Counted from the stretch's first letter, positions 1-64,000 are shown. The stretch is DNA of 64,000 nucleotides from Mobula hypostoma (GCF_963921235.1 NC_086097.1:58282001-58346000), one strand, 5' to 3'. Notes: generated from the letters alone by a model not told the origin. Numbers and translations are program-made.

Positions 1-2662
1 GATTTTAACTTTCCTAATCTTGACTGTCATCTCCTTAGAGCAAGGGGTTTGGATAGGGTGGAGTTTGTTAGATGTTTTCAGGAAGGTTTCCTGATGCAAT
101 ATATAGATAAGCCAACTGGAGGAGAGGCTGTACTTGATCTGGTATTGGGAAATGAATCTGGTCAGGTGCCAGATCTGTTGGTGGGAGAGCATTTTGGAGG
201 TAGTGATCACAACTCAATCTCCTTTACCATAGTGCTGGAGAAGAATAGGAGCAGACAATTTGGGAAAACATTTAACTGGGGTAGAGGAAAATACGATCCT
301 ATTAGGTAGAAACCTGGAAGCATAAACTAAGAGTATATGTTCTCAGGGAAATGCATGCAGAAATGTGGCAAATGCTCAGGGAACATTTGCATGGTGTTCT
401 GCATAGGTATGTTCTATTGAGGTAGGGAAAAGACAGTAGGGTAAAAAACTAATAGTGTAAAAAGGATGTAAAAATCTAGTTAAGAAGAGAAAAAAGCTTA
501 CAAAAGGTTCGAGAAGCTAGGTACTGTTAGAGCTCTAGAAAATTATGAGGTTGTCAGGAAGGGGTTTAACAATGAGATTAGGAAAGCTAGAAGGGGCCAT
601 AAGAAGGTCGTGGTGAGCAGGATTAAGGAAAACTCCAAGGCATTCTACAAGTATGCGAAGAGCAAGAGGATGAGCCATGTGAGAGTAGGACCATTCAGGT
701 GCTATAGTGGAAACATGTGTATGGAGTTGGAGAAGGTAGCAGAGATACTTAGTAAATACTTTGCTTCAGTATTTACCAATGAAAAGGACCTTGGCATTTG
801 TGGGGATGACTTGCAACGGACTGAAATGCTTGAGCACATAGACATTAGCAAAGAGGATGTGCTGGAGCTTTTGAAAAGTATGAAGTTAGATAAGTCACTG
901 GACCTGGACGAGATATACCCCATGCTACCATGGGAAGCAAGGTAGGAGATTGTCGAGCCTCTGGTGATGATCTTGAAATGAAATGAAATATCTTTATTGT
1001 CATTGCATAGTACAATTTGTCATGCACCAATACAGCGAAAATGAGTTTGCAACTCTCATACTCAGTGCTATAAAACAACAAATAAGATAAATAAACAATA
1101 AATAAATCAAGTAACCAGCCAGTACGAGCAATGTCCAGCAGTACAAAAGCGCAACTCAGAGGCATGACAGCCATAAAACCAGTATTAAAGTAGCAATATA
1201 ACAACTTTGCATCATCAGTAGGGATGGGAGAGGTACAGTACTAGGGGATTGGATGGTGTCAAATGTTGTTTCCTTGTTCAAGAAATGGAGTAGAAATAAC
1301 CCAGGAAATTATAGACCAGTGAGTTTTACTTCAGTGGTGGGCAAGTTGTTGGAGAATGTCCTGAGAGGCAGGGTTTATGAGCATTTGGAGAGACATAATC
1401 TGATTAGGGATAGTCAACATTGCTTTGTCAAGGGAAGGTTGTACCTTACGAGACTGATTAGATTCTTTGAGGATGTAACAAAACATATTGATGAAGGTAG
1501 AATAGTGGATATAGTGTATATGGATTTCAGTAAGGCACTTGATAAGGTTCTCCATGCAAGGGTCATTCAGAAGGTAAGGAGACATGAGATCCAAGGAAAC
1601 CTTGCTTGTGGATCCAGAATTGGCTTGCCCACAGAAGGCAAAGGGTGGTTATAGATAGTTCATATTCTGAATGGACGTCAGTGACCAGTGATCTTCCGCA
1701 GGGATCTTCTTCTGGGACCCCTCCTTGTTGTGGTTTTCATAAATAACCTGGATGAGGAAGTAGAGGGTGGGTTAGTAAGTCTGCTGATGACACAAAAGTT
1801 GGGGGTGTTGTGGATAGCTTGGAGGGTTGTCAGAGGTTTCAGCGGTACATTGATAGGATGCAGAACTGGGCTGAGAAATGGTAGATAGAATTCAATCCAG
1901 ATAAGGGTGAAGTGGTTTATTTCAGTCAGTCAAGTTTGAAGACAGAATATAATATTAATGGTAAGACCCCTGGAGGTGTGGAAGATCCAAGAGATTTTAG
2001 GGTCCACGTCCATAGGGCACTAAAAGCTGCTGCGTAGGTTGACGGTGTTGTTAAGAAGGCATATGGTGTGTTGGCCTTCATCAACCATGGGATTGAGTTC
2101 AAGAGCTGTGAGATAATGTTACAGCTATATAAGACCTTAGTTAGACCCCACTTGGAGTTCTGGTCACCTCACTACAGAAAGGATGTGGATACTATAGAGA
2201 GACTGAAGAGGAGATTCACAAGGATGTTGCCTGGATTGGAGAGCATGCTTTATGAGAATAGGTTGAGTGAACTCGGCCTTTTCTCCTTGGAGTGACAGAG
2301 GATGAGACGTGATCTGATAGAGGTGTATAAAATGTGGATAGTCAGAGGCTTTTTCTCAATCGGAAATAGCTAACTTGAGGGTGTATAGTTTTAAGGTGCT
2401 TGGAAGTAGGTACAGGGGTGATGTCAGAGGTAAGTTTTTCACACAGAGAGTGGTGGGAGTGTGGGATCTGCTAGCATAGAGGCAGACACAATGGGGTCTT
2501 TTAAGAAACTCTTAGATAGGTCCATGGAGCTTAGAAAAATAGAGGGCTACGCAGTAGGGTAACTCTAGGCCATTTTTAGAGTAGATTACATGGTTGGCAC
2601 AACATTGTGGGCCGAAGGGCCTGTAATGTGCTGTGGATAGATATGTTCTACGTTCTATGTTC
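1..2662 (+). mobile_element. CR1-clade LINE, decayed ORF2 (APE endonuclease end, RT, 3' UTR)
   Basis: Starts in the DFNFPN endonuclease motif. ORF pieces read LDLVLGNE, GSDHNSI, PGNYRPVSFTSVVGKLLE, YMDFSKALDKV and LYKTLVRPHLE. Ends in a TGTTCTA-type tail at ~2643-2661. Many stops and frameshifts. Confidence 0.93.
975..1205 (-). mobile_element. Short insertion in the CR1, probably the 3' UTR/tail of a Rex1/Babar-type LINE in antisense
   Basis: The CR1 text GATGATCTT...TTTGCATCATCA is split by ~230 bp beginning (GAAAT)n then TTTATTGTCAT. This matches the reversed tail layout of other Rex1-type 3' ends in the window. Confidence 0.5.
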
Positions 2663-2744
2663 AGCTAGATTTTCATTATGTAAGTTATTCTACAATTTTA
2701 GGTGAAAATTATTTGTATTCCTCGTGTTTGTGTGTCATTACTTG

Positions 2745-2885
2745 TTTTTCTAAAATGGATAGGAAGTGTTTAGACGGAAATAGGCCAAACACAGGTGAAT
2801 GGAATTATCTCAGGCAGGAGCTATGGTACGGATGAATAGTGTCAAATAAACTGTCTCTGTGCTGTATAGCTCTATGACCCTGTGA
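2745..2885 (+). mobile_element. CR1 3'-terminal fragment
   Basis: ATGGATAGGAAGTGTTTAGA...GGCCAAACACAGG...TGTCTCTGTGCTGTATAGCTCTATGAC resembles the other CR1 3' ends here. Confidence 0.5.
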
Positions 2886-3157
2886 GATTTGTGTAGTAAG
2901 TTCAGGAGAGAAGACAAAATCATCATAATTAAATGTCCTTGTTGAAGCTGAAGATTAAGCTTCCCATTATTCCACAAATTTTGGGCAAACCCAGACTTTT
3001 TACACAATCTATCTGAAAAACTTGCCTCACTTAATATTTGGGTATTTGTTTCTTGTCAATAACAAGTCAGTAATTATTGAGCAATTAATGGACATTTTCT
3101 TCATTTTTGACATCAAAATTTGCAATACTTGTGGGCATAATTCCCATATTTAGTTCC

Positions 3158-3645
3158 TTAAGGTTGGTATAGACGGGGTGGTAATTTGGACAAGTTCGAA
3201 CTACCTGTTAAATACTTCCAAAAAGCATGCACCTCAGATAGCCGCTGAAAACCAGTCACTCCGGGTGGATGGGGCTCATCAGCTGTGATTGGCAGCTCAT
3301 CTAGAGGAAGGGAAGCTCTGATTTCAAACCTCTGCTGCCTTGTGGCTACACCCACTCATGGGGAAGGCTTCGGGAGTAAACCCCGAGGGAAAAATCTAGA
3401 GCTGCAGTCCCTAAGGCAGTCCTACGTTGAGTTCAACACTGACTGGCAACTCCTGTGACGGTGCTGGTACCAAACTGTACCGGTCTCTGCTGTTCCTTTG
3501 GGTTCGTCATATGTGTGGAGAGGGGTAGCCTGCTACACGGGCAACAGCTTGCTCTCCGTATCGTACTGCCCAGTTTTGCTTATCTAGACAGCTAGGACGC
3601 AATATGGTCGACTCTGACTGACAGAGGCCTCGCTCACTCACTCAG
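3158..3645 (+). mobile_element. Non-coding RTE/RTE-X-related short element (5' UTR-like body, short-repeat tail)
   Basis: GC-richer block with CTGCCTTGTGG, GGGAGTAAA, CCCTAAGGCAG and GCTGGTACCA, ending in (CTCA)n. The same motifs occur in order on the minus strand at 14660-14990. The family name is from memory of RTE-X 5' UTRs. Confidence 0.45.
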
Positions 3646-5769
3646 TTTCCATGTATAAATTGTGCAGGAATGCATTGCTCCTACATATCCATTTAATACA
3701 ATGCTGATGTGCTAGTGGGTTTGCATGGGGGCAGTTGCATTTAGGGTAGCACCCACTCTTTTAAAATAGCAGTAAAACTAATTGATGAGGGCATGTAGGC
3801 ACCTGAAATTTAAAGCTGTGACTCTCAGAAATGTAAAATTCCCTGGACAGAACTTCTGGTGGGATTGGTTCCTACTTAAGGGCTGCTTTTGTCTTTCTTG
3901 AGACTATAGATCCTGTCGTTATTTATTTCTTTAGCTTTGGATTCAGCCTTGCTGCTGTGCCTCATTATGTAAGACACTCTGCCTGTTAACATTTCCCTGT
4001 CCCTTATGAATTTGTCTATTCATCTTGGCTTCACAGTCACAGGAAAAGCTCAGTTTCAAACTGTGCAGTCAACAGGAAATGCAGGTGTGACTTTTCAGAA
4101 GTTGCACTGGGACATTTATAATACTGCCCAGGAAATCCTGCCATGATACTCCAAACAATAATGCAAATTGCCCTGGGAGATACAGCTAAATTTTCAAAAG
4201 GATCAGCAGGAAATCTGGGAAGCCCCTTTGTGCATCAGCAGGATGAAACACCAAGAAGCTAAATTTCAGTGTCATAGCATTCAGTGCCAAATGCATATTC
4301 CATAATAATCAGAAAACTGAATTAATAGACATTGTGAAGAATAACCAAACATTCCAGTATCTAACCTTTACATGCCCTTGCTACCACAACAACTTGACTC
4401 TTCACAGCTTGCCCATCACTTCCAAAAAAACTTGCCAACAGCAAATTGGAAAGAATCTATTGGTCTGACTTTGTCATGCAAGACTGTTAAACGAGCTCAT
4501 CTTTGGACTTGGTGCATCAATTTAAATTGTTGTGAAAGTCAATCTGAACCAATCAACTTCAGCAGCAATATAGCACAGTATTATGTGAAATGTGATTAAT
4601 TCCTACCACACAAAGTTGCTGAAAGAGATACAGATGTGCAAACCCTAAGATTGCTTTCTTTAACATCTGTGGTAGTATACTGAAACCATTGTACCATGAA
4701 AATATTCTAAAAATTGGAAATTTAATGTAGTTTTTTTGCTATGATCCCGTTCAATTTCCAGCAGGATTGAAGGATAAATAATGACTGCCTTGCCTCCTTG
4801 CCTCGAACTTACATCCCCTCATCTTTACCAGGACCACTGATACTTGCCCTGTGAGTTGTGCCTTAGAGATTGGAGCCAAATCTATCTTGGATATCTGAAA
4901 GGTAAGAAAGGTGGGCTGTCATTAATGGAGTTGGGGAAACATGGTTACAGCTTTCACAGTTTGTGAGATAGGAGAGCTTATTGAATGAGGAGAGGCAAAA
5001 TATGAAATGGAACATTAAATTTGCTGACATCAATCTCATCAATAAATTCCAAACCATGCTGGCCATGGCCTGAGGCAAGTCCCTTCCCATCATATTCAGA
5101 AGCCACTCATTCAAGTGGGTTAAAACATATATACTCATATCCTTTCCTGTTAATTGCTGTTGGCTCTTGTTAGACACCATCTCCTTCCACGTGTCAAATT
5201 GATGTGAATCAGTGACTGTCATGCAATGTGCTTGGTTGGATGTCTCTCATCGTTAAATAGCTGGGATGCAAACTGTGGGCTGTAGTGGAGTATATGAAAA
5301 ATAGGTCAAAGTTATGTTAGATAACTAGTAGACAAGTGATGCAGTACTCCATGCAGTAGGGGTAAGGTTGCTGATCCTGTATATGGCTATTACCGATGCA
5401 TGCAACTTTGCTTCTGTTTCCTCATTGCTGAAGTCCTGGCCTTAAAGTTCAGTGTTTTTGTTTTCCATTATCTTTCTACCATGCATCTGAAAAGCCTCTT
5501 GCATCTTGCAGTATGGATGTTTCTCCTCGTTTGCATCTCCTCCAGTAGGACAGCAAATGCATCGTTTGAAATCCTTGGAGCACCCACCAAGATTTCCTTC
5601 AAAATATGTCAGCACCCACCAAGATTTCCTTCAAATTGTGTCTATCAGCCACTGTGTACCTTCCCTTAAGGGATGCTGATTGCTGTAGGTAGTGTTGACA
5701 AGCTTAGTATAGTGCAAGCAAGGAATGATTTACTTCCCCTGCTGATGAATAGCACAGTTAGAGGTGGAG

Positions 5770-5895
5770 ACAAAGAACCTGCAGTTGCTGTAATCTGGAG
5801 TGAAGAAATAAACTGCTGGAGGAACTCAACCAGTTAGACAGCATCTATGGAGGCGATTGGAGGATTGACATTTCAATTCAAACCCTGCGACAGTA
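5770..5895 (-). mobile_element. Penelope-derived short repeat (pLTR fragment)
   Basis: CTGCAGTTGCTG...TGCTGGAGGAACTCA...CAGCATCTATGG, shared with the pLTR next to the GIY-YIG ORF at 43240-43362. Confidence 0.6.
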
Positions 5896-6334
5896 AATGA
5901 ACAGTAAATGAAACAGTAACTGAATTCTATTCAGAAATCATAATGATTGGACAGCATGATATTTGTATCTTGCTTGCTTTACATTGACTGGGTGCGGGTT
6001 TATCTTCAATCGAGATCCTTGTTCCTAATTTTCCAATTTAGCCTCATGAATCTGCCATTTCTAATCTTACTACTAATGGAACTTCTGTGATTTTCCTCAT
6101 TCTCTTCGGAATATAACTTTAAACTTCACTCAGAAAGTTCCACTTGACAAATTGTCATCAATAAAACCAATAAAGATCAATTCCATTGCATGAACTCTTC
6201 TCCAAAATCAACTATTATATATGGCTGTTTTGCATTGGATTCCTCAGAAAACAAGGCTGAAGTACCATGTGGCATTTCTTATTAATTTTTAAAATTAATT
6301 TTTGCATTTTTCTTGTTTAAACAATCATAAAATA

Positions 6335-7060
6335 CAAGAATATTCTGCACAGAAGGAAACCATTTAGCCTATTGTGTCCATATGATCCAATGAAAACAAT
6401 TCAGTCTGAACCTACCTTTCTTGTTTTTGGCCCAAATCTTTATGGGTTATGGCACTTCAAGTGGTTATCCAAATATCTTATAATTTATGAAGAGGAACTC
6501 TGCTCTTACCATTTTTCAAATGAGTTCCAGAATTCCTACCTCCTTGTATGAAAGAATTTCAACCCCTTCTCTCGCCAACAGTTTTAAGCTTCCTGTCAGT
6601 TACCTTAACTTAATGTCCTTTAGATCCTTTCTATTAAGCAGAATTGGCTGTTCTTGTCCATTCTGTGTAGGCCCCTCATGGTTTTATACTTGTCAATTAA
6701 ATCTTTCCCTCAGCATCTTTTGTTCCAAAGAAAGCAGTATCAACTTAGTTATTCTTAATTGAAATGCTCTGCTTCTTGGACAGTCTCATAAAGTTCATCA
6801 GTCCTCTTTCCAGTGAAATCACATCCTTTCCTAATATGATGACCTGAGCTAAATACTGCACTCCATCCATAGCCTAATTCTTTAATCAATTGCAGCATAG
6901 CCTCTCAGCTCTTATAAAGATTCATCTAACAGGGTATTAATCTCATGAATCTTCTACCAACTTCTGGAATTTGTGGACATGTGCTCTATGGTTGTTATCT
7001 TAGTGCCTTATCATTTATTGTATATCTTTGCCTTGCTCGTCCTTTCCAAGTGGAAATATC
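6335..7060 (-). mobile_element. Old, highly decayed CR1 3' fragment
   Basis: Reversed CR1 3' features such as GAGTTCCAGA, CCCCTCATGGTTTTATAC and CACATCCTTTCC...TACTGCACTCCA. Confidence 0.45.
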
Positions 7061-8106
7061 CTTCCAGCTGTGAAACTGATCTTCAATATCTCAACGCTAC
7101 TGTTTTCTCCTTCAGTTTCTCTTAGATTTCCATTCTTGATTTTTTTCTTCAAGGAGCAATAACAAAACATGAAGATAATATTGCTCATGATTAATAAGGT
7201 TCAAGGTTAACTGTAATTTTTAGTATAACATTTCCTTTAACAATGTACCTACAAATGTGCCTGCAATGGTCCCGATTTAATCACTTTCATGTTTGCATTT
7301 CTGTTTATATTACAAAGAATGAGGCATTGTTATTCTTGTCATTGTGTTTTATTTCTCCCAATGGTAAAAATATAAATAAAATGGTCTCTCAAGAAACTTT
7401 GGTCAACTCCCCACTCCCACCAAACTCCTCCACCCTTTCCCAGCAGAACTACTTCACATCACTACTTCCCAGCACAAACACCGTCATCAACAATGCTCAA
7501 ACTTAAGCAGCTGCCAGACCATCTCATGCTGCTTATTGACATGAAAGCTTATAGTTTGTATATGAACATGTGAGCTTCCTAGTTATTAGTTGAAAATATT
7601 TGCAATTGAAAAGTCATTTGCTTCAGTTGTATAAGTGCATTTTTTCCTTGAGGAAAGTCTTAAAATAAAGTGTTAAGTATCATTTTTTTTCCTGCAGAAG
7701 AGTCATTATATTAATGGTCTGACATTTGCTACAGCATTTCAACTAATAGTTTTTGCCATTAGTCCAATCTATCCTTGTAAGGATAGATTTTAACATTTTT
7801 TTAATCTGGCAAAGTGCTGAAAGTGCAAGCTGATAATTTAGCAGGAAATAAAGCAAAACATCTGGGGTCTCAGTAAACCAATAAAATTGAAAGGCAACAA
7901 AATAAGTAGCATAAGGCTTGATAAGGAAGTGTAAATTAGATCGGATGGATTCAGTCTCAAGCCAAGCAGTGAAGAGGAGATAAAGGGAAATGCTGAAAGG
8001 AGATAAATTATCATTTAAAAATCTACAGCAATGATTTTAATATTTGCAGAACAGAGATTCTACATATATCATTAATTTACATGCCAATGTGGCTGACTGG
8101 CAAGTA

Positions 8107-11100
8107 TTAACTTACTGACAGCCCTTTACTACCCTGGCATTTGGGGCAGCAATGAAGGCCCTTGGCCATCTTCTCTATTGTGCACCAGCTGTGGTTCAGT
8201 GTCCTCATTTCTGCCTCTAAGACATGACACCAAGCTGACATTGGCCTCCTGCATTTCCTCCGCCCTTCAGAGGTGCATTGAATGGTGATGGAGTTGGCCT
8301 CTCTTCGTATCATGTGCCCAATCCATTTCCAATGTTTCCTCATGATGATTGTGGCCATGTCCTCTGATGACACTGAAGGAGTAGGGCGTGGTTGGAGACC
8401 TTTCTTTGCCAGAAAATACAAAGGATCTTTCGGAGGCTCCTGGTGTGGTGGAATGACGAGAGCTTGGCCAGGTCACTGTCTGACATACACCAGCATTCTG
8501 ACCTGTACAAGAGTGTGGACAGAACACAGCTTCACCTCTTTGCGGACGTTGTACTTGGTTGATCCCCATACGTCGCTCATTGTTTCTAGCTTTGCTGAAT
8601 CTGTACTGGATGTCAGTCTTGGTCCCACCATCCAGATGAATGTTGTTGCCCAGATAGGTAAATCAGCTGGTCCCGGGTAAGTCGATGCCATAAGCCTTCA
8701 TGGGAGGATGAAACTACATTAAGGGTCATGGCCTCAGTCTTTCTCTGGCTAACTTTGAGACTAAATTGTCCACCAAAGGTACATAGGTTCTGAGTTTTCT
8801 CTTGCATGTGCAGGTGTGTATGTGATAGTATTTGAGGTCATCCCAAAGCCGAGGTCTTCTAAAGTAGAGAATAGAGTCCGCCTAATGCCTCTCTGCTTAC
8901 CTTTCACTGTTTACGTCATAGCCCAGCCAGTCACCAGGTTAAACAATATCACCGACATCACACAGCCTTGCCCGACTCCTGACTTGACTTCAAAACTCAA
9001 ATTGCAGTCCGCAACGGTGCAGGTGAAATTAACATAGAAACTCTGGATAAGCTGGACAATTTTGGAAGGGATCCCATATGATCTGAGAATTCGGCGGAGG
9101 CTCTCTGTGCGGATGCTATCAAAAGCCTTTTCAAAGTCCACAAAATTTACATACAGTTGTCCCTGCCACTCAGAGCACTGCTCTGTGATGTTACGCAGCG
9201 TGAAGATCTGGTCTACACAGACTGTGCTTCCTGAAGCCAGCTTGCTCTTTCCACAAGCACACATCAACAGCGTCCGTAATCCAATGGACAATGACCTTGG
9301 CGAGAATCTTGCTGGGCACTGACAAAAATATGATATCACCCCAGTTGTTGCTATCACTTAGTGCTCTTTTCTTAGGGATCCTAACAATAACACCCTTTGT
9401 CCAGTCCTTGGGTACTTGTCCCGTTCCCAAATTATAATAAACAGTGGTTGCTGGATGCCTGCTGCATCTTTTGCTTCAGCTGTGAAAAGTTCAGCGTTCA
9501 AATTGTTATGTCCTGGAGCTTTGCTGTTCTTTAATGACTTAATTGCAGCAACAATCTCTTCTTTCTTGGGTGGATCTGTGTTGATGTCGAGATCCTCTGC
9601 TGCCTCGTGTATGTGAGGTTCTTTATCCGGTGGTGGTCTATGCAGTAATTCTCTGAAATATTCCATCCATTGTGCTTCTTGCTCTTTTCCACTTGTCCAA
9701 AAGCAGACTGTTTCAATTTCTCATGGGACCACTGGATCTGGCCTGGAACTTCCCGCATACCAATTTTGAAACCTTGTACATATTTTGTTGATCACTTAAT
9801 TGGCTGCTGTTTCCAGTCTCCTCTGCAAGGTCTTCCATGTAGACTCTCTTATCCTTTTCTATAAGTCTCTTTGCTTTCTTGTTAGCTTCAGTGGAAGCTG
9901 GTTGGTTTCACTTAAATTCATGTTGACTTTGCTTCTAACACTTTCTTCTTAATTTAACGTCTTTCTTCTAAGGCTGTCCCTATTTCCATTCTTTGTTCTT
10001 CGTTGTCCTCGTTGTCCACAGGAATGGTACCGGAGGATTGGAGGGAGGTGAATGTTGTCCCCTTGTTCAAAAAAGGTAGTAGGGATAGTCCAGGTAATTA
10101 TAGACCAGTGAGCCTTATGTCTGTGGTGGGAAAGCTGTTGGAAAAGATTCTTAGAGATAGGATCTATGGGCTTATAGAGAATCATAGTCTGATCAGGGAC
10201 AGTCAGCATGGCTTTGTGAAGGGCAGATCGTGTCTAACAAGCCTGGTAGAGTTCTTTGAGGAGGTGACCAGGCATATAGATGAGGGTAGTGCAGTGGATG
10301 TGATCTATATGGATTTTAGTAAGGCATTTGACAAGGTTCCACACAGTAGGCTTATTCAGAAAGTCAGAAGGCATGGGATCCAGGGAATTTTGGCCAGGTG
10401 GATTCAGAATTGGCTTGCCTGCAGAAGGCAGAGGGTGGTGGTGGAGGGAGTACATTCAGAGTGGAGGATTGTGACTAGTGGTGTTCCACAAGGATCTGTT
10501 CTGGGATCTCTACTTTTCGTGATTTTTATTAACGACCTTGATGTGGGGGTAGAAGGATGGGTTGGCAAGTTTGCAGACAACACAAAGGTTGGTGATGTTG
10601 TAGATAGTGTAGAGGATTGTCAAAGATTGCAGAGAGACATTGATAGGATGCAGAAGTGGGCTGAGAAGTGGCAGATGGAGTTCAACCCGGAGAAGTGTGA
10701 GGTGAAACACTTTGGAAGGACAAACTCCAAGGCAGAGTACAAAGTAAATGGCAGGATACTTGGTAGTGTGGAGGAGCAGAGGGATCTGGGGGTACATGTC
10801 CACAGATCCCTGAAAGTTGCCTTACAGGTGGATAGAGTAGTTAAGAAAGCTTACGGGGTGTTAGCTTTCATAAGTCGAGGGATAGAGTTTAAGAGTCGTG
10901 ATGTAATGATGCAGCTCTATAAAACTCTGGTTAGGCCACACTTGGAGTACTGTGTCCATTTCCAGTCGCCTCATTATAGGAAGCATGTGGAAGCATTGGA
11001 AAGGGTATCGAGGAGATTTACCAGGATGCTGCCTGGTTTAGAGAGTATGGATTATGATCAGAGATTGAGGGAGCCAGGGCTTTACTCTTTGGAGGGAAGG

Positions 11101-12790
11101 AGGATGAGAGGAGACATGATAGAGGTGTACAAGATAATAAGAGGAATAGATAGAGTGGATAGCCAGCTCCTCTTCCTCAGGGCACCACTGCTCAATTCAA
11201 GAGGACATAGCTTTAAGGTAAGGGGTGGGAAGTTCAAGAGGGATATTAGAGGAAGGTTTTTGACTCAGAGAGTGGTTGGTGTGTGGAATGCACTGACTGA
11301 GTCAGTGGTGGAGGCAGATACACTAGTGAAGTTTAAGAGACTACTAGACAGGTATATGGAGGAATTTAAGTTGGGGCTTATATGGGAGGCAGGGTTTGAG
11401 GGTTGGCACAACATTGTGGGCCGAAGGGCCTGTACCGTGCTGTACTATTCTATGTTCTATGTTCTTTCCGGTTCTATATCCTAGCCAAGCCTCTCTGCTC
11501 TCCTTGAAGACTGTGGGAATCTGTTTCCACATTGTGTCGATCTTCTCTACCGATACATCCATGTCAAGGTATTGCAAGGACTGGAATCTGTTCTTAAACT
11601 GAATGGTGAAGGAAGATCTTACAATCGTGACCTTAAGCTTCTCAACTTCATAATGTTTTTGCACATGTGTTCTGGTCCCAGTGCTTCACAGCTTGAATTT
11701 CATCACTGCTACAAAAAGCTGGTGACCACTTCCTGTATCTGCTCCTCTCTTCACCTTTACATCCTGCAAGGATTGACTCCACGTACCATTGATCATCAAA
11801 TAGTAATCTGGTTCTTGTCACGTCCACTAGGTGAGCACCATGTCGGTGTGGATTTCTTAGTGTGGAAAGATGGTCCCTTTTATGATCAGATTGTTCACAG
11901 CACAGAATTCCACCAGTCTTTCACCATTTTTACTCATCAGTCTACATCTATGAGTGCCCATGACCCTAGCGAATTGTGAGTTGTTATTTCTCACTTCGGC
12001 ATTCAGATCTTCCGTGACGATGATTATGTCATGGGCTGGCATTAACCTCCAATTGCAGCTGTTCATAGAAGATATCTTTTTCTTCAATGTCACTATCATT
12101 AGTTGGACCATAGCACTGGATCACTGTTATGTTCACTAACTTCCCTTTCAGCCTGACTCTCATCAGCCTACTGTTGATTGGTTTCCACATCAGCAAGCGC
12201 TTCTTAATGCCTTTCTTCAAAATGACAGCCACGCATGCCATCACAGTGCTGACCGGCTTCCCTTCCTGAGTATAAATCTGTTTCACCAGTTGCTTCCTTT
12301 AGTCATTCAGACCCTGTTCATCTGCTTTCACTGACACACAGTATAGGTAGATATTAATGACACATTTCTGCAGTTATTTGTGCTAGCTTGCCAGAGTTGT
12401 ACATTCCAAATTTCAATTTTGGTCTTGGTCTTGGTGGTGTTCAGGGTTTTCTTCATTGTGTTAGTAGCTTCCTCTCAGTTTTCACTACTGTCAATCATGC
12501 AAGCCCCAGATGGAGTCTCACGGATACTGTCACACGCAGATATAGAAAGATTCTTCATTGCTGTTCACTTAACAGTTTTTTTGTCCAGACAGGGTTGTTA
12601 GCCCTGAGCTGAACCCCCAAATCTTGAGGACCAGTGGACCATTTTAGTCTGTCCTCTACCCCACCTGTTTGGTACGAGTGACCCTACCAAGAGCCAAAGC
12701 CCAAGGCCCTGATTCCAGCCAACGTAGCTCTCCTAGACATTGAGGCACACAAGCCTCCAATCCTTACAAGAAGGTTGTGGTCTTGAAGGA
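8107..12790 (-). mobile_element. RTE-clade LINE, near full length but decayed, interrupted by a CR1 at 10001-11466
   Basis: Minus-strand pieces: IQCYGPTND and DLNAEV (APE), LKNSKAPGHNNLNAELF, DWTKGVIVRIPKK, VDFEKAFDSI, SGVGQGCVMS, WKWIGHMIRR. RTE-type 5' UTR at ~12590-12790. Confidence 0.88.
10001..11466 (+). mobile_element. Young 5'-truncated CR1 LINE with an open RT-domain frame
   Basis: 493-aa ORF 10003-11484 with NYRPVSL, QHGF, YMDFSKAFDKVPH, GVPQGSVLG and FADNTK. TATGTTC tail. TGTTCTT is duplicated at 9994-10000 and 11460-11466. Confidence 0.96.
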
Positions 12791-13104
12791 GAAATTAAGA
12801 GCTTATCATTAAAAGTAATTTCCTCTTGTGACTTTATTCACCATATGAATGCAACAGAATCAATGTATCAATGCACATTGAGGATGTGATAGTCAGCAGG
12901 ATGCCATTATCTGAAAGGTAACTTTGGATTTTTACATTTCAGATAGCCACTGTCGTATACTTGCATTTAACCAAAGCCTCTTTCCATGTCCTGCAATTAC
13001 TGTAGAATTTGTGCAGGTATTATGGAAATTGTCATTAACTTTAATGTGAATTTCATGGCAATATGCATATTAACTTCCTCCATTGTCTTAAGTAATTAAG
13101 GAAC

Positions 13105-14585
13105 AGAAAAAAAACTCTTTCATATCAAAGTGAAAACTGATCTCTACAAAGTGATCTAAACTAATTACAAATATAAAACACAAAATAGTTGATTGCATAA
13201 GTATCCACCCATTCAAGTCAGTATTTAATAGATGCACCTTTGACAGCTATTACATCCTTGAGTCTGTGTGGATAGGTCTCCATCTGTTTTGCACATCTGG
13301 ACACTGCAATTTTTCCACATTCTTTACAAAACTGCTCAAGCTCTGTTAGATTGCATGGGGATTGTGAGTGAACAGCCTTTTTCAAGTTCATCCACAGGTT
13401 CTCAATTGGATTGAGGTGTGGACCCTGCAGGACATTAATTTGTTGTTTTTAAGTCATTCTTGTGTAGTTTTGACTTTATGCATGGGATCATTGTCTTGCT
13501 GGAAAACAAATCTTCTCCCAAGACACAGTTCTCTTGCAGACTGCATCAAGGTTTCCTCCAGGATTTTCCTGTATTTTGCTGCATTAATTTTACCCTCTAC
13601 CTTCACAAGCCTTCCAGGGCCTGCTGCAGTAAAGTATCCCCACAGCATGATGCAGCCACCACCATGCTTCATGGTGGGGATGGTGTGTTTTTGACGATGT
13701 GCGGTGTTTGGTTTACATCAAACATAATATTTAGTCTCATGGCCAAAATTTTTGTTTCATCTGACCATAGAATCTTCTTCCAGCTAACTTCAGAGTCTCC
13801 CACATGTCTTCTGGCAAACTCTAGCTGAGCTTTAATGAGAGTTTTTTTTTCAAAAGTGGCTTTCTCTTTGCCACTCTCCCATAAATCTGTAATTGGTAAA
13901 TTACCCCGGCAACAGTTGTTGATGATTTCTTGATGATTGACTTAACTGTACTCCAAGGGATATTCAGTGACTAGGAAATTTTTTTGTATCCATCTCCTAA
14001 CTTGTGCTTTTTAATAACCTTTTCATGGAGTTGGTGGGAGTGTTCTTTTGTCTTCATGGTGTAGTTTTTGCCAGGATACTGTCTCACCAGCACTTGGACC
14101 TTCCAGATACAGGTGTATTTTCACCAATCAATTGAAACACCTTGACTGCACACAGGTCTCCAAAAACAGATCTCCATTTAACTAATTATGTGACTTCTGA
14201 AACTAATTGCCTGTACCAGTGATGATCTGGTGTCTCATAATAAAGGTGATGGGAGGAGTGAATACTCATGCAACCAATTATTTTGTGTTTTATATTTGTA
14301 ATTAATTTAGATCACTTTGTAGAGATCTGTTTTCACTTTTTCTTTTTTTTCTGTTCATCAGTGGCAAAAAAGCCAAATTAAATCCATTGTGATTCAATCT
14401 GTAAAACAATAATACATGAAAATGGGGAGAAGGCTGGAGAGTGGAGCTGAGTAAAAAGGATCAGCCATGATTGAATGGTCCAAATGGCGTAATTATGCTC
14501 CTATGTCTTATGGTCTTATGGAAAACTTCCAAGGGCGGTGGGGGGGGGGGGGGTGGCAGCATGAATACTTTTTATAGGCACTGTA
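13105..14585 (-). mobile_element. Tc1-family DNA transposon, decayed, left end truncated
   Basis: Transposase fragment KHGGGCIMLWG...FQQDNDP. Long TIR: ~13125-13210 is the reverse complement of ~14260-14340. The right terminus reads CAGTGCCTATAAAAAGTATTCA on the minus strand, followed by TA at 14584-14585. Confidence 0.92.
14423..14520 (+). mobile_element. CR1 3' tail inserted in the Tc1 right TIR
   Basis: GGATCAGCCATGATTGAATGG...GCTCCTATGTCTTATGGTCTTATG, similar to the CR1 tails at ~28850 and ~44500. Confidence 0.6.
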
Positions 14586-14659
14586 CATACTTGACCTTGT
14601 AATTCCCTGACATGTGCTTCTCAATTTTAAATATAGCTATGGGGATTTGAATACAAGTG

Positions 14660-14990
14660 GAAGGATGTGTTGCCACAATTATATGATGGCATCCATCTGT
14701 CTCGAAGAACAATGGATAGCGGCAGTGGAGTGACCTCTCCAGAACACAAGCTTGGGCAGAAGGGATGGAGATTCTGGGATACCCAGTTGTCAAGATCTCC
14801 CTCTCGGCCTCACCAGTATAGATTAAAGGAAAATGAAGCAATACGTATGGCACCAGCTTGGCTAGAATCTGGCAGTGGGATGTTCAGTGATGTCCAGCTG
14901 CCTTAGGGGCTCCATTTTGGATTTCTGTCTGCATTTACTCCCATTGACCTATCTCTCCTGAGGCTGCCCACAAGGCAGTGGGGCTACTTA
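14660..14990 (-). mobile_element. Diverged relative of the 3158-3645 element
   Basis: Reverse complement contains TGCCTTGTGG, GGGAGTAAA, CCCTAAGGCAG and GCTGGTGCCA in the same order. Confidence 0.45.
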
Positions 14991-15019
14991 CAGTTCTGTG
15001 AGACCCAATTAACCCTCTG

Positions 15020-15390
15020 TCTGGAATACTGCATTCAGTTTTGTCCCAAACCTGCAGTAAGACAACCTTGCAACTGACAGAGTAACTCCTGGAATAGGGA
15101 TTTTGCTTCATGAGCAGAGAATAAGTAGATTGAGCCTATAGTCCATAGAGATGAGCTCACTAAAGCAGTTACAATTCTTACGGGACTTGACAGGACAGAT
15201 GTTGAGGGATTATTTCCACTGGCCAGGATGTGTAGAACCACTGGTCAGAAGAAGGAATCCAAATAAGGAATTGGTTATTTTAAGAATGATATTAGAAATT
15301 GCCTCACGCTGAGAGTAGTGCATTTTTGAAGACCTCTATCAGAATAACAGAGTATCTTCAATTATAGAGTCTATTCAAAGCGGAGTTCTA
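15020..15390 (+). mobile_element. Decayed CR1 3' fragment
   Basis: CTGGAATACTGCATTCAGTTTTG (LEYCIQF) followed by GGACTTGACAGG...TTTCCACTGGC. Confidence 0.5.
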
Positions 15391-17324
15391 TTTCCCATAC
15401 AAAATAAATATATCGATATGGATTTAAAACAAGCATCAGAATGAGAATCGGGTTTATTATCGCAGACATAAGTCGTGAAATTTGTGATGCTGATTTTTAG
15501 GAATGGCAGAGAAGGCACAGGGAATTGAATAGCTAAAGTCCAATCTTTCATATGTTGTTATGTTTGAAATGCTTTTTAAATTATTTCTAGTCTTCATGGA
15601 TAACTCGTTGATCATGGATTTGCCTGATCCAAAATCTGAACTGTTGGGATTGCTGTTTTTACATCACATCAGGCTTGTAAGCAAGTGCGGTAGAGTTATA
15701 TATTTTTAAAGCTGTTGGTGTGGAGAGGCATTGGGATCATGTGCCATGAGTTGCCGGCATAAGTTATACGATAATATAAAGTGAGGCTAAGCACTGAGAA
15801 AAGAAAACCTGTGAAGGAAATGCAACCGTTTAGCTCCTGGAGAAATGGCTTGCAATAGATTAGGGAAAAGAGGTAGATCTAGGCTGGGAGGCATTGTGAC
15901 TACTTGTTTATGCTGTCACAGTAGCTGTGAAATGCAACTACAAGATGTAAACAGACATCCACTTTCTCATTATCAGTCTGTTCCTCAGAACCATTTTATT
16001 GCCTGCAGCTCTGAATCCTTTTGGTCCAAGAGACCTCACTTATCTTTTTTTCTCTCTCTCTGAAGATATTCTAAGAAAGAGGAACACATTTATGTTTTTT
16101 TTAAATCTGTAAAGGTTGAAATGCAATTAAATGATTATAAGTATTACTTCAGGGATTTTTGTGGTTGGATGAGGAATCAAATTTGCTGTTTACAAGTACT
16201 TTGCAATACATTTCAGGAAGTGATTCAAAAAAAACTAAGTTTTCATCTTCTGTAGATTAGAATATATTTGACAGACATTGAAATGCCCGCTGTGGATGTT
16301 CAGGGTTCTATGGTTTATTAATGACTTCTTTCTAGTGAGTTAGAATCGATCATCCCGGCCTTCAAATAAGTACCCTTCAGGAATGTCAGATGTTTGCAAA
16401 ATGTATATTATTAATCAAAAATTTAGGCTAATGCAATAAGTTTTGTCTTAAAAATCTGCATGACAATTTGGAATAAATGTAAGATATATACAACAGGTCA
16501 TGACAAAATCTGTAATAGCTGGTTTTAATACATATCATAACTTCTCTCACCAAACACAGAAAAATTGAAGAATTTATTTTCCCTTTCAGTTCTCTCCACA
16601 TTTCACTGACAAAGGCAATAATTCACTGTGGAGCTTGGTTATAGTGTCAATCTGAAACGCTTCTATGCATGAGTCAAATGAGTTTGGAAATAATTTTAGC
16701 TTTGAGCAACTGCAAACTGATCAGCCACTTAGATCAATGAAATATAAACTGAGGTATACAATGAATCAACATTGTTCATTTTACACAACTACTCAAGTTT
16801 AGCATAACCTCTCCAGGGTCACGTGGAATTATCAGAATTGTGCTAAATCCTGTCCTTGTTTAATCGCCATTTATAAGTTCTTCAAGTTCCTTAGATACAT
16901 TTAAGAGAGGCAACCTAAGTCAATTCTCCCCTCTGTAATAAACATTTATGATTTATGTAGCTCTGCTGGTTAAGTTGAATTCAGCTAACTCAAGGCTAAC
17001 TAGGAACTGAATAAAAAATCCACATACTCAACACCACTTTGTGTATATGTATGCACCCACCTAGCCATCAGAGGAGATAACCGAAGATATAGTAAACTAA
17101 AAAGGGCATCACTTGAATGACCTTACTGATACTATATTAAACTTAAGGCTGTAATTGTATTTACACCCTAAAGGCATGCTGCAATGCACATAGTTGGAAA
17201 TACAAGACTGTAATGACATTTTAAGTTACATTCTTCATATATATATACTATGTTTAAATTTCATTTTCTAAAAGTATCACAAATTATGGAAACATGAATA
17301 TTTCATTCTTGAACTATCATCCTT

Positions 17325-17555
17325 AAACACACAAGAGATTCTGCAGTTGCTGGAAACCTTGGGTAAAACACACAAAATGCTTGAGAAATTCAACAGGTCA
17401 GGCAGCATCCATGGAAGGAAATAAACAGTTGAGATTTCAGGCTGAGAGCTTTGGCAGGATTGGGAAGGAAAGCGGCAGAAACCAGGTTAAGAAGGTGGGG
17501 GAGGAGGAGGAGTACAAGCTGGCAGGGGATAGGTGAGACCAGGTGAGGGGGAAAG
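17325..17555 (-). mobile_element. Penelope-derived short repeat (pLTR fragment)
   Basis: CTGCAGTTGCTGGAAA...ACACAAAATGCT...CAGGTCAGGCAGCATC, then a degenerate hammerhead motif and a purine-rich tract, as at 46857-47313. Confidence 0.65.
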
Positions 17556-19029
17556 ACTACTATAAATATGGCCTCCATTAAAATAAATTCATTTGCTATT
17601 CTAATTTCAAAATTCTACATAATTATTTGAAATTTTAAGAAAAGCAGAAAAAAATAATTAAAATATTTTTCATCTGATCTGTCAATAGATTTCAGCACTA
17701 ATAATAACCACCTACAAATGGTAAATTCTTTACAATGAACAGTGGAATTAATTTAATTGAATAACACTGAAGGTCAAATACTGACAAAACATTTGGTCAA
17801 ACAAAGATGCTTTGATCTGTTGGGATAAATGTTTGTTTTCTCAGACAATATCTCTTTGTATTATTAATAACAAATAACAAGCTTTTTCACTGTTTTCTTA
17901 TAAATAAATTAGAACACAAACAAAGTTCTATTGAAGCTTTATTATCAGAAAAAACTCCAATTAGTATTTCTAAAGCACCTTTAATATAGGCTCAAAGGCA
18001 CTTTTGAGATCCATTATCAAATTAAAAATTGATATCAAGTCACATAAAGAAATATAAAGACCAATAAGGTTTGTAAAGAACAGAGACATTTAAATAGGGA
18101 ATTTCGGGGACTATAGCACTTGCAACTGAAGACATGGCCATGAATGCCAGAAAAATTAAATTGAAGAAGCCATAAAAGATCAGATGGAGGAATGAATCTC
18201 AGTGGGTAAATCGACTAGAGGATGCAAGTAATTGTAAGAGCAAAGCTATGCGAGATTTGCAAGCAAGAATGAGAATATTGAATTAGAAGCATTGCTTAAC
18301 CATGCAGGAAATATGTTTGCAAACATAGGGGTAATGGGCAAACGTGATTTCATGCAAATTAGCAAACTCACAGAAGTTCCTACACTGCACACCAAGTTAA
18401 TGTCAAGGTCTCGAATTCACCCTCAGAAACCTTGCCTTAAGTTCTTGTGAAATGTTCCAAAAGTTTAAAAAAAGCTTCACTGGCAATGTAGAGAACCATT
18501 TTTTTAATATAAATGTGAATTTTCCATTTTGACCAGGAGGGGTCATTTGGCTGCATTGTAAGCTCCCCAAAGTGCAGATATTCATCAAGCGATCCAATGC
18601 ACTTGCAGACACCTCCTGGCAACCTTGTGCCTTTAGTTCCATTTGCATGAGGAAACTGTTTCGGCACCTGCTATTCCCCAGTGGCCTGTGCGAGTTTCTG
18701 CAGTACCCTGGGAAGGTCCTGTCACCACCCCTTCCCTTCCCACCAATGCAGCACGTGTTCATTTCTTGCCATTCCCCCTCAGCAGCTGGAGAAGTGTTGT
18801 TGTTGCATCATAGTGTGAGTCTTTGAAGGCACTTTCCTGATTCCAGGTATGGAAGGAGAAGTGCTCTCGCATGAAAATTCAGCCTGTAGCATTGCACACT
18901 TCCTGAAGCAGGATAACAATTTGTGCCCCTGGCATTGTTTTGCGATGGGTACAAATGAATTTCTTGATTTATTTTTCCTGAGCATTTTGAAACATGTTAA
19001 TGAAATTGCTAAACCCTTTGAATGCAAGT

Positions 19030-19290
19030 AAAAAATAGTTCAGATAAACTTTAGCCTCTGCTGCCCAGTTTGCACATGGTAAGTTGCCATGAACAGCGAT
19101 GCAATAAGGAGCTATTACTTTCATTTAGTGATGTTGATCAAGGGATGAATATTGGTGTGGATGACTGTGATAACTCTTCTTCAAAGAACTTGTATACACC
19201 TGAGAGGACAAGTAGGGCCAATATTTACTGTAATTTGAAAGACGGCTCTCCTGACAGTGAAACATTCCCTCAGTGCTGCATGTCTTGTTT
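19030..19290 (-). mobile_element. DeuSINE-superfamily SINE remnant (SacSINE1/AmnSINE1-like Deu domain)
   Basis: AGGGATGAATATTGG...CACCTGAGAGG...GAAAGACGGC...GACAGTG...TCCCTCAGTGCTGCA matches the antisense Deu-domain pattern as I recall it. Confidence 0.6.
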
Positions 19291-19584
19291 TTTCTCCCTG
19301 ACAAAGCTCTAAGCACAAACAGATGGAGAAGAATAGAATCATGTAAGCAGGCAAGTAGAGAAGAAAGATATAAAAAGTTTGGTATCAAAAGTTGCTAACT
19401 AGGAGAAAGGGATAGAGGGTTTCTCTCTGACACAGTTAGAGTGGAAACAAACTAAGGGGATTCATAAGGAAGCTTCAATGACTTTGTTTGTGTTCTAATT
19501 TATTTATAAGAAAACAGTGAAAAAGCTTGTTATTTGTTATTTATAATACAAAGAGACATTGTCAGAGAAAACAAACATTTATCC

Positions 19585-19996
19585 CAAGAGAGCGTAGAAG
19601 GTTGAGGGGGGACTTGATAGAGGTATTTAAAATTATGAGGGGGATAGATAGAGTTGACGTGGATAGGCTTTTTCCATTGAGAGTGGGGGAGATTCAAACA
19701 AGAGTGCATGAGTTGAGAGTTAAAGGGCAAAAGTTCAGGGGTAACATGAGGGGGAACTTCTTTACTCAGAGAGTGGTAGCTGTGTGGAATGAGCTTCCAG
19801 CAGAAGTGGTTGAGGCAGGTTCGATGTAGTCATTTAAAGTTAAATTGGATAGCAAAATGGACAGGAAAGGAATGGAGGGTTATGGGCTGAGTGCAGGTCA
19901 GTGGGACTAGGAGAGGGTAAGAGTTCAGCAGGGACTAGAAGGGCCGAGATGGCCTGTTTCCATGTTGTAATTGTTATCTGGTTATATGGTTATATA
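19585..19996 (+). mobile_element. CR1 3' fragment
   Basis: ERRRLRGDLIEVFKIMRG...FFTQRVVAVWNELP, with a GGTTATAT repeat tail. Confidence 0.9.
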
Positions 19997-20059
19997 ACTG
20001 AGTTCCAGAATCCATGAAGGTGAAGGCTGTTTGGAGGAGAGTGGAAAGAAAATCAAGTA

Positions 20060-22742
20060 TTGATATAATAATTTGTTCAGGTGGAAAAGTTGGCTGTTGG
20101 TTTTGGATGCGGAGTGATAATTATCTTCGATGTATCACCTGCAGCACTGGGGTCCCAACGCACTCGAACACAGTTACACTACAATTGAGAATGCCTACTA
20201 TTCCATGCCGAGACAACATTTTGAGAAATCTAATCACTTAGCTCTCCTCCTACTTGTATACAGGCAGAGGCTAAAGAGCAAGGCTCCAGAGATAAGGACA
20301 ACAAAGAGGTGGTCACTGGAGGCTGAGGAACGGCTATGGGATTGCTTCGAGTCTATAGACTGGGCTGTATTCAAGGACTCTTCAGAGGATTCGAATAAAT
20401 ACACCATGGTCGTCTCAGACTTTATAAAAACAGTTGTAGACGAGTGTGCCCCACAAAATCTTTCAGTGTCTTCCCTAACCAGAAGCCCTTATATAAACCA
20501 TGAGATCAGAAATCTGCAGAGGGCTAGATCAGTGTCATTCAGGTCTGGCAAAATGTTAGATACAGGAGGTCCAGGTATGATGTCCAGAAAGCAATCTCAC
20601 ATACAGAGTAGCAATTCAGGACTAAACTTGAATCACTGAAGGATGCTCGACAGCAGTGGGAAGACTTAAATGCTATCACCCCTTACAAAGTGCAACCAAG
20701 GGACCTAGGTTCACTCCCAGATGAACTCAATGCTTTCTATCTTTGCTTTAACCAGAAAAAACAGAGGCAACTTCCTGAACACTGACAGCCCCTGATAACC
20801 CTAAATTTTCAGTCTTTGAGGCCAACATAAGAGCATCTTTCAGGACGGTGGAAGACTTCTGGCCCAGATAGAGAAACTGGCCTTGTACCAAAGACCTATA
20901 CCTATTAACTGGCTGGAGTGTTCAACATCTTTAACCTGTCACTTTGGCAGTATGATGTACCCACCTGCTTCAAGCAGGTTTCAATTAAAGCACTACTTAA
21001 GAAGAACATGGTAACTTGCCTCAATGACTATCATCCAGTGGCACTAACATCCTCTGTGCTTTGAGAGGTTGGTGATGAAACATATCAACTCCTGCATAAG
21101 AAGCAACTCGGATTCACTCCAGCTTGCTTACCGTCACAACAGGTCAACAGCAAGTGCCATTTCATTGGCTCTTCACTCAATCCTGAAACATCTAGACAGC
21201 AAAGATGCAAAAATCAGAGCACTCTTCATTGAACACAGCTCAGTATTCAATGCTAACATCTTCTTAAAACTAATCAATAAGCGTCCAGTCTTGGGCCTCA
21301 ATACCTGCTTCTGCAACTGCATCATTGATTTCCTCACTTTCAGACCCCAGACTGTTTGGATTGGCATCAACATCTCCTCCACAGTCTCCATCAGCACAAA
21401 TGCACCACAAGGCTGTGGTGGCCCCCTGCTCTACTCACTTTATGCTTATGACTGTGTGGCTAAGCACAGCTTTAATGCCATACTGAACCTTGCCAATAAC
21501 ACCATTGTTGGTAGCTGAATCAAAGGTGGTGACGAATTAGTATATAGGAGAGAGGTTGAAAATTGGGCTCAGTGGTGCCATAAAAACAACCTCTCACTTA
21601 ATGTGATAAAAGACCAAGCAAGTGATTATTGATTTCAGGAGTAGGAAGATGGAAGTCCATAAGCCAGTCCTCATCGGGGTATCAGGAGGTGAACAGGGTC
21701 AGCAACTTTAAATTCCTCAGTGTTATCATTTCAGAAGATCTGTCCTGGGTCCAGCACACAAGTGCCATCACAAAGAAAGCTCATCAGTGCCTCTACTTTC
21801 TTTGATGTTTTTGAAGGTTTGACACGTCATCTAAAGGTTTGACAAACTTCTATAGATGTGTGGAGGAAAGTATATTAACTAGAGCATGTTGCACCATGGC
21901 CTGGTATAGAAACACCAATGCCCTTGATTGGAAAATCTACAAAAAGTCCATCACAGGTAAAGTCCACCCCTCTATTGAGCACATCTACATGGTGTGCTGT
22001 CACAGGAAATCATCATCCATCATAGGCCGGCTGGTGGCGCAGTGAGATCAGCGCTGGGCTCTGGAGCGAAGGTTCCCGAGTTCGAATCCAGGTCGGGCCA
22101 CCCCCGAATACGCTTTCCATCCGTGCCAGGTTGAGTGTTGAGCTAGCCACTCGGTCTCGTAAAAGAAAATACAAGAGTCAAGTCAGGAACGTTCATAATG
22201 TGACCCGGTTAATCCTGACATCATGTGCCAGACAGGAATGGCTAAATGTCTGGTACGACAGGCTTAAAAAAAATCATCCACCATCAAGGACCCCCACCAT
22301 TCAGGCCAAGCTCCCTTCCTGCTACTGCCAGTAGGAAGAAGGTAAAGGAGACTCAGGACCTGCACCACCGGGATCAGGAACAGTCATTACCTTTCAACCA
22401 TCAGGCTTTTGAACCAGAAGGGATAAGTTCATTCAACTTCACCTACCCCATCACTGAACTGTTCCCACAACCTATAGACCCACTTTCAAAGATTGTTCAT
22501 CTTATGTTCTTGATATTTATTGCTTATTTATTATTATTATTATTTCTTGTTTTTCTTCTTTATTTTTGTATTTGCAGAGTTGTTTCTTTTTGCACATTGG
22601 TTGTTGTCCATTCTGTTGGGTGTAATCTTTCACTGATTCTACTGTGTTTCTTGTGTCTACTGTGATTGCCTGCAAAAAAATGAATCTCAGTTTTCTATAT
22701 GGTACCACGTATGTACTAAGATAATAAATATATATTTGAACT
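20060..22742 (+). mobile_element. Rex1/Babar-clade LINE, decayed
   Basis: DCFESIDWAVF, CLNDYHPVALTS, QLAYRHNRSTASAISLALH, APQGC and TNFYRCVEESILT. 3' UTR ends with AATAAA and a TTGAAC tail. Confidence 0.88.
22025..22273 (+). mobile_element. tRNA-derived SINE inserted in the Rex1 element
   Basis: A box TGGCGCAGTGAG (22035-22046), B box GAGTTCGAATCC (22078-22089), A-tail 22266-22273, and an ATCATCCA(T/C)CAT duplication on both flanks. Confidence 0.85.
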
Positions 22743-25059
22743 TAATCAATTTAAACAAGAAGGTGAAGTAATAAAATGGTGGATTCAATAACAATATTGA
22801 TTAAAGTGAAAGGAATTTGGACTTTCAGGGTTGAGCAAGAGGTGGGTTTCTTTGGTGAGATGGGATCAAGAAGAGGACAGTAGGGAAATTTGGGCGAGTG
22901 GGCAAGAGCAAGAAAAGGAAGGGGCAGAGGCAGCTAACTGAATGGTTATTTGTGACGAGGAAGAGGGCTTTATGAAAGTATTTCATGGTAAAGAAAGGAA
23001 GCCAATTTTTTATTTTAGGATAATTCTGAAGCACTAAGCCATTTAGACTGATGATTGGCATTCGGTAATCATTTGTGCAGGCTAGTGAATATGGCAGTAA
23101 CTGGCTAATACAATTGCTGGCCATATCCATTTGTTAAAGGAGAGGGCATGTAGAGAGCACTGGCACAAGAGGGCAGGATGAGAGAAAGTATTGGTCCTAA
23201 TGAGGAACAGATCAGCATTGTGGAAGTGGAGCAACTGAGTAATTGTTAGCTGCAGAGATAAATTAGGGTGCAAGACAGAAAATTGATGTTTGGGACTTTG
23301 GAATTTTAGAACAGTGATACAAGGAAGAGGTGAAGGAAATGGGAAGAGAGATGCGGATGGGGACAGTTCGAGGAATAGTAACAGGTAGTCTCATTTGTGT
23401 TTTAAGAGAACTGGTGAAATTTTGTGAGATGCTATAAGCAATGTGGTGGCTGTGAATATGGGCTGGGTGGGTTGCATGGAGAGATAGGTTAAGGAGGGTC
23501 TGAGGCTAGTAGAAGAAGAGGGAGAGTGAAATTGTTGAGAGTGAGAAGTTGCTCACTCAGTGATGTTGAGTGAGGTATGACCTGGACATCCGGGATAAGT
23601 ACCTGCTCCTCTTCAAAGTAGTTTCAAGAAACTCTATGCACTTGAGAGGACAATACTCACTGAAATTTGAAATACGACATGGATAAATATATCTGAAAGA
23701 ATTGTTCATGGCACCTGGTGGTAGAGAAGGGAAAAATACATTGTAATCACAACAGTTTGAGTTAAACTTCATGTAGTAAAATCTAGATTTGCACATCACC
23801 AAACATAGCTGCACAATACAGCAGACAAAGTAAACAGTGGTTTAGCAAAGAATATAATCAATATAAAATATGTCTGTACTACATCTGCTAATTATTTTGT
23901 GAAACAATTATTTGTTTCCACTTGGTCTTTTTATATGAATATGGTAAAAGTTTACTTACAGCATTAAGAATTAAAAATTCAGCTATAATTGACATTTCAA
24001 TGATCAAATTGAGAACATCTATTCAAACCAGTTTTTGCTTTGCAAAGAGCTTGCTATGTAATTTGGATGGTATGAATTCACCATTTCAGAACTCAGTCCT
24101 GGTCTTGAACCAATGGATCAACTGTTTTTCAACACAGTGAATCATAAGGTCATAATAACCGTCATGATCACGAGTGAAGGACAGATTTTTGAACGGACTG
24201 ATGTTATATTTTTGAAGAACGGGCACTGTTTGTAACAGCCTGTAATTGCTATGACTTTGCTGGGCAGATCTTATATCCAAGTCAGTGCAGATGAGTCAAT
24301 AATATTATCTCCATCATTACAAATGACTAATGAGAAGAGTTTTATGCAATAAAACTCAGTGGTTAGGTTGCTGTAAAAGACTTAATAACATTTATAAATA
24401 GTCAATTGCCCAATGAAATGCAGCCAATCTTTCTTAAAAAAAAGAAAATGTTTATATAGGAGGAGCAAGAAGATGAATTTTACTTCACTTTTTAAAACTT
24501 GTTTTAAAACTCAGAAGTATTGATTATGTTATGAGGACATTCATCTTTCATAACAATTTTAAAGTAGGGAAGCATTCCAAAGTGCTTTAATAGGTCTGAG
24601 GAGGGTTGACATTGAGAAGTAAATGGACATTAAGAAATGAAAGCTTGATATAGTTTCAAGATAGTTCTTAAAGAAGTGGCAAAAGGTGGGGAGGGCGATT
24701 GTTACAGAGAGGAGCTTAGGCAACCAAAACTAAGCTGATAATGTGAAAATATGATTTGGATGTGAAACAAATGTATTTGCTTTGTGTCTTCTGAGATAAT
24801 GGTTAAAATTTACTGGTTTGAACCCCAGTTTCACGAAGTGTGCTGCTGCAGGACATGCTATAGTTTACAGAAAGGGAGTAAAGAAAATGGGCTAGAAGGT
24901 ACAGATACTTGGCAGAGATGGTAGAGCATAGGACTGTAGAGAGGAGTAGTGAATTGAATGCACATACCGCACACCCTGAAGGGAAAGGGCCGGAAGGCAT
25001 CAGCTTGGATTGCTTTCTCACCACTCCCCTTCTTTTTATACTGCTTACCTTGCCTTTCC

Positions 25060-25150
25060 ACTTTCAGTCCTGATGCAGGGTTTCATCTCAAAATGTTGAC
25101 AATTCCTTTCCTCGCACAAATGCTGAGTTCCTCCAGCAGATTGTTTGTTT
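25060..25150 (+). mobile_element. Penelope-derived short repeat with degenerate hammerhead motif
   Basis: CAGTCCTGATGCAGGG...AAAATGTTGAC...TGCTGAGTTCCTCCAGCA. Confidence 0.6.
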
Positions 25151-28100
25151 ATAGGTTACAGAGTGTGACCTTGGGTAATGGATCCAGCAAAGAGCCCACT
25201 GAAATTCTTATTAGGAGGCAAGCTGGGGTCTGATTTAGGAATAGATAAGAGCAATGTTACAGAGAGAGGAGTAAGTATCTTGGTAACAGAAAGTAAGTTA
25301 GATTGGAAGATAAATGCAGGGTCGGAATTAATGTTCAGGTTATGAACCATCTAGCTCTGTGCAGTATAACAGACTGGCCAGGAAATTCGATATAATAGTG
25401 GTGAATATGCAAAGTTTGGATTAAATGCTGATGATTATTCCGTATCTAAACAGAATGCCAGATAGACTCAGCAGATTGGGCAGCGTATAGTATGTGGAAA
25501 GAGAAGCAGTCAATACCCTAGGTTAGAGACATTTAATCCAAATAGTTTCCATATTTTATGCTTCTATATCAGATTTTCAATATCTGCAGCTTTCTTTTTT
25601 GATCTTCATTTTTCTTTCCAATGTTCATTTGGACAGAATTGTGAGACTGATGTCAGTTGACCTTTCTAGAAGTAGAAGAGCAGTGAGTGAATTAAGAGAG
25701 ATAGAGCCTTGAATTATTATTTCACTCAGGGTAGGATATGGAGGACCATGTACATAGTTGACATTGGAGCTAATAGATCTTAGGGCTGCTATTTTTGGAA
25801 GTGAAGGCACTTTCACCTTCGTGAACACCAGAAAAATTTTGAACGTGAGAACTGGATGGTCAGCCATATCAGTGGATGTGATTTAGGTGGGTAGAATGAA
25901 CAGTGAACCTAATGCAGTTATGGGGATTTTAATCACATTTTTGATGAGGGAAAGACAGAAATAGAGGCACGTGCAGAAATTTAAAGCTGACTGCCTTGAG
26001 GGGAGCCTTAGACAAGAGCATCTTGTAAATACTTGCATACAAAAACTCAATCTGGTTTCATCTATGTTTGTATGATGTGTGTCTTTTTTCCTCTTTTACT
26101 ACACAGTGGTTATGGTCTTTCTTTTCTTTAACTGGGTTCTTCGGTTTCTTGCTTTGTTGAGGCTATGTTCCCGTTCGCTCTCCCACAAGCCCTCTTGGCC
26201 ATTTCCCATTCAGAAACTGATTGAAAGATTGATACAAAGAGATAACTGGGAAATTGTAATGAGAAGTGCATTGAAAACAAAGACATCTTCAAGGATCCTA
26301 GTCAGACGAAATGTGACTATTTTCAGACTATTTGTTTATATGATATTTTAAGATATTGAGACTCCAAGGTACAATTGAAGATGTATCATAGTACTTCTAA
26401 CAAAATGCCAGAAAGTAGGACACTACAAAATAAATCTGTTGCTGCCTTGCGTCATCTTTCTTGTGGTGAGTCTTGCAATATATACAAAGTTTTATTTCCC
26501 CTCATTTTTGTTTGAGTTACACATTTTTAAAATGTTCTTAGATTTTTCTTTTCTTTTTGCTTTCTTCTGCCAAGAATAACTCTTTAAACAAACAAGAAGA
26601 AGATGACTCACTCTTTGACCTATCTTAAAATATTAAGCCTCCAGGGCTTAAGGTGAAGATACTTTTTAGAACGAGGCAACTTCAAAAACAACTTTAAAGT
26701 ACCAAAGTGTAGGCAGTCCATGTGAGGGAGAATGTAGGAATTCTGAGGTTCAGTGGGTTTACCTTTAAACTTTCTGCCCCATTGATAGACCAAATATATT
26801 GAATTACTGCTGAAATAATAAATTGATAAATGCAAACTGGTTGTATATTATCACCATGTGTGTACAACTAATTTTTATAGAACTTTTTTCTCATATGATA
26901 TATGAATTCTGTTACTTGATTATCAATATGGGCCATGTGAAAATCTCTCATTTTCCCTTGCTTTCTATCATAACAGGTACCTTCCCATGTAACATTGATT
27001 TGAAACCTTCAACTGGGGTAACTGTGGTATGACCCTGGGTATTAGGACCTTAATACTTTGCTTGATCGTGATGTATGTTTCTTATCTCCTGGTACGATCA
27101 TCTTAAAAATGGTGAACTAAGGATCTAGTGCTTTTCTGGCGTATGAGACGAACAAATTCTTCTTGGGCTTCCAGCCAGTTACAGGTATCAATTTTAAATG
27201 TCATAATTTGTCTTGGGGTCCTTTTATTGTATATGGAAGAATTTGCTATTTCAGATTCCTTACTGGTTAACTCAGGATTGTGTTCATATGGCACCAGTGG
27301 ACTGATCCTATGTTCATCATCATCACACGAGCATGTATTGGTTAGCATACCACAACTGAAACTGATCTAGGAAATGAATAATGACACATCATGGGAGAGA
27401 GCAGGGTCCGAGATCTTTGGAAGACATAAGGAGGCATGGGAGAGGATATGGAACGGAAAAGATGTACTCATAGAAAGCTAGAAAGTCTTTTTAGCTACAC
27501 TTGGAAGGCATTGCAAGCAGTCAGATCTCTGGGTCTATGGATCAACATCAGAAGTGAAGCATTAAGGTTCTTGAGACAGTGCACCAGTATATTCAACAAT
27601 CTCATGCATTGAACCAAGATCACATAATGCGCCTCTCAGTGTCTTATCATGCTGGTTATGTTACTAGCCCCGAGTACTGCTCAGTTCACCACACCCCATT
27701 AGTCACCTGTCAAGAATCTCAATGAGACATGACTCATACTTAACTTTTATGTTAAGTTTACCACACCCTCCCACAATTAACAGTTTTGTGTGCTTCATAC
27801 CCATAGATCACAGCTTGCACTCATTGTTTGATATACCATGCACATCCGTGAGACTCATTGATGTGCCTCCCTCCTACAGGACTAGAAGATACACAAACAA
27901 AGGCAGCAGGAGCTAACCAGAGTAAGAGATATGTATCTCCTTATTTAAACTTTTTTTCATGAGATACATTGACTGTATGCAGTGGAAAGTTCATTGATTA
28001 AATTGAAATGATCAATGCTAACAGTATCCTCAAGCATAATCTTCTCCTAGCCCAGCTCCTGTTTCCAGGAATCTTCTGATTGACTCCCCAAACCATGAAG

Positions 28101-28324
28101 TTACTTGTGTTGCTCTTTCATGTCAATATCTATGGACCTGCTCAGATTGTGCACCAACAGCAAAAAGATAAGCATGAAGAAGGCACACAGTTATTAATTT
28201 CACAATCATAGGCGCAGTTTCTGACACCGCATAATTTAAGAGATGGCACAAGACAAGACAGGGGGAGGCAAAGTTTGCTGAAGAAGATTCAATGAGAACT
28301 TTGAAAGAAAATTGAAAAGTATAA

Positions 28325-28450
28325 AAAACTGCAAATTTTGGAAATCTGAAAGGAAAAACAGAAAATGCTGGAAATATTCAGCAGGTTGAGCAGCATCCAT
28401 GAAGAGAGAGATATGGAATTAATTTTTCAAGTCAATGAGTCTTCATTAAA
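28325..28450 (-). mobile_element. Penelope-derived short repeat, old
   Basis: CTGCAAATTTTGGAAATCTG...AAATGCTGGAAATATTCAGCAGG...CAGCATC. Confidence 0.55.
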
Positions 28451-28469
28451 AGAGAGTTGTTAGGTTGTC

Positions 28470-28920
28470 CTATATTGAGGAGCTGAAGAAAGTGGATCTA
28501 TATTCTTAGGTATTTAGAATAGTGTTTGGGGGGAGTAACTTTACTGAAATATATTGAATCCTAATGGAACCTGACAAGGTAAATGCTGGGAAGTTTCCAC
28601 TAGTGGAAAATCTTGAATGAGGGGAAATAGCTAAAAGATAGGGGGCCAGTCCTTTCAAACCGAGGTGCTTAGGAATTTCTTCTTGTAGAGGACAATGAAT
28701 CCCTGGAATGCTCTATCCCAGAGAGTTTTGGATACTGGATAAATGGAGGTATTTAAACATAAGTAGAAACTGTATATTTTTGAAAGATACAGAGTGATGG
28801 AAAGCCTGCACATAAGAGGAGATAAGGCCTGGAAGTAGAATGGCCATGATCACAACGGATGACAGGGAAGGCTTGATGGTGTATATGGGCTACTTCTGCT
28901 CTTGTTTTCTTATGTTCTTG
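28470..28920 (+). mobile_element. Decayed CR1 3' fragment
   Basis: AGGAATTTCTTC...GTAGAGG...CTGGAATGCTCT and tail GGCTACTTCTGCTCTTGTTTTCTTATGTTCTT. Confidence 0.6.
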
Positions 28921-30769
28921 CAGTAAATGCAAAATTGTTTGATGTAGTGACAAACCTCCAGAGAACATGCCTTCAATATCAAGGAGCATCACACATAACC
29001 TGATACAGGACAGAGAGATCATACAGTACATTCCAGTGAGGATGTTGGCCACCTTCATTTGGATCCAACTATGATGCACTGTTTAGTGGACAAGGCTATT
29101 ACTGCTATTGCATCACATGCAGCAGTCTTCAGTATTTAGTCTGCAGATGAAAGTCAGACACAGCCATTACAAGCTTAGTTTGCTGCCTTGTGGTTGTGCA
29201 TCACTTTCCAAAATGTTTAGCAAATGGCTCTCCGACACATTTCTGGGATTACTATAGTGCTCAGCCTACACACTGGAAGTGGCTCCGTGGAATCTACTCT
29301 CTCAAGAAGGCAGCGTTCAGGACTGTCTTCGTCTTTGTTGTTCCCTGCTAGCAAACCAGTCTAGAGCCACTTGATATCATCTAGCAAAGTCTTTGCAGAT
29401 GAATTACAGCATCAACTGCAGGTAACATAGTGCAGGAATATCAGCTCAAGCAAAAGAATACAGAGGACAGAAAGTAAGCAAATGTGTCAGGACAATGAGT
29501 GGATATTGTTGGGATATGCCATGACGCTTTTTAAAAGTTTAGCTGGAAATATTTGTTTTTATTTTTATTTTTCGTTGTACACTCTTACTGTCAATGATGA
29601 GGGAGATTACGTTTGGTTAGAAGAATGACAGGCTGGACCTTAATGGGTGTTGGGCTCCATACCAGTTCTATCAACAAATCATTGTTTCAGCGATATTCTC
29701 TCCATCTCCATCCAGCTCACAAGATTGAAATCCACTCAGCTTTGTTTCAACAGAATCTTAATGACCATCTTCTTGTACTAGTGGACGACAAACACTGAGG
29801 TGTTGCAAATCTCTGCAGATTTAGCTGTAGCTTGGAAAGAGCCAGGTGCATAAGAGATTATCAATAGTTAGACTCTCCTTGCTGGAGTTTAGTGTTGTGG
29901 CTGAAGCATGTTCTTCCTCACTAGGGCTTAGGAAAGAGAATTGTTTCCAGAGTACTATGGACATTACGGCCATTTCCTGGTAAACTTTCTAAAAACAGCT
30001 CCCTGATCCTCTCCATGCCCCTCTTCGAGCAGCTTGACCTCCTTCGCATGCTGCCAATTCATATTCTGAGTCATGCATTCCAAAGCCTGGATGCCTGGGA
30101 GCAACAGCGCAGCAGATGCTTTCTGTAGTTGCGATGCCACTCATTACAGAAGCTGTAGGATTTTAGCAACCACCAAAGGAGTTAAACAGTAACTAACCCG
30201 TGAGCAGTAGAAGTTCCTTTTAAGTAAATCTTAATGTAACTTTTATTATGGTCATTTTACAGGTGGAAGGTGGTTGATGAAGGGATTTATATGAGGCCAT
30301 TAAGAGGACAATCAAGAACAATATTGTATGTTGTTTGATGTCACATACTCTGCATTCTTTCAGCTGACATTTAATGCAGATGCACAAGCACCCACATCAA
30401 TACAGTGTCCAGAGCATCTGCCCAATAAGTGCCCACACACCACTTGCCCCGTTTCAGCAGTAAAAAGCATTCAAGAATGCTCTGAGTTTCACATCAAGCA
30501 AGTCTTGGTGAGGAAAAATATTCTGGGCAATTAATTATAAAAGTGAATCTATTTCATTGAATTGCAGTTTGTGAAATAAAGCTGAATGCCTAAGTTAGAT
30601 GAAAGTAGTCAATGGAGCAACAGGAAAGAATTAAGCAAGAAAGAGAAAGTAAGACAATCACTCTAAATATTTTATGAAAGCTTTATAGCTTCTATTTTTT
30701 TTCATGGTCAGCCAAGAATATTCAACGACCATCCATTCTTGTTCAGACTCATCAGTCATCTTTTTTGTC

Positions 30770-30985
30770 CTTGAGCAACACTCAGAAATTTCTGGAGGAA
30801 CTCTGCCAGCATGTTAGACATTATCTATGAAGGGGAAAAAACTGTTGACATTTTGGGCCAAGACCCTTCATCAGGCCAAAACATTGACTATTTATACCCC
30901 TTCATAGATGCTGCCTGAACTGCTGAGTTCCTCCAGCATCTTGTGCATGTTGCTTAAGATTTCCAACATCTGCAGAATCTCTTAT
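30770..30985. mobile_element. Penelope-derived foldback element (two inverted pLTR halves)
   Basis: CTGGAGGAACTC...ATCTATGAAGGGG...GACCCTTCATCAGG followed by the inverted CCCCTTCATAGATGCTG...GAGTTCCTCCAGCA. Confidence 0.7.
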
Positions 30986-31069
30986 ATCTACCTTTTTGTC
31001 CTTTCCCACTTGTTTTTGGCTGAAGTTCACAGCTAGGAGCATATTAGAGAAGCAATCTTCTCCTTCATG

Positions 31070-31526
31070 AAGACAATCACAGGCCATCACAGGAAAAGCC
31101 CTCCTTACCATTGGAAAATATCTACATAGAGCACTACCACAAGAAAGTAGTATCTGTCATCAGGGACCTCCACCATCCAGGCCGTTCTCTCTTCTTGCTG
31201 CTGCCATTGGGAGGGAGGTACAGGAACCTTAGGTCCCACACCACTAGATTCAGGTACAGTTATTACCGTTCAGCCACCAGGCTCCAGAACCACTGAATAA
31301 ACTCAACTCTGAATGGATTCCACAACATATGGTCTCATGTTCTCAGTAGTATTTATTTACTTTTTTTATTTGCACAGTTGGCACATTGATTGCTTGCCAG
31401 TCTTTGTGTGTAGTTTTTCATTGATTCTATTGTATTTCTCTGTTTTACTGTGAATACCTGTAACAAAAATAATCTCAGGTTAGTATATGGTGAAATATAC
31501 ATACTTCGATAATAAATGTACTTTGA
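31070..31526 (+). mobile_element. Rex1/Babar 3' fragment
   Basis: IRDLHHPGRSLFLLLPLGGRYRNLRSHTTRFRYSYY, then a 3' UTR ending AATAAATGTACTTTGA. Confidence 0.85.
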
Positions 31527-31569
31527 GAACTCAGTTGTAGAGATGTTGGTAAAAGTATACGTTATTAAA

Positions 31570-33290
31570 TCTCAGGGACCCAGTGATTCACATCCCAGAG
31601 TATTGAAATAGGTGACCATAGAGATATGAAATGCTTGGATCTTCATCTTCCAAAATTCTATAAATTCTGGAAGTGTTTCTGTGGATTGCAAGATGTCAAA
31701 TATGACTAAATTATTCATGAAGTGAGTGAGGAAGAAAACGGGGAGTGATTTAATGCCAATCTTGGGGAAAATGCTGAAATCTATAATGAAGAATGCAGTA
31801 AGAGTATACTTTGCAAAGAATAATACAATTGAGCAGAGTCAACATGCATGTTTCAAAGATAAATCCTGTTTCTTTTTTGCTGATGTTCTCTGAAGATATG
31901 GTGAATTGTATAGATTAGGGAGATCCAGTGACTATTGTGTATTTGGGGTTTCCCCGAGGCTTTCAATGTAGGCTTACTGGAGAAAAAGGTTCGTACACAA
32001 GATATTGGAGATGCCATATTGAAATGCTGTTTGTTTGTTCTTGCAGGAACGTGGTTCCAGGATAACATCCCATGCACCATCAATCATCAGGCTATGCCAC
32101 TTGGGGGACTTGTGCTATTGGTATTTTGTGACTGTATGTGCTATTGTAACTATTTGTGTTGTGTGCTGTGTGTGATACTGTGTACTGTGCTTTGCACCTT
32201 GGTCTCAGAGGAACACTGTTCCTTTTAGCTGTATACATGTGTATGGTTGAGTGACAATTCAAACTTGAACTTGCATAGCTGAGAACTGGACAGAAAGCAA
32301 AGTATGGCAGTAAATGGATCTTTCTGAGGTTGGTAGGCTCATATGACTACGATACCATATGATTGATGCTTGGGACCCAACCATTCACAGTCGATTTCAA
32401 CAATGTAGCTGAGGAAACCAAGTAACATATTTCCAAGTTTGCTGATCATAACTCCCTCCTCTAGGATAGAATGTGAGTTTGGAAGAGGATGTAAAGATGC
32501 TTCTTCATGATATTAATAAGCTAAGTGAGTGGGAAAGGAAATGGCAGATGGACTAGAATGTAAAAAATTATAACTTAACCATTTCCATGTACAAAATAGA
32601 AATAAAAAGCATTTTATAAGTGGCAAAAGATTGAGTATTGTTGAAAAGGACCTAAGGTGTCCTGATTGAAAGCCAACATACAGGGAGCAACAAACAACTG
32701 GAGAGGAAAGTTGGACATGGGCCTTTAACATGAAAGCATTTGAATGCTGGTGAAGATAGTCTATCCGCAGTTGCACAGCAATTTGGTAAGACTCTGCCTG
32801 AAGTATAGCACACAGTTTTGTTCTTCTTATTTTTTTAAAAAAAGAATGTATTTACTGCAGAGGGAGTGAAGATTCTCTAAACAGTCCAAAGGATAAAAGG
32901 TTTATAGTACGAGGACAGATTAGGCCAGGCCTAACATTAGAAGAATGAGCGTTCTCACTGAAACTTGCGGAAATTCATTTCAGGCTCCACAGGCTGGGTG
33001 CAGGGAGGGTGTGCCCCCTTTTTGGGGAGTTGTGCGAGAACCAAGGAGCGCAGTCTCAGAAAAGAAGGCAGACCACTTAGGACTGAAATAAAGAGAAATT
33101 TCTTCATGTGGTGAGTTGTGAATCTTCAGAATTTTCCATCCTACAGAGTTGTAGTGGCTCAGTCACTGGGTTAGTTCAAAGAGATTGATTGTTAAGATAG
33201 AAATACAGCCATGCTCTTGTTGAATGTTGGAGCAGACTTGCAGAGTCAAATAGCTTACTCCTGCTCCTTTTAGTTATGTTCTGATGTTGA
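31570..33290 (+). mobile_element. Old CR1 ORF2/3' UTR, decayed, with an internal ~230 bp insertion near 32045-32275
   Basis: TCAGGGACCCAGTGATTCACATCCCAGAGTATTG (SPGPD-like region), TCCAAGTTTGCTGAT (SKFAD) and a CR1 tail near 33210-33290. Confidence 0.7.
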
Positions 33291-34715
33291 AATACATTGT
33301 GTTTGAGCATTTATTCAAAAGTGAATGGATGCAATGTCTTAATAACTCATTTATCAGGCCCTGGGTTCCAGGCGAGGAAGCATGGATTGAAAGCATTGCA
33401 AGGTCTATTTATTCCTGTAATATTAGGTATTTGCCTGCCTGAAAGTGTAATAAAAGCAGCCACTTTAATAGTGAATGCATTAGGCCTGGCAAGTTGTAAT
33501 TTAGCAGACAGTGCTTGTTATTAGACTGAATGGTTCCAAGTTTTGGAATCCATTCTGTTTCTCTACAAGTTAAATTATAGGCTGCAAAACAAAAAGAACA
33601 CTTAATGTTGAAGATCAGTTTCAATTTTTATGCTTGTATTGTGTGCAAGGTTGTGGAAGTTTACAGCAGCATAATTCAGGCCACATCTTGTATAATTTCC
33701 GCTGTAATAATTGTAAATTGTGCTCAGCAATGTTCTTTCCATTACTGGTCCTACATGGCTTTGATCTTTTCACTGTCTGCAGAGAATTACAATAATTTGC
33801 AATGCATTATGAACTGATCTCTTTAAATCTGAGTAGGTCCCAAAAATAAGATTAAGACTGAAATACGTTTTATTGTTAATTATGTGCCTTTGATTGTCAA
33901 AATGTATTAATAGTAATGAAATACCCCTTTTGAAATTCATATCATCTGATGTGTATATTCTGATCAAAAAGAGGCAAAACCTGGGCCGCTGTACCTCCCT
34001 CTGCAACTGAAGATCCTTCCCTTCCTCACTGAGAGACCACAGTCTGAGTGGATTGTTAATAACATCTCCACCTTGCTGATAATCAATACTGGCGCACCTC
34101 AAGGATGTGTGCTTAGCCCACAGCTCTAATCTCTCTACACCCATGACTGTGTGGCTAGGCACAGCTGAAATGCCATCTATAAATTCGCTGATGATACGAC
34201 TACTGTTAACACAATTTTAAATGGCGATGAGAAGGTATACAGGAGTGAGGTAGATCAGCTAGTTGAGTGATCTTGCAGCAACAAACTTGCATTCAGCATC
34301 AGTAAGACTAAAGAATTGATTGTGGACTTCAGAAAGGGTAAGACGAGGGCACACACCAGTCCATGTTGAGGGATCAGAAGTGGAAAGAGTGAGTAATTTC
34401 AAGCTGTTGGGCGTTAACACCTCTGAGGATCTATGCTGGGCCCAGCATATCGATGCAGTTACAAAGAAGGCACAACAGCGGCTATATTTCATTAAGAGTT
34501 TGAGGAGATGTCAGCAAAGACACTTGCAGATTTGTACAGACGTACTGTGGAGATCACTCTAACTGGTTGTATCACCATCTGTATAGGTGGCTGAGGGGCA
34601 CTGCGCAGGACTGAAATAAACAGCAAAAAGCTGTAAACTCTGTCAGCTCCATCATGGGTACTAGCTTCCCCAGCATACAGTACATTTTCAAGGAGGAATG
34701 GCCTATCACCTAGAG

Positions 34716-34963
34716 TGTTCTGTTTAGTATCTTCAAAACATTAAACAAATTCAAAGGAAGACACGGGAATCCGAAATGTGAGTCTAACTTTAAGTTTACT
34801 TTAAGCAAGGCACACGAGTACTATGTGGTAGCGTGCTGACATAATCAATTCATGTATTTTTACACATAACCTGTTATGAATTATTTAAATGAGCAAGCAT
34901 GCTTAATCAACCAATATATATACAAGATTATTCAAATATTACTGAAATATTAAAATCACAACA
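34716..34963 (-). repeat. 3' LTR of the Gypsy element
   Basis: TGTT...CAACA, collinear with 38890-39878, next to the PPT. Confidence 0.88.
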
Positions 34964-35286
34964 CTCCTACCTGCTTAGCTATAAATTCCAACTCAATAGG
35001 GAATGCATCTCAACTATATACACAGTATACTATATAAAACAATTACTAAATACAGACATCTACAGCATTGTAAATTTTAAATTGTCCCATTCCAGCCTAA
35101 AGATTTAATAACTATAGAGAATTTCTTGCTCTTGTGGGGTAATGTCTTTCCTGACAAGGGGGGAATCACTCTGCTTGGCAGGTGAGACCTGTGGCTGTGA
35201 AGACTATCTCAGGTTCTGGGGCCTCCTCCATGGTGTTTGTAGGAGTTGACTCCGAGACTGCAGGAAGTGGTTCTGTTAGTTCTGGA

Positions 35287-35851
35287 CGTCATTCTTCTTC
35301 CTTTTTCTTCTTCTAGTTTGTGCATCTTGATCTTGGGAAAGTGCATCTACTTCACTGGAGTATTCTCTTATTAATCCTTCTACTGCTTCCTTTACGATCT
35401 GATTTCTCCTCTTGGTTTCCTCATCCACAACATCATCTGATGAATCCTCTGTTTACTTATCTTCATTGACTTCTTTCTTTTTGGCATTTCATTCATCCAG
35501 CTGGGCTTTGGTCTTTGCAGCTACTTTGACAAGTAGCTTTTTGTCTCCCACTTGAAGCTCATGCAATAACTTTAATGCACGCAGAGTAGATTCTGGTTCT
35601 TTGCACTCTCAAATGCCAAATGCTTGCAACTTTTCTGAAGCCCCTTGAACTTTCTTCCAGCTTAAAATGATGCCACATTTTGCAAGTAACTGACTAATTA
35701 ACATATCAGAAGCTTTCTCAGATAAGTTGCCTACAAAAACTGTTGTATTCAGACCATTGCTTTTGTCATTTTCACATTTCCTCTGAGCTGCATTGTCCCC
35801 CCTTGGTCCAATATGCTTTTGAACCAAAGGCACAGAGGTTGGCACCACCAC
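35287..35851 (-). pseudogene. RBM25: Processed RBM25 fragment (RRM domain and following helical region) inside the Gypsy element
   Basis: Translation VVVPTSVPLVQKHIGPR...TTVFVGNLSEKASDMLISQLLAKCGIILSWKKVQGASEKLQAFGI*ECKEPESTLRALKLLHELQVGDKKLLVKVAAKTKAQLDE*NAKKK...DEETKRRNQIVKEAVEGLIREYSSE is recognisable as RBM25. One frame, no intron, three in-frame stops. Confidence 0.93.
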
Positions 35852-36596
35852 CTGTTTGCCTTCTGCTGGGCAATAATTCGTGGTGTTCGGCATGAAGACT
35901 GTTGCGGCATCATCCAATACATTTCTTAATTCACTTTCAGTTGGCTTCATTGCAGGGGATGTGACATGTAAATTGTGGATGGACCTCCAACCAATCATGT
36001 CCCCATGATGCTGGTCCTCCTGTTTTTACCACATACAAGTTCAAAGTGGCTTGTTGGTTGCTGGGTTTCACTGTCACGAATGCTGATCCCACAGGAGTTA
36101 ACTCTTCTCCAGTATAAGTTCTTTGTTGGATATCTGAAGGCTTCAGATTAGCACTTTTGAAATGCTATTCAAATTCATTTTGAGGAATTGTCATGGTCCG
36201 GATCAGGGTCCCTTTAAATTTACCTTGTTTATGTTACGATCCATACCGTTGATTCCCTGTTTTCCCGTGTCCCTCGACTTTGGTGATTAGAGGGAATTAA
36301 TGCTCGGCTGAACCGATAGTTTATAAATCTCCGGCTTTCAGCCGTTCGGCACGAGAGCGTCTGCAAAGTCACGGCGTGCCAATGTCATGTGGCCGAAGCA
36401 AGCCTAGTCTCCGCTGAAGCGAGTGCCGGTAATTCGCCCTTCCTCACCGGAGCAACCCAGTCCAGTTACCTTGCCGAAGCGAGCCTGCAAAGCTTCCTCA
36501 CTGAGGTGGGTCCATCAGTTAACCCGCCGGAGGGAATCAAGAACCGCGGTCTACTGTTCCCGGGTCGAGTCGAGAGCTCACCACTACCTGGAGGCT

Positions 36597-36902
36597 CCAA
36601 GTCAAGTCCTGGCTCCAGGGGCATTCAAGTTCCAAGTCAAGTCCTGGCCCTGGCGGCATTCTAGCACCAAGTCAAGTCCTGGCCCTGGTGGCAATCTAGC
36701 ACCAAGTCAAGACCTGGCCCTGGCGGCATTCTAGCACCAAGTCAAGTCCTGGCTCTGGCGGCAATCTAGCACCAAGTCAAGTCCTGGCCCTGGCAGCATT
36801 CTAGCACCAAATCAAGTCCTGGCCCTGGCGGCATTCTAGCACCAAGTCAAGTCCTGGCCCTAGCGGCTTCCCAGTTCTGAGTCAAGTCCGGGCCTTGGCG
36901 GT
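36597..36902. repeat. 35-bp minisatellite, ~8.7 units
   Basis: Unit CCAAGTCAAGTCCTGGCCCTGGCGGCATTCTAGCA, starting every 35 bp from 36597 to 36877. Confidence 0.95.
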
Positions 36903-37045
36903 CTGTGATTCCTGTCCTACCCCCTTGTCTGAATCCCTTCTCTGCCCCTCTCCCTTCTAGCCCTCGTCTGCAGCCCTCGCCTGCACTTCGGTCTAGTTCT
37001 ATGGTCAGAGCTAGATAGGTACTGTCTGGTGTTCTTTCGTGTTGA

Positions 37046-37250
37046 TCTTGTCTTGTCCTTGCCTCCGTGGGGTAAGTCTGGCCGTCTTGCTGTTACCCCG
37101 CGGGGAGTCATGTCTTGTCTTGTCCTCGCCTCCGTGGGGTAAGTCTGGTCGTCTTGCCGTTGCCCCGCAGGGAGTCATGTCATGTCTTGTCCTCGCCTCC
37201 GTGGGGTAAGTCAGGCCATCTTGCCATTGCCCCACAGAGGGTCATGAGTC
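37046..37250. repeat. 67-bp tandem repeat, 3 units
   Basis: GCCTCCGTGGGGTAAGTC recurs at 37061, 37128 and 37195. Confidence 0.92.
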
Positions 37251-39034
37251 CCTGCCCCATGTCCTGTTCCCAGGGAGGGGTCCCGGCTCTCTGGTCTGTG
37301 TACATGTCCATGGTTCTACGTACCTGCTCCCCGAGACCGAGGCTGTATGTTCCCATGTTCCTCCTCTCCCTAGCCCATGTCATGTCCTTGCCTGGTTCTG
37401 GGGTCCGAGCCCAAGGCAAGACCCAGGTACCGGGTCCTTGCCCAGTCTCTGGCTCAGAGTGCATACCCTAGCCTCTTCATGTCTCCTTTAGTTCTGGGAA
37501 CCGATTCCGAGTCCAAGCCCAGACCCTTGGTCCCAGCCCAGTTGTAGTCCTGAATCCTTGTCCAGTTCGCTATTTCCTGCTCCTGCCTTGCTCTCCTGGT
37601 ATCGAACAATAAACTCAATTTATTTAACCTCACAAGATGTGTCTTGCATTTGGGTCCACCCTTGCTCCCTATTGCCCCGCCAGTGTGACAGGAATGATAG
37701 AAACAGCTGAACCAGTGTTCAATTCCAAACTAATTAATTTGTCATTCAGTTCTGGCATAAGCCATATTGCTTGTCAATTATTAGTTTTCATATTGTCAAT
37801 CCCGAGGGTACCCAGTCCTGCGTCACTCTCATCATCATCAGGTTCTCATCAGATTAATGCTCTTTTTGAAACAGCAACTTGGCATTTTATTTTTTTTCTC
37901 TTTCCTGTAAAGTCTAATTTTCCTCTGACTGACAGGCTCTTTGTTCCATTTTCTGAAAGTTTTGCCTTTAAATTGGCATTGATCTGGTGAATGTGAGCTC
38001 CTGCCACAGCAGTGACATACTTTGTCTGGCAAGCCCAGTTTCTGTTTAGATGCTGAAATTTTCTTCACACTCACTTTCATTCCTGACTGCAACTCAACTG
38101 CATCTTCAGCCTGCTGTTTCCATTGATACAGCAATTGCCACTGCTGTTTTAAGTGTCATTAGTACTTCAGTTAGGAGCTATTTTTGAATGCTTTCTTGTC
38201 AGGTTCCATAAGCTAAACGATTCTTCAGTGCATCATTAAGCCCCATCACTGAACTGGCAAAGTTCACACAATCTCCTCAATTCAGCAACATGTGATGAGA
38301 TGGACAGCCCTTCTTTTTTACTTCACTTATGAAACTTAAAGAATTCTGAAATCAATCATAGTTTTGATTCCATATGTTCATGCACTACTTTTACAATATC
38401 AGCAAAGCTAATTTTGGATGTTTTCATTGGGGCAGTTAAACTTTAAAACAAACTGTATACCTTTAAACCAAATACACTCAGCAAAATTGGTACTTGTTTC
38501 TCATTGGTTATTTCATTTGCTTCAAAATATTGTTCAATTACCTCCATATACATATTCCAGTTATCTTTTGTGTAATCAAATGTGTCCATTTTCCTGATGC
38601 AGCCAACCATTTCTGCTTTTTTAAAAATGATATTATCACTTGGTACTCAGTCTTTATGAATCTGAGAATTCTTCTGTTTTCCGACTTTATTTTTAAAAAC
38701 TCAATCAAGTCTTCCCTTCCAAAGAACATGTGCTGCACTGCTATTTAAAAGTTGACCATCTCTGCAAGTGCTGCGCTGTATTGCTAACTCACTGTTCCTC
38801 GCTGCATTTTTTTTAGTTTGAACTTCTCGCTGCACTTCAATATGTCAATAGCTGTCTCAAGGTCATTTTTAAAAGTACCTTTTCACTACTATTATGGTTT
38901 GTAACTTCAAAACATTTAACTAATTCAAAGGAAGGCATGGGAGTTCAAAATGTAAGTCCAACTTTGAGTTTACTTTAACAGAGGGGCATGCATCATGTGG
39001 TAGTGTGATGACGTATGCAATTCACGTATTTATA

Positions 39035-39730
39035 TGTAGCCCCCCCCCCCCACCGGCAAGCCTCAGGGTCGCTCCGCTTGCTGTCATCTAGGGAAATAGC
39101 CCTCGGCCCCGCCAAAATGGGTAATCAGTTTGTGTGATGTACCCCACCCCACCCAAATAACAGACAATACACCAGATACGATTAAATGATATACAGTTTA
39201 TAGATATTACTGGAACTATATAATTAATAGAGAATAAAATATAAAAAGGAAAATAAAAGGCACCACACTTATCAAAGTTCAATCTCTTCGTGCACAAACA
39301 GTTGGAGCTCAGGACCCTTCTTCTTCACCCTGCCACCCCTCGGACCACCTCGACCGGCTGCCTGGGACCTACAACTGTGGTCGACCAGACGCTCCACACG
39401 AGTCCGTCTCCGTCCCCTCTCCTCGCTGAACGCCCCGCTCGGGGTCCGACCCTGTTAGCAGACTCACAGCACCTGGTCCATCCTCTGTCTCTCTCTGCCA
39501 CCTTTTGCCCCCAAACCCTGCGCAAACAATATCTTACCGGCTCACCAAAAGTGTAACAACTATCCCAGTTGGTTCATTCGTCCTCTTATCAATAGATAAT
39601 CCAAAACAAACTACTAGCGGGATGACTTTCTCAGCAGTTAACATAACAAAGAAGCCCTTTCAATTATAACATAACAAAGAAGCCATTTTAATTAGACTAC
39701 ACAGTGACATAGAAAAGGAAACCCCTTACA
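39035..39730. mobile_element. Probable solo LTR of an unrelated family
   Basis: TGTA...TACA termini and flanks TATA / TAAA (4-bp TSD with one mismatch). Absent from the partner LTR. Confidence 0.75.
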
Positions 39731-39778
39731 TAAACATATAACCTGTAATGAATTATTTAATGAACAAGAATGCTTAAT

Positions 39779-39794
39779 CTCTCTCTCTCTCTCA

Positions 39795-39840
<46 letters not shown>
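39779..39840. repeat. (CT)n(CA)n microsatellite
   Basis: Seen directly; the partner LTR has only a short (TA)n at this position. Confidence 0.97.
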
Positions 39841-39841
<1 letters not shown>

Positions 39842-40424
39842 CTATGAACAAGATTACTGAAATATTAAATGCACAACACAGGACATGCCACCTTCTCATT
39901 GCTATTGTGGGGAAGGAGATACAGAAGCCTGAACGCACAAACTCAATGATTCCGGAATAGCTTCTTCCCCTCTGCCATCAGATTTCTGAATGGATATTGA
40001 GTTTGTGAACACTACCTCACTACTGTTTTCTTCTCTTTTTGCACTAACTTTAAAAAATTATGTATATATACACACACACACTGTAATTTACAGTTTCAAA
40101 TTATTATGTATTGCAATGTACTGTAAGTCTGCCACATAACAAGTGCCACTGATATCAAACCCGATTCTGATTCTAATAAGATTGCATCAATATGAAATAG
40201 ATTTGATTCTAATGGAGAATCATTATTAGTGTAGAAACTGAAAGTGAGATTTTAAATTTAAAGATGCAAGTGTGATTAATATCAGTAAATGACAGGTAAC
40301 ACAGAATATAAACTCTTCTGGGTTATTTTATATCAAGATTAGAGCCAATAGTTAAAAAATATTGTCTCTTCTAGAGTATTTCATTACAATGTAGCTTAAC
40401 ATTAATGCATAATTCTATCTAACT

Positions 40425-40700
40425 ATCTAGAGTTAACAGGCCCCGTCAGCCCAACGAGCCACACAGCACAGCAACTCACCTGTTCAACACTAGCCTAATC
40501 GCAGGACAATTTATAATGACCAATTAACCTACTAATGGGTACTTCTTTGAACTGAGGGATGATACTGGAGCACCAGGAAGAAACCCACGCATATCATGGG
40601 GAAGACGTACAAATTCCTACAGACACTCTTGGAATTGAACTTGGAACTCCAATGCCCTAAGCTATAGTAGCATTCTGCTAACCGATACACTATCAAGGCA
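40425..40700 (-). mobile_element. V-SINE / HE1-like SINE
   Basis: CCAATTAACCTAC...TCTTTG...GGAGCACCAGGAAGAAACCCACGC...GGGGAAGACGTACAAA resembles an antisense V-domain. A CR1-like tail lies at the left end. Confidence 0.75.
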
Positions 40701-42514
40701 CCCATTTCACATCAGACATTGGACTGTAGTGAAATAACTGATTCAGTAATGTTGATGACATAAGTCATGATTAGAAAGAATTGACTAAGCAACCACTCAG
40801 ATGTGAAACATGGGATAAAAATAAAGGGTCAGTGTGACTTTCAATACTAGTTTGAAAATAAAACAATATGTTGAGAAAATATTTCAAAAGAACGACAGAG
40901 CAAGATACGTAAACAAAATATGTGATGCACTTAAAAATGCCACTTAAACTTACGTTTCCATTACAGTTTTGACAAAGTTTGAGTTGCATAGCAGAATTAA
41001 GAGTTGGAAAATTCCCTGCCTTGTTTTAAGTATTTCTTTTTATATGTCATGCCTTAAATTGTTGGGTTTTAATTTCCACATAAAAACAATCAAAATGTGA
41101 TTGAAAAACAATGAAAATCATCAGATACTATGTACTGAAATGGAGTTTTTAACATATCCACTCTTTTTAAAGCAGCGGCCTCAGTCGTAAGTTTTTATTT
41201 CGGGCTAAAGTTTAGTTTTAGATATTTTGAATATCGCACATTTGCTGAGGAATCTGGCTTTCCTTGTCAACTCAAGACTATCTTTCCAACTTTATTTTCA
41301 ATTAAATCAATGCCAAAGTCCTTTGCCTTTTCAGAGTGAGATCACTGGGATGTTACATAATTATTTCAATTATCTCATCAATTCTCAGTGTTCATTTGAT
41401 ATTTTGGTTAGCAAAAAACCTGGATGATTATTTGACTTGAAATGATATTATGGCAATGAAAGTTAGTAATCAAGTAAATTCCCTGCTGCATAAAGTTTTT
41501 GTTCCGATGCTGTCATACTGTCAAGGCTTACAATTGGGCAAAATCAGTAAGAGTCCATGCTATGTGTATACTATACACCTTATGTTTCCTAGCAATAAAG
41601 TGTTTCTGTATTCTATGTTGTCAGGTGCCAATATATTTCCAGGACAGGATTCTGAAAGAATCTTATTTCACAGAAATGAACTATCTCATGGATGCTGATG
41701 AAGATAAATTATTTCATGCTAAATTAACTTCTATGAGATAGTTTGTCTTCACCCTGAACCTGTCACTGAATTGCCACTTTGTTCAGCACTGCTTGTGACT
41801 GTCGTCACAATATTGTTGTACTCTTCGCTGTTATAGTATTGGCTCCTTTCAAATCTCAGCAGTGAAATTGCACTTCCTGCATTGTTAGGGACATTAACAT
41901 GATTTCTATGTAAGGAAGAATGATTACATCTCATTCTCATCAGTAGATTGTAATGCTACACTCAATTTCGCCCATATGCCATGGTCCTGATTATCAATCT
42001 ACCAACTTTATCACTCTCTTAACTTTCAGCTGGTTTGTAAGCACAGCCAGAGTGGGTCACGTTGGTTCATGCCTGCTATGTTGGCAACTATCGTGACTCT
42101 TTCATCCTGCTCGAGATCTTTCATCTTTATTCCAAGTCAACTGTCAAGCTTAAGGAGGGCAATAACAACTAAAAACTTCCAAAAGAGCTCATGCCTCCTG
42201 TTAGAGTTCCGGGCAGTTTGAATCAAGATTCATTGAGTTTTACAACAATGATGCACAGAGATTACAGCTGGTAGTAAGTGGCAGGGTAAAACCTATTAGG
42301 AGAGATAAAACCCAAACTCTTATGATCTCTTTCTATCAGTGTTTGCCATGTAAGAGAATGCTAACAAAGTTTCAGGAGGTGTGAAAATAGTTGAGGTCAT
42401 GGATGTGATAAAAATGGACATCTTATATGTACTGGAAAGCTTAGATTTGATATATTCTATAAACTAAACAGCTTGCAACTTGGATTGCACAGGACAGAGA
42501 AGCTTGTCATGATC

Positions 42515-43362
42515 TTCCTGTCTTCCCTGGGTAGCTGCAAGCGGGCCAGAAAGTGGTACACATCGGGAGCACCAGACGCAGTATATCACCCCAGCCGACT
42601 CACACTTCCACCATTCCACCATTCAGGGCCCCAGACAGTCCTTCCAGGTGAGGCGACACTTCACCTGTGAGTCGGCTGGGGTGATATACTGCGTCCGGTG
42701 CTCCCGATGTGGCCTTCTATATATTGATGAGACCCGACGCAGACTGGGAGACTGCTTTGCTGAACACCTATGCTCTGTCCGCCAGAGAAAGCAGGATCTC
42801 CCAGTGGCCACACATTTTAATTCCACATCCCATTCCCATTCTGACATGTCTATCCACGGCCTCCTCTACTGTAAAGATGAAGCCACACTCAGGTTGGAGG
42901 AACAACACCTTTTATTCCGTCTGGGTAGCCTCCAACCTGATGGCATGAACATCGACTTCTCTAACTTCCATTAATGCCCCACCTTCCCCTCGTACCCCAT
43001 CCGTTATTTATTTTTATACACATTCTTTCTCTCACTCTCCTTTTTCTCCCTCTGTCCCTCTGACTATACCCCTTGCCCATCGTCTGGGTTCCCCCCCCCT
43101 TGTCTTTCTCCCCGGACCTCCTGTCCCATGATCCTCTCATATCCCCTTTGCCAATCACTTGTCTAGCTCTTGGCTCCATCACTCCCCCTCCTGTCTTCTC
43201 CTATCATTTTGGATCTCCCCCTCCCCCCCCACTTTCAAATCTCTTACTAACTCTTCCTTCAGTTAGTCCTGACGAAGGGTCTCGGCCAAAAAATGTCGAC
43301 TGTACCTCTTCCTAGAGATGCTGCCTGGCCTGCTGCGTTCACCAGCAACTTTGATGTGTGTT
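42515..43362 (+). mobile_element. Penelope-like element 3' end: GIY-YIG endonuclease C-terminus plus pLTR
   Basis: ORF 42648-42974: FTCESAGVIYCVRCSRCGLLYIDETRRRLGDCFAEH...VATHFN...LQPDGMN. A pyrimidine-rich tract follows, then a CTGACGA hammerhead motif at 43269. Confidence 0.92.
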
Positions 43363-43915
43363 GATGGGATGTTATGTTGTAGTCTTATAAGACATTGGTG
43401 GGGCCTAATTTGGAGTACTGTGTGCAGTACCAATAAGGTTAAAAGAGTGCAGAGAAATTTTACAAGGATGTTGGCAGGACTTGAGGATCTGAGTGATAGG
43501 GAAAGATTGAATAGGTTAGGACTGTATTCCCAAGATTAAGGGGAGATTTAATAGAGGTTTCCAAATTATGAAGGGTATAGGTAGGGTAAATGCAAGCAGG
43601 CATTTTCCACTGAGGGTAGGAGGGACAAGTGGAGGTCATGGGTTAAGGGGTGAAAGGTGAAATGTTTAAGGGTAACCTGACAAGGAACTTCTTCAGCCAG
43701 AGGGTGGTGAGAGTGTGGACCAAGCTGCCAGTGAAAGAGGCGGATACTGGTTCAATTTCAACATTTAAGAGAATTTGGATAGGTACATGAATGGGATGAG
43801 TGGTGGGGGGGTGCTATGGACAGGGTGCAGGTCGATGGGACTAGGCAGATTAATAGTTTGGCATGGATTAGATGGGCTGAAGGGCCCATTTCTGCATTGT
43901 ACAGTTCTTTAACTC
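43363..43915 (+). mobile_element. CR1 3' fragment
   Basis: RVQRNFTRMLAGLEDLSDRERLNRLGLYS followed by a CR1 3' UTR. Confidence 0.85.
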
Positions 43916-44845
43916 TGGAATGTTGATGAAAGCAATGTGGTGAATGTTATTTAAATGTTTTTAAGAAAACATTTGACAAAATGCCCACTAAAAAGGCTAT
44001 TTTACAAAACTGAAACTCAAGGATTAGGGTTGCCAGTGTTAGATTGGATAACAAAGAACAAAAAGAACAGAAAACCTATAGTCTAGTTAAATGGCCAATC
44101 TTCAGACTGACAGCTGATTGGCAGTGATGTTCCCCAAGGGTCAAGGTTAGTACCACTGATCTTTCTGCTTTAAATTAGTTTCTGCCCCTTAAATTATTTA
44201 AATTATTTAAATATTTTTTGAGTGGATTGACTTTATTTGCTGATCTTCCCAATCTTAGAGGTGTGGCGAAGTGCAAAACTGATATTAATCCACTGCAATT
44301 GTAGTTCAGGTTGTTAATTAGCAGATGTAATTAACACAGTTGCGAGGTGATACATGTTTTGCAGAAGGGATGAGAGGAGGTAATATTGCCAAAGAGCATC
44401 AATGTGTAGGTGTGTGGAGGGCTCGTGTTCCATCTTCAGAGATGGCAGGCCACATTGAAAGACTGGTTAAGAAAGCCTCTTGGATCTGGGAGATTGTGGA
44501 TGATCAGCCATGATCACAGTGAATGGCAGTGCTGGCTCAAAGGGCCGAATGGCCTACTCCTGCAGCTACTGTCTATTGTCTATTATCTATTGTCTAATTT
44601 CTACAACATACAATGAAACATCGGCGGACTATAATCTGTCTATTAACAACCATAAAAGAACAACCACCATTATCAAAATAAACTGCTGCATTTTTAGGGC
44701 AACTCTCAAAGCCCACTATGGTTTTGTCTAGCTTTATACTCACTCTTTAATTTACAGAATTGGACAAAAATAGGGTATTAAATCAGAGACAACCAAACAA
44801 ATGATACCCTGACTCACCTTCTGTACATGGACGATTTGAAATTAT

Positions 44846-45790
44846 ATACTTTACTTATACTTTATACTTTATTGTCACTAAACAATTGGTACTAGAACGT
44901 ACAATCATCACAGCGATATTTGATTCTGTGCTTCACACTCCTTGGATTACAAATATTAAATATTAAAATATTAAACACAGTTAAAATTAGTAAATATTAA
45001 AAATTTAAATTATAAATCATAAATAGAAAATAGAAAAATGGGAAGTAAGGTAGTGTAAAAAACTGAGAGGTAGGTCCGGATATTTGGAGGGTACGGCCCA
45101 GATCTGGGTCAGGATTTGTTCAGCAGTCTTATCACAGTTGGAAAGAAGCTCTTCTCAAATCTGGCCATACGAGTCTTCAAGCTCCTGAACCTTCTTCCGG
45201 AGGGAAGAGGGATGAAAAGAGTGTTGGCTGGGTGGACCGTGTCCTTGATTATCCTGTCGGCACTGCTCCGACAGCATGCGGTGTAAAGTGAGTCCACGGA
45301 CGGAAGATTGGTTTGTGTGATGTGCTGCGCTGTGTTCACGATCTTCTGCAGCTTCTTTTGGTCTTGGACAGGACATCTTCCATACCAGGTTGTGATGCAC
45401 CCTAGAAGAATGCTTTCTACGGTGCATCGATAAAAATTAGTGAGGGTTTTAGGGGACAGGCCAAATTTCTTTAGTTTTCTCAGGAAGTAAAGGCGCTGGT
45501 GGGCCTTCTTGGCAGTGAGCTCTGCTTGGTTGGACCAAGTCAGGTCATTTGTGATATTGACCCCAAGGAACTTAAAGCTTTTGACCTGTTCCACTTGCGC
45601 ACCACCGATGTAAATTGGGTCGTGTGATCCGCTACTCCTTCTGAAGTCAACAACCAATTCCTTTGTCTCGCTAAGGTTGAGGGATAGGTTATTGTCTTCG
45701 CACCATGCCACCAGGTTCTTAATTTCCTCTCTGTACTCAAACTCATCATTACCCGAGATACGGCCTACAATTGTTCCTCCATCAGCAAAG
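44846..45790 (-). mobile_element. Rex1/Babar 3' fragment inserted in the R4-like element
   Basis: 200-aa open ORF 45109-45711: WCEDNNLSLN, KELVVDFRR, FKFLGV, KKAHQRLYFLR, LPSGRR, SFFPTVIRLLN. Confidence 0.92.
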
Positions 45791-46856
45791 CTAAAGCAGT
45801 TAATTCAGATAGTAAAGCTATTTTCTAAAGATATAAGCATGAACTTTGTACTAGGTAAGTGCAGAACGTTAAACATAAAGAAAAGTGCAATATTGCTCGT
45901 GGAATATAAAACAGAGCAGCAGGATACAATACAGCCAATGGATGAATAAGAAACATATACTGTAAGTATTTGAGATATCCACAGGCAAAGAAAATAGATT
46001 ATTCTGCGATAAAGAGAAAATGTTTGACAGAATTTACTTCAATGCTTAAGAAAATCTGCCAAACAAAGCTCAATAGTAAGATTATATACTTACACAATAT
46101 CCGTATTAATGTATTCTTTTGGCATAAAATCTTGGTTTGAAATTCATTTGGAAGATTTACAAAGAAAAATGAGAACTGAAACAACAAATATTAGAAAACA
46201 CCATGTGAATTTGAACACGCTTAGATTAACACTAGTTGGGCAGAAGAAGGAAGAGGAATAATAGACATAAAAATGTCTAAAGATATATCTTCATCAGCAA
46301 AAACAGGATTCAGCACACTTCATGCAAGTATATGCAATTCTGATAAGTACACACCACTAAACTTAAATGAAAGCACAACACAGAAAAATGAAGAAATTAT
46401 CACTATTGAAGAAAAAGTTAACCAATGGAAGAGCAGGACCCTCCATGAAAGGCATCCGCATGATCTGAGCAGAGCAGGCAAGATGTTAACAAGGAAGCAC
46501 TGAACACCTGGCTCAGAGTTGGAGAACTTTTCCCAGAAACAGAGGGTTTCCTTGTGGTAATACAGAACCAGATGGTTAATACAAAAAATGAAGAAAAATA
46601 CATAATAAGAGACCACCAAATTCAAGATGATAAATGCAGAAAGTGGCAAGAGAAGCCAGAAACAATCTAGTACAATATAGGATCCTGCAGCAGTTTAACT
46701 CAAACACAGGGACAAACAAGTTCCAAACACCATTCACCAAAATCTTGCTTTAAAATACAAACTCATAAAGTCATACCTTACTATAAATACAAGCCTGACC
46801 CAGTTTTAGAGTCAGAGTCCTACAAATTATGTCAGAACTGATCTATTAGTACAGAT

Positions 46857-47313
46857 GCAAAGACGAAAAAATCTGCAGATGCTGGAAATTCACACAAAAT
46901 GCTGGTGAACGCAGCAGGCCAGGCAGCATCTATAGGAAGAGTTACAGTCGACGTTTCGGGCCGAGACCCTTCGTCAGGACTAACTGAAAGAAGAGATAGT
47001 AAGAGATTAGGAAGTGGGAGGGAGAAGGGGAGGGGGAGATCCGAAATGATAGGAGAAGACAGGAGGGGGAGGGAAGAAGCTAAGAGCTGGAAAGTTGATT
47101 GGCAAAAGGGATACAGAGTTGGAGAAGGGAGAGGATCATGGGACAGGAGGCCTAGGGAGAAAGAAAGGGGGAGGGGAGCCCAGTAGTAGATGGAGAGCAG
47201 GCAAGGAGTAATTGTGAGAGGGATAGAGAGAGAAGAAAAAGGGGGGGGGGAATAAAAATAAATAAGGGATGGGGTAAGAAGGGGAGGAGGGGCATTAACG
47301 GAAGTTAGAGAAA
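46857..47313 (-). mobile_element. Penelope pLTR insertion with 7-bp TSD
   Basis: Reverse-complement homolog of 42960-43362. TACAGAT is duplicated at 46850-46856 and 47314-47320. Confidence 0.9.
46945..46982 (-). ncRNA. Minimal type I hammerhead ribozyme motif (Penelope type)
   Basis: Minus strand reads UAGUC-CUGACGA-A-GGGUCUCGGCCC-GAAACGUC-GACUG: catalytic core, helix II GGG/CCC, palindromic ACGU helix III, GUC cleavage triplet, helix I AGUC/GACU. Confidence 0.8.
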
Positions 47314-47729
47314 TACAGATAGAACAACTTATAATAACTGGCCAGATGTAATATTACAGGCAAGAACAACTACTTAATAGATATAGCCATTCCAAACACA
47401 CACAACACACAGAAATCAATAAGTGAAAAAACTCCAGAAATTTGCTGAATTAAAAGAGGAAATTGAAGGACTATGGAACATGAACCATTGTCCCAATAGT
47501 AATATCTACAACTGGTATCATCCCAAAGTCACTACACAATAGCATTAAACAATTAGGGCTACACAGTAATATCTATGTAAATCTTCAGAAAGCCACAATA
47601 CTAAACACTACTAGAATAGTCCAAAAGTTGCTAGCAATTGAGAAATTGGTGTATTTGGCTACGCCCATACCTCAAGTTTTACCTGCTTGAATTGAGAAAA
47701 AATAAATCTCTATAATATTAATAATAATC

Positions 47730-47945
47730 ATAAATAAATAAGCAATTAGTTTTGAGAACACGAGATGAAGTGACCTCAAAAGTGAGTCTGTAGTTTGAGA
47801 GAAAAGTTCCGTGATGGGGCTAGAGAAGTTAATCCTCTCTGGTTGAGGGTTAATAACTGTTCCTGAACCAAGTGGTATGAGTCCTGAGGCTTCTGTATCT
47901 TCTTTCTGATGGCAGCATGTGAGAAAAGATTCCATGTTGCTGGGA
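47730..47945 (-). mobile_element. Rex1/Babar 3' fragment
   Basis: Reverse of the 22330-22530 type sequence (TAACTGTTCCTGAACC...GTCCTGAGGCTTCTGTATCTTC). Confidence 0.7.
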
Positions 47946-49079
47946 ATTCAGTTACATCTAACATCTCCTTCCTTGAAAACAATTTTGGAGTATATCTAAG
48001 ACAATAGCACAGTGGGTGAATTTAATTTACTGGAGATATATTGTAAGTCTATTTCGTAAAAAAGCTATTGCTCTGAGTGTATATAGAAGATTATTTCTGC
48101 AAACATTCTTTGACTGTTGGTGGCATGTTACTATATATATTGATATTGCTTTTACCTTTATTTTGTAATTATATACTAAATGGATTATGTTTGTGTAAAC
48201 AATACTTAATTCATTACTTCCTATTATTTTACTAGTTAAAATGTAGCACTTTCTAATTTACTTTGAAAAACATAAAACAGAGCCAGTAAATGTTAAATAA
48301 GCAGTGCAAAAAGCTATTGACTTTTACACTGTATAAGAACACGTGTTGCTTGTGAAAGACAGTTTTGTGAAAATGTTTTAAATCAGTTAAAATTCCACCT
48401 TTTTTACAATGTTATACGTGCATCACACACACGTGCATTTTAATGATTTATAATTTATCAGATAGAATGAATAAGTATTTGAAGTCCTAGATAAATATGT
48501 TGTGGATATACGTAAACAACCGTAGATTCCCGAGACACGTATTTACATTGTACTCCTTTGGAACATCTATATATTTGACATATGTATAAGAGCCATATGG
48601 TTTCTTGTGTCTTCTATATTGCCCCAGTCTAGAGTCGATCAAAGGGAATATTTCTACCTGACTGTCCAAATACACCGTTGTCCGATGACAATTAACATAA
48701 TCATAGTTGAATTTAAATCGTTTTTTTCTGAAGAATTGTTATATCAAAATGTTATTTTTAGTGATTTGTAATGCGTATCCTTGGTAAACTAAAACAAGAC
48801 ACTCATTTGACCTCAGCAATAATTAACTGTGTTCAGAGGGCAATTCGAACAATTAACGATGGCGTGTTCAAGGTACAGATAAGGCGTGACGCCTTACACG
48901 ATCAGAGCACAAATACTTTGAAACCTCGTTAAAATAAATACACAGCTTTTAGAACGGCAGAGACAATGTGAAAGACTAGCAGTCTGTCCATCTCAGGGAC
49001 ACCAGGTGTGACAGTACCAACCTCAAACAGACTAGGTGACAACCCAACAATAAAGTCACCGCCCATGAACTGTGTAACC

Positions 49080-49330
49080 ATTGTAAACAGCCAATAAGAG
49101 CTACCATCGGGGGCCAGTACCTTATCTACACCCAATACCCTAGTCATTGACAATACTGCTGCACCGTTGTCTCTTGGGAATAGTAGTTCCTTCCATTCGC
49201 TCTCCTGTTTGTCCAATACGCATCGCTGTAGCTACTACAATTCCCACAATACAAAGCAACCCTAGTTCATGCGCAGTAACCCATTGCTGTCTTCTATGGG
49301 TAAAATAGGATGATGTCACCTGCAGCAAAA
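49080..49330. promoter_or_regulatory. Pol II proximal promoter with two ZNF143/THAP11 motifs, CCAAT boxes and a CRE-like site
   Basis: ACTACAATTCCCA at 49234-49246 (+) and ACTACTATTCCCA at 49175-49187 (-). AGCCAATAAG with CCAAT at 49091-49095, a second CCAAT at 49213-49217, TGATGTCA near 49311. Lies in a CpG-enriched, repeat-free region. Confidence 0.75.
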
Positions 49331-49559
49331 GGAAATTGTTAAACTGAATCCTTTTGTAAAGAAAGAGGAGAAAATATGGACGTTGCTGCACGGATGGCTG
49401 GAATTTGTTGGTAATTTTTTAGTCATTTATTTTCAGCTCTGGGTGACATTTGTAACCGGCTCTCTATTGTGTTGGCCGACACATAAAGGAAAAGTAGGTG
49501 GAAAGCAAACGAGCGCTCAGGTTAGCAAGGGTGGGACTGCACGGGGCTCCGTGCTTGAG

Positions 49560-49946
49560 AGGTATTGTCAGGCGAGCCTGCATCGCCTGCAACAAAAGGA
49601 ACCAGCGTGAGTTCCAGTCAGGATACACTGCCTGCACGCTTCCTGCCTTTCACCGATCGGCAGCTTTCAACCGAGTCCTCAAATTCCACGGCGTTGCAGC
49701 TGTTGCTTTCGTGTGTGGAGACGAGTTTGGGTTTTTTTTTTCCAGGCTGCCCGAGTATGCTTCGAGATTGCGAAGAATGTGTCAATTGTTAGGCTGATTT
49801 TTTTTTCTCTCTTTCCTGATTCAGGGAATTAAAACGCCAAGCCCACATGTCAGAGATCATCATTCTTTCCCAGTTCCATCCTGCGCCTCGTCTTTTGTTT
49901 GTCATTTGTAACGTGTGGAAGAGCAAGAGTGGATGCTTTTGTTAAG
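49560..49946 (+). other. Candidate non-coding first exon of an unidentified gene (start approximate)
   Basis: Downstream of the promoter motifs. Strong donor AAG|GTGAGA at 49946/49947 followed by a G/T-rich tract. No recognisable protein. Confidence 0.4.
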
Positions 49947-52614
49947 GTGAGATTCATGATCGGGCGAGTGGTGTGTGTGTTTTGGGGGTTGGGGTTTCTG
50001 TTTAGCAATTGTGTGGGGTGGGGAGGGGGTGGGTGGGTTATGGGTTAGAATAGGATGCAAAGCAAACGTTTTGTTCAGTGTTTCAAAGAATGCAGTGTGC
50101 TGCTGGCACACCCGAGGGCTGTTTGAATATTTCCGATTATAGGACCTATTGGTTGGAACTGTTATTTGGTGAAGGCAATCACCTGTAAACGGGTTCCGTG
50201 TTTCTGCTAATCGACACCCTCCTTGTGGTGTGGTGTTTAATAGAACTAGTATGTTTAAGACAGCTGTGGTTTCAGTGCACGGACTATTCTACTATCATTT
50301 TAACTTCGTCAGTCGTGCATGCAGTAAAATACTGTGGATCCGGGAGTCAGGAAAACACTTGCTTCCGATCTCTAGACCTACTATTGTCAAGCGGGGATGA
50401 ATTCGGGTATTGGGGTAAGGTCGGAACACAGCTGAATGTGTCAGCGTGTTCGAGACCTTTGGCGAGGATTAGAGGACGCTAAGGGCATTACAGTGGTCAG
50501 GCATGCATTGGTGTCAGAATGAACATTTTGGGTGTGTCCTTCCGTGCGTGAGACCACCAGAGGAAAGATTTTGATACGATCCGGAATAACTTCGAAAAAG
50601 AGAGAAGTCTGAACGTGCAACAAGGTTTTCGTATGTATAGTCTGAGTTTCGCCCCTTCAGAGCTAGTTCAGATGACCAGAATCGTGTTGGAGATTGTTCT
50701 GTGAACAAAATGCATTTTCTTTAATGTCGGATATGGCTGAAGCTCATCTGTCTAAATGGACAGATGTTTCGGGTGAAGGCTGTTTACTTTTGCATAAGGA
50801 GCAATGTCAGATTAGTCAATACTGAATAACACCGTTGTTTGATTATATAAAGCAGATGTTATTTGCTGTAAAGCATTCTTGACTTTTTTAAACAAGCTAT
50901 GACAGCATAAATTAATACAATGTTGAGTAAGGTACTTGTATTTTTAAACAATATCAGATTGGTATTTCAAATGAAAGCTAACTGTGATTTTTATGTTAAA
51001 TGCAAGTTCAGATTATGACATTGTCTCAAATCCTGAAGATCTGTTGGCAACGTTTTAACAAGGCATTTTGAATTTATTGAAATGCAGATTTTGAGTTCTG
51101 TTCACAATTTGGAAATACCACCCCAGCTCCTTAAATTGAAAGTCACAGATACTTAAGTAATCAGTTCTTCAAGGAGAAATCTGTATTGTTCTGTTTTACA
51201 AACACGCAGTGATCATGTTGGGAATGTAATGCAAGCAATATCTTAGATAATTGTAATGTTTCCCCAAATGTGATGCAATCACATGATAACCAATCTGATA
51301 TTACATTTTTGGGAAATTGCACCATGGTTTACAATCCGTTCTAATCTTTGACAACTTATTTTCAGAAGTAACGATTTAAAAGAAAAAGTCTTGGAGATGC
51401 TTTTATGGAATTCTCAGAAGTGGAGTTTACTGAGTTGTGTTTGCATTAATGTTATATTATGAAGTAACATCTTAACTTGGACTTCCGTATTTATTGTTAT
51501 TAAATGTCCTGCAGTATAATGCAGTGCTTTCCAAATCCATTAAGTATCTTTCATCAGAGCAATTTCTGAAGGAAGCATGATTTAAAAAAGTCTATAAATA
51601 GATTAATTAAACTGAATGATTGTAGGTTATTTTATTACAGTTTAAGTTTAATTTTCATATTTAGGAAAGTGAAAATTATATTTAAATTCTTTTAGTAGCA
51701 AGTTGAGCAGTTCTAATTTCAAGGTTATGGGATGTAAGTCAGATTTGGAATAGTTTGTGTTCTGCTTACCACAAATCAGCATATGGATAAGTAGATGCCA
51801 AGTTGCAGCATTTAGAAAGCTCTCAATAAAATGCATGGTACAGAGGCAGAAAGAATATTTAGAGAAAAATATTCATTGCTTTGTTTTCAAGGATGTGTGA
51901 AATTGATTCATTTGATAAGCTTGCAGCACTTTTCTTGATTCTAGCAATAGAGATTTCAGAGATGTGCCAAAAAGAAACTAGAGTGGTCTTGATGAACTTG
52001 TGCAGTAATTCTTAGAAAGTCTGTCTGTATTGAATGAAATTGGAGTTACAGTATGAATAATTCCTCAATATATGTTGAGAGCACTTTTTTCCTTTTTGGA
52101 AATACTGATTTTATCATTAATTTATTTGCCAGTAGTTACTGGAAGTCACTTTTTTCTTCCCTATCTTCCATTTTGAAGTTTGTATTGTGGTTCGATATTT
52201 GTAGAATAAATGATCAAAATGCTTTTAATTTGTTCTTGACTTCACTGTCATTCATTAATAAAAACTGTGCACAAATCACACTCTTGAAATTATAAGGTTT
52301 TTGCTCTGTAGCAGTATGTTTGATATTATTTGCTATCCTTAAATATTTTTGAAGAGTTTGTGGGATAAAATGTAATGAGCTATCGCTTGATGGTTTCCTG
52401 GAAGAGTAACATTGAAGATCTTCAGATTAATTATTATAAAAATGAACTTTTCTTTATAACCACCTTAATAGCAAATACGCAAGTTCCACCTTCAAAACTT
52501 TGTTGGGAAGGGAAAGGATAATTGACATTTTGGTGATTGACCTGAACCACAGATGCATTGCTGCAATTGCTGTGTGATGATGAAACAATTGGACAGCGCT
52601 TCACCAAGTGAGAT

Positions 52615-52895
52615 CATCAAAGTTCAAAGTAAATTTTTATTATCAAAGTACATATATACCACCATATAAAACCTTGAGATTCATTTTCTTGTGGGCATAC
52701 TCAACAAATCTATAGAATAGTAACTACAGTAGAATCAATGTATGACTGTTAAACTAAAGCTTTCAACCAGAGTGCCGAAGCCAACAAATTGCTAATGCAA
52801 AAAGAAGAAACAATAATATAAATAAATAAGCAATAAATATTGAGAACATGAGATGAGTAGTCCTTGAAAGTGAGTCCATTAGCTGTGGGAATCAG
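52615..52895 (-). mobile_element. Rex1/Babar 3' UTR fragment
   Basis: CAAAGTTCAAAGTAAATTT...AATAAATAATAAGCAATAAATATTGAGAACATGAGATG, the reverse of the 22480-22740 type sequence. Confidence 0.75.
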
Positions 52896-53734
52896 TTTTG
52901 CAATCTGTATTAATTGCTGTGCACAATTTCTGAGTCTAGTCGTTTTTTTTTTCTTTTTGCATACCTTCCTGTGATCACCACAAAAACATTACTGCTTGCA
53001 AGTGTAGCTAATGTGATCTCCTGATAAGTTGCAAGGAGAAAGAAAATCTATAGAGTTTATAGAATAATCTCTGGTGCTGCTGGTTAGGAATTCCATGATA
53101 TTAGAGGTAAAATGCAGAATAGTAAGTCAACTGGGCTGTTGAATGCAAAATTCTTTAATTTAGCTTTGGATGGAGTTTTAGGGTGTTACTTCCAACAACA
53201 TCAGATTTCTTAAGCATGTTAAATTTATTATGAAGAAGAAAAAGTTCTGCTAAACAGGCTACATTATCTATGGATATCTTTTTAAAATATGAGTGTTTAT
53301 GATATTCCTGAATGGCAGTTGCATTGAACTTGTATAGCTGCAGTGGCAAGTTCTGTGAAGTTCTTGATCAGTAGAAGTCTTCAAATCTGAGCTTTAAATG
53401 TACTAAAAGGCTTTAATTAGCAAGAGGAAGTTAATACACTTCTTTGCACTTACTGTGTTTCTATTCCTAAATACCTACCCGATTTAAAGTTCGATTTGCA
53501 GAATTTTCGGTTGTTTATTGCTGATGAGTGACTAATACCAGTATAATCTTGTCAACAATGTGTACATGACTGGAATTAATTTTAGAAACATATTCTCCCT
53601 CTTAGGTGTATGTTAGTGGTAGAGTTGATGCTGAACTTCCCATGTTTATTATGATTAAAGATCTCATTGGTTGTGATTCCAATTTTGAACAGACACATTT
53701 TCAAATGGCCCTTTATTTGATGTTCACTACAACC

Positions 53735-54140
53735 TAGAGAATGCCATTTCCTGCTCCATTGAACTGGTTAAGCATTCGTTCCCTGCAATACCAGTGTACA
53801 GTGGCTGCACTGTGCAGCACCTGCAAAAGGTGCCTGTGTGGGTTACTTCGAAAGCAACTTCCAAATGGGAAGCTGAAGAACAAGTACAGCGGGCGCTTGG
53901 GAGCGCTTGGGTTCTCCTCTAAGTCCCTCACCACCCTAACAGGGAAATGCATCGCTGGCCTTTCACTGTTGCCAGTCTGAAAAACAGAACTTCCCTGCCC
54001 ATCAGCACAATGGGATGACCTTAATCAGAAACACTGCAGCATTTCCAGAAGATTTTTTGCCACCACCACTGGATCAAGGGCAATAAGGAATGGGCAAAAT
54101 GGACCTTGCTGGTGATATCCAGCTCCCGAAAATTAAAAAT
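53735..54140 (+). mobile_element. Old LINE 3' fragment (CR1-group-like)
   Basis: LSIRSLQYQCTVAALC-like C-terminus and CCACCACCAC...CAAGGGCAATAAGGAATGGGCAA 3' end. Confidence 0.45.
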
Positions 54141-55924
54141 CTCCAGATGTTCAGCTCCTTGCTTTAATTCTGGTTTCCCTTCTTCTGTCGTATTACAAGC
54201 CTGGATGTTTCACCCTCTTGTTTATAGGTATGATGCTTTAATGGGTGTGAACTCTTACACCAGTGAATATTATCCTGTCTTTCCTTCGAGCAAGTTGCAT
54301 GTCATTCAGCTTATTAACCACAAAGGAGTCTGCAGTATCTGTTTTGCAAATACTTTTCCCTTTGTCCTATTTCTTCATAAGTGCTTATTTATCTTCTTCA
54401 CTTTGAATGCCACCTTTCTTTTCGATCATTACAGGATGACCTACTTCATATTTCTAGTTTTCCTGTTTGTTGTTTCCACATTGACATAAGTTGGAGCAAA
54501 ATGCCCATGGGTGATTAATTATTAAGTGTGTAATTGACACAGCAAAAGATGGGGGTGGTTTCTTTCAAAATGGAATATTGATCATGATCAAGCAACTTTT
54601 AATAGTATGTATTTCCACTTGGATGAATTCTTTCTTTAGTTGTATTTCAACCAGCTCACATTTAGAAAGCTTCGTTTGTAGTTAAAAAGCAATTACATTC
54701 TTGATGAATTCTTGAATCATCTATGGGCAGTGGGGTGAATTCCAGTAACATGCAGACGCATTTGAAGCCAATGTTATCAGATTGGAGATTACAAACCTGT
54801 TTTGAAACTTGATACTTGTATTGATACATACATTTAACTTCCATATTGAGAAAATCCATATAGAATTGTATAATTTTGCTGTAGTTCTTGTTTAGGATTA
54901 GTGGTTGTTTTGCTACTTTCAAGACTATCTGTTTATCATTTTTGGTTTAAGAATAATGGCATTTCAGTGAAAAAGCGCAGTGTATTTGCTGAAGCGATTG
55001 CGCTTAATAGCAATGTAAAAGTTTGAGATTGATATTTGCTTGTATGTGTTGTTTCTTTCTACTGAATTTTGTGATGGGGTATGTTAACATGTGTTATACT
55101 GTGCAATACTTTTCTGTGCATTCATCTGGTAAATTTGTTAATGGGAAGCAGTGGGATGAAGACAATTATCAGTACAGGAAGGATATGGTTTTGAACAGTA
55201 AGTATAGTGCATGCTTCCTGACAGAACCAAAAGCACAAATATACTAATATACTTAGTGTTTCTCTACCATGGTTCCGGTCTGCAATCATATCACACAGCT
55301 GTTTAACTTGAGTCAGATTGTAATCTGAGTTTTGGATCTTTCTCCTTTTTTGGGCTTGGTACTGTGGAATAAAACACATGGGTGATCTGTGGAACAGCGT
55401 TCACTTTCTATCTAAAGTTGTCAGATTACTTTTGAAGGTGTTTCGATGGAGTCGGGCTTCCCTGAATGTTCTGTGGAAACACAAATGACTGGGAGCAGAG
55501 CTGAGCACATGCAGAGCTCTCTACTGAGAGCTAAAATGTCAGTTGTAGTTGCGCTGTGTAGCAGAGCTTATGCCTGAGAACCATATGGTTTCCAACCAAT
55601 ATTCTTATAATTGAACAACCCTCAATGAGTTGTATTAGTGATTTGAAATCCATAAAAAGCATGTTAATCATCTATGACGTAATTAATGAGAGGTACGAAG
55701 GTCTGGTTGCTCAGATCATCTTTACTGTTCTACATTGTTAATATTTAAAATAGTTGAATGGACTTTAAATCCTGATAGAGATGTTGAAAATGCAGATCTA
55801 TCTGCATGTCAACGTGTACAGAAGTGAAGACTGTAGAGGATACGATTCAGTAAGAGCTCTTTGAATTTATTGGAACCTGTGGAACTTGGAGAAATGTAAA
55901 ATGGGCAAAGAAAGCGGAGGGAAA

Positions 55925-56270
55925 TTGGTTTATTATTGTCACATGTACTGAGGTACAGAGAAAAACGTCATATGGATCAGTGTGTTACAACAGTGCATTG
56001 AGACAGTACAAGATAAAGCAATAATAGAGTATTGCTAGATGGAACGTGCTGAAGTTCTTCAGTCTCCTGATGAAGTAGAGGCTCTGGTGAGCTTTATTGG
56101 CCTTGGTGTCAACATGGTTAAACCATGACAGGCTATTAGTGATGCTTACTCCTTTGAACTTGAAGGTCTCAACCCTCTCGATGTTTGCACCTTTAATGTA
56201 GACAGGAGAATGTGCACATCCTTCCTTTTTGAAGTCAGAGACCAGCTCCTGTTTTGCTGACATTGAGAGA
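55925..56270 (-). mobile_element. Rex1/Babar fragment
   Basis: QELVSDFKK...ERVETFKFKGVSITNSLSW...KAHQSLYFIRRLK. Confidence 0.8.
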
Positions 56271-57689
56271 ATGAAGTAAGATGAACATTGTGGGTTGACA
56301 CCCTTGTGTGATGTTTAGAGAAAAGTGCAGTCTTTCAAAATGATAGGAGTTTGTAAACTTGGCATGGATGAGGGTGAAAGACGTCTTTTAGATCCACTGG
56401 TACTGCCACAGATTGTGGTGATTGGTTTTTGCTAAAAATAGACCTCCATTAATGGAATTCTTCAAACACTTGTACATTGCTGAGCATAATTGGAATTTAT
56501 TTTATGGCCTTTCAGCATATCTTAAGGAAAGGAGGCGGGAGATGGCCACTTGGCTCCATATCACAGTTCTGAATTCCCATAAGAGCATGGCTCTATTTTT
56601 ACATTGGTGACACTTCTCTGCATTTATCCCAGATCCCGTGATTCCCTTTAGCCCATAAGATCTGCTAATTCATCTTTTCAAAATGATTGGACCTTCATAG
56701 CTACCTGCAAGTCATCATATATGAAGCTGCTAGAATTCACTTGGATTGTTTTATAGCAATAACTCTTTTAAGTTCTCCGGATTGCTTCCTCTGGCAACCC
56801 TTGGCAGCCTTCTGCCGTTTTAATGCATGCTAGATCCATGCCAGTTTCCAAATTTACTTTTTATTTAGCTTGCTACAAGCCAAATGAAAAAAATCAGTAA
56901 GGCTTTATAGATTAGCAGCCAGGAAGACTTACTAAGTGGTGGCACTTGAGAGGGTGTCACTTAACGTAAAAGTACTCTTGAGTTATAGCCAGCTTCACAG
57001 GATGCATACTTTGGAATGGTCACAAAGGAAGAATGGTTTGGAGTGGAGTATGAGGCCTGGAGGCCAAGAAGCTGGGAGACTGGGTGTGAGCCCATTTCTT
57101 GCTGATTTCACTGATTAAGATGTCAAACAAGATTGAAATGAATGAAGATGAGAACGAAAGGTGTTCAGCACTGCCTGCCTGCGTTTGACTGCTCTCCCTC
57201 TTCCTCTCGCTTGTTGCTGCCGGAGGAAGGTGCTGGAGTCTCGGGTGAAGTCTGATTGGTACAGTTTGTGGATTGGACTTGTTTAGAGGACTCTGCAATT
57301 CATGTTATGATGTGTTTTAGTTGCTCTTTTTTTAAATTGCTATTTTGTGTGATTTTGATCAGAGTGGCTGGCTGTGTGGCTTGCAGTCAACGAATGACAC
57401 AGATTGAATTAAACTAAACTGAACGTTCCCAGACTGTTTCAAGGACTCTGTGGTTTGATGTTTAATATACTGTGTGTTAATCACTTTTTTTTGCTGTTTG
57501 CACAATTTATTTTTGCATGGGTTCTCTTTGGATTCCATGGTGTTTCTTTGTTTTGTGCCTGTCTGTGTGAAGACTAATCTCAGGGATGTCTACTGCATGC
57601 ATGCTTTGAAAATAAATGTACCTTGAATCTTTGGTATCAAAGCAAACTTTATTTGAATAACTACAGATAGGACAAGGCACGACAGAACC

Positions 57690-59620
57690 AGAGGTGCTAA
57701 GTAGGATGATTTGGCAGATGAATGTTTGGCTGAGGAATTGGTGCAGCTGGAAGGGTTTCAGATTTGTGGATCATTGAGATGACCTGTATAAAAAAGGATA
57801 GGTTACACTTGAACCAGAGGGAGATCAGTATCCTTTTGGGCAGATTTGCTAGAGCTGTTGGGGAGGGTTTAAACTAAGTGTGAACCAGAGTGATAGGACA
57901 GAAGATGGAGCACTTGATATACAGGTAGATGCCTGTAGAGAAATTGTGAGGACTGATAGGAAGTTTATTGGGCAAAACTGTGGTCAAAGGGATGAGTTGA
58001 AATGTGTTTTAAATGCAAGAAGCCCCAGAACAAAGGTGATAAACATGGAGCATGGGTCAGAACATGGAACTATGACGTTGTGACCATTTCAGAGACTTGG
58101 CTTTCATGGGGGTAGAAGCAGCTGCTGAATGTCTCAAGGGATGGAGGGAAGTCAAAGGAGAGGGGAGTCTACTGAGACAGTGTGGATGGAAATCAGTAAA
58201 CAGGAAGGGAACAATCACTATATTGGGGCTATTCTATAGCTCACCCCCCCCCAACTGAAAGACCGAGGGACAGGTCGGGAAGAAAATACTGGAAAGGTGC
58301 AAAAATAACAGGGTTGTTGTCTTGGGTGACTTCAACTTCCCTAATATTGATCGGCACCTCCTTGGTGTAAAAGGTTTAGATGGGGCAGGGTTTGTTAGAT
58401 GTGTCCAGGAAGGATTCCTGACACAATATGTAGACAGGTTGACTAGAGGAGAGGCCATACTGGATCTGGTGGTAGACAATAAACCAGGTTGGGTATTACA
58501 TTGCTTGGTGATAAACACTTTGCAGACAGTGACCATAACTTCCTGACCTTTACCATAGCCTTGGAGAGGGATAGGTATCGGAAAGTATTTAATTAGGAGA
58601 GGGTGAATTATGGTGCTGTTAGGCAGGAATTTGGGAGCAGAAACTGGGAATGTATGTATTCAGGGAAATACACAATAGAAATATGGTGGTTGCTTAGGGA
58701 GTTAGGTTCTGGATAGGTTTGTGCCACTGACACAGGGAAAGAATGGTAATGTGAAGGAACCATGGTGAACGAGAGGTGTGGAATATCTTGTCAAGACGAA
58801 GAAAGAAGCTTACTTAGGGTTTAGGAAGCAAGGATCAGACAGGGCTCTAGAGAGTTATAAGGTAGTCAAGAAGGAGCTTAATAAGGGACTTGGGGAAAGC
58901 TAGAAAGGGACATGAGAAGGCCTTGGTGAAAAGGCTTAAGGCAAACCCCAAAGTATTACACACGTATGTGAAGAACAGGAGAATGACTAGAGTGATGGTA
59001 GGATTGATCAGGGACAGAAGAGGAAACGTGCCTGAGGTCAGGAATTAGCAGAGTCCTGCTGAAGGGTGTTGGCCCGAGACGTCGCTGTACTTTTTTCCAT
59101 AGATGCTTCCTGGCCTGCTGAGTTCCTCCAGCATTTTGTGTATGTTGCTCAGATTTCCAGCATCTTCAGACTTTTTTCTTGATAGTAAAGTATCCATTAA
59201 GGATCTCTGCTTCAGTGCTCACCAGTGGGAGAACCTTGACATTTGTGAGGACAGCGTAAAACAAACTGATATGCTAAAACGTGTTGATGTTAAGGAAGAG
59301 AATGTACTGGAACCTTTGGAAAAAGAACATTGGGTTAGATAAGTTCCTGGGGTCAAATGAGATGTACCTAAAGCTTTTACGGGAGGTGAGGGAAGAGATT
59401 GCTGAGCCTTTGGCTATGATCTTTGCATCTTCATTGACTGCAGTAGTACCAGATGACTGGCAGGTGGCAAATATTATTCCTTTGTTCAAGAAAAGGGGTA
59501 GGGAAGCCCCTAAACATTATAGATCAGTGAGTCGTACTTCATGGTGGGCAGGTTATTGGGGAGGATTCATAGGGACAGGATTTACAAACATTTGGAAAAG
59601 CATGGCATGATTAGGAATAG
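57690..59620 (+). mobile_element. CR1 5' part (ORF1 esterase end, APE endonuclease, start of RT), decayed
   Basis: WLRNWC..GFRFVDH and DRLHLN (ORF1), GDFNFPNID, TRGEAILDLV, EEIAEPLAMIF..DDWQVANIIPLFKK. Confidence 0.88.
59050..59180 (+). mobile_element. Penelope-derived short repeat inside the CR1
   Basis: AGTCCTGCTGAAGGG...GGCCCGAGACGTCG...ATAGATGCT...GAGTTCCTCCAGCATTTTGTG. Confidence 0.75.
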
Positions 59621-61209
59621 TTTTCCAATGGCATCCATTAACACTGCTGTGACATTATCCAGTACTTAGTCTGCTTTCAGTTGACTGTATTGCAGGGGAT
59701 GTGGTGTGCAAATGGTGGACGGATCTTCAATCAAGTTGTAGCTATCACAGCCCTACAATGAGTGACCCTCCTGTTTTTACCACATACAAGCCCAATATGG
59801 CCTGTTGGTTGTTTAAGAATGATCTTTTCTCGACAATTTGTTCTTAGTTTGATATCTGCAAGCTTCAGTTCAGTATCTTTGAAATGCTATATTCAAACTC
59901 ATTTTGAGAAATGACTGGAACAGCCAAGCCAGTGACCAATTCCATTTTAATTAATTTGCTGGTTGTTTCTGATGTAAGCCTTATTGCTGGTCTCTTATTA
60001 CTTTATCGCATTGTAAGTCTTAAGGCTACTCAGTCCTGTTCCACTCTCACCATTTTCAGATTTTCCATCAATGGCATGCAGATTAGTTCTCATTTGAAAC
60101 TGCAACTTGCTCTTTGTATGTGTCTTACTTTGTAGTACTTTCTGCCTGTTTTGCGTTTAACCTGCATTGTTCCGGTGTATGCGAGCCCCTGCCTCAGTGG
60201 TAACACAATTGGTTTGGCCAGTCGAGTTTCTGTTTAAGCGTCGCAATTTGTTCAAGGTTAGTTTCATTCCTGACCGCAACTCAATTGCATCTCTGGCTGC
60301 TGTTTCCATTGATACATCAATTTCAACTGTTCTTTTAAATGTGAGTCTTGCTTCAGTTAGCAGCCATTTTCAAATGCTTTCTTCTAAGATTGCACAAAAT
60401 AAATAATCTCTCAGTACACTATTAAGCCCATCACTGAACTGACAATGCTCGAACAATTTCTTCAATTCAGACATGTAAGCTGAAACAGATTCCTTATTTT
60501 TGATTCTAATTATGAAACCAAATGCGTTCAGCAATCAACAATGATTTCAGTTCTAAATATTCCTGCATTTATGTTCACGATATCAGCAAAGCTCATTTTG
60601 GCTGGTTTGGTTGGAGTAAATATGCTTTTCCACCCATTGCACTCAGAAACTCTGGCACTCATTTTCATTGGCTATTTTATTTGCTTCAAAATACTGCTTC
60701 ATTTGATCACCCAATTATCTGTTGTGCAATTAAACATGTCTATCTATCTGGTGTAGCCAGCCATTTCTGCTTTTTTAACATTTATTATTGTTATCACCTG
60801 GTACTCACTGGTTATGAACCTGAGGCCGTACTTGTTACTTGCTGATTTTGTCCATTTCCTGCTTTTCTTTTTGAACTCTAACATCACTTTCCCCTTCTGA
60901 AGAAAAACCTTCTGCACATCAACAGGTTAATTTTAAAACTCCCTCATTGCCACTGTTATGTTTTGTAACTCCAGAAACTAATTGAAAGAAAAACAAAAGA
61001 ATCAGGATACCTGCCTATTTAGTTTTTCTTTTCCTTTTTTTTTTACAAAGGCACTCACAAATGACTTGGTGATGTGGTGATGTAATGACATATGCCATTC
61101 ACCAACTTACATATAATCAATCCATCATGAATTATGTAAACAAAGAATGCTTAGTCGAACAATATGTTTACAGTCACTCAGACATTACTGAACTATTAAG
61201 TACACTACA
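59621..61209 (-). mobile_element. Truncated Gypsy element related to 34716-39878 (5' LTR, PBS, gag, protease)
   Basis: LTR 60954-61209 (TGTT...TACA) resembles the other LTRs. PBS-like TGGCAATGAG lies next to it. gag starts ATGGCTGGCTACACC at ~60764. pol text VLDNVTAVLMDAIGK is at the left end. Confidence 0.85.
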
Positions 61210-61579
61210 GTGAGAACTCCTAGTGTTTCATGCATTGCTCATTTTAATCACAACAGTTAGTTTTCAATGAGTAAACTATTTATTTGCTAAAATGTAAGTT
61301 AAGTTCAACAGAAGTTTAAAAAAGGTTGCTGGTAAATTATCCTCCTTTCTATGGTACTATGAAACTGAATATTTCTGGAAAGTAATTCTTCAATAACTAC
61401 TTTGTACATCCTACTTTTGAGTATTGTTTACTGCTTCAGTATAATAGAGTATCTTTCCACACTTTAGTCTCAGCAGGAAAAATGAAGAAATGTTTCACTT
61501 TTTAACTAACTTTAGATTTCATTTGTGTGTTGAATAGTTTAGGTTTTTTTTAAAAAAGACCAAAATTAGTTTAATACAT

Positions 61580-61840
61580 GAGATCAAAAAACAAACTGCT
61601 TGAGAAACTCACATCAAAGTTGCTGGTGAACACAGCAGGCTAGGCAGCATCTCTAGGAAGAGGTACAGTCGATGTTTCAGGCTGAGACCCTTTGTCAGAA
61701 CTTGCTTGAATTTCCAGCATCTGCAGAATTCCTGTTGTTTGCTTGAGGAACTCAGCAGGTCAGCCCTGATCTGCTAAGTTCCTCCGGCACTTTGGTTGTT
61801 GTTGCAGATTACAGTATCTTCAGTCTCTTGTGTATCTGTC
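61580..61840. mobile_element. Cluster of Penelope-derived short repeats
   Basis: TGCTGGTGAACACAGCAGG...CAGTCGATGTTTCAGGCTGAGACCCTTTGTCAG, followed by inverted TTTCCAGCATCTGCAG segments. Confidence 0.75.
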
Positions 61841-61955
61841 TTGATTTACTACATTAATTTTCAACGATAGTTGAAGATTGCATTTCATGCAGTTTTAAAG
61901 TTCTGTTTGGATATACAGGAATTGAAAAATTACAGTGACATTCTTAAGTTTAACA

Positions 61956-63270
61956 TCTATATACTACTAAAACTCTCATGCTCTGTTTATCTGTTGGTGA
62001 CCTCCAGTTAGCGCAAACGGTGCATTACAGCGGCAGTATTTTTGGCTAAATCGACTTAAAATATGCAAACTTACAGAATGCAGGCAAAGTTCAGGGTTAT
62101 ATATTCGTATAAAGTTGCTCACTTGCCAAAATCAACAGCCTCGCTTTCACCGAAGTGCCGATGTCAGCCATGATGGAAACCGTGACTTGACAGTACGACG
62201 CATGCGCACGGCCAGCCTCAGAAGCAACTCACGATGCTCACGGTAGCGACACCAACCAGAACAAAAGGGCAGGGCAGCTCTATTTCAAGTGGTCACTTTC
62301 TGCTCATCACCCTCAGCATGTGCAGGATTGGGACAGATCAAACTGAGACCCATCAATAAGAGATGATTAAATATTACTGTAATGATGTATTTCAAGACAC
62401 CCATCAAACCCTTTACTGCAGTCAAAGGACAGCAGTGACTATATCACATCCATTTAGGAGAGCGCCAACCACATCATCAAGAATAATCAGCATCCTGGAG
62501 GTTTTCGTGTTACTGCTTCGTATCTTCTATCCAGCATTAGGGTGAAAATATATGGTCAACCTAATTATGCCGCGTGGAAAGAGGAGGGGGACAATATGGT
62601 CAAGAGATGACGCCAAGCGATGTTGGGAAGCAGCAAGGAGAGGGAGAGAAGAATTGGATGAGGCCAGGGCCGCATGACTCCAGGATCAAAGAGTCAGGAC
62701 AAAAAAGATGAGAGAAGAAGAGACAGAGGAGGAGAGGCATGCACGTCTCCAAAATGACAACAACTGGCATAGAAGGAGAAGAGACGAAGAGACAGAGGAG
62801 CTGAGAAATGCACGTCTCCAGGATCAGTGACAAAGAACAAACAGCAGAAGAGATGAAGAGACGGGGGATGAAGGGGTTGCATGTCTCCAGAATGACAAAA
62901 ACGGGCACGGGAGGAAGAGACAAAGGAGCAGAGAAATGCATGTCTGCAAGATCAGAGACAAAGAATAAACAGCAGAAGAGATGAAGAAGTGGCAGATGAA
63001 AGGACTGCATGTCTCCAGAATGACAACGAGAGGCGCAAGGGTGGCAGATTAACCAGAAATGATGCCATCAAAAGTGTCCTTCATTAAACGAGGAGGAGCT
63101 ATATTTGCCTTGCTACGGGTCGTTCTTTAATAAACTGAGGTTTTCTTCTTCAATTTCCAAAGCAAAGCGATACGAATAGCATTCAGGAAAATTTAATGTT
63201 CATTCTGGTCACATCAGACTGCACTACCCTTCTCTCAAAGGGTGCCCCAACGGGTCACCCCGTTGTCTAG
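61956..63270 (+). mobile_element. Non-autonomous Helitron
   Basis: 5' A|TCTATATACTACTAAAA, 3' hairpin CAACGGG-TCAC-CCCGTTG (63248-63265), then CTAG|T. No TSD, inserted between A and T. Internal decayed ORF from ATG 62567 has 23-aa repeats. Confidence 0.85.
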
Positions 63271-63804
63271 TTAAGTTATAAAATTATTCAGCTCATGCAG
63301 GAAGCATGGAATTTACTTGTCTTATTGTATGTGCAGGCTGTTGAAATGGTGGTGCAGATTTTTCCAATCAAGAATGCATATAGTTTTTCTATGAAAGTCA
63401 ATTAACGCAATCATACTGGATTCAATTTCTGTCACGTTTTCATCACAAGAAATTCTCTTCATTTCATCCCAGAATTTTTTTTTCCATTACCCTTTTTAAA
63501 ACTGATGCTCTCTAATTACTGATCCTTTGTCAGTGTAAATAGTTTCTACTTGCCAACCCTCTTAATTGTATTAAGTGCACGCTAGAATTCAATAACAGGA
63601 TACGTTGATTTTTTTTTGAATAATGGTAGTATTTACTATTAAGCAGCTTAATTTTTTGTCATATAATGCACCAGTCTTGTTGAAGTCTTGTCTGTCTGTC
63701 TCCATTTTTATTAAGAAATGATTGCAGGTAGCATAGCAGTAAGTTGGAATAATTGCAATGGAGTCGAAAACAATTTTAAAGACAAAATGGCTTCCCTGTT
63801 ACAG

Positions 63805-63950
63805 AGCAACACACGCAAAATGCTGGAGGAACTCTGCAGGACAGACAGCATCTATGGAAAAGCGCAAACATTCAATGTTTTGAGCCGTGACCCTTCATCA
63901 GGATTATGTGTGTTGCTTTAGATTTCCAGCATCTGCAGATTTTCTTGTGT
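63805..63950. mobile_element. Penelope-derived short foldback repeat
   Basis: CAAAATGCTGGAGGAACTC...CAGCATCTATGG...GACCCTTCATCAGG, then TGTGTGTTGC...TTTCCAGCATCTGCAG. Confidence 0.75.
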
Positions 63951-64000
63951 TTGTGATTCCTTACTACAAGTTAGTTTTGGAGGAAGGGGTAAAAGCTTTT

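Follow-up and report, generated by a model that had tools for sequence, protein, structure and literature searches.

The closest described systems among animals are LTR-mediated retrocopies, whose mechanism was defined by Tan et al. 2016 (PMC5131818). In the available text of that article, such retrocopies consist of an internal, intronless piece of an mRNA flanked by discontinuous parts of an LTR element, with microsimilarity at the joins, no poly-A tail or target site duplication (TSD), and mostly sense orientation; two retrocopies of flies are present at more than one site and were re-copied as non-autonomous elements. The same text includes a vertebrate case, in which a HERV captured the host mRNA of FAM8A1, again with microsimilarity. 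Two plant systems are also related, namely maize Bs1, which the accessible part of its source presents as an LTR element with transduced pieces of host coding sequence (PMC13317346), and the TR-GAG elements, non-autonomous LTR elements that are named in PMC13570524.

In this article, we describe a family of Ty3/Gypsy-type elements that carry a piece of RBM25, and which resemble the retrocopies in the available text of Tan et al. 2016 in having an intronless piece of several exons, LTR-element flanks and microsimilarity, and in lacking a poly-A tail and TSD. The literature search, which covered subscription journals poorly and left repeat databases outside its scope, found no capture of RBM25 by an LTR retrotransposon, nor any description in work on the LTR elements of stingrays and other batoids. 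We conclude that a spliced RBM25 mRNA was very probably captured by reverse transcriptase (RT) template switching, after which the chimera spread and its cargo was shortened.

The element and its RBM25 cargo

Unless a prefix is given, coordinates refer to the window, that is, the whole 64-kb stretch of DNA analysed (C1:58282001-58346000); the genome searched comprises 3.48 Gb and the finding lies in repeat-rich DNA. Positions 39878-34716 of the window (minus strand) are confirmed as a Ty3/Gypsy-type element with RBM25 cDNA in place of the RT/RNase H/integrase core. The original prediction gave the order on the minus strand as 5' LTR, gag knuckle, protease, RBM25, integrase tail, polypurine tract (PPT) and 3' LTR, and this order was found as described. 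The features are listed below from the 5' LTR onward, using exon labels of our own (X, Y, K, A, B, C, D, E, F, G).

38890-39878, minus strand: 5' LTR, starting with TGTTGTG, with a (TG)n(AG)n expansion; contains a later insertion
39035-39730: later insertion in the 5' LTR, 696 nt, with TG...CA ends and a 28-nt tandem duplication; missing from the other aligned copies
38876-38889, minus strand: position of the primer-binding site, decayed; other copies have a TGG-starting motif here; no tRNA matched
37976-38610, minus strand: gag, broken, with ATG at 38610 and a CX2CX4HX4C (CCHC) knuckle at 38017-37976
37691-37770, minus strand: N-terminal part of protease, the active-site motif decayed and read by eye
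36189-37690: later insertion splitting protease, 1,502 nt, with TG...CA ends and a perfect 5-nt ATTCC duplication
35910-36188, minus strand: C-terminal part of protease and protease-RT linker, running on into RT in parent-type copies
35900-35909, minus strand: place of the proposed 5' switch, a 7-nt microhomology (parent linker/end of host exon X) followed by the final 3 nt of exon X
35852-35899, minus strand: RBM25 48-nt alternative exon K, 39/48 nt against host C1:99832633-99832586, with canonical splice sites
35319-35851, minus strand: RBM25 exons A, B, C and most of D, including the RRM; joins at 35681/80, 35623/22 and 35462/61
35288-35318, minus strand: stretch best read as remnants of the start of RBM25 exon F and of exon G, with 19/20 nt matching the F start (E 0.023); the proposed 3' switch lies in a purine stretch
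35097-35287, minus strand: integrase C-terminal tail, out of the RBM25 frame, matching the integrase end of parent-type copies L079, L081, L084 and L071
34964-34975, minus strand: polypurine tract, with equivalents in other copies
34716-34963, minus strand: 3' LTR, ending in AACA
34600-34715: right half of the older repeat hit by the element, the left half lying beyond 39879

Both LTRs have TG...CA ends, and the pair shows 82% identity over 190 aligned nt (K2P 0.21). The Pfam match of gag is weak (DUF7083, E 0.006, below the cut-off), and a Pfam search of the N-terminal part of protease gave no match. The two later insertions make up about 2.2 of the 5.2 kb, and without them the element measures ~3 kb. 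The insertion in the 5' LTR, probably a solo LTR, has no match among the other fetched loci; the one in protease holds tandem arrays of a 35-nt unit (x8.7) and a 67-nt unit (x3), and this same insert recurs at locus L055, where it adjoins another copy of the RBM25 family.

The older repeat interrupted by the element, which we take to be LINE-like, has four uninterrupted copies that join both flanks, and the window differs from them by a 5-nt surplus. The TSD of the window element is identical at 2 of 5 positions, the best among the other copies at 4 of 5, and clear TSDs are rare among the 20 extended loci; the window copy is likely a single integration with a decayed TSD. It is old, decayed and dead.

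Elsewhere in the window, a short piece at 61127-61199 is 74% like the LTR of the RBM25-carrying family. The long open reading frames of the window look LINE-like or spurious, and LINE-type repeats are abundant there. A 508-aa stop-free stretch at 9958-11484 (plus strand), which resembles a LINE reverse transcriptase and is presumably CR1-like, is probably a young copy, and a 153-aa stretch at 42513-42974 (plus strand), which we take to resemble a Penelope-type GIY-YIG end, has a 46-nt inverted repeat (42559-42604 / 42666-42711).

The translated cargo matches Pfam RRM_1 (E 8e-6) and has 65% identity with gar RBM25 across 187 aa, the top vertebrate RBM25 matches lying at 64-65%. We located the host RBM25 gene at C1:~99.79-99.84 Mb with the C-terminus of gar RBM25; among the database homologues its product is closest to a shark protein, from which we take the host to be a cartilaginous fish. 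A Pfam PWI search tried as a route to the host gene gave other exons, presumably SRRM1- and PRPF3-like to judge from their translations, and not RBM25. Four large exon matches, each with E <= 4e-12 against a 120-kb host stretch, lie in gene order and are therefore not due to chance. Over 622 nt the cargo is 86% identical to the spliced host exons (A 146/171, B 49/58 and C 140/161 nt; D ~89%). It begins with the final 10 nt of X, which are followed by K (48 nt), A (171 nt), B (58 nt), C (161 nt) and D, all with canonical splice sites; five host exon joins are thus crossed, with ~19 kb of host introns gone.

The original prediction had placed the RBM25 segment at 35851-35287; the identity was right and the bounds were wrong, since the cargo starts at 35909, 58 nt further upstream, and includes exon K and 10 nt of X. 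The description of the segment as sense-oriented, in one frame and without introns proved correct, there being no frameshift over 570 nt and no intron left, with three stops present. That the segment might derive from a single exon is contradicted by the five joins of this copy and the eight of the long copies. For its final ~32 nt (35318-35288) the best reading is that deletions left the beginning of exon F and a few bases of G, a view based on the match to the F start listed above and on the context that less deleted copies provide.

Exon K of the host and a 30-nt exon Y (~C1:99837505-99837476) both precede the RRM. Exon K is identical at 14/14 aa in an isoform of shark RBM25 and is absent from all others of the 200 database homologues fetched. 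One contig of run X16, for which an RNA label is assumed, spans the equivalent of 35298-35899 with K to D unbroken, and its loose end points to exon Y between X and K; Y is present in the host gene and missing from the chimera. With exon K kept and exon Y skipped, it follows that one splice isoform was captured. At one site in exon D (C1:~99819285) host RBM25 has Ser, whereas the copies share Ala with the shark protein and so keep the older state.

Dispersal, size classes and selection

A query across both joins returned 2,905 first-look candidates in the genome; 40/40 scored candidates match most of the query, 39 besides the window at 83-85%. Exact 25-nt motifs occur genome-wide 118 times for the chimeric 5' join, 66 times for the 3' join, 294 times for the parent-type sequence and 257 times for the end of exon D, and the reversed control of each motif gave 0 matches. 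Identical joins at dispersed loci mean that the chimera was mobile, in agreement with the suggestion that it could have spread as a gene-carrying non-autonomous family. RBM25 lies upstream at 10 of the 12 loci fetched with the 3'-join motif, and at two there is none. The exact 5' motif is present in 5/49 independently chosen copies; scaling by such fractions is noisy and yields ~1,150 (118 over 5 of 49), ~1,500 (257 over 5 of 29) or ~12,000 (257 over 1 of 48), which we extrapolate to a family of at least ~1,000 copies, perhaps a few thousand.

Outside the assembled genome, 5 of 8 contigs examined, out of 506 from run X1 (labelled as another organism, its RNA label a guess), bridge the 3' join and lend support to the predicted junction. 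Runs X6, X16 and X21 contain RBM25 pieces only, without Gypsy flank, and are not counted as evidence of absence. None of 83 database matches could be recognised as an annotated chimeric protein, and a look-up for look-alikes in other genomes returned none. In one further copy (L022:1501-2972), the linker and most of the cargo are duplicated in tandem.

Out of 90 loci, eight without RBM25 and four duplicates were dropped and 78 were kept; 67 of these could be classed and 64 were aligned over at least 480 nt. The 67 comprise 8 long, 17 medium and 35 short copies and 7 other or unclear ones. Long copies contain exons X to G with eight exon joins, the centre of F being lost; medium copies have also lost the end of D and E, and short copies, including the one in the window, most of F as well. 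The two outer joins are the same in all three classes, which are set apart by deletions within the purine-rich part. The original capture spanned nine RBM25 exons, and the window copy is a deletion derivative. The F|G join is read across in 7/8 long, 12/17 medium and 0/35 short copies, and the first 100 of the 257 matches to the end of exon D comprise 76 of the deleted form, 22 undeleted and 2 mixed. A tree of 57 cargo copies and the host is star-like, with a mean terminal branch of 0.10, and does not separate the classes, so it is the nesting of the structures that suggests a deletion order from long through medium to short.

The copies differ by 12-15% from the host, by 18% from each other and by ~10% from the star-like origin. 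LTR pairs, obtained at 8/20 extended loci, diverge by 0.15-0.38, several values being inflated by non-homologous ends; the cleaner pairs give 0.15-0.27. At the slow substitution rates of sharks and rays, these divergences mean that the copies are tens of millions of years old or more. Among 64 copies, a single one is free of both stops and frameshifts over the 570 nt considered, and decay is seen in every copy sampled. Trees of gag and linker leave chimeric and parent-type copies unseparated, the mean distances (gag/linker) being 0.247/0.225 between chimeras, 0.262/0.211 between chimera and parent and 0.251/0.190 between parents.

Nineteen differences from the host are shared by at least 80% of the copies and all are silent, as would follow from continued evolution of the host gene under constraint. 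Within the cargo, rare variants fit the neutral expectation, intermediate-frequency non-CpG variants comprise 7 replacement and 3 silent changes, and diversity is flat by codon position. The ratio of 0-fold to 4-fold transversions is 1.18 (0.94-1.48) in the cargo and 1.14 in the protease half of the element, against 0.78 (0.57-1.10) in gag, where the hint of constraint is not significant and the ratio is confounded by exchange with helpers. Judged from these substitution patterns, the cargo looks like a neutral passenger.

These data bear on a possible benefit of the RBM25 part to the element, either as an in-frame Gag-protease-RRM fusion that packages RNA or as host-like RNA that escapes silencing. 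The 5' join lies in the frame of the linker, a frame kept in 60/66 copies, the deletions take the RE-rich part but leave the RRM untouched in most of the copies sampled, and the family is very large. Against this, an in-frame join has a 1-in-3 chance, the sampling favoured RRM-bearing copies, and the substitution ratio, the codon-position diversity and the replacement and silent counts given above show no purifying selection; we consider a useful cargo quite unlikely. With the cargo evolving neutrally, a role of the RRM fusion is unsupported despite the in-frame join. It is likewise unlikely that the cargo drove the success of the family, by RRM-fusion packaging or by shielding from small RNAs, and that the copies acted back on RBM25 through small RNAs or gene conversion; the shielding would arise since silencing of the element would also hit an essential splicing gene.

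Joins with the parent element and the route of capture

Of 30 loci for which the Gypsy linker was the sole basis of selection, 22 lead from the linker into RBM25, seven into RT and one into a deleted integrase. Parent-type copy L081 has RVT_1 (E 8e-10), RT_RNaseH (E 6e-16) and rve (E 3e-5, below the curated cut-off) in order; the pol order protease-RT-RNase H-integrase is thus present in the parent, and its RT-RNase H-integrase block takes up ~2.4 kb between the same two join points. The sequences on either side of the cargo are discontinuous parts of a single LTR element. At the 5' join, 7 nt are common to parent and host mRNA in the same codon phase. At the 3' join, ~8 purines are common to host exon G and the parent integrase tail, the tail is out of frame, and the switch is placeable only to within ~8-13 nt. 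Both joins thus lie in microhomology between host and parent, which supports the two template switches with a spliced RBM25 transcript put forward in the original prediction. Two parent-type copies (L080:5270-5360 and L144:1455-1525) have integrase deleted and joined to the purine motif of the chimera's 3' join; they are possibly recombinants of parent and chimera, or mark a deletion hot spot.

On the strength of established retroelement biology and of the available text of PMC5131818, the capture may be pictured as follows. A Ty3/Gypsy particle would have co-packaged spliced RBM25 mRNA with its own RNA. RT would have departed from the element within the integrase tail, at the shared purine-rich stretch, copied ~1 kb of RBM25 sequence that includes eight exon joins, and re-entered the element at the 7-nt shared stretch in the protease-RT linker, with the result that ~2.4 kb of RT, RNase H and integrase would be gone and the LTRs, primer site, PPT and gag-protease kept. 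RT-bearing relatives may then have copied the chimera in trans, in one old burst, and deletions between purine-rich microhomologies would have shortened the cargo from long to medium to short, the shortened forms eventually outnumbering the original.

An RBM25 cDNA could also have entered an integrated element by DNA-level repair or recombination, since end-joining leaves microhomology joins as well and the two routes cannot be separated from the sequence alone. We regard this as very unlikely, because the cargo is sense with respect to the element and takes the place of a clean internal block, and the same pattern is reported for LTR-mediated retrocopies in the available text of PMC5131818. 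Extremely improbable, and largely refuted, is that a LINE-made processed pseudogene of RBM25 landed in an already deleted Gypsy element and then spread: although LINE-type repeats abound in the window and later non-autonomous spread would look alike, the cargo is an internal piece of mRNA with both ends cut inside exons, exact parent/host microhomology is found at both joins, neither a poly-A tail nor an insert TSD, which the original prediction had named as signs of a LINE-mediated insertion, is present at either cargo end, and among the 8 candidates of a genome search with the RBM25 C-terminus the only matches were three exons of the host gene, with no pseudogene of the RBM25 3' end. Capture by template switching thus remains our preferred reading.

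Comparison with known systems

TR-GAG elements keep gag and protease, have lost RT, RNase H and the integrase core, and are not known to carry host cDNA in the gap. The RBM25 element is similar in retaining gag and protease without RT, RNase H and the integrase core, and differs in that the gap is filled by host cDNA. Bs1, in contrast, is a plant element with pieces from three genes and is called a new chimeric gene in a title cited in the accessible part of PMC13317346, whereas the RBM25 family has one gene, a neutral cargo and sampled copies that are all decayed. The capture of FAM8A1, as far as the available text of PMC5131818 describes it, involved a retroviral carrier and a product described as a processed pseudogene, not a large family.

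A second multi-copy family derived from a host gene is indicated by 119 Pfam Sds3 (SUDS3-like) matches among 150 scored. A carrier common to SUDS3 and RBM25 was considered and rejected, as 0/14 fetched Sds3 loci (L153-L166) match DNA of the RBM25 element, and SUDS3 therefore has a different carrier. If the cargo did drive the success of the RBM25 family, the two families together would mean that host-gene capture had more than once led to the success of a retrotransposon in one vertebrate genome. Whether a host-like cargo aids escape from silencing is a question that the large copy number opens to testing.

The copies preserve an old splice isoform of RBM25 together with the older Ala residue, and their nested deletions may serve as a natural archive of how RT deletes sequence at purine-rich microhomologies. 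In annotation they can be mistaken for paralogues of RBM25 or for LINE-made pseudogenes, and they can disturb the mapping of RBM25 reads.

Compared with the retrocopies of Tan et al. 2016, the mechanism of capture is known, and it is the scale that is unusual; the deletion history is clear and signs of function are lacking. A host cDNA captured by an LTR element can grow into a large repeat family in a vertebrate, where the available text of PMC5131818 has single loci or few sites, and its supplements may add others: here, in a cartilaginous fish, one capture of RBM25 gave rise to about a thousand or more copies with nested deletions.
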